From: Octopus vulgaris
Taxonomy: Eukaryota
NCBI GenBank assembly: GCA_951406725.2
Contig: OX597819.1
Span: 21,328,001-21,392,000, forward strand
Length of the DNA: 64,000 bases
Reading direction: 5' to 3'
In this document: positions 1 through 64,000 of the stretch, in pieces
How positions within the stretch are numbered: the stretch's first letter is position 1
Layout: each line of letters opens with the position of its first letter
Position numbers and translations under genes: made by a program
Notes under the pieces: model-generated
What the model saw: the letters and a program-made list of their open reading frames with translations, nothing else
What the model was told of the DNA's origin: nothing
Database searches by the model: none

Positions 1-414
1 GTGAACTCATAGTAAAATGCCTGAGTAACACCTTATAACTTCATCGAAGCCTCAAATATGAGGTGCATATGTGTGCGTATGCGGACACAGACACGCACAC
101 ACACACACATATATATGTATACATGTATTTGCGCATAGCTGCATGTGTGTGTATATATGTATGACTGTTTTGTATGATTGTGTTTGTTCTTAAGTTTCTT
201 TGCGCAAAGGAGACTTATCTTTGCAATTTGATTGCAAGAGATCGATTAACTGAATTTCTCACACATAGATATTCACTGAGATCGATAAAATTGACTGAAA
301 TCCTTTTTAAGAAAATGCTCCAGCATCGACGCAGGTGATTTGACTGTAACCTGAAAAATAACTATATACTTATGTATATACATAAATATGCATATATACA
401 TATAGATGTATACG

Positions 415-471
<57 letters not shown>

Positions 472-558
472 GTGGGTATGTATGTATATGTATATATATG
501 TGTGTATCTTTAAACATATATATGTATATATATATGTGTATATATATATGTGTATATA

Positions 559-589
<31 letters not shown>

Positions 590-614
590 GTATGCATAAA
601 TATATATATATATG

Positions 615-810
615 CTCTTTTACTCTTTTACTTGTTTCAGTCATTTGACTGTATGCTGGAGCACCGACTTTAGTCGAGCAAATCGACCCCGAACTTGTTC
701 TTTGTAAGCCCAGTACTTATTCTATCGGTCCCTTTTGCCGAACCGCTAAGTGACGGGGACGTAAACACACCAGCATCGGTTGTCAAGCAATGCTAGGATG
801 ACAAACACAT
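615..810 (-). mobile_element. SINE family B, 3' tail half (head at 1592-1753, split by an insertion)
   Basis: Matches the tail module cttgtttcagtcatttgactg..atgctggagcaccg..ttctatcggt..gccgaaccgctaag, also seen in the full copies at 31405-31813 and 56095-56512. Confidence 0.8.
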
Positions 811-825
811 ACACACACATACATA

Positions 826-867
<42 letters not shown>

Positions 868-871
<4 letters not shown>

Positions 872-1560
872 TCTCTTCGCCGCGTGTCCCCCTCCTCCTT
901 CCCTCTTCCTTGCCTATAAAACAAAATTCCTTAACACGTGGTTCCCACTTTTGAAAAGACTGCCTCCACGCGCTGCTACTACACTTTCGTCCTTGCCAGC
1001 AAAAGGCCTCTTCGTTCGTCCCCTTGTGTGGTTGATTTCCTGTATAGTATTCTTGTTATTTTCTCGTTTTGTAACTAATTGTACTTTTTGTACATGTTTT
1101 TTTATTTTTGCAGTTTTATCGTTTGTCTATGCCAGAAAAAAGGCTTTTTCGTTCGTCCTCTTGTGTTTGTTTTTGTACATGTATTTTAATTTTGCAGTCT
1201 TATTGTTACGTCTTGTTTGTGTTCGTACTTATTTTGCCCCGCTGCTTAGAATTTTATTTTAATTCTCTCGCAGGAAGGCCTATTGGATTAGTGTTCTGTT
1301 ATGCCTTCGAAACATGCCTGACTCCTCTAGCGACAGCTGATGACGGGGGTTTTGTCCTTGTGTAGCTCGTCCTGTATTTGTTTTTCGTTTTCATGTGTTT
1401 CGTTTTCCGTTTTCTTGTTTTTTGGCTTTTTCCGTTTCTAAGTCTTTTTGTGATGTCCTGTACTCCCGTATAATTATTTATATATGCATGTATATATACA
1501 TGTAGATGTAGGTACGTACATATATGTTTGTATGTATGCATATATTTTTATTATCTCCTG
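868..1560 (+). mobile_element. Unclassified element (possibly Penelope-like 3' region) inserted in the internal microsatellite of a SINE B copy
   Basis: Non-repetitive block between TA runs separating the SINE B tail and head; its end (gatgtcctgtac..atatatgcatgtatatatac..taggta) recurs at about 32470-32550. Confidence 0.45.
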
Positions 1561-1591
1561 TATATATATATATATATATATACATATATAA

Positions 1592-1753
1592 ACAGGCTTC
1601 TTTCAGTTTCCGTCTACCAAATCCATTCACAAGGCATTGGTCGGCCCGGGTTTATAGCAGAAGAGACTTGCTCAAGGTGTCACGCAGTGGGACTGAACCC
1701 GGAACCTTGTGGTTGGTAAACAAGCTACTTACCACACAGCAACTCCTGCGCCT
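1592..1753 (-). mobile_element. SINE family B, tRNA-like head
   Basis: Reverse strand reads ggcgcaggagttgctgtgtggtaagtagcttg..ggttccgggttcagtcccactgcgtg (A-box/B-box-like); repeated at 7160, 31650, 41520, 44851, 56358, 60515. Confidence 0.85.
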
Positions 1754-1780
1754 ATATATATATGTATATATACATATATG

Positions 1781-2080
1781 TGGAGGCGCAATGGCCCAGT
1801 GGTTAGGGCAGCGGACTCGCGGTCATAGGATCGCGGCTTCGATTCCCAGACCGGGCGTTGTGAGTATTTATTGAGCGAAAAACACCTATAATCTCCATGA
1901 GGCTCCGGCAGGGGGTGGTGATCCCTGCTGTACTCTTTCACCACTCTTTCTCTCTTTCTTCTGTTTGCCGGTTCGCTTAGCCAGGGGTGGCGTCATTTGA
2001 AGGCTAAAACAGTGCGAATGCATTGTGACCAGCGATGTGTAAAACATCTGATGGTCTGGTTGGTCACGTGATCACGTGAT
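1781..2080 (+). mobile_element. tRNA-derived SINE family C, full length
   Basis: A-box tggcccagtggttagg, B-box-like ggcttcgattccc, tail ggtcacgtgatcacgtgat; homologues on the minus strand at 33630-33785 and 33921-34236. Confidence 0.85.
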
Positions 2081-2173
2081 ATACATATATATATATATAC
2101 ACACACGCACACACACACACACATATATATATATATGTATATATATATGCATATGTTTGTGTCCCTATACATA

Positions 2174-2223
<50 letters not shown>

Positions 2224-4133
2224 TAGATCGATGATAGAATGATAGCGTATAAATTTTGTTCCACTTCCTAGAACAAGAGTTAAAATGCACTTAGGTGGAA
2301 TCGATTTATTTATTTATTTATTTATTCATTTTCAAAGCTGTAATCCCAAGAGAAATCCTTAACTTTCTAAACAAAGCAGTAATATTCTCAACAGGTAAAT
2401 ATGCTCTATATTGTATTAGATGGCGCGCGTATCTTTTCAATTAACCGAATAAACTGCAGAGAAGATAAAGAATAATGAGATATAATACACCACAACTAAA
2501 TACAAATTCATATATATACTCATATACATATTTCTGCAATGGGATAAGTGTGTATATATATATATATATATATTGGTGTTATGTGTTTGTTTGTTTGTGT
2601 GGATCAAGAATTGAGCAGGTGTTAGTGACAAACCCAACACTGAAAAGTCTCTATAGAGATAAAGCTAATAATTCAGGATACGCCCATTTCCAAATAAGTT
2701 AATTATTATAAATAAGGGTATCCATGGATTTTGTTATAAATACGTTACATTCTATTGCCATCCGAATGGTGAATACGTTGAATGCTCTGCTAGGAATAAG
2801 CAACCTTATCTTCCTCAAACCATACCCAACCATCTTACAGTAAGACATTCACATCCTATAATGCCGATATTGATGCTCCTCGGAGGTCGCTTAGTCACCA
2901 TTGTAGTAACTCTTTTATCTTCTCGATTAAGCTTGACTTGAAACTAAACAACAGCAATGGCAATGAATTTCATGTCTTACCATAGGCATGGGTAAGAATT
3001 ATCGAGAAGCGGGCCTCGTGAGGCATGGCTCATCATCAGGTGAACTGCATTATTAAAACATTCAACGTAATATATCGCAGACCTACATTCAGAAACTCTC
3101 ACGTGCCACAGTTTGGTTATAACTGAGTTAGAACTAAGAATTGAGTTGTCAGGTAAATTGGTTCGTTTTCTTTTTCTTTTCTACTTGGTATTCTGCAGTC
3201 ATACATTTAAAGGGTGGTAAAATTTATCTAAATTTCAAAACCGATGCGCAAAAGTTGTAAAGGCCGAAAAGAGCCATAAAAAAAAACAAAAAAACATGAC
3301 ATTACGATAAAAAATTTTTGTGTTAATTCTTTAACATTGGAAAGGATTAGCATTACTGAACGCACGGATTCATCTGACTCCGCAATAGTTTGCCACGATT
3401 TTATGTTCCAATTTTGTATCTTCCTAAATCTGGCACCGGTTTTCAGTTCTCCTGGGTTGATAATCAAGATTACAGCAGATTCCATCAAGTGATGTGAGTG
3501 AAATATCAGGAAACGAAACGAAGCAAAACCTCGTGCTGATGTTGAAATAAAGTCTAAGGTCACATGACCACGCAAAATTAATATGTCGGTGTCTTCCCCT
3601 TGTAATTCAATCGCGTGGATCTAATGAACAAATTTCTCTCAAATGTAATTTTATCATCCGCTTAAAATAAATGAGGCGCATATACGATAGAAGAAAACCA
3701 AAATAACTAGATAAATTTGGTTTCGAAAATAAAGCAGGATGGCCATGGTTAGAACACCATTTCACTGAGGTGAACTAGTACAGAGTGATCTGGTGTTAAG
3801 CTAAAAAAAAAATATTTTTAAACGATTTAAACGCGAGAACATATTTTATCGCAGGTGGTAAACTGCAGCTCCTCAAATCTTATTGAATATAGAAAATTCT
3901 TGAAAGATTAACATTAAATTATCTGTTCAATAGAGATGTATATCCAGAAGAAAAAAAAAATACATGTTTGTAGCGTTTCAAGCTGATGTGGATGCAGTGA
4001 AGATGCTGGCATTGTTTTCGTTTATCGTTTGTTAGTTTTGTTGTTGTTGCTGTTGTGATTTTGTCAGTTTCGAAATGATAAAACTATATTAGATTTTACT
4101 ATCATCCGTTTATACATACAATTGTACATACAT

Positions 4134-4165
<32 letters not shown>

Positions 4166-4234
4166 TTATATATGTATGTATATATACTAGCATACGTATA
4201 TCTATGCATATTTTTATTTATTTTTTATTTTATT

Positions 4235-4285
4235 TTATCTAGTTTCAGCTTACGAGCTGTGGCCATGCTGGGGCACCGCCATTTA
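4235..4285 (-). mobile_element. About 50-bp retroelement 3'-end fragment (ggcggtgccccagcatggccacagct..gctgaaactagataaaa)
   Basis: Near-identical short copies at 5772-5822, 49920-49958 and 61682-61722 (+), each abutting TA-rich repeats. Confidence 0.65.
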
Positions 4286-4354
4286 TAAGTATATATTATA
4301 TATATGTGTGTGTGTCTGTGCATATATATACATATATATATTATATACATATAC

Positions 4355-4387
<33 letters not shown>

Positions 4388-4592
4388 CATACATATATAT
4401 ATATACATACATATATATATATATGTACATACATATACATTTATATATATATATATATATATACATATACAGACATACATATGTATATGTATACATATAT
4501 ATACATACATATAGATATATATACATATATATATACATACTTATATATATACATATATATACAAACATATACATATACATAGGTATACACAC

Positions 4593-4623
<31 letters not shown>

Positions 4624-4634
4624 CATGCATATAC

Positions 4635-4669
<35 letters not shown>

Positions 4670-5460
4670 TATACATATACACACACACACACACACACAC
4701 ATACACACATATATATATACTCGCATGTATGCATCCCTCCACCTTTCGTATAATTACAAAGTGCTTAGTGTATGGATAGATCAAAGGATATAACTTAATC
4801 ATTAGAAAAACTTGCTGATCTCCCAGACTTTTTTTCCCGAACTAACAGAATTATAATTATAATCAATGCGCAGCGAATTTGTATAATTATAAAATGAAAA
4901 CTTTCTTTAAACGAAGATGAATTAACTGTTGAGATATTTTGCTTTGGCTGCTGCTGCTGCTGCTGATGTTGATGGGTTTACGAGACGTACTTATCCGCCA
5001 ATGATTCGATATTCATTAGTATTATTATCTTCGACATCAAATACATCCGGGAATGAATGCAAGCTTTTTTTTTTCTCTTTCTCTCATGCTGATGATGCTC
5101 GTTTCATTGGTTTTCATATTTTCCTGTTGTTATTACACTTAATCGCAATCATTAACCTTGACGATGAAAATATTAGTTTTTGTTTAAAAAACAAAGAGAG
5201 GATGAGCAAAATTGTATTAAGATCCTACAATACTGTGTTAATGCATGTGAGGTAAACATAAAAGGAACTCATTGCAGCAGTTTTGTTATGCACGTTCATA
5301 CCATTCAGCACATGTTTCTATCTGAACATAAGAAACCTGTAAAACCACACACACACGCACGCGCACATACAACACATACACACACACACACACACACGAC
5401 TTGTGCATACAGTTATTAGTTGATAAACAAGTTGAATGAGTACTCAATTGGAAAGCGAAG

Positions 5461-5613
<153 letters not shown>

Positions 5614-5617
5614 TATG

Positions 5618-5673
<56 letters not shown>

Positions 5674-5853
5674 TATATTTGTGTGTGTGTGTGTGTATGT
5701 GTGATTGTGTGTGTGTGTGTGTGTGCTTCAGTGTGTATGTATCTAATTATATTTTTCTTTTTTTTTTCTTTCATCTAGTTTCAGTTCAGGAGCTGTGGCC
5801 ATGCTGGGGCACCGCCATTAAATAGGTTTGTCAGAAGTAGGATATATATATAA

Positions 5854-5904
<51 letters not shown>

Positions 5905-5939
5905 ATGTCCATATATATAAATCTATATTTCCCTACATG

Positions 5940-5979
<40 letters not shown>

Positions 5980-7159
5980 CATACATTATAAATATGCATA
6001 TAAGCATATGTATAAGTATGTATTTTTACGCATTTGTGAGTTTTCGTATTTACTTGTGTGTGTGTGTGTGTGTGTGCCTTTGTGTGTGTGTATAAACAGG
6101 TATTAAACATGTGTTTAGTTGTAGGTGCACTTATGAAACTTAAAACTGCAAGCTCTTTGATAAAACTGGATAAAAAGAACTCAACTCGTTTGAATGGTTG
6201 AATAAATGACGTTTCATTCAGGTTTCTTATTGGAAAAAAAAACAACAAAAGAACGAAAAAGAAAAACTATAAGACATCAGCAAATAGGTTAAAGAAAGAA
6301 GGAAAATAATAAAAAGGTAATGAGTAGAAGATAACTGAAGATTGGCGGGAGAGTTGTGTGTGTGTATATATATATATATATAGAGAGAGAGAGATAGATA
6401 GATACATAGATAGATATATATATAGAGAGAGAGAGAGGAAGAGAGAGAAAGAAAAGAGTGAAAGAGAAAGTGGAATAGAATGAACTGTGTCTATAGATAT
6501 ACGTAAATTACATGTGTGTTTGTGTGTTTGTGTGTGTGTGTGTGTGTTTGTGTGTACGCAGATAGAAATTTGGACTGATAGAGAGACAAGGAGAGGGTTA
6601 TTGAAAGTGAGTTATGTGAAGATAAAGAAGGAAAGGAAAAGATAAAAGGAACTTGAAATAAATAATAATAATAATAATAACAGTAATTGAGTTAAAATTA
6701 AGAGAAAGAAAAAAGGAAAGGAATAGACGGCGAGGAAGGAAAATAATGAAAGAGAATGATCGGGAGGAAAGAGGAAAGAAAGAAAAGATGGCAGAAAGTG
6801 TGAAATAGATAGAGAAAGGAAGAGGAGAGGGAGGGGGAAGATATGAAGGATGAGGGTAATAAAGAAAGAGTGGAAGGACAGAACGAAAAAGCAAGAAAGA
6901 AAGAAAGAATGAGAGAAAGAAAGAAGGAAGGAAAGAAAGAAGGAAACCACGTAAGAAACAAAGAAGGAAAGAAAGAGAGGGAAATTTTCGTAAATTCTCT
7001 GTGAAAAACTGCCACGTTGACTATAAATGCCGGAGAAACTACTCTTGGCAGAATATCACTTATATAACTGCACCTGTAGGTGTGCGGAGCTGCGGAGTTG
7101 CGGTCGCAGGTTCAAATGATACCAAGTGATACCGTTTTCTATTTGCTCTTCGATGTAAC

Positions 7160-7320
7160 AGTGTAGTGAAGAAGCTTGCTTTGCTACCACGGGGTTTCGG
7201 GTTCAATCACAACGCGTGGTATTTGGAGTAAGTGTCTCCTAATGTAGCCGCTGACCGACTTAGAGTCCCTTGAGTGAACTCGATTGATGGAAACTGAAGC
7301 CCTTCGTATGTGTGTGTGTG
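7160..7320 (+). mobile_element. SINE family B head, diverged
   Basis: gtgtagtgaagaagcttgct..gggttcaatcac..gatggaaactgaagcc matches the family B head. Confidence 0.65.
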
Positions 7321-7502
7321 TGCCCCGAAGAAATGAACGCAGGAATATGATCCACCTGATGTCCTTGGATACTAAGGACGGAAGTGCAATCATCGCAGGA
7401 ATGCGAAATATGATCCGAAGAAAAGTAATTTATGGAAATGTGCAGAGCGATGTATTAAAATGTTTACATATTCCATCCATAGATTAAAGATTGCACCTAA
7501 AA

Positions 7503-7785
7503 TGGTCCCCTCCTTGACACAAGTCTGGGCAAGGTTGTTTATGGAAGACCAGCAGTCGTCCATGCATACCAGCCTCCCCTCACCACGCCACTGATGTTAT
7601 CCAAGGGAAAGGCAAAGGCCGATACGGTTTGACACTAGTGACGTCGCAAGTCACTTCTACAGTTCAGTGAACTAGAACAACGCGAAATAAAGCCTCTCGC
7701 TCTGAAACACAACACACCACCCGGTCCAGGAATCGAACTCACAACTTCATGGTTGTGAAATGAACGCTCTAACTATTGAACCAGT
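7503..7785 (-). mobile_element. tRNA-derived SINE family D
   Basis: Reverse strand begins tggttcaatagttagagcg..gagttcgattcctggaccggg (A/B boxes), followed by a distinct body. Confidence 0.65.
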
Positions 7786-7924
7786 AATAATCATGGGTTA
7801 TTATTAATATTATTATTATTATACGTACACACAAGCATACATACGTACATACATACATATACATACATGCATACATACATACATACATACATACACATAT
7901 ACATATATAGCTGTATGTGTGAGA

Positions 7925-8123
7925 GTGTGTTTGTGCTATGTGTGTAAACCAACCATATATTGACAGCCGGTGCTGCTTTGCTTACATCCGCATCACTTAG
8001 CGATTCGGTAAAGAGGAGACCTATAGGGAAAGCATCATATTTAAGGAGTAATTGCTGGAGGAAAATCTTCAAAGTGGTGCCCAAGCATGGCCGTTGGCGA
8101 ATGACTGAAACAAGTAAAAAGTG
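7925..8123 (+). mobile_element. SINE family B tail, diverged
   Basis: Ends gtggtgcccaagcatggccg..atgactgaaacaagtaaaaag like the other family B tails. Confidence 0.6.
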
Positions 8124-8299
8124 AAAACTAAAAGCAGCCAACACCACGATTTGCATTATCTCTACATTGCTACTGCATGTATATATATATATATATCTTC
8201 ATGAAGCATTCTGGAACTTTTGGAGATCTCTCAATCTTATTCGACCCTCATAATTTGGATTTATCCCCAACTCCAGTTCTTGAAGTCAACTCATCGAAT

Positions 8300-9430
8300 T
8301 TCTTGAAGACATCACTCGAGTTGCTGATAGCGGTTCTTAGGTGGATGATATCTACCTTGGCTTTGCTGAAACCTTTAGTTCTGTGCCACACAAACGACTT
8401 ATAGCAAAACTTTCTGCAATAGGTGTGAAAGATGATCTCTATAACTGGCTGAAGTCCTTCATTCTCAGTCGGAAAGAGATAGTTACGGTTCTAGGACATC
8501 ATTATTCTTCACCCAACAAGATGACACCTGGTGTACCACAAGGATCTGTCCTTCGTTCCCTACGGTTTGATGCATATATTAATGATATAGATGCCAACTT
8601 GAGGAATGATACAGTGTTGAAATATGTAGATGACATCATGCTGTACCTTGAGATAAAAGGAACAGATCCTACGCATTATAGATCTTTCCTGCCACCAAAC
8701 ATGAACACAGTGCAACAATAGATTTCTGACTGGCTACTCAAGCTAGCTGTGGACAAATGCGGCACCATGCACTTTGAGAAGAAAATCCAGCCTTTACATT
8801 CGCCTTCAACAACGCCAATCTCAAGAAGTCTGCTAGTGAAAATGATCTGGATATTATTGTAAACAGTGATCCGCGTTGGACAAATCGCACCTCTAAGATT
8901 GTCAAAAAGACTGAGGGCGTCTTCGCATCACTCAATAAAATCCTTGTCAGTTGCTCTCCAACTGTCTATTTAAAACTGTAAATGACAATGATACGTCCAC
9001 ACTTAGAATTTGGATAATCAGTGTGGAATCCCTATCCTGCTTAGCAAAACAATCTCCTGGAAACTATTCAGGAACGTGCAACAGAAATGAATACCCGCCG
9101 TCATGCATCTACCAAACTGTGAACGTCTTGCTTCACTGGGTATGGATACATTGAAGCTGAGACGTCGGGTAACTGACTTGGAATATATACATAAGTGGAT
9201 CCACCATCTTTCCAACAACAACCTTGTGAACCTTTTCCACAAGTCAAACACTCGTCGATATGTTTATAAAATAAAATAAAATAAAAAATACAGCACCCAT
9301 GACTTTCGGAAACATTTCGACACCCTCAGAATTGTTGAAGCATGGAATAAACTACCCGCATCAGTTGTTAGCTGTTGAGACACTACATCATTCAAAACTT
9401 CCGTGCTTCCTGAAATCTGCCAACTGTACA
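8300..9430 (+). pseudogene. Decayed CR1/L2-type LINE reverse transcriptase fragment
   Basis: ORF 8341-8721 has DIYLGFAETFSSVPHKRL, GVPQGSVL and YVDD (RT motifs); downstream frames give IRPHLEF..WNP with stops and frameshifts. Confidence 0.85.
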
Positions 9431-10269
9431 CCTGACGGCTTTTTTTTTTTCTTAGCTGTAATACCCCTAAGCACTGTACTCAACGATTTCTCTCTTGCTA
9501 TCTCTTTCGAAAGATGTTAAGGATAAACAGAGCTACAAATAACCATAAAACACTAAAATATATTTTCCGGGTTAATTCAAATAAAATAGGTAAAGACAAT
9601 CAGCATCATCTGACAGCACAATGGAATCAATCAATCAATGGCCATCATGTCTACATTAGGTACCATTGGGATATATATATATATATATGCACACACACAT
9701 ATACCCGCACACACAGTGTCAGACAGACAGAGAGGGGGGTAGTTTTAAAAATAGTAAACAGAGATATGAGGCATATTTAGGTGTCATTTCTAGCGGATCA
9801 ATAACTACGTTAAGTCGTATGTACATTGGTTGGCATTTCGCAGCGGGAAGTGGTGACATTCATCTGACCTTCAATTGAATACAAAGCGGACGTTGCTTCC
9901 ATTGACATTAATCACAAAAATAGATTCGCAGCCATACCACCACCTCTCCCAACACGACCATCACCAGCAACAACAACAACAACAGGAGGTATGACAAGGA
10001 TACCAACAAAACAACCACCCACAGCCTGAATAAATATTTACCTCAACCCACATATAAATCAACAGAATCACAAATAAAACTAATGTAACCGCTCTGAGCT
10101 GATCGCATTATATACACCTAAAGACATCAAATACTGTTTGAACATGTACAGCTCCATTTTGGTGTGTGTATAAATGCGCGTGTGTGTGTCTGTGTCTGTG
10201 TCAGTGTACATGAGTGTTTATGTAAATATATTTATATACGCATACATGTATGAACATACATGGACTCCT

Positions 10270-10433
10270 ACACGTATATATATATATATGTATAATATAT
10301 ATGTATACATATATATACATATATAGGTGTATGTGTGTATGTATATATATATACATATGTACATACGTATATATATATGTATATATATACATACATATAT
10401 ATGTATATATATACATGCATATATATACATGCG

Positions 10434-10475
<42 letters not shown>

Positions 10476-10536
10476 CATACATATATATATATATACATAC
10501 ATACATATATATATATACATACATACATATATATAT

Positions 10537-10569
<33 letters not shown>

Positions 10570-10744
10570 TACATATATACATACATACATACATACATAT
10601 ATATATACATACATACATACATACATATATATATATACATACATACATATATATATACATACATACATATATATATATACATACATACATATATATATAT
10701 ACATACATACATATATATATATACATACATACATATATATATAT

Positions 10745-10777
<33 letters not shown>

Positions 10778-10780
10778 TAT

Positions 10781-10813
<33 letters not shown>

Positions 10814-10948
10814 TATACATACATACATATATATATATACATACATATATATATATACATACATATATATATATACATACATATATATATATATATATAC
10901 ATACATATATATATATACATACATATATATATAAATATATATACATAC

Positions 10949-10983
<35 letters not shown>

Positions 10984-11006
10984 CATACATACATGTATAT
11001 ATATAC

Positions 11007-11040
<34 letters not shown>

Positions 11041-11093
11041 ATATACATACATATATATATACACATACATATATATATATATACACACATATA

Positions 11094-11125
<32 letters not shown>

Positions 11126-11276
11126 CATATATACATACATACAAACATATATATATATACATATATACATACATACAAACATATATATATATACATATAT
11201 ACATACATACAAACATATATATATATATATATATATACATACATACATATATATATATACATACATACATACACAC

Positions 11277-11330
<54 letters not shown>
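10270..11330. repeat. About 1.1 kb compound (TA)n/(TACA)n microsatellite
   Basis: Directly visible; source of the spurious YI/HT-rich ORFs. Confidence 0.95.
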
Positions 11331-11332
<2 letters not shown>

Positions 11333-11635
11333 CTATTTACGTCTATGTTGAATAGATGTAGACACATACACGCTTACTCCAAAATTACTCTGCCATAAAT
11401 CTGCCTATTTTTATTCTCATACAAAGCTGATGTATCGGTTTGAAGTTAATGTTTCATCAAAAATAGCACAGCAACTATATACTGCAGCTTTTTTTTTCTT
11501 TCCCTTTTCCTTCTGCTTTCTTCGTTTTGTTTTTTGGGTTTTTTTTTTTCACGTTTAATTAAAAACATTTCCAGTATAATGTACCTAAACTGAGAACCTG
11601 AGAGAGTATATAAGAAACACATCAGCAACGATGGT

Positions 11636-11636
11636 C

Positions 11637-11715
<79 letters not shown>

Positions 11716-11745
11716 CATCAGTAGTAGTAGTAGTAGTAGTAGTAG
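11636..11745. repeat. (TAG)n trinucleotide microsatellite
   Basis: Directly visible. Confidence 0.95.
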
Positions 11746-12495
11746 CCATTGCACACCCATTATGTCGACTACATTTTATACTCGATAGAAACTAAAAACA
11801 AAAACCATATCAAACTATTGCACCAACCCAAGATACACGGAGTCGTGCTCGGTTGTGCAGTGAGTGAGCGCTATAAGAAAAAAAAATGACTAAATAATAA
11901 TAATAATAATATATTGTAATAAAATGGTCAATATTGAACAGAAGTATGGTCAGGTGAATAAAACGTGTAATGCGATAGAGAATACTACATGCATATATGC
12001 GTATATCTGGGTTTTTTATTTTTTGCGCTTCTCTATTTAGGAGTCTGGGCTTTATACGTATTTGTATGACGTTGAAAGTACGGACAGTGATGGACAAATG
12101 AAGCTATTTTCAACTAACTATAAAAGTTATAAAATGCTAGTTACCATCATTGTTGATTCGTCTGTTTATTGTAATTTTTTCTTGCTCTATTCGACTGTTT
12201 TGCTTTTGTTTTTAACGGTTTCTATCTCGTTTTTGTTGCTATCTTATTTTATTGTTTATTTAATGAATGGTTATTTTTGTTATTTTAGTATTTCCACCGG
12301 ACATGATAGCAATACAAGCGTAATATGCCGTTTTACACATATATGCATATACGTGTATATATATATGTGTGTGTGCGTATGTGTGTGTGTGTGTGTGTGT
12401 GTTATATATATATATGTTTGTGTATATAAATGAATTATACGTGTGTGTATACACACACGTATAATTCATTTATATATACAAACATATATATATAA

Positions 12496-12567
<72 letters not shown>

Positions 12568-13343
12568 CAGATGCATTGCAGTATTGCATCATATGTATAT
12601 GTCTGTGTAGTTTTTATAGTAGTTAACTTCAAATATTAACTAATCGAAACTATTTAATCAAACAAGCTACTCTCGGTAGTTTTGGCAACAAAGTACCAAA
12701 TGCGTAACCAAGTTGAAAAGAATGAAATACTTTGTTCGTCAGAACGAAATATGAAAAGAATTGAAAACAAAGCTGGTGGTTTACCCCCATATTGAAGACT
12801 GCTTTGATTCCGTAGCATGTGTTAAAAATAAAATCAAAAAAATTACAACGGAAATAGTTTTATGTATTGCTAAGTAACTAATGGGTGTTTTACTCTTTTC
12901 TCAGACGGTGAAAATACAGAACAAAAGTTGATGACCACACGTAACACAGTAGCGAAAAATTAACAAAATAAAACTATATCAGCACACCATAATAGCAAAT
13001 ATTGTTCGTCGTTTTTCGAAGCAACAAACTAACCTCTTTCTCGTTTTCCAACCTGCTACAATTAATAGCCAAATGTCCTGTAATAATTATAGTTCGGATT
13101 GCGTATAACCTGAAAGAAAAAAGAAAATGGTTATGTCTCCTTTAAATCACACATTACAATTTTTTGCCAATTTTTTTTTTTCTTTTTTGAGGAAGATATA
13201 ATGAATGTAATCTTAGCATTGGTGCACTCACAAATTGGTCAGGATGATCGTAAGATGAGCTTCAGCAATAAGAAAAAGAAAACGATAACTAAACGGCAAC
13301 GCGACTAAATTCTTTGTTGAATGGTTCTGCAATGTTGTAAACC

Positions 13344-13752
13344 TATTTCTTTACTACCTACAAGGGGCTAAACACAGAGGGTACAAACAAGGACAGACAA
13401 ACGGATTAAGTCGATTATATCGACCCCAGCGCGTAACTGGTACTTATTTAATCGACCCCGAAAGGATGAAAGGCAAAGTCGACCTCGGCGGAATTTGAAC
13501 TCAGAACGTAGCGGCAGACGAAATACCTGTTTCTTTACTACCCACAAGGGGCTAAACACAGACAGGACAAACAGGCACAGACAAACGGATTAAGTCGATT
13601 ATATCGACCTCAGTGCGTAACTGGTACTTATTTAACCGACCCCGAAAGGATGAAAAGCAAAGTCGACCTCGGCAGAATTTGAACCCAGAACGTAACGGCA
13701 AGCGAAATACCGCTAAGCATTTCGCCTAACGTGCTAACGTTTCCGCCAGCTT
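13344..13752 (-). mobile_element. SINE family A head-to-tail dimer with 13-bp target-site duplication
   Basis: Two tandem copies of ..gttctgagttcaaattccgccgaggtcgactttgcctttcatcc..; aatgttgtaaacc at 13331-13343 and 13755-13767. Confidence 0.9.
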
Positions 13753-14205
13753 GGAATGTTGTAAACCGAAAAAGCAAACAAGACACTACTGAAAAGTGAA
13801 CTCGATCCTTCTTGGTCGCGGCTGAACATATTTCACAGGTTTTTATTCTTCTATAATAGAGGGAAATATAATCACTTTCATTGTTAGTGTTGTCTCTCCT
13901 GCCTTGGCCACTAGTCCAATCATCACAAAGGTTTCGCTCGTATTACTGCCGATTTTCCTTCTTACTTCAGACATGGCATAACTAAGTCATTATTGCCCTT
14001 TAGCATCCACATTATTCTGCACGATGTAGAACTAGAATTAACTTTGTTCCATTGTGGTGTACGATCCTAGTAACACTGAATATGTAATATATATAGTATA
14101 GATGTGGCTATATACTGACTATTTAATCCTACTCTGTCTGGTCAGTGTGCATATAGTCTACATTTGATGAAACAGGAGGCATTGTCTCACTTTGAGATAC
14201 TGTAA

Positions 14206-14245
<40 letters not shown>

Positions 14246-14296
14246 TATATATATATATATATATATATGTGTATATATATATATATATATATGTTT

Positions 14297-14327
<31 letters not shown>

Positions 14328-14354
14328 CATGTGTTCTTATGTGTGTATATGCTT

Positions 14355-14552
14355 GTGTGTCTGTGCTTTACCCCAACATCGTTTGACAACCGATGCGGGT
14401 TTGTTTACGTCCCCATAAGTTAGCAGTTCTGCAAAAGAGACCGATGGATGAAGTACTTGGCTTACAAAGAATAAATCCTGTGGTCGATTTGTTAGAGTAA
14501 AACAAAAAAGATGATCCAGCATGACGGCAGTCAAATGCCCGAAACAAATAAA
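14355..14552 (+). mobile_element. SINE family B tail
   Basis: gacaaccgatg..tttacgtcccc..gcaaaagagaccgat..ccagcatgacggcagtcaaatg. Confidence 0.7.
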
Positions 14553-15229
14553 GGAATATCACCATAGCAGAGAACTGACTCTCCAAGAGTCAGGCTCTCT
14601 AATATGTGTTTCAAAACATGTGTAGAAAAGTCATCATTTGTATTGAAAATGAAGGATGACAATTTGAAACAGAACGTAGCCTTAAGTCTCGATGAAGACG
14701 TAATATGTTTAAGGCTGAGAGGGAAATCCTAAAAGACTGGAAACAGAAGGGCAACAGACAGTGAAAATGGATGAAGTTGTGAGTAGAGAATATACGACCG
14801 GTTGCTGTAACAACCGGTTTTTAAAAAAGCGTGAGAGGAGAAAAAAAAGCTGACCATGGGTCATTTGTCAGTAGCGAGCAGAAGGAGAAACAGAGGGCAG
14901 AGGAGAAAGAATGTGAGAGAGGGGAGGGATAAAGAAAGAAGTGACGAAGGGAAAAAAGAGACAGAAGGTAGGCTAGAAATAGAATTCGCACAAAATATAA
15001 AACATAACTTCCTTTGAAGAAAACCATGGGAGCGTTGAGATCCGTTAATTAATAAGTTTTAAAATGTTTAGTAAAAGTAGAAACGAAAAACAAAGGCAGA
15101 CTGGCGAGTTAAAATTCATAGGGTAAAGAGAGTAAATGCGCATGTGCTATGGTTCTTAACCTGCCCTTTTGCCTCTGTTTTTCGTTTGTGCATTATACAT
15201 TTCTTAACTTGTTATTTAACGGTGCGCAA

Positions 15230-15496
15230 CGCATATATATATATATATATGCATATATATAAATATACATATATATATATATATATATATAATTTATATA
15301 CATATATATATATATATGTATGTATATTTATATATATGCATATATATATATATATATGCATAAATATATATATATATATAGTATATATATATTTATATAT
15401 ATATATATATATGTATGTATATTTATATATATTATGTATGCATATATATATATGTATGTATATATATATATGTATGTGTATATATATATTTGTATG

Positions 15497-15531
<35 letters not shown>

Positions 15532-15588
15532 GTATATATATATATATATATATGTATATATTATATATATATATGTATATATTATATA

Positions 15589-15644
<56 letters not shown>

Positions 15645-15724
15645 ACGCATATTTGCCATTTCAATATGACTACCCCTAAGGGTGGATGCTACTGTAGTTT
15701 TTAGCCATGTATGCATATATACCT

Positions 15725-15776
<52 letters not shown>

Positions 15777-15797
15777 GTATGTATATTTATATATATG

Positions 15798-15855
<58 letters not shown>

Positions 15856-15895
15856 CTAATATATATATATATGTATGTATGTGTGTGTGTGTATT
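15230..15895. repeat. Compound (TA)n/(TG)n microsatellite region
   Basis: Directly visible. Confidence 0.9.
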
Positions 15896-15988
15896 AAACA
15901 GACGTGTTTTGTAAGATCGAAGCAGTGCGAGAAGATACATAGCAAAATACAAAAGAAAAGGGGAAAAGGAAACAAAATAATGTTGTAA

Positions 15989-16245
15989 TTCGGCTGATAT
16001 ACCCTCCCGCCTTCATCAGGTGTCTTGGGGAAGTTTCGAACCTGAGTTCTCACTTTTAACATCGAAAAATACCTTAGGAATGAGAACCCAGCTTCGAAAT
16101 TTTCCAAAGACATCTGATGAAGGCTGGAGGGTATATCAGCCGAAACGTTGTGTCAACAACAAACAAGATGAGGACAAGTACCTATCAAATGTAAATAATG
16201 TAAATAATGTATCAAAATTGCTCATGTGTTAAATATAGAACTGAA
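15989..16245 (+). mobile_element. Penelope-like terminal element with an inverted partial duplication
   Basis: 15989-16052 is an imperfect reverse complement of 16081-16144; both arms carry the hammerhead core CTGATGA. Confidence 0.7.
16109..16154 (+). ncRNA. Minimal type-I hammerhead ribozyme
   Basis: GACAU-CUGAUGA-A-GGCUG(10-nt loop)CAGCC-GAAAC-GUU-GUGUC; stem I GACAU/GUGUC, stem III palindrome AACGUU. Confidence 0.75.
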
Positions 16246-16663
16246 TGGTGCAACTGTACAGAATACGAACCGATTAAGTCTCGGTAGTTTAGTGTTAAGT
16301 CTGGGTTTGTGTGTGGGGGGGTAGGATGATGTGGGTTGTCAACGTGGTAAAAGGGAAACCAAGAAGTGGAAGGGGAGGGGAAGAGGGCGTTAAGACGAAG
16401 AAGAAGCAGGAGGAGGAGAAACGGAAGTGAAATGAGGTGATGACGATGCCAATGTTGACGATGTTGAAGACGATGATGATGAAGAGAAAGCAGAGGAGAG
16501 GTGTTTTCGGGCCGAAAGCCATTTTCATTGCTAAGCTGTCCTGCAAAAGATGGTTTCTATATCAAGACTAGGTTTATCACTGAAACGTTGGGTTAAGGTA
16601 AACGTAGATCTTCGGTTTAAGAGTTAAAGTTCTGCTGGTGTGAATTATCCGGATAAGGCTTTC

Positions 16664-16725
16664 TGTAGTAGTAGTAGTAGTGGTGGTGGTGGTGGTGCTA
16701 GTAGTAGTAATAGTAGTAGTAGTAA

Positions 16726-16779
<54 letters not shown>

Positions 16780-16793
16780 CAGTAGTAGTAGTA

Positions 16794-16838
<45 letters not shown>

Positions 16839-16864
16839 ATGTTGTTGCTGGTGGTGGTGGTGGT
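16664..16864. repeat. (TAG)n/(TGG)n microsatellite
   Basis: Directly visible. Confidence 0.95.
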
Positions 16865-16899
16865 GCACCTGGCGGTAACGTATCCCTCCATTTTTTTTC

Positions 16900-17512
16900 T
16901 TTTTTACGGAAAACCACGTTTTCAGCTATGGAGATTCTGATTTCGAAAAAAAGAGAAGAGGCAAAAATCGCAATTTCAAAATTTCTGCACTCATATTTTT
17001 TTGTAACTTTCAAGTTTCATTTTGTAGCAAAAAAAAAAAAAAACACTTCCAATTGTAAAAAAAGGAAAAAAGAAATCAATGAACACTTCAATTTCACTTT
17101 GGCGTATTATTCCTCATTTTACTTCGGGAAATTTCTCTGAAAGAAATCTTTGCAGAAAGGTGAGTAGATTTCTTTCATTATTTTATCGCAGTTTTTTTTT
17201 CGCCCAACAAATTCCTGTGAGCTTTGTCTGTTATTTCTAGCATGTGGATACCCTGCTTGAAGGCCGAAAAATCGGGAGGGGATGGTACGGTGTTGCGGTA
17301 GTCTTTGAAATTTTACAAACATTTCTTTTTTTTTTTTTTTTTTTTGCGAATCATAATCCCCGTATTTTTCTACGTATTTCGCCAAAGAAATTTCTGAAAA
17401 AATGGAAAAATAAAGTAGTGGCGGGGAATTGAGATTTTGAAATTGCAATTTTTGCCAAATTTTTTTCAGAAATGGAATCTCCATAACCGTAAAACGTGGG
17501 TTTCCGTAATAA
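16900..17512. mobile_element. Foldback/MITE-like element with about 85-bp imperfect terminal inverted repeats
   Basis: ttacggaaaaccacgtttt..atggagattc..ggcaaaaatcgcaatttcaaaat versus attttgaaattgcaatttttgcc..gaatctccat..aaaacgtgggtttccgtaa. Confidence 0.7.
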
Positions 17513-17827
17513 AAGGGGGGAAATAAAACCACTAAAAGGTGATGAGATGTAGGGCTACATCTCCGCCATGAGCGCAGCACCAGTAGCAGCGGCGGCGGCG
17601 GCGATGGCGGTGGTGGTGGTGGTGACAACAGCATTAATAGCAGGTGGTGTGACAGCATCAGTGGTGGTAGTGGAGTTAGCCGAGTTCAATTGCTGGTGAA
17701 GGTTGTGAAACAAAGTCGAACAATTGGTAAATGTTGCTGTCAGTCGGTTTCAGGTTCTGTATTCGGAGAGGCAGCAAATATGGGGGGGTAAGGCAGCTTC
17801 CGTGGTAGCAGAATGGTCACTGTTGAT

Positions 17828-18012
17828 GGCGAGCTGGCAGAAACGTTAGCGCGCCGGGGGGAAATGCTTAGCAGTATTTCGCCTGTCTTTATGTTCTGAG
17901 TTCAAATACTGCCGAGGTCGACTTTGCCTTTCATTATTTTGGGGGTCGATATAATCGACTTAATCCGTTTGTCCACTCTATGTTTAGCCCCTTGTGGGTA
18001 GTAAAGAAATAA
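17828..18012 (+). mobile_element. SINE family A with an internal deletion
   Basis: ggcgagctggcagaaacgttagc..ttctgagttcaaat..gtagtaaagaaat; the segment between the two ggggtcgat repeats is missing. Confidence 0.85.
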
Positions 18013-19009
18013 GAACGGTCACTTTTGCATTGTTTATACTGTTGGTCAGTATTTTGAATATTGTTGTTGGTGTCGTTGGAGGCAGCGGGATGGCCGTATT
18101 GGTTGCTGAGGTTGCGATGCTCGAAATTGTAGTGAGAGCCATTAGAATGCTGGTGATTAATTTGAATGCATAGGAACTTGCGCATAAAGCATTCCTTATC
18201 TTGGGAAAAACAGTTAGGGTAGCAACGGTTGAACATGTCGAATAAGTGTGGAGGTGATGTACTGGAAGAGTTTGTTCCTTGTTCCTGTTTCTATTTGTGT
18301 ATGTGTATGTATTATTTTACTGTCTTTGATTACTAGATTTTGCTTGTCTGTGGCTCTACGGACAACAGACGTAGTCGATCAGACCGGTTACCGTATTTAT
18401 TTCGGCCTTGAAATTATTAATCTAATCGCTAATGCAAAGATGTTTTTGTTTTTCCTATAATAATGTGTCACGAAAAACATTGTGATACATATGTTGCACA
18501 AGTAACCACAAGTACGTTCGCACATACGTTCAAACATAAACACACACGTGTGCGTTAGTGTGCTAGCAATGTACTTAGTACACCAGCGTTGCCTGTTCGC
18601 AACAATTCGGAATAGTCCAATCTAAGACGAAAATCAGAAGACAATGCCAGCTCTTTATATATCAAGAACATCTATATACACTCTATACAACTTATTGGGT
18701 ATCAGATAACGTTTATTTTACATAAAATATTTTACATAAAATATATTCTTATATATTTTACAAATCTTACGTAACGATACACACACCCATACACGCAAGC
18801 AAGTACGTACATATGGGGGTGGGGTATTCTTCAATACAGATTTTGTTACTGCCGGGTTTCATTCTAAATCTATCAGTAAATTGAAGCTTACGCATAAGCC
18901 ATTAGGTCAATGCTTCACGCGGTGGGATTATACTACAAGCTCCGTGGCTATAAAACGAATTTCGTTTACAGCGAAACAGCTCCACCTGTGACATGTACCA
19001 TATCAAAAT

Positions 19010-19215
19010 TTCAAATTTTGGCACAAGATCTGCAATTTCGGAGATGGGGATGAGTCGATTATATTGACCCCAGTGTTCAACTGGTACTTATCGACTTCGT
19101 AAAGATGAAAGGCAAAGTTCACCTCGGTGGAATCTGAACTCAAAATATAAAGACCAACCCAAAGCAACTAAGCATTTTGCCAAGCGTTTGCGCTAACACC
19201 TCTGTCAGCTCGCTG
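19010..19215 (-). mobile_element. SINE family A, diverged
   Basis: gaccccagtgttcaactggtactta..gatgaaaggcaaag..gtcagctcgc. Confidence 0.7.
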
Positions 19216-19929
19216 CTTCTGACACGTAGCATATTAACACTTACAACTATCCAAATGTGTTATTTATGAATCCGTAGATTGTCCCAGACTGTAATCGAAC
19301 CAGGAAACATTTGTGTAAACTCAGGTTTCTAATCTTTTTATTTATTCAGCCATCTCAAACTATTGAATCTTGTCTTTCAGCTGCATTGAGATATATATCA
19401 TTCAGTTATTAATAAGCGTTATGTGTACACCATTTATGAAAGGGTCTAGTGAAGTTAAGCCGTTATTTGTAGTCATTGGAACATAGTGATATAGTTATAT
19501 GTACGATTAATACGATTTTGTATCAGAACATAGAAGAACGATGCTATTTCACTGAAGATACAACGATACGATATATTATTCAAACATAAACGGAAATTGG
19601 CATATGTTGACCTATATTTCGCTCTTATGAACGTCCTTAGTAAATGCATGCACCTTTTGTGAATGTAGTAAAACGGGGTTCCGGAAATAGAAATCGATTT
19701 CATTGATTTCAATTTCATATCAAACAATATCTTCAGAGTCGTCTTCCCTTGTGTTGCTAGACAGCTGGCTGCGGCATATAAAAGAGAATACATCCGCTAT
19801 AAGGGCGAGGATGAGAGAAAATAGATTTCTAAATAAATTATTTTGAGCATTATTAACTGATATTCCTTTAAATAATATAGACATTTCATAAGTGTGTGTG
19901 TATATATATATGGTTGCGTCTGTAGATAT

Positions 19930-19994
<65 letters not shown>

Positions 19995-22491
19995 AATGCA
20001 CATATGCACATATGTCTAGCAATCTGCTTTATATATATATATATTCCAGAACCGGACTCGTATACACACATACATAGGTATATATGTATGTAGTAGTAGT
20101 AGTAGTAGTAGTAGTAGAGTTCGCAATTATTACAGGAGCAGAGTAATAAAAAGCTCAATACCACCAACTGAATCATACTTAATTAAAGATAAACAGAACT
20201 GCAGATCGTAGCACTTCGTCACCCAAACATACATATTGTCATCTCCGTTCATAGAAAATCGTCAGCGAAAAAACTCTCAGCCGGTTTTACAAACGCAGCC
20301 CGACTTTTTCTTGATTTTCTCTTCATCTTGGGTAACGGATAATGGTTCGCTGGGTGATATTGGCCAAGAGCTTTTACGTTCAAACTTTTTGCTACCTCTG
20401 TTAACATTAACATATTTATACATATATTGATATTGACACTATGCAAGATCTAATCGTTAATCTATCGATATAAAATAACAGTCCACGGAGAGACAGAATT
20501 TTAAAATCCCTTCCACAGTGTGATTGAAGAGTAAGTATACCTAAAGTATAATTCCACCATTACACATGCAGAGAAATGTAACACCATCACATTATCAAGC
20601 GATATATAATACTTGAAAGATCAAAATATTGAAAGCTATAATATCACGTAGTCTTCCTGGAAATTCGGCAGTTGAATTACAAAAAATTCAGCAGTGGATA
20701 CGTCTTTAAATGACCGCGGTTTCTGCAATTTTTAATAATATTTCACCATTACAATAAACATAGATTTAGTTGCGTTCTAAATACTCATATGAAAAAAACG
20801 ATACATAGATGCAAACATGGGAAAATCCAAAATTTGAAGTGAAAGTTTTACATCAAAATAAGGAAGAGTTTGTCTACAAAAATCTTAGTAGAATAGTTGT
20901 ATGATCATAATGAGTGATAAGTATAACATTGCTAGTTCTTATTTATTTTGCTTGGGGGAGGAAGAGAGAAGGTAAGAGAGAAAACATGGTGTTGTTAGTT
21001 AGGATATAGGCAAATGCACGAGAAGGAAATGAAATGAAGGATAGAGTGATATATGGAGTGGGAGGCCAAATTCAGAGAGATGTGCCACGAGTGAATGTGA
21101 AGCTTGTGAAGGATTGAAGAGATAAAAATCGATGAGGGAGTTAGTAAGATTCGATTCTTCAGGCAAACAGTGGCCCAAGTTCAAACTGTGGATAGGAGAA
21201 TGTAAGCAAATAATTCATTTGTTACGGCCAAATATGATGACCAGCAACAATTATTAACTAATCATAATTGCTCCCATGACTTGCGAATGTCTTACTAATG
21301 ACCCAATGAAACTTACCCACCTCTATTTAAATTAACAAGAAGAAAACCTAGAATTCTTTTTAACATCATCATGGAATGCAGCCGTCTACACTGAATCACT
21401 ATGAATTTACCCTCTCTGGGTTTTGGCTCGTTTCCCGTTCTATTTTTAAATATACATTTATATCTCTGCTTGCTTTTCTATATACTATATAATATGTCAT
21501 AGATTGATTTGTTGACCCGCGATTGCATTTTAATATTTTGTTCTATCAAACCTACACCAGCTCCGCCAGTGTATTACCTGTAGCCAATTCTTATTCACTT
21601 CTATCCTTCTTTCCTGCTCTGAATGTCGGTGTTAAGGCACATCCAAATATAGATTTGTGGAGTTATATGCAAAGAAAAGTATGTAGAGTATACACAACTA
21701 TGCAGGATAAACAGTTGTGTATAGTAGTAGGATATTCGTAAAAAAATATATGTATAAATTACAACTTAGAGGTAACTTTGGACAGCAGGTAAAACCCTTC
21801 AGGTGTTAAAGCTATATGTACACATCGAGAATAAACATTAGTATGAAAGCTCATTCCATATTATTGGGTTTCAGTGTAATTTCGGCGATATCGTACAATA
21901 AAAACAGAATGAGATATAATCAATTCAATGACAAGCTGACTAAGAGAGAATTCATTTTCACTAATTGCTTCTGTTGCTCTCTGCATAAACCAGGTTGTTA
22001 CTAGTTAGCAGTGTGATTAAAAAACTCGCTTTGCAACCGCATTATTTCGTGTTTAGTTCCACAGAACATAAAACAGGTAGAATATTTTCGCCAGGTTTGA
22101 ATAGTAAAGTGTTCATCAGTTGATGAGTTTTGAGGTACAAATGGCTGCAATTTTCCGTGGATCAAGAAAGCGTCAGGTAGATTTGGAATTAATTTCGTTC
22201 CATAGTGATGTATGATTTTAATATCACTGAATTCATAAGATATACAATATGGATGTGTCTATATGCTGGCTGTTAAATCTTACCGTGACTGGGTATATAT
22301 ACACACATACACCCCTCCCACATATATATATATAATTAAGGATTTACCACATACCGAAGATTTAGAAATAGCAGTCAAAAACAGCTAATACTTTCAACTA
22401 CAAATATAGGTCCACAGATAGCAATACTCGTAACTCACGTAGGCAAAACGAAGAAAAAGTAACGAAATCAGTCTACGATTAATCCTGTACA

Positions 22492-22557
<66 letters not shown>

Positions 22558-22740
22558 ACTTAGAATAACTTAGAAAGGTTTTGACCAGTATTGGCCCAGG
22601 ATGTCTAACTTAATAGCACCACCTATATATATATATATATATATATATAATAATAAATATTAGGGAATAAATCCAAATTTACAGGGAAAAAATATCAGAT
22701 TTAGGATTAAATCCAATTTTATAGTAAAATATTATATAAT

Positions 22741-22897
22741 ATTATTAGAGACAAAACCACTATTTTGAAGTCCACCTGAAGATTGTCGATCAGGACAAGA
22801 AACAATTGTAGTGGCGGTTTTTTTTACTTTTTATTAAAATTTTATGTATTGATTAAGTCTTTCCTTGTTTGTTTTGCAAAATAGTGGTTTTGTCTCT

Positions 22898-22903
<6 letters not shown>
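22741..22903 (+). mobile_element. Mini-element: 27-bp perfect inverted repeats enclosing a hammerhead
   Basis: attattagagacaaaaccactattttg (22741-22767) and caaaatagtggttttgtctctaataat (22877-22903); followed by (TA)n. Confidence 0.75.
22772..22814 (+). ncRNA. Minimal type-I hammerhead ribozyme (intact)
   Basis: CCAC-CUGAAGA-UUGUC(GAUCAG)GACAA-GAAAC-AAUU-GUA-GUGG; all core positions and three stems are consistent; stem III palindrome ACAAUUGU. Confidence 0.85.
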
Positions 22904-22953
<50 letters not shown>

Positions 22954-24045
22954 GTATATGTAAAAAACACAAACTGGGACAAGAACGCAAAACATTTAGA
23001 AGACGATACAAAAAACACGGACGGGACATTCGAAGCCTTCAATCTTCAGTCAAGAATCGGATCATCCTCACACATATACATATAAAAGATAATAGTGTCA
23101 ATGAGATCCAAAGGTGTCAAGTAATGCTGAATAAGTGCTATAGACGGACCATAGTTAGGTTCCAGATTCGGTAATATTGCGAATAAAGGGTTCAACGGTG
23201 GCTCTATGTCAGCGTGAGTAAATAAGAATTTCTGGCGTAATGAGATAAAAAAAAAAACAAAACTGAAATGCGAAAAGTTTGTTTGTTTGTTTGCTTTTTT
23301 GTCTGGTTTTGGCATTGAGAACGGGTTAAAGGCCACTAGATCCCGTCGGATTGACGCAAAAATTTACAGGGGCATGTAAAATGCGGTGAGGATGCGAGTG
23401 GGCTAGGTTAGAAATTCCCATCTTAAAATGTTTCGTTGCTAGGACCAAAAACGCACTTTGACAAGTCTTCTCTCATTCTTTTATGTACCTGTCTTCCTCC
23501 ATCACTCACTCTCTTTCCTCCCTTCGCATCAATTTCTATCTATAACGTCGTTTCACAGCGTCTTCCTCCCTTCCTTTCACATTCTCTCTATAACGTTGTA
23601 GAGAGAAAGTGAAAGGAAGGGAGAAAGTAATAATGAGTGAATGAGAATGACGACGAAGGGTTTAAAAAGCGTAAAAATATTTTCTTTCTCAACTTAGGAT
23701 CTTTTGTTGTATATAAATGGGAGAGAAATAGATAGAGAAAGATAGAGAGTAAGAGAAAGAGAGGGAAAGTCTAATGTCACTCTCTCTCTCTCTCTCTCTT
23801 TACGTCTGTCTGCATTCATAGAGAGAATTATCATCGCCACCACCACAACCACACAATCATGAGAACAAATATTATAAATCAGATATTTATTGGGTCAATT
23901 TATATGTGTGTGTGTGCGTGTGTGTGTTCTATATATAAATATGTATATATAATGTATATATATACAAAGTGTATATAAACAAACAAACAAACAAACTTTA
24001 TATATATATATATATAATTTCTATACATTTGTATATATAATGCGT

Positions 24046-24116
<71 letters not shown>

Positions 24117-24921
24117 GTGTGAATTATGTGGTCGGTTGAGCTGAAAATATGCACACCTGTATTAAAAGTGCTGGCGAGTTTGCATGACAACTATTTTCTC
24201 CTCAAATGAAAGGCGTGACCTCTAGGACAAAATTCCTCATCTTATAAAATGTGGCCCCAGTAGACCCGAATGAAATCGGGTTATATTAACCAAAATGTGA
24301 AAAGGGGTCTAAATGAGGCTGGAAGGGGATTAAAATTTACAGGAGCGGGTGTTTAGGAATTCTCTGTTACATCAAGCTAAAAAATTTGCGCCAGCCTTTT
24401 AATCGTCAATGTGTTGCCGTCCATGATGAAGAAGTTTTGAATGCTTGCCATGGTGAGTCTACTGTTGTGAGAAAGAATCACTTCAAAACTTGGTGTTTCG
24501 GAATTTTCTTTTACATCAAGTTCAAAATTTTACGCCAGCCGTTAAACTGTCAATACGTTGCTGTCCGTCGTTATGAAATGCCAGCCATTGTGACTCTACT
24601 ATCCTCAGATTCTATCTCTTCAAACTTTGGTTTCAATATTTTATCATTTTTATTCAGCTCGCAGGTTCGTCTGTCCCTTTTAAATGTTAGCGTTTTGCTG
24701 TCTGCCTTGAAGCAGACCTTTCCGTTCTCACTGCCTGATATTTATGATTGATCTTTCAAAATATTTTATTTCTAAACTTACTCAAGATCTTTTGTTGTTT
24801 ATAAATGGGAGTGAGAGAGATAAAGATAGAGAGTAAGAGAAAGCGAGGGAGTGTCCGAGAGAAAAGAAATGTAAGAGAGTGGGAAAGTGAGAGAGAAAGG
24901 AGAGAGAAACAAAGAGGGAGA

Positions 24922-25232
24922 ATCATCATCATCATCATCGTTTAATGTACGTTTTCCGTGCTAGCACGGGTTGGACAGTTTGACCAGGGTCTGGGAAGCC
25001 AGGAGGCTGCACCAGGCTCCAGTCTGATCTGGCAGTGTTTCTACAGCTGGATGCCCTTCCTAACGCCAACCACATTGTGAGTGTAGTGGGTGCTTTTTTT
25101 GTGCCGCCGGCTCAGGTGCCAGGGGGGCTGGCAGCGGCCACGATCGGTTGGTGCTTTTTACGTGCCACCGGCACAAAAGCCAGTCAAGGCGGCGGTGCCA
25201 TCAGCCACGTTCGGATGGTGCTTTTTACGTGC
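24922..25232 (-). mobile_element. Retroposon 3' portion with an RTE-like tail ending in (GAT)n
   Basis: Reverse strand ends ..gtccaacccgtgctagcacggaaaacgtacattaaacgatgatgatg; body contains ggttggcgttaggaagggcatccagc. Confidence 0.6.
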
Positions 25233-25299
25233 TGAAAGGAAGCAACAGAAAATAACAACTACACTCTTACCCGCGCGTAGAGCGGGTCACCTTAAGCTA

Positions 25300-25348
<49 letters not shown>

Positions 25349-25384
25349 AGCATATATGTACATATATATATATAGGTACATATA

Positions 25385-25501
<117 letters not shown>

Positions 25502-25769
25502 CTACATATACATGCACGAAACACGTACATGGAATATGAACTATTTTTTCTAACAACGAAGGAGACAAATGGAAAACAAAGAACGACCCATCATCAGTTG
25601 TTGGCTGTTTTTCTTGACCCAGCTACAACGGAGAGAAAAAAAGAAACCTATATTTGCATATAAACTTAAGTATATACGCATATATATATCATTATATATA
25701 TATATATTATTTATATCATATATATATATATATATATAGTACGTTTAAATATTTGTTTCTAATATTTAC

Positions 25770-25800
25770 CTAAACTGGCAATATGACCATTCCGAAATAT

Positions 25801-25808
<8 letters not shown>
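25770..25808. mobile_element. Solo terminal repeat of the 38991-39291 element family
   Basis: ctaaactggcaatatgaccattccgaaatataacaata matches 39254-39291. Confidence 0.7.
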
Positions 25809-25831
<23 letters not shown>

Positions 25832-26051
25832 CATTGTATATAGATTTACAGGTACGAGCCGTTCCATTAATTAATAAGTTAAGAAAACATAATAAATGCA
25901 CAAACAAACGGAATGCAGACACAGAAAGTCATCAAATCCTCACGAATCATCGATCAGAAGGTGAAATGCAATTTTGCAACTTACGATAATATTGACTCCT
26001 TTCTACTGGTGCCAACAACAAAAAGCTACTTGCAAATATATATACATCAAA

Positions 26052-26106
<55 letters not shown>

Positions 26107-26107
<1 letters not shown>

Positions 26108-27524
26108 GAGCCACTACTGCGTAAGCTGGCGACGCTGAGGGTCACCCCGCATGAATTGGGATGCGGGACGAGCGTGTCTGCAAACGCGGACAACGTCACC
26201 ATCATAGTGTGTAGCCAGATGCATATCGAGCTGGTCGACGAGACACTGAAAGACAAAGAAGCGGTAAAAGGAGCGAAAATCAACCGTGAAAAGTCGGTGG
26301 GCTTGCGGCTCCGCACTTGGAGAAGCAAGCCTATGCCATCCACCAGCACCTCCATCGTGGAACGCTGGACCGACAGTTCGATCGACATCCAAACGTAGAA
26401 GAGCAGGAAGGAACAAGATAACGAGTAGGATGGTCACTCTCGCCCGGCAATAGGCTTAGAGGAAACTGTTCCTAAAAGGTGGGCCGGAGGTAGCGAACAC
26501 GTACATCGCGTCCGTCATCTACTACCGCCTGATCGCCGTACCTTGTCCAAACCAAACCATCACCAAACTAGAACGCATTCTCTCCCGCTTCTTGTGGAAA
26601 GGATGCGTTCCGATGGTCAAGCGATCCATCTGCAGCCAACACCTATTAAAAGGAGAGCTGGTCATGCCGGGGTTGATGATGCGCAGACGCGCTGAGACTG
26701 CGACATCTCCGGCGCAACGTAGACGATGGTGAACAGGTGTGGTTACCGTTTGTGAGGCACGCTTTCTCGCAGCTCGTCTCCATGAACGAACTGCAGTCGT
26801 GGATCAAAAAGAGGCCGAGGAGGGGCGAATGGCACCGAGAGTGTTGCATTGCTCTGAAGGAACTATGCCGTCCTGGGTCGACCTTGAGCGACTTCAACAC
26901 AACTAAAGTATTCTATAGGGGATTATTGGAGGGGAGGTACGACGACGATCTCGGGGCGAACCTGGGCGTCGACGAGGAATACCTGACATGCCTTTTCAAG
27001 ACGACTTTAGGGCCGAGATCTATCGACAACTTCCAGAGATCCCTGGCCTGGCAGTGCTATCGAGAAGCGCTACTCGTTCGGGATAAGCTCTACAGGCATG
27101 GATCCAGAAACACGGGGCCGACGTTTCCGTGAAGCTTTCAGACTGACGAAAGCGTCCTGCACGCACGCGTACAGTGTCCCACCATTTCCGACCTATGTCG
27201 AACGACTGCTATCGCGTGTGGGACGAGTCAGTTTGTCAACCGAGTCTATCGTGAATATTGTCGCGCCTCCCTCCTTGAAACGTGAAGGAAGAGCCATTTT
27301 CGTCGTACTTGTGGCTATAGCGAAAGGATGTGTATGGTAGACGCGTCTGAGAGGTCTAGAGACAAACACTTTCCTCTCTGGTCAATCTCTCAATAACTTC
27401 TTAAAGTATCACTTGAAGAGGAATGTAAGAGTAGAGAGGGAAGTGAATGTTTCAAAAAAAAAAAAAACGATGGGTGAATGTAGGAAGCATGGCATGTGTG
27501 ATTGACGAAACCATCTTGAGCATA

Positions 27525-27527
<3 letters not shown>
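26107..27527 (+). pseudogene. Decayed Tx1/L1-clade non-LTR retrotransposon ORF2 (RT C-terminal half onward)
   Basis: EPLLRKL..SANADNVTIIV..GAKINREKS (YADD-like region); RKLFLKGGPEVANTYIASVIYY..LERILSRFLWKG; directly preceded by (TATC)n. Confidence 0.8.
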
Positions 27528-27569
<42 letters not shown>

Positions 27570-28362
27570 TTTCAGCAAAGAAATCTGAGAGAATAAATAT
27601 AAACCTTAAAGATAAGTCATGGAGTCGATTTGTTTGACGAAATTCTTCAAAGCTGTATTCCAGCATGACCGCAATTCAATGAGAGAAACTAAACATAAAA
27701 TATACACTTGGATTTGTCTACAGCCTTAACGATGTCGTCAATTTGTAAAGCATCCCACACTCTCTCTCTCCCTCACTCTCTTTCTGTCCCTCCCTCTTCA
27801 CAACAAGGAATTTCACCGCTAATGACTTCAGTCCCCATTTCAATTAAACACATCCGCAAACCTCATTTATCATGTGAGAAATGTTGTTAGTAATTTGCTT
27901 AAAATTATACATCAACTATATATTACATGACTGCGTTAACGTAAATATCATTATTAATGTAATAATTAATTAAATTTTAAATCACCACGTAATATCGAAT
28001 GCTACGTCTAATTCACTTGGAGTAAACCCACATCTTCATTGTAGCCTTTCACCACAATGCACAGTTCTCAAAATATCGTCACCACGCACGCTTCGAGAGA
28101 AGAAGACTTTAATGATATTTAATGATACATGTTAAGAAATTATAAATATGGAAGAAAGCAACAGATATTCAACAGTTTTTAATATAAACAGGAAGACTCT
28201 AAATATATATTGGACGCCAGACACTCAAAATATGCATCAGTTTTTTTCAGTGAGTCAATTTGAGAAGTAACATCGAACAACAGGGTAGCGAACATAATAA
28301 TGCGAGGGACTGAATGCATTGACGGCAAAACATTAGAAAGAGAAATGTATGTAAATATATGC

Positions 28363-28402
<40 letters not shown>

Positions 28403-28489
28403 TCGGAGTGAGGTATTGAAAATGAGCCTCTCTGAGAAACACAAATTTAGAAAGTACTTCATTCACATATAATGTATATAAATATGATA

Positions 28490-28637
<148 letters not shown>

Positions 28638-28726
28638 GGAGAGTTTACGAAAAAAACAAAAGACGAAGACAGGTGGTGTACAAAACAAACTGGTGTATTA
28701 GTATAACGCTCAGGAATAGAAAAAGT

Positions 28727-28762
28727 CTTTTACGTTTCGAGCCTACGTTCTTCTACAGAAAG
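28727..28762 (-). ncRNA. Degenerate hammerhead-like motif (core CUGUAGA)
   Basis: CUUU-CUGUAGA-A-GAAC(GUAG)GCUC-GAAAC-GUA-AAAG; relatives at about 31910-31950 (-) and 61394-61428 (+). Confidence 0.45.
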
Positions 28763-29048
28763 GGACACAGAAAAACAAGGAGAGAAAAAATGTTTGTAGT
28801 GGCTAACGATCTAACATATATATATATATATATACATACAGCAAGAGAGATAGAGAATTGCATGGTGGGCTCTGTGGTAAGCTTTTCTATCCTAGGTTTA
28901 TTAAATTAACTTCAATTTATAACTGTCGTGATACGAGCTTGAAATAACAATCAATGCCTACGTATAATAAATTTGATCAACCTCCGTACATAGAACGTTC
29001 CTCAGTATATTCCTGTTGGCTGGCGCAACACAATCCTAACACTAATAC

Positions 29049-29122
<74 letters not shown>

Positions 29123-29717
29123 ATACATATATGTATATATGTATACGTATATTTATTAAATTCTTCTCATTCACCGTCAGTGGTGCAGACATTTTTCAGA
29201 AATGAGAAAATGCCACGAATTCTTGAAATGAAAAGGTGGTATTACAGGAATGAATTAGGTATTGTAATTTTAAAATATTAAAAAAGAGAGAGCTCCTTTG
29301 TAGGTCGTCGATTTTCAATGAAAAACACAGTGAAAGAGCAAACACCAACCTATAACAAGACGAAATCAAAGATTTTCCAATAAGCAACAAAGCTATTCAG
29401 AACAGTAGAGAAAACACGAAAGTAACGACAACAACAACAACAACAGTATCGGAACTGAAGTAATAATAAAAGAAAGTGATGTCTGTTATTATGACGGAAA
29501 ATATCATTAACGTTATCATATCAAGTAGAAGTGTGGCTTGAATCAACGTCATACAATCTCATTGAGGCGCACCTTGAAATTTTGTGGCTTGGTAGAGAAC
29601 CTATTATTAAAATTATTAAAGAGATCAATATTATTATGGCCGTTGTTGTTATCGTTGTTATTGTTATCGTTGTTCTTATTGCTTTTGCTGATGCCGTTGG
29701 TATTTGTTGTTGTTGTA

Positions 29718-29764
<47 letters not shown>

Positions 29765-30115
29765 GGCGGTGAGCTGACATAATCGTTTCACCCGTCTTCA
29801 TGTTCTGAGTTCAAATTCTGCCGGGGTCGACTTTGCCTTTCATCTATTCAGTTACACACTGGGGGGTCGATGTAATGGGCGTACCTCCCCCACTTCATGC
29901 TAACTTTGTGCCAAAATTTGAACCTATTATCAATGCTGTGGAGCAGGTTGAATGGTCACCGTTCCATAGAAAACACTTAGCAGCATTTCTTCACGTTCAA
30001 TGTTCTGAGTTCAAATGGTGCCGAGGTAGACTTTCTCTTTCATCCTTTTGGAATCTACATAATAAAACACCAGTCAAGTGTTGGTATCCTTCTTACAAAC
30101 ATTTCTAGCTTTGTA
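29765..30115 (+). mobile_element. Two diverged SINE family A copies in tandem
   Basis: ggcggtgagctgac..gttctgagttcaaattctgccggggtcgactttgcc and tgttctgagttcaaatggtgccgaggtagacttt. Confidence 0.7.
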
Positions 30116-31332
30116 CCATAAGGAATGTTTCAAATGAAATAAAATACAAGCAACAAGATAGCCCCTTTACGTTTTCCGAAATATTTTGACAATATAAATA
30201 ATAAAGACTGGTGTGTACAAATATTTTAAGGTACTGAATGCTTCAGGAAGAAAAAAAAAGATATGTGATGGAAAAAATGTCCATGGATGGAATATATCCT
30301 ATTAAAGATTTATTCACTTACGGCTGTTCATCGTCTACTTTTGCAAAAAGGTGTCCTGTGGCGATCAATACGAAAATAAAATATTTATTATTTCGTTTAA
30401 TTTTGCGAATAGTGAAGTATAGCGTCGTAGGTAAAGACATTTCCAGCAAACCAAATACTTATTCACAGACTTTCTATTTGCGAGTTTCACAACGAATTTT
30501 CTTTGACTACTTTGCTAAGGAAATCCATATGGTTAACAATACAACGCGTTAAATTTTCCAGCTTGGTATTTCGAGAGTGTCTCTTTTCATACCATCGAAT
30601 TGATGGAAATGGTATGCATCCTGGATTCGATGTGCTATTTTATGATCTTATATAGATATATCATGTATATTTTTCTGTTCGTTAGGCATCCTTGGTCTAC
30701 ATCTTCGTGGCTAATTAGTAACTTAAATTATGTCATAGTTTCACTAGAATTATTCCGGAAATGAAAAGAGAAAAAGTGATATTCTTCCATTTTTTTTCTT
30801 TTTAATTACTAGATACGGTCTTAGTAGGAGAGAGATTAGCGGGCGGACGTATTATTACCGGGATAAGATTTAACTATTTCATCAACAGTGTAATTACAAG
30901 CTGCAGATCATAAAATACGAATTATTGGAATTTTAGCGACACGATAGTCAGACAAATGCAATGATATTAAATTAACATTTTCATATTATTTTGAAATATT
31001 CAAATAAAAAAAGATAAATGGCAAAACTTAAGGAAAAAGTCTATCGCATATTTGATTATTAAATATATTGTATAAGGAAAGCATAGGAATGTCAGTGTTT
31101 CATTCAGGCCTGCTTCCATCAATATCTCTTTATATTCTGCAAGTTAGCAAATTGCTTTCGATCTATCTTTCTATCTGATTGTTGGTCTCTCTCTCTCTGG
31201 TCGACTCCACATCAGCTTGTCAATATGTCTGAAAATGTGTCGAGTTTTCTAACCATCTGTCTATAATGCTTAACTCTTTTCACTCACATGATATAGTTCC
31301 CTTCAACAACTCTCTCTCTCTCCTGGGCTTTC

Positions 31333-31386
<54 letters not shown>

Positions 31387-31404
31387 ATATACATATTTAT
31401 TTTT

Positions 31405-31813
31405 CTATTTCTTTTACTTGTCTCAGTCATTTGACTGCCGCTATGCTGCAGCACCGCCTTTGGTCGAACAAATATATTCTAGGGCTTAATCATTGTAAGC
31501 CCAGTACTTATTCTATCGGACTCTTTTGCCGAACTGCTAAGTTACAAGGACGCAAACACACCAAAATCGGTTGTCAAGTGATGTTGGGGAGACAAACACA
31601 GACACACAAATACACACACACACACACACACAAACGCATATATGTATATGCGACGGGCTTCTTTCAGTTTCCATCTACCACATCCACTCACAAGGATTTG
31701 GTCGGCCCGAGTCTATAGTAGAACACACATTCCCAAGGTACAACGAAGTGGAACTGAACCCAGAACCATGTGGCTGGGAAGCAAGCTTCTTACCACACAA
31801 CCAAACATGCGCC
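31405..31813 (-). mobile_element. SINE family B, full composite (head - microsatellite - tail)
   Basis: Tail 31405-31600, (CA)n, head 31650-31813. Confidence 0.85.
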
Positions 31814-31985
31814 TAAATATTTATACTTTAAATTTACAGACATAAATGACGAACAGAAATGTAGGAACAATAAGCAGGTGAATTAGTTTACCGCTCGGGA
31901 AAATGGAGAAGTCATTTAAGTTTCAAGACTACACTCTTTGACAGAAAGGATTAAGTGGAAAAACAATGGAGAGAGAATGAAAAAC

Positions 31986-32067
<82 letters not shown>

Positions 32068-32223
32068 ACACATGGACGCACACATATATATACATATATA
32101 AAATTTAGATTGAGATGAATATGGTACTTAAGATGAGTAAACCAGAATTTAGTACGGCATTATTCATACAATTTCAAAATTAGTTATAAAAATCAAAATA
32201 AGCAACAATGATATCCAGAGGTA

Positions 32224-32311
32224 ATGCAGTACGATCGTTTCAAGCAACTCCATTTAATTGAACAATGCAATCATTACATCAATTTAAATGCAGAGCAATC
32301 CTCAGCTGCAC
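32224..32311 (-). ncRNA. Type-I hammerhead ribozyme with a long stem II
   Basis: GUGCAG-CUGAGGA-[about 57-nt hairpin incl. CAUUUAAAUUGA/UCAAUUAAAUG]-GAAAC-GAUC-GUA-CUGCAU; stem III palindrome ACGAUCGU; base of stem II imperfect. Confidence 0.7.
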
Positions 32312-32619
32312 AAATACATAGAATTTCATTAAATTAAAACAGATGGACACATTAGTATAATTTTACCTAAAATCTCCGAGAAGGTAAGGAGTTAGACAAA
32401 GCACATATTGTCTTCGCTTCTATGTCATTTTTTATGTTCACGTTTCTCTTTTTGTTCACGTTTTTTTTTTATGTCCTGTACCCATATATGCATGTATATA
32501 TACATATATTTCTAGGTATGTACATATGTGTATGTATATATGCATATATTTATGTATTATTTATATTAGATTGTTAGATAGAGACAGGCAAATATGCATG
32601 CCCACACTTAGATGCAAAA

Positions 32620-32662
<43 letters not shown>

Positions 32663-32854
32663 TGTCTGTCTGTCGTTTTCTCTCTCTGTCTATTAATTTA
32701 ACTTTATTTGTTCCTATATATATCTCCCTTTCTAGCTATAGTTATGTATATGCACATCGAGAGATGTAATTGCAGGTAGGTAGAAGGTAGACGAACAGAG
32801 AGAGAGAGAGAGAGTTCAGGGATATATATATACATATATATTTGTGTGTATATA

Positions 32855-32898
<44 letters not shown>

Positions 32899-33579
32899 GT
32901 ATATATATATATAAATATATATATATATTCACATATATATTTTTACATCCATTCGTATATATATATATATGTATGTATATATTTATTTGTGCGTGTGTGT
33001 GTGTGTACATGCAACATTATCAAGCATAAAATCGATGTATTCTTTATGCTCGCCATAAATAAATCTAATCAGAAAGCAACAGCTAAGTAACGCGAAGGTT
33101 GCTGTTGTTACAACGTAAAAACAAAATCGCTTAAAAACAACATTTCACACAACAAAGACAGCAGCAGGAGCAGCAAACACAACGACAGGAAGAAGAAGAA
33201 CAACAATAACATCAACTATACGAAAGAAACATTGATGTGATTTCATATGAAAGATTTCTGCCGAGAATTAACCGTTGTTTTATTATATTCATGGAAATAT
33301 AGCTATTAAGCAGGGTTTTGCTTGGGTTGGCTATGTTAAACGTGGAATAATACTTGGCTAATGTGCTTCATACACACGTAGAAGAATATGTATGTTTATG
33401 TGAATGTGCGTGTGCGTGTGTTTACGTACATATATAATCTTCTCAAAGATTCACTGGGCTACCCGTACGGTCACCGTAAAGAAATCAATAGGGCTTAAAG
33501 TAGAATATTAATTACACACACACATTCACACACACACACACATACATACACACTATATATATATATATATTTTTTTTTT

Positions 33580-33785
33580 CTGTACTTGTTTCAGTCATTT
33601 GACTGCGGCCATGCTGGAGCACCGCCTTTTAGAGTGGTGAAAGAGTACAGCAGGGATCACCACCTCCTGCCGGACCCTCGTGGAGCTTTTAGGTGTTTTC
33701 GCTCAATAAACACACACAACGCCCGGTCTGGGAATCGAAACCGCGATCCTCCGACCGCAAGTCCGCTGCCCTAACCACTAGGCCT
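33580..33785 (-). mobile_element. SINE C partial copy fused to a SINE B tail fragment
   Basis: cttgtttcagtcatttgactgcggccatgctggagcaccgcc joined to agagtggtgaaagagtacagcaggg..gtccgctgccctaaccact. Confidence 0.75.
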
Positions 33786-33788
33786 TTG

Positions 33789-34236
<448 letters not shown>

Positions 34237-34569
34237 CCCACACACTCACACCCACACACACATATATATATATATATAATTATAATTTTCTGCCTACTTC
34301 ACTGGAAGCTTGAGGACACATAGTAAAGGAGATTTGATTTGTTTTAATTTGCGTAATCTTGATAGAACAAAACATGAATTGCGATACACAGAGGGAAAAT
34401 GGTGAACAATATTTAGACTTTCACAAATCATCGCAAACGATATCATATGATTTGAATACGAAGCATAAATTATATACGCCAGATAATACGCAGAGAATAT
34501 TCTCCTCAAAAGGCAATGTACAAAACATGAAAATCTAACTAGTTCTCTCTCTCTCTAGCTTCCTTTATT

Positions 34570-34617
<48 letters not shown>

Positions 34618-34682
34618 TTCTCTTTCACACACAAATGCAACTGCTTTTTCTCACTATCTCACTCTCTCTCTTTATCTTTCTT

Positions 34683-34734
<52 letters not shown>

Positions 34735-35043
34735 GAAATATGTGAGTCGTAATCCACGGGGGGGAAAAGAGTGTCTGTAGAATATTGAACGCAGTGGGGA
34801 GGGTGGGTAAATGCTCAGGTGAGTATGTGTAAAGTGTTGGACAGTGAGAGAGGGGCAGGTCAAACATATACTATTACACACACATTCACACACACACACA
34901 CACACATAACTATACCTACATATGTGTATACATACTTAAGGAATAAATGCATATATAACCATGTGTGCGAGTAATTAAATAAATGTTCATTTTCTTAAAT
35001 GCATGCATATATAATTTTTTAATTTATACTCTATATGTATGAG

Positions 35044-35086
<43 letters not shown>

Positions 35087-35563
35087 GCAAATATATATAT
35101 GAGTACGTAACTGTGTCCGTTTGCATGTACGTATATCTGTCTGTCTGTCTGTCTATATGATCGTGTGTGTATGTATGTCTGATATATGTTCATAAATGCA
35201 TCAATTTATAGATAAATCATTCTAGTCTCAAGTACTTCTATATGCAAGTATGCATCTCATGATATATATATATGCGTAATTAAACAGCTGTAATTCTCCT
35301 CTCTGTTCTGTGTCTCTGTGTTACACACTCACTCTTTGACTGTCTCTATGTCTCCGACAATCTCTCCCTCTCTCTCTATCCATGGCTGTGAATGTGTGAG
35401 GGGAGGGTGTGAATTTATGCGTGCGCTTCGTACAGATTTGAATGCAACTGGGAGGTGAAGAGAGGTTTGATCAATATGTTTGATGTATAGATTCTTACAT
35501 ATTTCATTTGAATGTGTATGGACGTTTCTGCAAGTATATGTATGCACACACGCACATAAACAC

Positions 35564-35604
<41 letters not shown>

Positions 35605-35692
35605 GATGTATATACATAATAACTATATATGTGTTTGTGTTTACACATATACACAAGTATAGGGAAATCATATATATGTATATGTATGTATG

Positions 35693-35734
<42 letters not shown>

Positions 35735-35782
35735 TGTATATATATATTTATATATGTATATATGTATGTATATATAAATATG

Positions 35783-35815
<33 letters not shown>

Positions 35816-36639
35816 TTATATATATATATGTATGTATATATGCATATAAGCATGTACATTCACTGCATAAGAATATAATTGTGTACACATAGGACTATGA
35901 TTATCTGTATATATATATATGTGTATGCGCATGTGTACTTATGTATACTGTTTTCAACGTGTATACAAATACAGACGTAAATACACAGAAACGATCACAC
36001 ATGCATTTATGCCCGATTGAATACATATGTATACATATGTATATATAACAGGAATACGTTACTGAGTATTGCTCTACAATGATGCATATATGTAGACATA
36101 CATGTATGCTTTGCTGTTGTTAGAAAAGAGATGATATTCAATAAAGCAGAGAAGAGTTAAACTGACAGATTGAGTGGTCTTTAAAATTGATGGTTCTGCG
36201 AAAGGGCAAGCCACTTTGTATGTTTAGGGTTGTATCACAAAGTATAAATATACACACGCTGATATGAACACTGACATATATATATACACCAGTACATAGA
36301 CACGACTAAAGCATAAACTCATACAAGCGCGCGCATATATGCATATATGTGTATATATATGTATATATATATATGTGTATATATATATATATCTATAAAT
36401 GTATTATACACACAGACACACACATACACACAGACACATACAGGCAGGAGCGGTCGTACACACGTACAAGAATGTAAACGTCAATTACTTTTCATTATTC
36501 TCCGAAACTCGGCATAAATGAGAGCTTTTGAAATAGGACGTATCGGGTAAAATTTGCAATAAAATCGGTCTCCCTCGCGTCTTCTCTATACACTTACACA
36601 CTTATTAATACAGTCATACACACACTTACTACTACATAT

Positions 36640-36768
36640 GTACAATCACATAGATATGCATATATATATATATATACATACATATATGTATGTATGTATA
36701 TATATGTATGTATGTATATATATATATGTATATATATATATGTATATATATATGTATGTATATATATG

Positions 36769-36804
<36 letters not shown>

Positions 36805-36863
36805 CATACATATATATATACATACATATATATATACATACATATATATATATATATATATAC

Positions 36864-36946
<83 letters not shown>

Positions 36947-36954
36947 ATATATAC

Positions 36955-36987
<33 letters not shown>

Positions 36988-37205
36988 CATATATATATAT
37001 ACATACATATATATATACATATATATATATAAATACATACATATATATATACATATATATATATATATAATTACATACATATATATATATACATATTTAC
37101 ATACATATATATATATATACATACATACATATATATACATACATATATATTTATATATACATACATATATATTTATACATACATATATATATATATATAC
37201 ATACA

Positions 37206-37241
<36 letters not shown>

Positions 37242-37275
37242 CGTACATATGTAGACATATATATAATATATACAT
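36640..37275. repeat. Compound (TA)n/(TACA)n microsatellite
   Basis: Directly visible. Confidence 0.95.
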
Positions 37276-37277
37276 AT

Positions 37278-38866
37278 TAGGTGTGTCGACACCAACTTGC
37301 ATCTACCCTTGCTAATCTGTGGAGAAACTCACTGGATGCTGGCTATATTCCAAAAAACCTTCTGTCCCAGTCTGTTGTCCCAGTTTTTAAAAAGGGAAAC
37401 AAGTCCCTTGCAGTGAATTACCGTCCGATCTCACTCACCTCTCATATCATCAAGGTATTTGAGAGGGTGGTGAGATCTCGAATAACCCAATTTCTGGAAA
37501 GCAACAGACGGCTGATCTCCAACCAACGTGGGTTCCGTAATGGAAGGGACTGCCTAACGCAGCTCCTGCATCACTTTGAGGACATTTTGAGAGCTTTGGG
37601 AGAGGGCTCCAACACCGATGTCATCTACCTTGATTTCAGTAAGGCCTTCGACAGGGTCGATCACAAGATCCTATTGAAAAAACTATCCAACATTGGTGTC
37701 TCTGGAAAGTTACTGAAATGGATCAAGTGTTTCTTGACAGACAGATCTCAACATGTTGTAGTTGAAGGGGTAAAATCAAGCCCAGCCAAAGTCAGTAGTG
37801 GCGTTCCGCAAGGCACTGTGCTGGGCCCACTTCTTTTCATCATTTACATTAATGACATTAATGACATCATCAAGCACAGCAACATAAAAATCTTTGCAGA
37901 TGACTCCAAGCTACAGAAGGTCATAAATGAGGCGAGTGACCGGACATGCCTTCAGTCAGATCTACTGGCTGTTATCCAATGGGCAGAAAAAAACAATATG
38001 CTGCTGAACGAGGATAAATTTGAGCTAATCCACTTTGGAAAAGAGGATGCCCTGAAACTCCCATACTCCCTTCCTTCAGGTGAAACTCTCGCGGCGTCCA
38101 ACAATATCAGAGACCTGGGAGTAATTGTGGACAACAACATAAGCTGGGCCACTCATATAAACACCAAAGTTGACATGGCCCGCAGAATGTGTTCCTGGAT
38201 TCTCAGAACTTTCCAGTCGAGAGATATCCACACCATTATCCTTCTCTTCTCCACTTTTGCCCGACCCCACCTTGAATACTGTTGTCCACTGTGGTCTCCC
38301 CACACAATACAAGGTATCATAAAAGTTGAAGCACCTCAAAGGGCAATCACAAAAAAGATAGATGGCATGACAGGCCTCGACTATTGGGGTCGACTAGAAA
38401 AGCTAAAACTCTATTCTCTCCAACGTCGTCGTGAGCGCTACATCATCTGCATGATGTGGAAAATATTCCATCAGCATTGCCCAAATGATGTTGGCATCAC
38501 CTTTAAGGTACATCCAAGGCTTGAGCCCCGTGCCATCCGCCCAAAACAAAAATCGCACTCTCATCTCATAACAACAATACGGCACAATTATTTCACCTCA
38601 ATTGGCCCCGCTCTCTTTAACATTACACCAAAACACATTAAAACAGAAACTGACCCTATAGGGTTCAAGAAGTCTTTGGACAGATTCCTTCAAGAAATCC
38701 CGGATAAACCCCCTACACCCGGATATGTCTCTGTAAACAATAACTCTCTACTTGAGTGGGCCATAGTGCCCAAATTCTGACTTGAAAGACTTCACCAGGT
38801 GGTGCTATTAAGTTAGACATGGCCTGGGCCAATAATGGCCGAAACCTATCAAAGTATCAAAGTATA
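37278..38866 (+). mobile_element. 5'-truncated LINE including 3' UTR and (TATCAAAG)n tail
   Basis: Stop at 38780, then ggtggtgct..catggcctgggccaataatggccgaaacc tatcaaag tatcaaag; flanked by TA-rich microsatellite on both sides. Confidence 0.88.
37281..38780 (+). CDS. Reverse transcriptase domain and C-terminus of a CR1/L2-type LINE ORF2 (5'-truncated, no endonuclease)
   Basis: 499-aa open frame with [67 protein letters not shown]. Confidence 0.92.
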
Positions 38867-38957
38867 CTTATACATAGACATATATATATACCTATATATA
38901 CATACATACACATATATACATACACACACATATATACATACACATACATATATACAT

Positions 38958-38990
<33 letters not shown>

Positions 38991-38997
<7 letters not shown>

Positions 38998-39291
38998 ATA
39001 TTTCAGAATGGTCATTTTGCCAGTTTGGCCAATAAAAACACACGCACTATATATTTGGTGTTATTTTGCTTCAGTGTTATTTATTTTTTACATTAATGTT
39101 AATCTTATTTCGGCCAGAGATCTTTCGTCACACTCCTGTGACGGCATCAGTGGTCCTTTGTTTTCTTCTTTCTTACTTGTGTCTCTCCTTACTAACCGTC
39201 AGCCATTTTGTATTTCTATTGTATGTCTTCATTTGCGCATGTGTTTTTATTGGCTAAACTGGCAAAATGACCATTCCGAAATATAACAATA
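38991..39291. mobile_element. About 300-bp MITE-like element with about 52-bp terminal inverted repeats and an internal hammerhead
   Basis: tattgttatatttcagaatggtcattttgccagtttggccaataaaaacaca versus tgtgtttttattggctaaactggcaaaatgaccattccgaaatataacaata (2 mismatches); TA at both ends. Confidence 0.85.
39111..39156 (-). ncRNA. Near-intact minimal hammerhead (A9->C core variant)
   Basis: GGACCA-CUGAUGC-C-GUCAC(AGGAGU)GUGAC-GAAA-GAUC-UC-UGGCC; stem III palindrome AGAUCU. Confidence 0.6.
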
Positions 39292-39346
39292 TCTGTTTCA
39301 ACACACGACTTCACATAAAAAAATCTTGCACAACAAATATTTAAAC

Positions 39347-39388
<42 letters not shown>

Positions 39389-39514
39389 GCATATATATAT
39401 ATACACATGCTTACATATATATACACATGCATACATATATATACACATGCATACATATATATACATATATATATATACATTATATATATATATATATATA
39501 TGCACACGCACACA

Positions 39515-39683
39515 CTTTGATAGATTTCGGCCACTATAGACCCAGGCCAGGCCATGTCTAGCATAATAGCACCACCCGGCAAAGTCATTCAATTTGGGAA
39601 TCGGACAACATGGTCCACTCGTAGAGACTGTTTTTGTCTACGGTAAAGTTTGCGGGTGTAGGGGGTTTATCCGGCAATATTTG
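39515..39683 (-). mobile_element. 3'-end fragment of a sister subfamily of the 37278 LINE
   Basis: Reverse strand ccggataaaccccctacaccc..gagtggaccat..gggtggtgctatta..ctagacatggcc..ggccgaaatctatcaaag aligns with 38700-38854. Confidence 0.85.
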
Positions 39684-40104
39684 AAGCATCAGTTTGACAA
39701 TTGCTACCGATGAATGCGAGAGAGTTCTTCAGTAATGTTAACAGGACATCTTTAAAAAACATCTTCCTACCGAAGTTTACTAAGAACTTCCCAGTTCTAA
39801 AAACCAGACTGTAAAAGTATATTATTAAAAAAATTAAATTCATTAGAACTACCAGTGAAGCTATTCTTTTTTCTTCTTCAAATACACCCAACTGTACCAA
39901 GGGTTTCACATATTTTCTAATATATATATAGGGAAGTATAATTGTGAATTAAATGTGGCTATCCCTTAGGGATGGATGCTACTGCAGCTTGTAGCCCCAG
40001 GAAGACACATCCTCCAGCTAGCTATTGACACACTTTCTGTACCCTATCAATATTTGCATTGGGAAGCACTTCACATCGACAACCGGCGATGGTCACACGC
40101 TGCA

Positions 40105-41185
40105 GTACTACTCTACGGAATCCATATGTTTTCCGTCCAAATTAGTTTCATGATTGCAGAATAAATGAAAATCAAATTGAGCAATGTCCGGCGAATATGG
40201 TGAGTGCGGTATCGTTTTCCATTCAAACTGCTCCAGCCTTTGGAATGTCATCCTCTCTATATGTGGCCGAAAATTATTCCGATGGAAGAATACCTTTTGT
40301 CCTGAAACCGAAGATGGTCGTTTTCTTCTAGCGCTGACTTAAGCCGCTCAAGCTGCTTGCAGTAGATCTCTTTTGTTATATTTTTGTTTGGGATTCAAAG
40401 TTCAATGTGGACTTCACCTTTTATATCCCACTAAACAGACAACAACACCTTACGTGGGTGAAGTCCTTCTTTAGCCTGGGGTGCTGGTATTTCTTCTTTC
40501 CCTGCCTACTTTGACGGCGCTTGAAATTTTTATAGAGAGCTCATTTCTCGTCACCAAAATGGTTCAAAAATGGTTCATTCATGAGACGTGACAGTAAAGA
40601 AGGTCACATATTCACTCTCTGCGCGCGATGAGACGCGGAAAGTTTGTGAGGAACCCATTGACCTAATTTGCTAGCTTTTCCGATGGTACTCAAGTGTCAA
40701 TGAATGGTTGAAAACCAAATACAAGATTCTCTGCTAGTTCTTCAACATTTACGATGGGATTGTGTTCCACCAGTGTCTGCTGGACGTCCTCGTTGTGTTC
40801 TACAGATCTTCCAGGCTTATCTTCTAGGCTGTAGTTTCCGGCTGGGAGTTTCTGAAACCACCGTTGAACCTCGCTTAGGCTATTGTTCGATCCCCATATA
40901 CTGCATTAATATTCCTCGCTCTTTCCATTACGCTGTTACATTTATTGAACTCGTAAAACAAAATATGCGGAATATGCTCCTTTGTCACTTCCATTATAGC
41001 TCTCTAAAAATAGGTGTTAAAATCGAACTACACTCTTCAAAATTGCACTAAGAATAGAAATAAGTTAAAATTAATACCTGCATTTATTTACAGGAAGTTT
41101 TGATGTAGGTAGTTTATCCCATTCCCCTCCGAATTTTAGTCTTTTCAGTTGATAAAACCTCACTAGTTATGGGCTGACCCAACAT
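40105..41185 (-). mobile_element. Decayed mariner (DD34D-type) transposon
   Basis: From ATG at 40994: MEVTKEHIPHILFYEFNK..ARNINAVYG..WFQK..LEDKPGR; then GQWVPHKL, GDEK*, LHPRKVLLSV*WD, PYSPDIAQFDFHLF; multiple stops and frameshifts. Confidence 0.88.
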
Positions 41186-41223
41186 ATATATACAAACACA
41201 TATATATATATTTACAAACACAT

Positions 41224-41269
<46 letters not shown>

Positions 41270-41366
41270 TCAATCCAAACATGAACAAGCAAGAAGAACA
41301 ACAACGCGAGGATGTGGAATAAGTACAGTGTTATTGGACGCTCAGGAAAGGAAAGAAAAGAAAGAG

Positions 41367-41403
41367 GATATCACGTTTCGAGCGAAGATCTTCATCAGAA
41401 ATA
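41367..41403 (-). ncRNA. Decayed hammerhead (GUG at the cleavage site)
   Basis: CUGAUGA-A-GAUC(UUC)GCUC-GAAAC-GUG; stem II mismatch, non-cleavable triplet. Confidence 0.45.
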
Positions 41404-41519
41404 TAGAAAAAGTTCAAAGAAGGGAAGACGGAGAAAGAAAATCGCCAATGATACACACGCCGTCACATATTGAAAACATATATAAGCATATATATATATA
41501 TATATACAGGTAATATTCA

Positions 41520-41670
41520 CGTGTGGTAAAAAGCTTGCTTACCAACCACATGGTTCCGAGTTCAGTCCCACTGCGTGGCACCTTGGGCAAGTGTCTTGTA
41601 TTGTAGCCTCGGGCCGACCAAACTTTTATGAGTGGATTAGGTAAACGGAAACTGAAAGAAACCCGTCGTA
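41520..41670 (+). mobile_element. SINE family B head
   Basis: gtgtggtaaaaagcttgcttaccaaccacatggttccgagttcagtcccactgcgtggc. Confidence 0.85.
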
Positions 41671-42471
41671 TATATGTGTGTGTGTGTGTGTCTGTCTGTC
41701 TGTGTGTGTGTAGATATGTGTGTATGTGTGTGTGTAGATATATATATATATATATATATAATCTCACTCTAAATTTCCCTCTGTCTCTCTGTATACATAC
41801 ATGGGAGTGTGTGTGTAACATTATGTAAGTATTGTTAATATCCCAGATGTGCCCTCTTGTAGCACATTTTCTTATTCCTTTATCCTCTGTGTATTTGCTG
41901 TAGGTGTTGTACCGATGTGAGACACATCTATATTCTGGAAATATTTGCAGAATCATATAACCAAATAGGACCGTGAAAAGCCTTTTGGCATTATCTAGTC
42001 ACCATTGCACATATTTCATTTGCTAAAAGGAACCACATAGTTGCTGGATAAACCTGTAAGGAAATTGCTATTGAAAAATCAAGACAGAGAATCAAATAAT
42101 ACAACATTTGGATGGCGCGTTAACAATTAGTTAGTAATGAGGAGCAGAATAGCTGAGTTTGAGGACTACGTTAAGTGTTACACGTGTCTGGAGAACCTTT
42201 ATCTCTTGACTCGTTTATTCAGGACCAAATTCTTCGCTTGACTGAACAACTGAACTTCATTGTCGAACGATAAAGAAACTTTTCCACCAATAGTAGCAAC
42301 GTAGATTTGTCTCTACGTGGTCACTCGACATGCTGGAAGTGGCACACAAACCACCCTACGCAACACATGACCAACCGACGCCATGGTTGTAACTGGGACT
42401 CTTTTATTCATATGTGTGTTCAATCATGCTGACTTGTGTCTAAAAAATAGTCTTATTTATATTTTGAAAAC

Positions 42472-42672
42472 GGCTGCGAGCTTGCGAAATAGTTTGAGTA
42501 CCGGACAAAATGCTTAGCGGGGTTTCGTCCACTTTTTACATCCTAACTTCAAATTCCGCGAATGCTAACTCTGCCTTTTATCCTTTCGAAGTCGAAGAAA
42601 AAAGGACCACCTCAGCACTGGAGTCGCTGTAACTAAATTCCCCATAAAACTTTTCTGACCTTTTGCCAAATT
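42472..42672 (+). mobile_element. SINE family A, diverged
   Basis: ggctgcgagcttgcgaaa..aatgcttagcgg..ttcaaattccgcg..gccttttatcctttcg. Confidence 0.6.
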
Positions 42673-43371
42673 TAGAAAAAAATTTTATTTTGCTAAAATC
42701 TTACATTTTAGAGCAAGCCGTACGCGAATTTGTGGCGTTCATTGATAAGAATGAAATTAATAATAATATCGACCAGGAATAGAAACCCGCACTTTTTTTT
42801 AAGAATAAGCAGTGTTTATATCACACAGCTCATACGAAGATATAACATAATGTTGAGTATGACAGGACCGGGCTGAACTTCCTGGAGAAAATAACAACTC
42901 CAAACTTTTCCTGTCGAATTATTGCTCTCCTTTGTTGTGAGTGAATAAATTGAAGAACGTCTCTTAAGCTGTATACATCAGCAGCAGCTGCTTCGTTAAA
43001 GCTGGGCAGCTGGTGTGTTATTTCAACTTTTTGATTTGAAAACTTTTAAAGTGTTCTCAACTTCCCTGACTAATTTACGTCCGACTTTAAAAGCTCCCAG
43101 CGCCACCTAAGTACTGCGTTTAAAAATGTATTTTCAAAGGAAATGTTATTCGATTGCGAGCTATCTTTGATAAGCACTAAAATAGATAACTGCTGCAGGG
43201 GTTTTCTTTAACCTTTCTCTTTCGCTTCTCCCCCCACAACTCCACCAAACCCGCTTCTTCTCTCTTACTTTCTTTCTATCGCCATTGCTTATTGTATCGC
43301 GCTCTCACTCAATATTTCTGTTTCCTCCTACGCCATCTTTCTCCTTTTATATCACATGCAACTGCACACAC

Positions 43372-43423
<52 letters not shown>

Positions 43424-43521
43424 TCTCTCCTTATTATCACTTTCTCACTTTCTATATTTCTCTCTTTTTCGTTGTTTGCCGGTCTGTCTGCCTGTCTGTA
43501 TATATACATACATATACACGC

Positions 43522-43567
<46 letters not shown>

Positions 43568-44850
43568 ATGTGTGTATATATATACACACGCAAATATATA
43601 TATCTATATATACATGTATATATATCTATATATATATATATGTGTGTGCATGTATGTATATCTGTCCATTCTGCTCTCTCTCATTGTTCTCCACAGTTGA
43701 AAAACATCATTTAAACCTAGCAATTACGGTGAGCCAGAAGGGAGATATAAATCTGCCAAATACAATTAAAGATCGGTTCGTTTGTTAGTGGCTATACAAT
43801 ATGTATGACTATCTTTAACTTAAGAGGACTAATTTCCCCCCACCACACACCACTTCTATCACCACCACCACCACCACCACCACCACCACCATTAACACAG
43901 CCACCGCCATCATCACCACTTCGCCGAAACAACCACTTGCACATTCTTTAAATGAAACTTTGATTATAAAGCCAGTCAGTGCTAAGAATGTACAATTGCT
44001 GCTCTTTGAGTCCTCAGGCTGTGTACATCTGTTGAAGGCATCGCTATGAAGTAGACCGAAAATAACATCAACGGAATTGGAAAGTAAGCAACTCCGCTAA
44101 AACATTTCTGCCTTAACAGCCGCTCCTCAAACATTTCGCCTCTTGTTGAGACATCCATTTCAATTGTATTGCCTCCGCCATGTTTGTGTGTAATGCTGCA
44201 TGGTTTGTTCGAGTGGTGGTGGTGGTCGTGGTGGGTGCGCTCTGTGTGCACAACTCGAAAAACTTCTCCTTACTGCAAATAGTTTTCTTTATTTCTCTCC
44301 GATTCTTCGTTTTGCTTTAGTCGAAGGATTAAAGAATCTAACATACGATTGATTATTATTATTATGTTGTTGTTTTTTTTTAATATTTTTATTTTTTCAC
44401 TATTGCCATCCAACTTAAAAGCTTATCTTGGGAAAAAGGAAGAAAAGCATAACAGATCGATTGTATAAGATTATAAACATATCAATTTTGTTTTCTTCCA
44501 GTTATTAGGTAAGTCACTAACTATGCGAATACGTTGTATGTATAAGGAAAATATCTTAAGTGCAGAAAGCTTCCAATATTGGTCAAGACTACTTTTGTAT
44601 TCGAAGGTTTCCATATTCTACTTAGAAGAGAATATATTCCAGTGAAATATTTTCTAGAAAGTTTCTGCTTTCATTCGTTAATGTTAGTATTATTGCAACA
44701 AATATACTTTTTTAGTTTCCAATAAAACATTTTGTTAGATTTAACCTGAATATGAATTCGACCTTCTTCATAGCAACAAAAATAAATGGTGGCATAAAGA
44801 AGTGAGTCATAGAACTAAAATCATACACATTCCATATTATATCATACTAT

Positions 44851-45258
44851 AGGCGTGGCTGTGTCGTATGAAATATTGCTTTCCAACCACATGGTCCTAG
44901 GTTCAGTCCCACTGCGTGGCACTCGGGGCAGGTGTCTAGTGTCATAGCTCCGGGATGACCTTGTGACTGGATTTGGTAGACGGAAACTGAAAGAATCCAT
45001 CATATATATATATACATGGAGAGAGTGATGCGTCTATGTGGGATTTTGTGTCTCTGCTTGTCCTCAACTACCGGTTGATAACCGGTGATGATGTGTTTAC
45101 GTCTGTGACATAAAGGTTCCACAAAAGAGACCGATAGAGTAGTTACTATCTTATAAAAGTTAAAGTACTGGGGTCGATTCATTCGACTACAAAAATTCTT
45201 CAAGGCACTACTCCAGCATGGCCTGAGTCGAATTACTGAAACAAGTAAAATATAAAAG
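44851..45258 (+). mobile_element. SINE family B, full composite
   Basis: Head 44851-44998, TA spacer, tail ending ccagcatggcc..actgaaacaagtaaaa. Confidence 0.8.
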
Positions 45259-45381
45259 TATATAAACACATACATATAGATAGATAGACACACAGACAGA
45301 CAGATAGATAGACAGATATATAGATAGATAAATAGATAGAAAGATAGATAGATAGACAGACAGGCAGATAAATAGACAGAC

Positions 45382-45440
<59 letters not shown>

Positions 45441-45442
<2 letters not shown>

Positions 45443-45904
45443 TGTTTCTTTATTAGCCACACAGGGCTGCACACAGATAGAACAAATTTCTTTTGAAGGT
45501 TAAAAAAAAAAAGGAGGGGGGAGTTTCGATCAAAAGGGATCGTAAAAGGAGAGAAAGAGGACAAAAAAGGGGGGTGGTTAAAAAAAGGGGGAGAGGAACA
45601 AAAATTTATCAATAGGGATCGTTATCACAGAAATGTCAATATGAAGTGTAAAGGGGAGGACAGGTGAGGTTTACCCGTGGAAAGAAAAGCCTACGGAAAA
45701 GACCACGGTAACCTCGGTCAATGAAGTCACATGTTATATTTCTTTTTTTTTTCTTTTTTTTTTTTGCAAATAAGCAACTCTCTGTATTAATTTTATGGTT
45801 CATAGAATCATAGTCAAGGTGGCTTCGTCATTCATACGTGCCATCCTTGCTACATTCACCCATCTTTTTTCAAAAACATTCACTAGACAAAACTTGCCTC
45901 TCTA
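45441..45904 (-). mobile_element. 3'-terminal fragment (ORF end plus 3' UTR) of the Tx1-like element, embedded in (TATC)n
   Basis: Reverse strand tagagagg..agtgaatgttt..gatgggtgaatgtag..atggca..gacgaa.cca.cttga matches 27431-27520; ends ggctaataaagaaacata followed by (TCTA)n. Confidence 0.75.
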
Positions 45905-45908
45905 ATCT

Positions 45909-45999
<91 letters not shown>

Positions 46000-47105
46000 C
46001 TCTGCTCAGTATCGAATGACTCAGCAAGGAGTTATTTTAGGTGACATAGGAATCCTTTACTTTATTCCAGTGAATCGGTCCTTAATTAAACATAGATATC
46101 ACATTTAAGTAGAATTAATTCATATGATTTAAAATGGGTTCCATAATTCCCTGCGTTTATTGCCAAATACATATCATTGGTTAAAACTTTCTGATACAAG
46201 GGTGATATAAACCCAGATGATTTGAGAGAGAGTATAGATCGCTTTTACAGGTCCTACGCGAAAGCAGTTACAAATACTTGGATAAGTTATGCTTGCTCGT
46301 TTGTCTCGTGTGTGATTATTGAGCAGCCAGTACAATACACATTTCGTATTTAGGTAGAAGGCCATCAGTTTTGAATGGAGAAGAAGTCAATTTTATCGAA
46401 TTCAGTGCCCAGCTATTACTTATTTTATCGACGCTGAGAAGTGAATTGCCAAATGGATTTCGGAGGAATTTGAACTCTGAACGTAAAGAGCTAGAAGAAA
46501 TACCGTTAAACATTTTGCCTGGTGCGCTGAAAATAATCAAAGGCATAACATTGAGATCCTGACTTTTTGTGTTTGATACATTTAGAAAACAGTAGAATCT
46601 ACTTGGCAGAGCAGACAGACGTTTAGAGGTCGACCCGAAGACTTTTACACACACACAATTTAGTTGAAAGTCTGGTTAAAAATATAGTTTTCAACTAAAA
46701 TAATGGTTACGAATTACATATTGAAACATATTTCAAATAACTTCTTATTGATTTAGGAGTGAAGAATAACGAGAGCCTACCCGCCGTTTCATTGCCTGTA
46801 TTACATTAGGAAAAATAACTGTGAGCGCAGACACACACACACATACGCGCGCACATACACTGATAGACAGAAAGCCAGGGAGGCAGAAAGACAGACAGAC
46901 AGACAGACAAATAGCGCTCGTTTAAGGAAACCAAAGTGCGTATATATGCGTTTGTATGTGTGTGCGTATATATATATATATATATGCATGATGCAATATA
47001 TGCACAAGGGAAACTGACATATGTGGACAAAAGGAGAACATGTACAATAATTGCACAAAATTTAAACTGAAATCAAGATTCCAAGCAAATTACGGACTGA
47101 AATAT

Positions 47106-47522
47106 ATATTTCTTTATTGCTCACAGGGGGCAAACAAGGACAGACAAACGGATTAAGTTGGTTATATCGACCCCAATCCGAAACTGGTACTTATTGAATC
47201 GACCCCGAAAAGATGAAAGGCAAAGTCGACTCCGGCTGTATTTGAACTCAGAACGTAACGGCTGACGATAGAAATAGAAATACCTACTTCCATTTATTTA
47301 CTACCCACCAGGGCCTAAACACAGAGAGGACAAACAAGGACAGACAAACGGATTAAGTCGATTATATGGATCCCTGTGCGTAACTGGTACTTAATTTATC
47401 GACCCCGAAAGGATGAAAGGCAAAGTCGACCTCGGCGGAATTTGAACTCAGAACGTAACGGCAGACGAAATACGGCTACGCATTTCGCCCGGCGTGCTAA
47501 CGTTTCTGCCAGCTCACCGCCT
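47106..47522 (-). mobile_element. SINE family A head-to-tail dimer with 14-bp target-site duplication
   Basis: acggactgaaatat at 47092-47105 and 47525-47538 flanks two tandem monomers. Confidence 0.9.
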
Positions 47523-48177
47523 TAACGGACTGAAATATTGTTTGAATTCAAATTTGTTTATGAACTTTCGATTTCAGTTTCTGCTTTTGAACTTTCTTTT
47601 CTTTACGTTTTCCTAGAGTTATTTATTTTTTACGATTTGTTTTTGTCAACGGATTTCCGACGATTAAAATATTTCCGATTTAATACCTTGAAATTTCCAG
47701 ACGGAACGGAAAAGCATAGAAAGATAAATCCTTTTAAAACGTTTTACAACATCAAGGCCCAAAAAGTCACGTAACCGCACTGGACTGGAGTATACTTCAT
47801 ATTTCTTCAAAGTCCAAAACATCTTACGAGAAATAAAATGTATGAATAAATTTGTTTTGTTTCTTTTTTGTATCACATTATTAAAATGACATCGCCTTTC
47901 AATAACTAAAATAGTAACACTAATAAAATACGCGATATACTAAATCTTGATTTTGACATTGATTGAAATAATCGCTACTTTTTGAAAACGACGCGCGGCT
48001 TCAATGAAACTAGATGTGCTTAAACATAGGACACTGCTCCAAATCATATACACGATTTTAATATATGAACTTGTTTCAAATAAATATGATATAAACTCGT
48101 AATATACGACGTTACTTCAAATTGCCAACAATACTTGAACCACGACGGTAAATAAACCAGAATAATCTAAATTAAAC

Positions 48178-48244
48178 TAGAAACTTTACAATGCGACGTT
48201 ACCTTAAATAGAAAACTTTACAATGCGACGTTACCTTAAATAGA
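48178..48244. repeat. About 32-bp tandem duplication
   Basis: tagaaa(a)ctttacaatgcgacgttaccttaaa x2. Confidence 0.85.
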
Positions 48245-49610
48245 CTAAAAGATATTTTAAAAGAAATAAGTTTAAAATTAAATGTATTTTAAAACAGGGA
48301 GATGTTTCATTTAAACTATAGTTTCTGAAGATACCAATCCACTCTGATAAATATATGGACACCTCACCAAATTATCAACTCTTCAAATTCAACAAAACTT
48401 CAGATGATCTACAAACTTTCTTAAATCTGCTCTTACCTCTTTCTTGTAACAATTTCAACAGCACAGTAACGGTTTCGAAGCTAGTCGCCCTCGGAGGACT
48501 GGAAAATATCATGAGCACTACTCCTTCCATAAGATTAAGTTAGTAATAAATGCAACATATCAATGAACCAAAGACGGAAAGTAGGCGAACGTAACTATAT
48601 ACACAAAGAAAATTGTCAAAAGTTGTTAGGATCCTGCAAATAAATAACCTCGCTTTTATTTAAAAAGATCTTTTAAAGGTGAGACCAGAATTCATGTTGT
48701 ATAATAAGTTAGCATAACTCTATTGGTCTATGTTATTCAAATACATGTTATAGACCATTTTGAGGTATTTCGCTGGGGGCATTTTTGTGGAATATATTTT
48801 AATTATTTAGACCATAATTTTAATTATTTAGACCATAAATGTGTTTCACATTTTTGTATCAATTTAAAACTTTTGGCTACTAGAGAGATGGTCGGCGTAT
48901 TGTCAAACTGGAGACGGATACTGAGTTCGTAACACGTTCCCATCAATGTCTACATCTCTCCAAACTGTGACCCTATCCTTTCTTTAATAGCATGTCTTGT
49001 GTGCGAAAGTTTTGACTCATCAGATTACCTCTCTTTCTTATGAAGCTTGTTTGAACGGCTATTTGGTAATTACGACATTGTCTAGAGGCGGAGGCAATTT
49101 TAATAAATCAAAACTATATGTTGTATGATATTTGATAGACCTGCACTTGTCTATCACAAATATAGGATACAATTAGGCTGATATACACAAAACATGGATA
49201 TTTCATTTGATTTGAACTTAAGAAAGAACGGTGCTAAGAAATGTAAGCATATCAGTTCCTCAATTTCGGCGAAGTATTTCAAAGTACGAAAATATAAATA
49301 AGAGAACATCATATATAGATTCCATCGATTAATGACAGTTAAATCAAGCAATCTAAAAAGCTATTTCTGATGGTATTTCAAATCGTATTCCATAATGTAT
49401 GGACAGATGATCGACAATATATTCAAACATTATATATAAATTTGTCATAGTTCCCTAATATACACTCATACAAATAGTGAGTGTATATACGTGTGTGTGA
49501 GGATATGTAAGTATTCACATTATATACACGTATACATGCACACATACACACAATAAAATGGAGCTGTTCTGGTGAAGAAGTGTCTTTAATCTCTATATAT
49601 TTTTGTGCGA

Positions 49611-49654
<44 letters not shown>

Positions 49655-49661
49655 TGTGTAC

Positions 49662-49709
<48 letters not shown>

Positions 49710-49720
49710 CTGTGTATATA

Positions 49721-49784
<64 letters not shown>

Positions 49785-49958
49785 TGTATATATATATATA
49801 TATGTCTGTATATTTATATATATATGTAAATATGTATATTTATATATATATATATATAAGTGCATATATGTACATACATAAGTACATATATATATTCATT
49901 TCTTTCTTTTATTCCAATGTTTGTTTCAGCCATACAGCTTCGGTTGTGCTGGGGCACA

Positions 49959-49992
<34 letters not shown>

Positions 49993-50528
49993 ACATATAC
50001 ATATTGTACATAGATATTCATTTTTATGCACATGAATATGCATTCTTATACACGTATATAATAACATATATATGTATGTATTGGTGTGTGTATGTATACA
50101 CACACACATGTCAGTCTGTATATATATGTGTATGCGTGTGTGTAGATAGAAAAATAGATAGATTTATAAATAGATAGCTGAGTTTGTGAGTGTGTGTATG
50201 TATATGTATTTACGTATAAATGGCTTTATTTACCAATTTCTAGAATTTGGTGAATTTGGAGATGGCCTAAGCTATACTGAATATAGTCATCATTCAAAGT
50301 ATTAAATAAAGATTTCTTTTCGAAAATTCATTCATGGAGAATATATTTGAAAATCTAGTTTCAATATTTTACTTTTCACAAAACTGTACTATGGAACTTT
50401 TAAATGCTTTTGATATATTGTAGATAGCTCTGGCTGGGTTAGCTTTTAGTTTTTATTTTCTATAAATTTTTTATTGGTAGAGAAGAAAAAAAAACACTTG
50501 AAAACATAGTGCATTTATATCAAAGCAG

Positions 50529-50565
<37 letters not shown>

Positions 50566-50784
50566 ATTTTTGTGTATGTATATATATATATATATATGCG
50601 TGTGTGTGTGTTTGTGTTCATGTCTATATGTATGCATATCCAAATATAAAAATGACTATTTATATATGTATATCCATCTATATCTGTCTATATATATATA
50701 TACATGTATGTATATATGTATACATATATATATGTATATATATATACATGTATGTATATATGTATATATATATATATGTATGTA

Positions 50785-50851
<67 letters not shown>

Positions 50852-51935
50852 ACACAAACACGTACACAAAATCATACATGCCTACAAACGCACAACGATG
50901 TATTAATGATAAAATGAATACATCAACGATTTGAAGAGAACAAAAAAATAATATTTTGTGCGTGTGTGTTTGCTTGTGCCTGTGTGTATATGAGTATGTA
51001 TGAGACAGACAGACAGACAGGCAGAAACAGAGAATTTGTGTGTGTGTGTGCGTTAGTTCATGTGTGTGTGTGTGAGAAATAGTGCAGAAATGTACGTATG
51101 TTTGTGTATGTGTGCGTCAGCATTCAGAAATAAATGGAAAATTGCTAACAAAGTTCATACAGAAATTATCAGCTAACCTAAAGCACACACACAAATATAC
51201 AAATAAGCATTCACGCACACACACATACACACACTACATACTTTACACACATCCGCACACATATCCCATATGCACACACGCACACACTTACAAAGACACA
51301 CATGCATACACAGTAATATACAAACATCGACAGAGGAAACATAGAATGAAAAATGTAGAAATATACACATCTTACAGTAATCTGGTTTAGTCATGAAACG
51401 ATGATATTAACGTTATAAATAACAATAAATAGACACCAGTTATCTTTCTAGCTCACTAACCGTTTATATTTGATATGAAATATATAACCTGTCCCACTGC
51501 CTTTTCCAATAATCCTCTCTAACAGATGATACAACCGATTGACTATACTGCAACTCACTAACAAAAATGTGTATACAATATATACACCCACTCCACACGA
51601 AAAAATAACCTTAATATTTCTTTGCATGATTGTAAAAGAAAAATAATAAATTGTTTATTCCCCAAATGACCATAAACAGAGAAATAACATGATAAGCTGG
51701 TGTTTAAAGAGCACTAAGTTGGCTCTAACGGAACTGAACTGATTTTGTGGAGTTCTTTGGTGGCTTTTAGTCTCCAGGAAAACCAAAACAGAATCATTAC
51801 TATTTAATGTTGGGCGATACTTTGTATTGGAAAAAGGGAAACTTGTTACTCTCTAAATTAATGCTTGACATTAATTTATGCTTGACTGAATGCTATTAGG
51901 CTGTTTGTATGTCTGTCTCACTGTGTTGGCCAGGA

Positions 51936-51974
<39 letters not shown>

Positions 51975-52020
51975 AAGAGAGAGAGAGAGAGATAGTGTGA
52001 GAGAGATAGATAGATAGATA

Positions 52021-52530
52021 TAATTTCAAATTAATAATAAAAGGGTAAAATTAATCAATTTATTTACCCCCTTATTATTAATTTGAAATTGTAATTTACT
52101 TCATGATAGAACACTGTAGTTTTCTCCGGTACTGCTCGTAACATACACGTGGGTACAGGGCTGAATAAATAGTGTATTCACATTCCACTGTGTAAATTTT
52201 GGAAGTATTGGTTGGATATCTGTTGTACGATGTCGCTCGATCGTGTGCATATTTAACACTAGCACTATCAAATTTTATAATTGAAAATGCTACACTGAAG
52301 AGAGAAGGAAGTAATTAAAACACTTTAATCTCGAAACGCGTATGTGGCTAATCAGAGTCGTTGTGGATTCATTGTTTTTTTTTTACTTTGCTACGTAAAA
52401 AAGTGTGTTATTGTCGTGGAGAATCTTACAGTAGTAGAAAAGGAATTTTTAACTCCTATTTCTAAATTCGGTATGTGGTGAAGCAATTAGCTGATCCCTA
52501 ATTATAATTGTTTATAATTATAGAATATTT
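52021..52530 (+). mobile_element. Penelope-like mini-element with a 5' terminal hairpin and a hammerhead
   Basis: 52022-52090 folds back (aatttcaaattaataataa..gggtaaa / tttaccc..ttattattaatttgaaatt); hammerhead at 52289; microsatellite flanks. Confidence 0.6.
52289..52348 (+). ncRNA. Minimal type-I hammerhead ribozyme (intact)
   Basis: GCUACA-CUGAAGA-GAGA(23-nt loop)UCUC-GAAAC-GC-GUA-UGUGGC; stem III palindrome ACGCGU. Confidence 0.82.
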
Positions 52531-52749
52531 GTGTATATATATATATATATATAATAGAAATATGTTACAAAAAGAAAATCGAAACTACACATGTAAGGGA
52601 AAAGTAAGAAGAAAAATAAGCGAAAATGCACATTGGAAATCAAAAATGGTAAAGACTTTTGATGAAAAGTAACGATAGATATATACAATTAGATGAACAT
52701 AGGTAGGAATAAAAGTAATAATAGTCATTATTCTGAATTGCTAAAGAGA

Positions 52750-53200
52750 TTCAAAAGCATACCGGTTTCGTGAAGTTACTATTCATTGCTTTGAATGCAC
52801 ACCGATTAATGAACGCTGTCAAGTCTACTAGTCCCTGAGTAAAACGATTATGTGTAAGGGAGGTAAGTAGTTCCATTAGGTTCCAAGTTCACAGCTGAGG
52901 CTGCTGCTAGGTATCCGTAGTAGGCTTCCGAGTTAGCAGGTGTATATTAAAGGAAAAGGTCAACAAAAACTAATGCAGGACGAGTATATCAAGTCATTTA
53001 GAATATGTAACTAGAGTAAGGTGAAGTTGAAGTAATTAATTAATTATCGAATGTCTTACAGTTGTTAGTAAAAGTAGGGGGAATCTTTTTTTATATTGAT
53101 TGGGAATGTTCTTAAGAGACATGTAGAGGAATTGTTTGTCTATATTGAGTGATACCTATATTAAGAACTCTTATTCTTCTGTCTACTGCTTTAACTTTAT
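52750..53200 (-). pseudogene. Possible Penelope GIY-YIG remnant ending in a broken hammerhead (52750-52795)
   Basis: Faint NIGIT..EH and EAY..LEPNG peptides; UUCAAAGCA..GAAAC-CG-GUA-UGCUUUUGAA with most of the CUGANGA box lost. Confidence 0.38.
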
Positions 53201-53376
53201 TCTTGTATCTAATATTTTATAAACTGTGAATTCCCTGTCAAGAACTTTCATACATACTCATCTTGACCATGATGAGTGTATGGAGATGCTAACCTTTCAC
53301 TTGTTTATGGCTGAGGTTATTGGCCGAGTATACAGGCATTGATGTAGCAAATATTTTTAATTTAGTCTCTTCGGTA

Positions 53377-53452
53377 GACCTCACTGACGAAGACCAATCA
53401 GTTTTACCATAACAAACGTATTTTAAAAAGTCCGAAACTCGAGTACGTGGTT
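53377..53452 (+). ncRNA. Type-I hammerhead, core intact, stems partly decayed
   Basis: GACCUCA-CUGACGA-AGAC(long loop)GUCC-GAAAC-UCGA-GUA-CGUGGUU; stem III palindrome ACUCGAGU. Confidence 0.65.
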
Positions 53453-53578
53453 GTCTATTTCTCTCGCTTTCTTCCTAGAGGTAAGATGAAATAGTTTTTG
53501 TGTATTCGTCGCCCTCCTACATCTTTGCCTCTATACATTCAGTGAAGCTTTACTCAACGTCGAATGATTATCGACTGC

Positions 53579-53687
<109 letters not shown>

Positions 53688-54544
53688 TGTGTGTGTGTTT
53701 AGAAACGTACATATATACACGCATAAATATATGTGCATATATGTACGTATGTTTCTCTAACTTTATCTATAAGCTTATGTTTATACGCATGGAGATTGAT
53801 ATAAGTGTATGCGTGCGTGTGCATTAGCAAATCTTTTATAAGGTAACAAAAGTATTACATCGGAAAATTTATTAATTTCTCTTTTACTCATAAAACTGGT
53901 AAGCATGTTGGACTAGATATGTTAAAGAAATAATTCTTTAGTAAAAAACATCCTGAGAGTCAATGGTAGGTGGGCATCGTGTATGGAATTGACTGAGTGC
54001 TAGGAAGAATCTCTCGCACCTGTTGTCCATTTACTGTACAACGGAAGCTTTCAACAGCTCCTTATTATCCTGGGCCTCACTTTTTTGACGATGTCTCCAG
54101 ATTGAAATTAGATTGAAATTGAATGATTGAAATTAGAAAAATTAAAAGGTGACTCTGAATGACCGTAAAAAAGTCCGGCAGTTAATGGTTGATCTCTAGG
54201 GCCGGGTGGGCGAGAACTGTATGCTGCTAAAACGAACACAATGTGCTTTGGGTTTCACCTTCGGGTCCATCACCTACCTGCAAAGGTAGCACACTGTTTG
54301 TAGATTTGGGCGTAGAATTGCAAGGACACGATACAGCCTCTTGATCTCCCGTGTCAATTGCAGACAAAAAATTCCTGAAATGTGTTGAAAGTAGATTCCT
54401 CCTTGAGAACCACTCCGTGCCACCGCTCATTTGTTCAGCTACTTTCTGATCTTGTTTAATAGGGTTGTAACATATGTTTCTTAAATTTGTCTCGGCTATT
54501 TCAGAAAGAGAAATTCAAGGAAATTACAGAGTGTTTAGGAAATT

Positions 54545-54722
54545 TCAAATTGGTTCCGAATTTTGGCATAGGTCAGCGATTCGGAGGGAGGAAGTCAATC
54601 ATATGACCCCAGTGTTCAACTGGTGTTTATTTTATCGACACCGAAATGATTAAAGGCAATGCCAACCTCACCGGATATTGAACTCGCAACGTGAAGACTG
54701 ACGAAATGCGGCTAAGCATTTT
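54545..54722 (-). mobile_element. SINE family A, diverged
   Basis: gaccccagtgttcaactggtg..ttatcgacaccgaaa..gacgaaatgcggctaagcattt. Confidence 0.65.
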
Positions 54723-56094
54723 CCTGGCAGAATCATTATCTTACCGAGTCACCACCTTTAGGAAATGTAATAGAAGTATGCGAAGGAACCTAAGTGGAGC
54801 ATGTTGGAATTACAAAATGGTGATGAAAATTTATAGATCAGAGAATTCAGAAGTCACAAAGTATTTACCAAATCATTTAGAGCAGGGAATAGACTTCGAA
54901 CCAAAGAAATAGCGATGAAAACAAAGAGCATGGGATGTAATGTCTAGAAGTATATTTACATGGACAGGTATACTACCTGTGGAATATAATGCTTTTCAGA
55001 AGAAAAAAGGTTATGAAATATAAAATCAGAGATGGGGAATACTGAAAATACACCTAAGATATGCACTTGATTAATGTTTCTAAGGCTTTCAAAGAAATTA
55101 AAGCATTTCATTAAAGTAACCATGTAAACAAAGGAAGTAGCCGAAAAGAATAAAACAATACGTTTCGTTTTGGATTTAGTTTGCAAGATTTTTTATATGA
55201 GTTCGTGTGTTAACACGGATCCACACATATAAAGATGCACATCCATGCATACAAACATGGTACATTGTTGCATAACACACACACAGACATGCACGCAGAA
55301 GGAGACAGAGGTGCATACATATACAAACACATGCTCACACACACATACATTGAAAACACGGACATGCAAGCACATAAATATGCAGGATACGTACATACAG
55401 ATGCACACACATACATATATACATATGCATACACATGCAAACACACACATACATGCATACGTACATGCATGCATGCATAGGAACACACACACACACACTA
55501 ACCCACACACATGCGCACAAACAAACAAAAGGGAACGCAGTGTAAATAACGGACAGAGTCAAGACTATTGAAAAGGCTGCAAGATGCAACGAAAATTTTA
55601 GGAAAATAAAAATAAGAAACAAGTGGAAATTTTACCGGTGAATGTGTTACGTTATAAGGCACAAAAAAAAAATGACTCTCCCCAGACACAACAAAAAATA
55701 CGGAATTAGAGAAATTGATTAAAAATGAAAGAGACGGACCACTAACACAAGAGAAAAATATGGCAACGAAATTATTTGATATTTCAAGTTGTAAATTAAT
55801 TCGGCAACGTGAAATTTCATAAAAAATCTTTTTCGTAAAACAATGAGAGTATACGAAGAAATACAGCATATAGATTAGAACTGACGGTCGCTTTTAAGAC
55901 GCGCTATAAACAGCCAAAGTAGTGATGGTCATAAGCTTGAAGGGTATATAAACACATATGCGCGTGTATGTGTCTGAGTGTGCGTGTATGTTTATCCACG
56001 CATATTGATACACATACACACGCACACACGTATACATATGCATGTTTGTATACATATATATGTCTCTCTCTCTCTCTCTCTCTGTCTTATCTTA

Positions 56095-56328
56095 TCCTTT
56101 ATTTGATTCAGTCATTAAACTACGGCCGTAGTGGGGCACCGCCTTGAAATTTTAGTTGAATGTTTCGACACCAGTACTTACATTTTGAGCCTGGTACTTA
56201 TTCTATCGGTCTCTTTTGCTAACCGCTGAGTTACAGGGACATAAACACACCAACACCGGTTGTCAAGCAGTGACGAGGACAAACACAGACACAAAAACAC
56301 AAACACACATAGATAAATACGCACACTC

Positions 56329-56359
<31 letters not shown>

Positions 56360-56512
56360 ACAGGCTTCTTTTAGTTTCCGTCTACCAAATCCACTCTCAA
56401 GGTTTTGGTCGGCCTGAGGCTATACTAGATGATACTTGCTCAAGGTGACAAGCAGTAGAACTGAACGTGCGACCATATTGTTGGGAAGCAAGCTTCTTAC
56501 TAGACAGCCACA
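56095..56512 (-). mobile_element. SINE family B, full composite
   Basis: Tail 56095-56300, TA/CA spacer, head 56358-56512. Confidence 0.85.
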
Positions 56513-57479
56513 TAACATAACATGTATACATATGGAGACACAGAGAATGATCCCAGCTATTTTCTGATAAAGTCCGTGAGTATTGTTGAGGTCCGGACGT
56601 TATGAAATAACGCTGAAACTAAATGAGATTATGACACAACTTTACTCTCAAGGGATCGAAGCGCAAAACACCCGTTTTCTGCATCTTGCCACTCACATTT
56701 TCTGAGATCTTAGCGTCATCTCTGAAGCCGGCATAGATTTGGATACAAACTTCTCGTTTAAGTCAGAAAATGCTTAAAACACCATAATCAAAATGTACTG
56801 ATTGTGCATATAGGCTAACAGTCCGAAAAAATCATGAGTTGGAGCCCGAAAGAGTGAAGAAAATTATACAAATTTCAAACCATTTAAAATATGTTTGAAA
56901 AATATTCCATTGTTATTCATCACAGGTTCAAATACCTTGAACATATATTATGTTGATGCAATTTCTCTCGCTGTTTCGCGTATCCAATCACGAATTTGAG
57001 AAGAAAATAGATTTTCCCTCAAACATTTTATGCTTCATATTCAGAATGAATCGTTCATTTCAAGAATTTTTTAAGATTTGGCTACTGCTGTAGCAGGCCA
57101 TCAGGGAATATTTGAGTAGTGTGTGTGGGTGGAAATGGGACCGTTTTCAAAATAATTATGTATTGATTATGAAACCGTTACGTTGTCAAAAAAAAACCCA
57201 ACAATTCTCAGTGCCAGGGATGAAAATAATAAAATCAATCGCAATATTTGACTAATATTTCTGTTATTTTCCTTCGACCATTGAAACACAGGATTTGAAC
57301 GCAGACATGTAAATAAATACTCCAATATACAGCTTATACTAGCCGTCATCGTGAGAGAAAGATTAAATTTCTATGTGAGTGTGGAGTGTGTCCGTGTTTG
57401 TAGATGTGAGCATATGTATATGCACTTATACACAAATATGAATACGTAAGAGAAAAAGATAGAGATAGCTTGCTAGCTA

Positions 57480-58118
<639 letters not shown>

Positions 58119-58336
58119 AAGTAGGTTGGTAGGTACATAGTTAGGTAGATGAATAGAGAGGAAATAGGTGCAGGTTTGTATTGTGAACTAGAATGACAGC
58201 CTATATCTATCCATCGATAAATGGACAGTGATCGATACAAGTCGATTATCCAAATTGTGATACATAATCTTTGAATAATGTGTGTATGTGCGCACCTTCC
58301 TGTCTATATGTCTGCAGTGTTTCCTTGCACTGTCTT

Positions 58337-58401
<65 letters not shown>

Positions 58402-59534
58402 AATGTTTGTAGGTATATATGTATGTATGTCGCTGTATTCGAGCGTGTGTAAGCATTATTTGTAAGTATTTTTCGTATAAATGTATATCTATTGTGTTCG
58501 AAAATCATTCTTCTCACATATACATAATTCGATGCATATATACCACACACACCTATCAACACGCAACACATATTCACTCGCATACGCACGTAGAGTTGTA
58601 TTTCTTCCTCCATTTCTGGTGAAAAGAAAATTGGATATGATGATAAAAATATCGTATGAACCAAAAGAAATAATAACAAGAATAATAAATGAAAGAAGAA
58701 ATTGGAGAAGACTCTTTAAAGCAGACGACCGTTTTTTATTTTTATTTTTGCTATTGTTTTGGTGGTGTTCTTTTCTTTTTTTTACATATATTTTTCTTTT
58801 TCCATCGTCTATTTTAGACGAGAAAGAAGTGTTGAGTGTAGTATCTTGTATGTCCGTCCGATATTGAACTCACATTAGTAGTCCACTCGACAACGTGCGG
58901 AGCAGAAGCTGTTATTTTTGCAGCGTCATTTCTGACAGCTGGACTTGTGGATAACAACAATGACCTCCATTGTTCAGACGACTAATACTCCTCTTCAAAC
59001 GCAGGAGAACGCCAAGAATATTGATGAGTTTAGCAAACCTCAAATTTCTTTAGCACATACTTTGTTCGTTTAGATATATTTTATTACTTTCTATTTTGCT
59101 TTTTATTGATTGATTTGCTTAAACTTTTGCTGATATATATATATTTTTTTATTTTATTCCTAAAATAAAATATCGTTTTCCTCTCTTTTTCTCTAGTTTT
59201 CTGTCCATATTCTGGCACACCAAACTATGGTAAGGTTATTTCAAGCTCCCATTCTTCTTATTTTCTTTATTCACATCTTTTGCATTGTTTTTCGGACAGT
59301 AGGTCAATCGAATTTTCATGCATTATAGTATTATTGCAGTTCACGAGGGCCTCGAAATGGCAGAATCAGTAAAATAAATTTCTGGTGGCTTTCTCTATAT
59401 TCATTCGTCTACGTTCCGCTTTCAAATCCTGATTAAGAAATTTTATTTCTTTCGTTCGATTAAAATTTGCAGTTCGATTTTCGAAGTTGAATATTAGGCA
59501 AGTATATTTCATTGCGTTTGCTAACTTCAATTCG

Positions 59535-59795
59535 GGATTCAAACAAGGATGGTTGAGTCATGAATGCAAGCGGCCGTGAAGGGATTCCTTCAAAGGATCC
59601 TTGGAGTAAAGTTATGCGAGACGATGCGTAGCTCGAAGATCTCCTGTTTGATTCCTTATTTCTCCGTATTGAGAAGATCTGTTCGATTCACTATTTCTCC
59701 GTATTGAGAAGTCACAGCTCCAATACTACAGACATGTGGTTAGAATGTCTTATGAGTGGCTCACGAACGGATTCTTCAAACCGAACCTGCCGTCT
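59535..59795 (+). pseudogene. RTE-clade LINE ORF C-terminal remnant with an internal 35-bp tandem duplication
   Basis: QAAVKGFLQRILGVKLCETMRSSKI..LFLRIEKSQLQYYRHVVRM resembles the RTE C-terminus; tatttctccgtattgagaag occurs twice. Confidence 0.6.
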
Positions 59796-59818
59796 AAGGA
59801 ACTAGAGACCAAATTAAT

Positions 59819-59998
59819 TTATTAAAGGAACATGATAAACGATTTGATTTGGAATGGAATATTCTATCTAGGTCCTTTCCATATGATAAAGGTAAATCTT
59901 CTTGTTCGCTCTGTAACGAAGAACTCTATCTCACCCTTTTCTCAGAGAATTCTCTTGAAAAGACTTTTAAAGAACGCGTTTATCATTGCAATCATTAG
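59819..59998 (+). pseudogene. Penelope-like GIY-YIG endonuclease C-terminal remnant
   Basis: LLKEHDKRFDLEWNILSRSFPYDKGKSSCSLCNEELYLTLFSENSLEKTFKERVYHCNH* shows the W.I...Y...CxLC..E...CxH pattern; not in the ORF track. Confidence 0.7.
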
Positions 59999-60298
59999 CA
60001 AAACTTAACTTTAGTTCCTATAAGTAATTTCTAACAATCTATAACATTCGAACTTTAACTGTCTTCTCACATTTCATTTTCACTGAATACATCAATTTCC
60101 ACGCCTTTAAGCTATATTCCAAATCATTCATCGCACTACATTTCTCCATTATTAGTTTTCTGCTAATTTCTTTCTTTATCCTTCTCTTTCTATAAATTGC
60201 ATTTGACGTTAAATCTATTAGCCAGATTTCCCATCATCATATAGGCAGTAATCACATTCGGTTAAAATGGCTTTTTGATGCATTTTGTTTCTCTTTTT

Positions 60299-60383
60299 TA
60301 CCCTGATAACAACGCATTGTTTTACATCATTTCATTCCCTCTGGTATAATACCAATGTTTTCATCGAAACATATGTCGGAAGT
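60299..60383 (+). ncRNA. Decayed hammerhead downstream of the Penelope remnant
   Basis: CC-CUGAUAA-(long insert)-GAAAC-AUAU-GUC-GG; stem III palindrome ACAUAUGU; G8->A. Confidence 0.45.
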
Positions 60384-60429
60384 ATAAATATTTGAATAAC
60401 GCCTGCATTTAACACCATTTCTTTATTTA

Positions 60430-60469
<40 letters not shown>

Positions 60470-60514
60470 TATATGCATATACACACACGTGTGTGTGTGT
60501 GTGTGTGTGTGTGT

Positions 60515-60648
60515 GCTTACAAACCACATGGTTCAGAATTCAACTCCACTGCGTGGAAATTTGAGCAAGCCTCTTCTACTATAGCCATGCACCGACCAAA
60601 GCCTCGTGAGTGGATTTAGTAGACGGAAACTGAAAGAAGCCCGCTGTA
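60515..60648 (+). mobile_element. SINE family B head, truncated
   Basis: aaccacatggttcagaattcaactccactgcgtgg..agacggaaactgaaagaagcccg. Confidence 0.8.
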
Positions 60649-61741
60649 TATATATATCCATATATATATATATATAACATATATTTTTAGATATTTATTT
60701 CTTTTGACTCTTATTACGCATGCTAGCGAGTGGTAAATAAGTATTTTATAATTTTCTGCTAATATTTATCAAGTTAAATATTTAAATTCTTCAGCTCGAT
60801 CTATACGTTTGAATTTATTCACTGCTATCCTACTCTGGTGTGAAACATTGTTTTCAGGGCATTCGGAGGTAAATCCATGATGTATAAGCATGGAACTAAG
60901 TGCGTATGGCTTTACTTTGTGTTTGCGGTACGTATTGCATTTTATGTTTATGCATTTTATTAGCGACCTTACTGTTGACCTACAGATGATTAAAAGAATC
61001 AATTAATTATCTTATTAGTTGATTTATTTGTTCAGTAAGAGCGAAACTTACAAGTATAAGGTTTATTATGCTTTATTTAACCAAATGACGGACTCGCATA
61101 CAAATGAACGTGCGTTATTGTAAGAATAATCTTTCATAGTTTTAGGCTTTGACTGCCGTTTTTAGCATGCAGGAAATCCACATGGTGGTTTTCTCTTTGT
61201 GTATGTTTCATACACTAATATAATTAAAAATATTTGTCTTTTGACTCTTATTATACATGCTAGTCACAGATAAATAATTATTCAATAACTTTTGCCCTTT
61301 TATATATAGTCATACATACATATCAGCATAAACACACACACGCCCACACACACACACACATATATATTTAGTAATTTATTTTATTTTATTCATCTCTTTT
61401 GAAGAGCGTAGGCTCGAAACGTAAAGGACATTTTCATTTTCTCAAGCATCAAACTAATAAACCTGCTTGTTGTTCATTCACATGTCTTCCCCTTTTATGT
61501 TTTATAAATTTCAACTGTATATATGTGTGAGTCTGTGTGTGTATGCATATGTATAAATACTTGTATGAATATTGATACACATGCATATACATATATACAC
61601 ATATGTATATATATATATATATTAATAGGTATAAATATATTATATATATATATATATATATGTATATTTATATATATTTAAACGGCGGTGCATCAGCTTG
61701 GCCGCAGCTCTGAGCTAAAACTACAGAGAATATACATACAA

Positions 61742-61772
<31 letters not shown>

Positions 61773-62181
61773 CGCAGACGCACACACGCATATATGCACA
61801 TGCGCGTATGTATACATTTCCCTCCATAATAAATGTATCGCAGAATGCGTGTGTGCGATCGATCTTGTTGCCATGACAACACTCACGTCTATTTTCAATA
61901 TTCCTATTGACATTTTATAAGCTTGCATTGGAGTAAATTACATTATAATTAATAAGACTCTCCGGTTCCTTGATATCTTTATACAACCGTGACAAATGAC
62001 ACTGCTTAGTAACGGTAACATTGCTTTCCTCACAGTCTACGTTCGTATCTTTTTCACATACACACACACACATATACATATATGTATATATACACACTTA
62101 TATACATACATAAATACATGCGTGTATATATATGTACATTACATATATAAATACATAAATGTATATATGCATATATGTAAA

Positions 62182-62216
<35 letters not shown>

Positions 62217-62354
62217 CGGAGATGTACTCGCATAGCAAGTAATTTGATCTGAGATCGTGTGCTGAAACGAAAACAATTGCAGCGTGGGAGGTGTTTATAA
62301 GCCATTTAAGAAACACACAAAAGCCGTTCGATTCACTCCAACATTTAAGTTTAA

Positions 62355-62404
62355 TTTGTCAAAATATTTTCGTCGCTAAAATCCGCGACCTGTTCACTGA
62401 CAAA
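62355..62404 (-). ncRNA. Hammerhead ribozyme variant with a G3:C8 compensatory core
   Basis: UUUGUCA-GUGAACA-G-GUCGC(GGAUUUUA)GCGAC-GAAA-AUAU-UU-UGACAAA; 7-bp stem I, 5-bp stem II, palindromic stem III AAUAUU. Confidence 0.65.
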
Positions 62405-62453
62405 GTCCGTGCTGCATCTAAGAAAGTAACAGTTAGTTCGTCATATATATGTA

Positions 62454-64000
62454 TGTACGTATGTATGTGTGTATGTATGCATACATGTGTGTATGTATGT
62501 ACATATTCATGTCCGCACATACGCCTGTGTATGCATGTATGTATGTATGTATGTATGTATGTATGTATGTATGTATGTATGTATGTATATATGTATGTGT
62601 GTGTATAAGCACGCACATACACTCTATAAAACATAAAGTTATAAACCTGTAGCGTTGGATGGATGTAGAGTGACCACTCATCACAACGCTATCAAATTTC
62701 AACTCCCTACGGCCGAGGCTAGAAAGTGAATTTATGACGCTTGCTCACAAGAACTATACCCTAAAATCTATTATCAGATTTTTATCTCTATATCACAGAA
62801 CTAATGTTTTACTATTGTTCGTATGTATGTATGTATGTGCGTATGTATGTATGTGCGTATGTATGTATGTATGTATGTATGTATGTATGTATGTATGTAT
62901 GTATGTATGTATGTATGTACATACGTACGCATGTGCGTATGTATGTATACGCGCCCGTATGCATGTGCCCATGTATGTGTGTGTGTACATGTACGTGCGT
63001 ATGTACGTGTGTATGCCCATACGTAGGTATGTATGTATGTTTGTATTCATGTGCTACGTATGTATGTGAGTGTCTAGGAGAATGGGCAGATGTGTCCGTG
63101 AGAGTGTGTACATGTGTATGTGTATGTGAACGTATGTCCGTGTACTGGCATGTGTCCGTCCAAGTTGTGTACATGACTGTTACTTAGCTGAAGGTTGTAT
63201 ACATATTTACATATATGTTTGTATGTATGTAATATATGTAAATATGTATACAACCTTCAGCTAAGTAACAGTCATGTACACAACTTGGACGGACACATGC
63301 CAGTACACGGACATACGTTCACATACACATACACATGTACACACTCTCACGGACACATCTGCCCATTCTCCTAGACACTCACATACATACGTAGCACATG
63401 AATACAAACATACATACATACCTACGTATGGGCATACACACGTACATACGCACGTACATGTACACACACACATACATGGGCACATGCATACGGGCGCGTA
63501 TACATACATACGCACATGCGTACGTATGTACATACATACATACATACATACATACATACATACATACATACATACATACATACATACATACATACATACA
63601 CATACATACATACGCACATACATACATACATACGAACAATAGTAAAACATTAGTTCTGTGATATAGAGATAAAAATCTGATAATAGATTTTAGGGTATAG
63701 TTCTTGTGAGCAAGCGTCATAAATTCACTTTCTAGCCTCGGCCGTAGGGAGTTGAAATTTGATAGCGTTGTGATGAGTGGTCACTCTACATCCATCCAAC
63801 GCTACAGGTTTATAACTTTATGTTTTATAGAGTGTATGTGCGTGCTTATACACACACATACATATATACATACATACATACATACATACATACATACATA
63901 CATACATACATACATACATGCATACACAGGCGTATGTGCGGACATGAATATGTACATACATACACACATGTATGCATACATACACACATACATACGTACA
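62454..64000. repeat. Large near-perfect inverted duplication, 15-nt spacer at 63217-63231, right arm runs off the window
   Basis: 63232-64000 is the reverse complement of 62454-63216, including non-repetitive blocks; visible differences are confined to the (ATGT)n tract. Confidence 0.95.

Follow-up and report, generated by a model that had tools for sequence, protein, structure and literature searches.

What kind of element is the short unit at 22650-22903, and how was it assembled? It lies between two (TA)n runs in a 64,000-nt stretch of the Octopus vulgaris genome (the window; G000:C6:21328001-21392000), and an earlier note had described it as a textbook hammerhead ribozyme bracketed by a perfect inverted repeat. 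The unit turns out to consist of two 5'-truncated ends of a young Penelope-like retrotransposon (PLE) of the Hydra clade, joined head to head and inserted in a (TA)n run. The feature is genuine and of a class already known, and the window element taken alone is an ordinary fragment.

The two target runs, read directly from the window sequence, occupy 22625-22649 and 22904-22952, confirming that the unit is flanked by TA repeats on both sides. On the minus strand, 22650-22740 is a 91-nt "tail" lying between two 3' end points, a short one (S) and a long one (L), as established by comparison with other copies. The adjacent 22741-22767 (minus strand) supplies the other 27 nt of the long-ended arm, those upstream of S, so that the L arm of this copy amounts to 27 nt plus the tail. 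The head-to-head junction falls at 22767, where the G is compatible with both arms. The short-ended arm (22767-22903, plus strand) comprises 137 nt of exon 2 of the PLE leader, or pseudo-LTR, starts 4 nt downstream of the splice acceptor described below, and closes with S at 22877-22903 (plus strand). The inverted repeat of the earlier note, with 22741-22767 as its left arm and 22877-22903 as its right arm, is indeed perfect over 27 bp and can be extended to 29 bp by two more matching nucleotides outward. In full-length copies the tail extends ∼55 nt beyond L, up to the ATG of the open reading frame (ORF).

The 43-nt hammerhead (22772-22814, plus strand) contains the core elements CUGANGA, GAAA and NUH and all three stems of a minimal type I motif: stem I CCAC/GTGG, CTGAAGA, a 5-bp stem II, GAAA, and the palindromic stem III ACAATTGT, with a predicted cut after GUA at 22810. 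The coordinates and the GUA site are as the earlier note gave them, whereas "fully canonical" does not hold, as pair 10.1-11.1 is U-A and not the usual G-C, a pair called highly conserved in PMC4209133. The 4-nt spacing was also correctly noted, although the hammerhead starts 4 nt after the left arm and not inside it. A simple hammerhead descriptor matched twice in the window, versus an average of 0.03 matches per shuffle over 100 shuffles. Folded as a monomer, the motif has another minimum (-6.6 kcal/mol; z -0.18) than the hammerhead (-5.5 kcal/mol), while in the dimer a double hammerhead through the palindrome ACAATTGT is the energy minimum (-22.2). By these folding models the window hammerhead is of the minimal, dimer-dependent type, predicted to need dimerisation via stem III. 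PLE motifs of the minimal type are reported to cleave little or not at all as monomers (Cervera and de la Pena, PMC4209133). Rfam did not match the hammerhead family on 22655-22900; across the whole window, the repeat search and the Rfam scan were dominated by microsatellites, in which the 2.8-Gb genome is rich.

The genome-wide copy search proposed in the earlier note revealed a multicopy mobile element. A search with the core returned 628 candidates, and the 40 that were scored are 97-100% identical over query bases 24-163, many of them in inverted pairs of variable spacing; an unbroken match to query bases 1-163 was not seen in any other copy of the 40. These other copies have one arm that stops at S, immediately on (TA)n, and a partner arm that runs ∼90 nt further to L. 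This S-to-L stretch is the reverse complement of 22650-22740, so the earlier note was right to suspect that the segment continues the element's 3' end in inverted form. Arms range from ∼20 bp to >1.3 kb, and the length of the inverted repeat is not fixed because the arms are truncated copies of a PLE end in inverted orientation. The idea of an independently recurring "inverted repeat plus ribozyme" design is not supported. The likeness to a second window element at 38992-39345 stands, whereas its independence does not, as both are PLE ends whose common architecture follows from one shared, published insertion pattern (PMC8557442).

Linkage to an ORF was found in L051, which has the window unit's outline at 7.35 kb and encloses a truncated reverse transcriptase (RT)/GIY-YIG frame. 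Searching the genome with this frame gave 774 candidates, and 8 of 30 ORF loci contain uninterrupted frames of 838-852 aa. In full-length copies the ATG is directly preceded by the hammerhead, S, tail and L, all of which are repeated 3.5-5.4 kb past the stop, with a canonical hammerhead in both the 5' and 3' repeats, as in pseudo-LTRs. The 840-aa single ORF P0002 reads, by motif, as an RT (GAPDS, YRDD, thumb) followed by a C-terminal GIY-YIG domain (VVYK..YIG). It has DKT instead of DKG (SDKTRN), a CxCX5C linker (CTCRDKSNC), no CCHH motif, and CxxC and CxH around a conserved E and N. Residues C691, C693, C699, C797, C800, E803, N817, C826 and H828 are conserved in at least 90% of 16 aligned proteins. 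Pfam had no match for P0001 or P0002 and PDB none for the profile; the named relatives of the P0002-type protein come from Argonauta and Octopus. An asparagine-rich insert occupies residues about 495-600 of P0002 (L085), between the RT thumb and the linker, and N-rich ORF inserts are known from Adineta PLEs (PMC3846280).

These features place the element in the Hydra clade, as judged from motifs and from likeness to the supplement sequences of PMC8557442. Published for that clade are (TA)n targets, canonical hammerheads, inverted 5'-truncated copies and a tail at one end (PMC8557442), and the insertions studied here likewise consist of a partial tandem pseudo-LTR and an inverted 5'-truncated copy with a tail at one end only. 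Hydra-1_Obim from Octopus bimaculoides (PMC8557442) shares the C-terminal GIY-YIG, DKT, the CxCX5C linker, the lack of CCHH and the CxxC and CxH motifs, and its N-terminus and RT are plainly alike by eye. It is nevertheless a separate family with another hammerhead and leader. Compared with the clade as published, the O. vulgaris tail is longer (∼90 versus 30-40 nt), KWK replaces RWK (RIKWKAF here, RMRWKAF in Hydra-1_Obim), and the asparagine-rich insert follows the thumb. The unit is also larger, 6-8 kb (6.3-8.1 kb from hammerhead to hammerhead in full-length copies) versus generally <3 kb there, because of a repetitive 3' region of 3.5-5.4 kb, in which the intron lies. Sister subfamilies (L169, L171, L188, L121, L291) have the S and L ends in common and keep the hammerhead core with other stem II sequences. 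A non-LTR retrozyme was considered and rejected, since there are no monomer arrays among 159 insertions and the sequence is 97-100% identical to ORF-bearing copies.

In order to describe how arms are paired, we used a sample of 159 insertions anchored on exact end patterns, taken as the first matches in contig order with one duplicate locus removed. Genome-wide, these patterns match 236 long ends and 897 short ends, the long-end list coming from one subfamily. Two-armed head-to-head insertions account for 81 of the 159, and all 81 combine one L end with one S end; 76 are single-arm and two are complex. Partner remnants are present in 12 of the single-arm loci and are always of the opposite type. 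Another 24 have their 5' end on (TA)n and lack a partner; the rest comprise 28 long or untraced loci and 12 left unclassified. Nine longer insertions also conform to the L+S rule. (TA)n adjoins 131/131 short ends and 110/113 long ends in the sample. Within the 81 pairs, S reaches further than L in 20, L further than S in 28, and the two are about equal (within 5 nt) in 33; junction overlaps of 1-11 nt occur in 45. The junction of one insertion (L198, G000:C5:6761500-6765000) is occupied by telomeric TTAGGG repeats, which separate its two arms.

At 9 nt above the hammerhead, many arms diverge from the genomic sequence and pass into what lies 1.1-3.6 kb upstream in full-length copies. The skipped segment starts with GTAAGT and ends with TTTTAG, the GT-AG borders of an intron. 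By splice state, 244 arms divide into 73 spliced, 34 unspliced, 19 ending at the junction and 118 ending below it. Exact patterns find 591 spliced arms genome-wide, none of which continues into the sequence between L and the ATG; all 16 ORF-linked leaders found in the same way retain the intron. Similarly, in 20 long loci, the 19 visible 3' repeats and the 14 5' repeats that reach the acceptor are all unspliced. The spliced arms carry at least five haplotypes matching different full-length copies, and splicing therefore recurred on many source copies. Four junction forms are tied to donor alleles. In the full-length copies L216-L218 the splice donor is changed from GT to GA, and a +4 GAAA junction, shifted 4 nt to the next GT, is exclusive to their haplotype (25/25 typed arms, 1 untyped). 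Contigs from four runs presumed to be RNA cover exon 2 and parts of the ORF start, and speak neither for nor against a spliced mRNA. Two successive exon-1 ends within the arms of L029/L030 (G000:C5:130727077-130730561) suggest exon-to-exon splicing across tandem units of the long 3' region. The window copy stops 4 nt short of the junction, so that its own splice state is not visible; its template was nonetheless very probably a spliced leader.

Within an insertion, the two arms match each other as copies of one RNA should. Splice form is the same in 21/21 pairs in which both arms pass the junction, the rare GTAA form included, and mismatches between arms average 0.35 bases within pairs versus 2.4 between pairs (26 pairs). 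Two chimeric insertions extend this agreement to host sequence. In L173 (G000:C3:34043500-34047000) both arms carry three spliced host exons joined to the PLE hammerhead exon; the exons map to G000:C16:50424709-50424780, 50371805-50371986 and 50338147-50338240, span 86 kb and have GT-AG borders. In L122 (G000:C2:52883501-52886537) one host exon from G000:C13:22809849 is present in both arms at the same splice acceptor. A close source PLE copy was not found within 140 kb downstream of the host exons of L173 or within 50 kb downstream of that of L122; on C16 the search gave only an 81% relative, ∼100 kb downstream. Loss, polymorphism, a greater distance or trans-splicing could each account for the missing source. 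As for the repeats of full-length insertions, a single circular template for all of them is disfavoured by one case, L218, whose 5' repeat lacks a variant common to its 3' repeat and its inverted arm.

The 5' ends of the arms fall at two preferred places. Upstream, spliced arms with few exceptions retain no more than 23 nt of exon 1: of 103, 9 stop exactly at this length and five match further. The wall lies at the A of TTCACTT, which we take to be an initiator by its likeness to the consensus. An Inr-like TCACT occurs in Adineta PLEs (PMC3846280). We infer from this wall that it may be the element's transcription start site. At least seven spliced arms pass the wall (L118, L128, L030, L391), both L118 arms by ∼300 nt, so some spliced templates begin farther upstream. 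An extra G of the cap type is clean in one arm (L278); in the other G-bearing arms, the partner arm can be the source of the G.

The other preferred place is just 3' of the hammerhead cut, predicted at 93 nt above S. Nine loci (sister subfamily, host-exon chimeras and rearranged arms) were dropped before these ends were counted. Of 203 arms at risk, 69 end 67-94 nt above S, whereas at 95-122 the figure is 9 of 134 (p about 1e-9). Only five arms have their end at 91-94 and no arm has it at 95-100, pairs are mostly concordant in class (23 both lower, 26 both upper, 6 mixed), and the 5' repeat of the full-length copy L223 starts at 94. On balance, the position of these ends slightly favours copying of the 67-94 nt arms from hammerhead-cut RNA. 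Stalling or slippage of the RT could also produce a pile-up here: its modes, at 75 and 83, lie in T/A-rich microhomology, and only the five arms at 91-94 end close to the cut itself. A second PLE family has no clear pile-up at its own cut site (63 arms). For Poseidon_Ac, hammerhead cleavage was dispensable in vitro, and RNA-seq gave no reads that end at the cut (PMC11167929).

We consider it quite probable that the window unit was made when the element's RT-endonuclease introduced nicks in both strands of the target and started two cDNAs, one at L and one at S, on the same sense RNA. The proposal is built on direct observations of family identity, ORF linkage, the L+S rule, (TA)n targeting, splice junctions in siblings and agreement between arms. 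Each nicked target strand would prime at one of the two sites, S or L, on the same sense RNA, whose leader would read 23-nt exon 1, intron, hammerhead, S, L and ATG. The two cDNAs would run toward the 5' end of the RNA (the cap, the cut site or a premature stop), be trimmed and be joined by microhomology. Support comes from Poseidon_Ac in vitro, where both strands are cut and extended and two internal RT starts flank the tail (PMC11167929). Counting against this explanation is the single short arm without a partner at 24 of the 159 insertions. Priming within the leader of a spliced mRNA would yield ORF-less, dead-end mini-palindromes of 100-400 bp, the window copy among them, while ORF-bearing copies would arise by priming in the downstream, unspliced repeat. 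That repeat may escape splicing because the 23-nt first exon is perhaps recognised only next to the cap. ORF-bearing copies would then retain the intron because they were primed in the unspliced downstream repeat.

To the broadest form of this account we give an even chance. It holds that the PLE protein copies capped, spliced, sense mRNA; that two-site priming in the leader gives only dead-end mini-palindromes (∼590 arms) while propagating copies come from the unspliced downstream repeat; that 5' ends map both the start site and hammerhead cutting in vivo; and that the acceptor traps host exons, which are scattered as palindromic retrocopies.

Alternatively, one cDNA primed at L might snap back and copy itself up to S, which would leave the PLE origin unchanged and is akin to what Arkhipova et al. 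2013 (PMC3846280) proposed, self-priming or an antisense template. Such folding back would account for near-identical arms, for junctions that are often palindromic, and for the 33 of 81 pairs with equal reach. It cannot, without a later deletion, produce an S arm that outreaches the L arm, as in 20 of the 81 pairs and in the window itself (137 versus 27 nt). S ends moreover stand alone on (TA)n at 18 loci and also close ORF-bearing arms of 6-8 kb, and we regard this route as unlikely. As to an antisense template, it would not undergo the sense-strand GT-AG splicing seen at the junctions, which argues against that proposal for these insertions.

Priming of two cDNAs on one sense RNA must also be weighed against two explanations of another kind. 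Spliced arms outnumber ORF-linked leaders by far (591 to 16), and PLE-derived non-autonomous elements have been published (10.64898/2026.07.22.740005), as would fit descent of the spliced arms from one or a few intronless, SINE- or retrozyme-like masters amplified in trans. We find this very improbable, however, given the at least five haplotypes matched to different full-length copies, the four junction forms that follow donor alleles, and the host exons spliced onto the same acceptor. The sample also contains no tandem monomers, and arms stop at one wall and do not read into flanks. The direction taken by the earlier note, a MITE-like DNA transposon with terminal inverted repeats and a hammerhead present by chance, was suggested by the perfect 27-29 bp repeat, the small size and the TA target. 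It can practically be dismissed: the repeats are neither symmetric nor of fixed length, varying from ∼20 bp to >1.3 kb with ends made unequal by the tail; the sequence belongs to an element that encodes an RT, of which it is the leader and 3' end, and has intronless siblings; and none of the 40 scored copies matched query bases 1-163 in one piece.

LINE-1 twin priming uses two primers on the same RNA and so produces an inversion whose junction has microhomology, and in processed pseudogenes spliced host exons are retrocopied. Unlike twin priming, both starts here are at fixed, element-encoded sites ∼90 nt apart, the overlapping copies form a palindrome, and a poly(A) tail is absent. Closer to the present case, Poseidon_Ac in vitro (Frangieh et al. 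2024, PMC11167929) shares the two internal RT starts flanking the tail, cutting and extension of both target strands, and AT-rich targets, and its protein is a predicted dimer. Its RT starts are inside the ORF whereas ours are in the 5' leader, and the available text of that study does not show one start per insertion end or spliced templates. Penelope of D. virilis (Schostak et al. 2008, PMC2377424; PMC4209133) likewise has an internal promoter and a start-proximal leader intron that ends at hammerhead helix I and is spliced from most transcripts. That intron is 75 bp, 46 bp below the start, in contrast to 1.1-3.6 kb here, and genomic copies there keep it, whereas hundreds of intronless leader copies are found in the present genome. 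Adineta Penelope trans-mobilisation (Arkhipova et al. 2013, PMC3846280) resembles our insertions in that mobilised host sequence lies between PLE ends, ORFs have Asn-rich inserts and junctions are head to head. There, host introns are kept and an antisense template is proposed; here, host exons are spliced (L173) and the template is sense.

Among mobile elements, PLEs are the nearest kin of telomerase RT. Described as open for them are the keeping of introns, the origin of the inverted structures and of the tail, and hammerhead cutting in vivo (PMC8557442; PMC3846280; PMC4209133). The hundreds of near-identical insertions of this young family record a template that was sense, often spliced, and identical for both arms. 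The splice data, read from genomic copies, thereby suggest that a sense, spliced RNA served as template, which bears on PLE intron retention; if this is true, a fossil record in the genome answers the intron-retention puzzle. Spliced arms also offer defined RNA substrates that make open questions of PLE replication testable, and host-exon capture is a route for duplicating host 5' exons. No report of intronless genomic PLE leader copies was found in a full-text search of openly available literature, nor were spliced host-exon capture or mapped 5' walls.

The comparison element at 38992-39345 consists of an S arm with hammerhead (38992-39241, minus strand) and an L arm with tail (39237-39345, plus strand). 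Motifs read by eye indicate the end of a second, Neptune-type PLE family, in whose upstream frames a CX2-5CxxC linker and a CCHH-type GIY-YIG are found. Its end patterns match 1932 long and 2286 short ends, and among 54 loci all nine pairs are L+S. In five of its loci (L325, L328, L345, L357, L369), 5' ends cluster 221-227 nt above S, possibly a start site.

Three further features of the window were noted. A near-perfect palindrome at 62454-64000, with at least 770 bp per arm and its centre near 63224 (402 nt at 100%, 369 nt at 99%), runs off the end of the window; its left arm has no hammerhead by the simple descriptor, and either a genuine fold-back or an error of assembly could underlie it. 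At 52289-52348, ∼190 nt upstream of a (TA)n run, there is a second hammerhead-like motif, whose stem II is long; it is probably another PLE end. Lastly, 37281-38870 contains a 499-aa RT frame of a LINE, and a reverse-strand piece at 22578-22624, resembling the 3' end of this LINE, adjoins the left (TA)n run of the unit. Both hammerhead elements of the window thus lie in TA runs that adjoin ends of the same LINE family.

What the first reader, a model, noticed from the sequence alone, without database searches (positions are those of the whole stretch)
38991..39291. MITE-like element whose only cargo is a hammerhead
Seen: about 52-bp terminal inverted repeats with TA at both ends enclose a hammerhead fold (39111-39156, minus; core CUGAUGC). 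A solo copy of the same terminus lies at 25770-25808. TIRs with TA ends suggest a DNA-transposon MITE, while the ribozyme suggests an RNA intermediate. Inference: either a Penelope pseudo-LTR with an inverted tail that mimics a MITE, or a hybrid class of non-autonomous element.
Basis: partly seen in the sequence, partly recalled or inferred. Interest (0 to 1): 0.75.

Follow-up and report, generated by a model that had tools for sequence, protein, structure and literature searches.

The report
Penelope stump with eroding ribozyme core
This MITE look-alike in an octopus genome is a one-off pair of back-to-back end fragments of a known jumping gene (a Penelope-like retrotransposon), which is ordinary; the one point of interest is that the family's youngest copies carry an altered and likely weakened hammerhead ribozyme core.

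Summary
The inverted repeats and the hammerhead-like motif are real, but this is not a MITE. The junction is unique in 2.8 Gb. Among 40 other-and-own inverted insertions, arms run from 20 to 2734 nt, and 38 of 40 have the tail on one arm only. [quoted passage not shown] The 'TIR' holds its likely start codon. The 'solo' terminus is a second, smaller insertion of the same kind. This layout is published (PMC8557442, PMC3846280), and the scan has noted it before on other DNA. One thing is less ordinary: CUGAUGC is the majority core (3530 versus 739 CUGAUGA matches). It is derived: the subfamilies run A9/C17, C9/C17, C9/U17, and the youngest holds the intact gene. The family therefore probably kept spreading with a weakened ribozyme. 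Cleavage was not tested.

The parts
38991..39241 (-). Long arm: last 251 nt of the Penelope-like element (pseudo-LTR), without tail; the element's 3' end points left
   Evidence: 96% identical to the 3' end of the full unit in L062; other genomic copies match query 1-251 and then run on into 3' UTR, endonuclease and RT
39112..39156 (-). Minimal type I hammerhead motif with C in place of A9, one extra nucleotide before stem II, 2-bp stem III, C17
   Evidence: Sequence; same motif in 3288 exact 31-nt matches; no Rfam hit; cleavage untested
39237..39241 (.). Inversion junction: 5-nt overlap between the two arms (microhomology, inferred)
   Evidence: BLAST arms overlap by 5 nt; the 27-mer across it occurs once in G000
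39237..39291 (+). Short arm: last 55 nt of the pseudo-LTR, holding the likely start codon of the element's gene (ATG 39267-39269)
   Evidence: tblastn of the L062 protein hits 39258-39320 with residues 1-21; 53 of 56 identical to the long arm
39292..39349 (+). Tail (58 nt here, 57 nt in most copies): N-terminal codons of the gene, present on one arm only
   Evidence: 98% identical to bases 1-56 of the unit; 1930 of 5012 termini carry it
38864..38990 (.). TA-rich microsatellite left of the insertion (target tract)
   Evidence: Sequence
39350..39505 (.). TA-rich microsatellite right of the insertion (target tract)
   Evidence: Sequence
25737..25808 (.). Second, minimal two-armed insertion of the same family in (TA)n: 21 nt of inverted tail end (25737-25757), 12 nt of filler, 39-nt untailed arm (25770-25808)

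Best explanation
The feature is two truncated 3' ends of a Penelope-like retrotransposon joined head to head in a (TA)n tract, most likely made in one insertion event by the element's own enzyme rather than copied as a unit. Shown: both arms are 3' ends of a 4.6-kb element with RT and GIY-YIG nuclease; arm lengths differ at every site; one arm carries a tail; the junction is unique. Inferred from the in vitro work on the anole element (PMC11167929): the nuclease nicks both strands of AT-rich DNA, reverse transcription starts at two sites about 57 nt apart (giving one tailed and one untailed end), both cDNAs stop early, and they are joined at a few shared bases. The hammerhead is simply the motif that lies in the pseudo-LTR. 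In this lineage its core changed from A9 to C9 and later from C17 to U17 while the family kept spreading (order shown, loss of activity inferred).
For: Junction 27-mer: 1 match in 2.8 Gb. Of the 40 best-scored places of the 301-nt query, 38 match only about 1-251 (to 264) and only the window and L021 have a second arm in place, with a different junction. First 100 termini on C1: 21 head-to-head neighbours, 0 tail-to-tail, 2 tandem, spans 105-4228 nt. 40 distinct inverted insertions: arms 20-2734 nt, tail on exactly one arm in 38. L062: partial tandem plus inverted truncated copy, 1312-codon open frame, RVT_1 then GIY-YIG (E 0.0014 and 0.0026, both under the curated cut-offs), best fold matches are telomerase RTs (model pLDDT 92). 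29 of 36 untailed ends are followed by (TA)3 or more. Subfamily order: distance to group majority 11.2%, 3.6%, 3.2%, 0.7% for old A9, A9/C17, C9/C17, C9/U17, with nearly additive distances between groups; arm-to-arm identity pooled by hand: 489/521, 1383/1409, 4249/4261.
Against: No empty target site was seen, so a target-site duplication could be neither shown nor excluded. Two unrelated copies (L060, L084) share almost the same junction (arms 51 and 226), which a copied short unit would also give; they differ at subfamily markers and by one base at the junction, so independent origin is likelier but not proven. BLAST overlaps of 1-3 nt arise by chance, so microhomology is only suggestive for 21 of the 29 overlapping junctions. 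A9/C17 and C9/C17 do not differ significantly in distance to their majority (p = 0.10). All samples were picked by exact motif matches, mostly on C1-C3, which favours young copies. Pfam gave no hit on the whole 1312-aa frame.
Confidence: 0.95

Rival explanations
1. A Tc1/mariner-type MITE with TA target duplication that captured a hammerhead.
For: 52-bp inverted repeats, TA at both quoted ends, 301-nt size.
Against: Unique junction; variable arms and one-sided tail; the repeat is the coding start of an RT gene; TA comes with the (TA)n target.
Confidence: 0.01
2. A hybrid non-autonomous class: short fold-back units built from Penelope ends that are re-copied as units by the Penelope enzyme.
For: Short two-armed insertions are common (about a third of the 40 have a short arm under 100 nt); L060 and L084 share a near-identical junction; 12 of 80 arms start 224-232 nt from the end.
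Against: The window's junction has no second copy. The recurrent pair carries different subfamily markers. Look-alike triplet L148-150 and pair L040/L041 share their flanks, so they are host duplications.
Confidence: 0.03
3. The inversion arose after insertion, by a local template switch during DNA repair or by an assembly error.
For: Short overlap at the junction; TA-rich flanks are hard to assemble.
Against: The short arm carries a tail that the long arm lacks, so it cannot be a copy of the long arm; the arms differ at 3 of 56 positions; the same one-tail rule holds in 38 of 40 insertions.
Confidence: 0.01

Closest known systems
Complex insertions of endonuclease-positive Penelope-like elements (Craig et al. 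2021, PMC8557442, passages read; Arkhipova et al. 2013, PMC3846280, passages read)
   Same: 5'-truncated copies, partial tandems, an inverted truncated copy head to head, a tail on one end, pseudo-LTR holding the first codons of the ORF, (TA)n targets, microhomology junctions, asparagine-rich insert in the ORF.
   Different: Tail is 57 nt against the 30-40 nt described; both arms here are cut down to the pseudo-LTR.
Neptune/Nematis clades of Penelope-like elements (definitions as given in PMC8557442)
   Same: [quoted passage not shown]
   Different: No reference tree was built, so Neptune versus Nematis is not settled.
Minimal type I hammerheads of metazoan PLEs (Cervera and De la Pena 2014, PMC4209133, parts 1-2 of 4 read)
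   Same: Short stem I, long stem II, extra nucleotide between 9 and 10.1, G10.1-C11.1 pair, tiny stem III; dual motifs on opposite strands 100-700 bp apart are described there.
   Different: C at position 9 in most copies and U17 in the youngest; loop III is AA (not palindromic) in the family, and palindromic only in this copy and a few others.
PAc, Poseidon element of the green anole (Frangieh et al. 2024, PMC11167929, passages and second half of the main text read)
   Same: Tail equals the stretch between two RT start sites; both target strands are cut and extended; ribozyme mutants still insert in vitro.
   Different: Different clade; there the ribozyme overlaps the start codon and its core is conserved.
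MITEs of the Tc1/mariner type (recalled, no call)
   Same: Short, non-coding look, inverted ends, TA flanks.
   Different: No fixed length, no symmetric ends, no transposase partner, junction not amplified.

Membership tests
Endonuclease-positive Penelope-like element | Single ORF with telomerase-related RT | tested here: met
   L062 frame of 1312 codons; RVT_1 E 0.0014; top Foldseek hits are TERTs, E 8.5e-9 and 5.5e-8
Endonuclease-positive Penelope-like element | C-terminal GIY-YIG nuclease with CCHH motif and conserved R, H, E, N | tested here: met
   GIY-YIG E 0.0026 at 648-693 of 753; Y650, C654, G668, R677, H681, H697, H702, E728, N740 invariant in 92 sequences
Endonuclease-positive Penelope-like element | Pseudo-LTRs from partial tandems, inverted truncated copy, one-sided tail | tested here: met
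   L062 structure; 38 of 40 insertions with one tail
Endonuclease-positive Penelope-like element | Hammerhead motif in the pseudo-LTR | tested here: met
   Motif 127-167 nt from the 3' end in all subfamilies; canonical CUGAUGA in the older ones
Neptune/Nematis clade | CX2-5CxxC linker between RT and nuclease | tested here: met
   CTDNYCTVC upstream of the nuclease; C632 invariant
Neptune clade | RT phylogeny with reference elements | not tested
   No named reference PLE proteins were at hand; hits are almost all unnamed
MITE | Many copies of uniform length with the same interior | tested here: not met
   Junction unique; spans 105-4228 nt
MITE | Symmetric terminal inverted repeats shared with a transposase element | tested here: not met
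   One arm has a 58-nt tail; the partner encodes RT and GIY-YIG
MITE | Target-site duplication | tested here: inconclusive
   Both flanks are (TA)n; no empty site seen
Hammerhead ribozyme | Core CUGANGA ... GAAA ... UH | tested here: not met
   A9 is C in this copy and in 3530 matches against 739 with A; the other core positions match
Hammerhead ribozyme | Self-cleavage | not testable with these tools
   No assay; only contigs, no raw RNA reads, were listed
Non-LTR retrozyme | Head-to-tail tandem monomers each with a hammerhead | tested here: not met
   This copy has one motif and inverted arms; 0 short tandem neighbours among the first 100 termini (2 tandems at 3.5 and 4.6 kb)

The most novel reading that the evidence does not exclude
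An octopus Penelope lineage lost its working ribozyme and thrived: A9C was fixed, then C17U, and the youngest subfamily (arms 99.7% identical, intact gene) spread to thousands of copies with this core. That would be natural in vivo evidence that hammerhead cleavage is dispensable for Penelope retrotransposition, and the three dated cores form a ready series to assay. If the C9 core cuts well instead, it is a natural core variant that my searches did not find in print.
Probability: 0.45. Interest if true: 0.5.

Novelty: new member of a known kind. Interest (0 to 1): 0.25.

Why it matters
The finding as posed is ordinary: it shows how Penelope stumps can be mistaken for MITEs in repeat annotation. 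The side result bears on an open question. The role of the hammerhead in Penelope elements is described as unclear (PMC8557442), and ribozyme mutants still insert in vitro (PMC11167929). A lineage that fixed two core changes and kept amplifying offers a natural test of whether cleavage is needed in an animal genome.

Tried and rejected
Rfam: no hammerhead among the 150 listed of 428 matches for the whole window and none on 39060-39220. Pfam on the whole 1312-aa frame: 0 families; hits appeared only with the C-terminal 753 aa. PDB by sequence: nothing useful for the single protein, two bacterial RTs with the profile. Expression: no RNA holder listed, contigs only. Laying four contig sets on 38991-39349 showed many different joints and C9 as the major letter in three of four runs, but no piece spans the stretch, so it says nothing about an empty site. 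DNA folding near the arm-start hot spot gave no stable hairpin (about -1 kcal/mol). Arms ending at the predicted cut site (127 nt from the end): 0 of 80 between 120 and 135 nt, so cleavage products do not explain the truncation points in this sample. Recurrent structures L148-150 and L040/L041 were rejected as MITE amplification because flanks are shared. Lunse et al. (RNA Biol, PMC5785218), which by its title covers small hammerhead variants in Penelope-like elements, is not held; I saw only its citation, and it may already report C9 cores. Searches for A9C or CUGAUGC with hammerhead or Penelope terms listed no paper with such a core; figures and supplements of PMC4209133 and PMC3088659, where core variants are drawn, were not seen.

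Full report
Observation. The inverted repeats are there: 50 of 52 bases match, 52 of 55 when extended, and 25770-25807 matches the end at 37 of 38. The minus strand holds a hammerhead-like motif at 39156-39112: stem I GG(A)CCA/UGGCC, CUGAUG, C at position 9, one extra base, 5-bp stem II, GAAA, a 2-bp stem III, U16.1 and C17. Rfam does not score it. The flanks are TA-rich microsatellites.

Genomic copies. The window lies in G000, 2.8 Gb in 227 contigs. The closest named protein to the element's gene is a hypothetical protein of Octopus vulgaris at 99%, so this is an octopus genome. Of the 40 scored places of the 301-nt query, 38 match only bases 1 to about 251-264; only the window and L021 have a second arm in place, and L021 has another junction. 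The other copies run on into a 3' UTR, a GIY-YIG region and an RT. The 27-mer across the window's junction occurs once in the genome. About half of the first 30 loci carry a further 57 nt beyond the quoted end; the window has this tail on its right arm, 39292-39349. Genome-wide, 1930 of 5012 exact terminus matches are tailed.

Autonomous partner. L062 (G000:C1:59392300-59402200) holds a full 4598-nt unit, a truncated copy in tandem and an inverted truncated copy with a tail. Its open frame has 1312 codons with an asparagine-rich stretch. The first methionine lies inside the 'TIR', and the tail continues the frame ([28 protein letters not shown]); that it is the true start is inferred, in line with PMC3846280. 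The C-terminal 753 residues hit RVT_1 and then GIY-YIG, both below the curated cut-offs. Catalytic and zinc-binding residues are invariant in 92 aligned sequences. The model (pLDDT 92) is closest to telomerase RTs. A CX4CxxC linker places it with Neptune or Nematis by the definitions in PMC8557442; I built no reference tree.

MITE test. Among the first 100 termini on C1, neighbours within 10 kb were head to head 21 times, tail to tail never, tandem twice, with spans of 105 to 4228 nt; 19 of the 21 show one tail by exact match, and the other two resolve to one outer tail on inspection. From loci L001-L136 I kept insertions with both outer ends in view and a junction gap of -35 to +15, and removed duplicates: 40 remained. 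Arms are 20 to 2734 nt, 38 have one tail, one (L062) shows two because of its internal tandem, one old copy shows none. Arms overlap by 1-9 nt in 29, by 34 in one, and have 1-13 nt of filler in 10. Of 36 untailed ends, 29 are followed by (TA)3 or more. The 'solo' end at 25770 has 21 nt of inverted tail end beside it and is the same kind of insertion. Against my reading: L060 and L084 have nearly the same junction, but each carries its own subfamily markers.

Mechanism. Shown here: the anatomy above. Taken from PMC11167929: the anole enzyme cuts AT-rich DNA, extends both strands, starts reverse transcription at two internal sites whose spacing equals the tail, and inserts even when the ribozyme is mutated. 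Inferred for this site: two short cDNAs, one from each start site, joined at five shared bases. PMC3846280 instead reads palindromic junctions as self-priming on an antisense template; some junctions here are near-symmetric fold-backs (224/224, 229/229), so that route is not excluded for them.

The core. With one relaxed pattern, 3530 places have CUGAUGC and 739 CUGAUGA; with a stricter 31-nt pattern, 208 of 3288 have A. Exact patterns favour young copies, so these ratios overstate C9. Among the first 100 matches of a joint pattern, 51 are C9/U17, 44 C9/C17, 3 A9/C17 and 2 U9/C17 (counted by hand). The groups form a ladder. Mean distance to the group majority over 213 nt is 11.2% (old A9 with another loop, n = 19), 3.6% (A9/C17, 27), 3.2% (C9/C17, 21) and 0.7% (C9/U17, 39); distances between majorities are 1.9, 3.3 and 3.3%, and 8.1% end to end (loci L001-L031 left out as picked for closeness to the window; both arms of an insertion count separately). 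A9/C17 versus C9/C17 is not significant by this measure (p = 0.10), C9/C17 versus C9/U17 is (p = 7e-8). Arm-to-arm identity gives the same order: 93.9%, 98.2%, 99.7% (5, 11 and 19 insertions, pooled by hand). The tree puts most A9 copies on one branch. The intact gene is C9/U17. The window's copy is C9/C17, 2.8% from that majority, with private changes at the extra base and in loop III. C9 is also the major letter in three of four contig sets from differently labelled organisms. PMC3088659 (section 8 and passages) says most core changes cause a drastic loss of activity, although some natural variants still cut; the text I read names no change at position 9. That A9 pairs with the catalytic G12 and that U17 is tolerated at a lower rate is recalled, not from a call. 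So a weakened ribozyme is likely, not shown.

Known or new. The insertion layout is published, opposite-strand motif pairs are published, recently active Penelope families are reported for O. vulgaris (PMC13282606, passages), and earlier notes of this scan reached the same reading on other DNA. My searches found no paper and no scan note on a C9 core, but the most relevant paper could not be read. Verdict: a new member of a known kind, interest 0.25, carried by the core-change series.

Noticed in passing
Loci L001-L136, element positions 224-232 nt from the 3' end: 12 of 80 arms start in this 9-nt stretch, against 6 in the 54 nt on one side and 5 in the 58 nt on the other; old A9 copies start there too. 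It lies about 60 nt upstream of the hammerhead and may be the transcription start, as earlier scan notes suggest.
   Followed up: partly
window 15989-16160: An imperfect palindrome with two opposite-strand hammerhead motifs that have the canonical CUGAUGA core (16114-16145 on plus); probably a head-to-head stump of another Penelope family.
   Followed up: no
window 37281-38780 (+) and 39515-39690: A 499-codon RT frame of a LINE-type element ends just left of the finding; a related 3' end lies inverted on the right (71% identical). The Penelope stump sits in the TA-rich tract between them.
   Followed up: partly
window 62454-64000: A 1.5-kb palindrome with arms 98-100% complementary; real fold-back or assembly artefact not tested.
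   Followed up: no
L062 1213-5148 (-): The intact gene has a long asparagine-rich low-complexity stretch in its N-terminal third, like the inserts described in Adineta Penelopes (PMC3846280).
   Followed up: no
window 13341-13751 and 47122-47514: An abundant repeat with a tandem unit of about 185 nt, with further fragments across the window.
   Followed up: no
G000:C14:7979092-7979801: Three A9 hammerhead motifs on one strand 340 nt apart: a short tandem that could be a retrozyme-like array or a local duplication.
   Followed up: no
P0094: An annotated octopus protein isoform (dynein regulatory complex subunit 6-like) contains a piece 98% identical to 20% of the element's protein region searched: exonised insertion or gene-model error.
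   Followed up: no
window 52295-52340: A loose hammerhead-like string found by the motif scan; weak stem II, probably chance.
   Followed up: no
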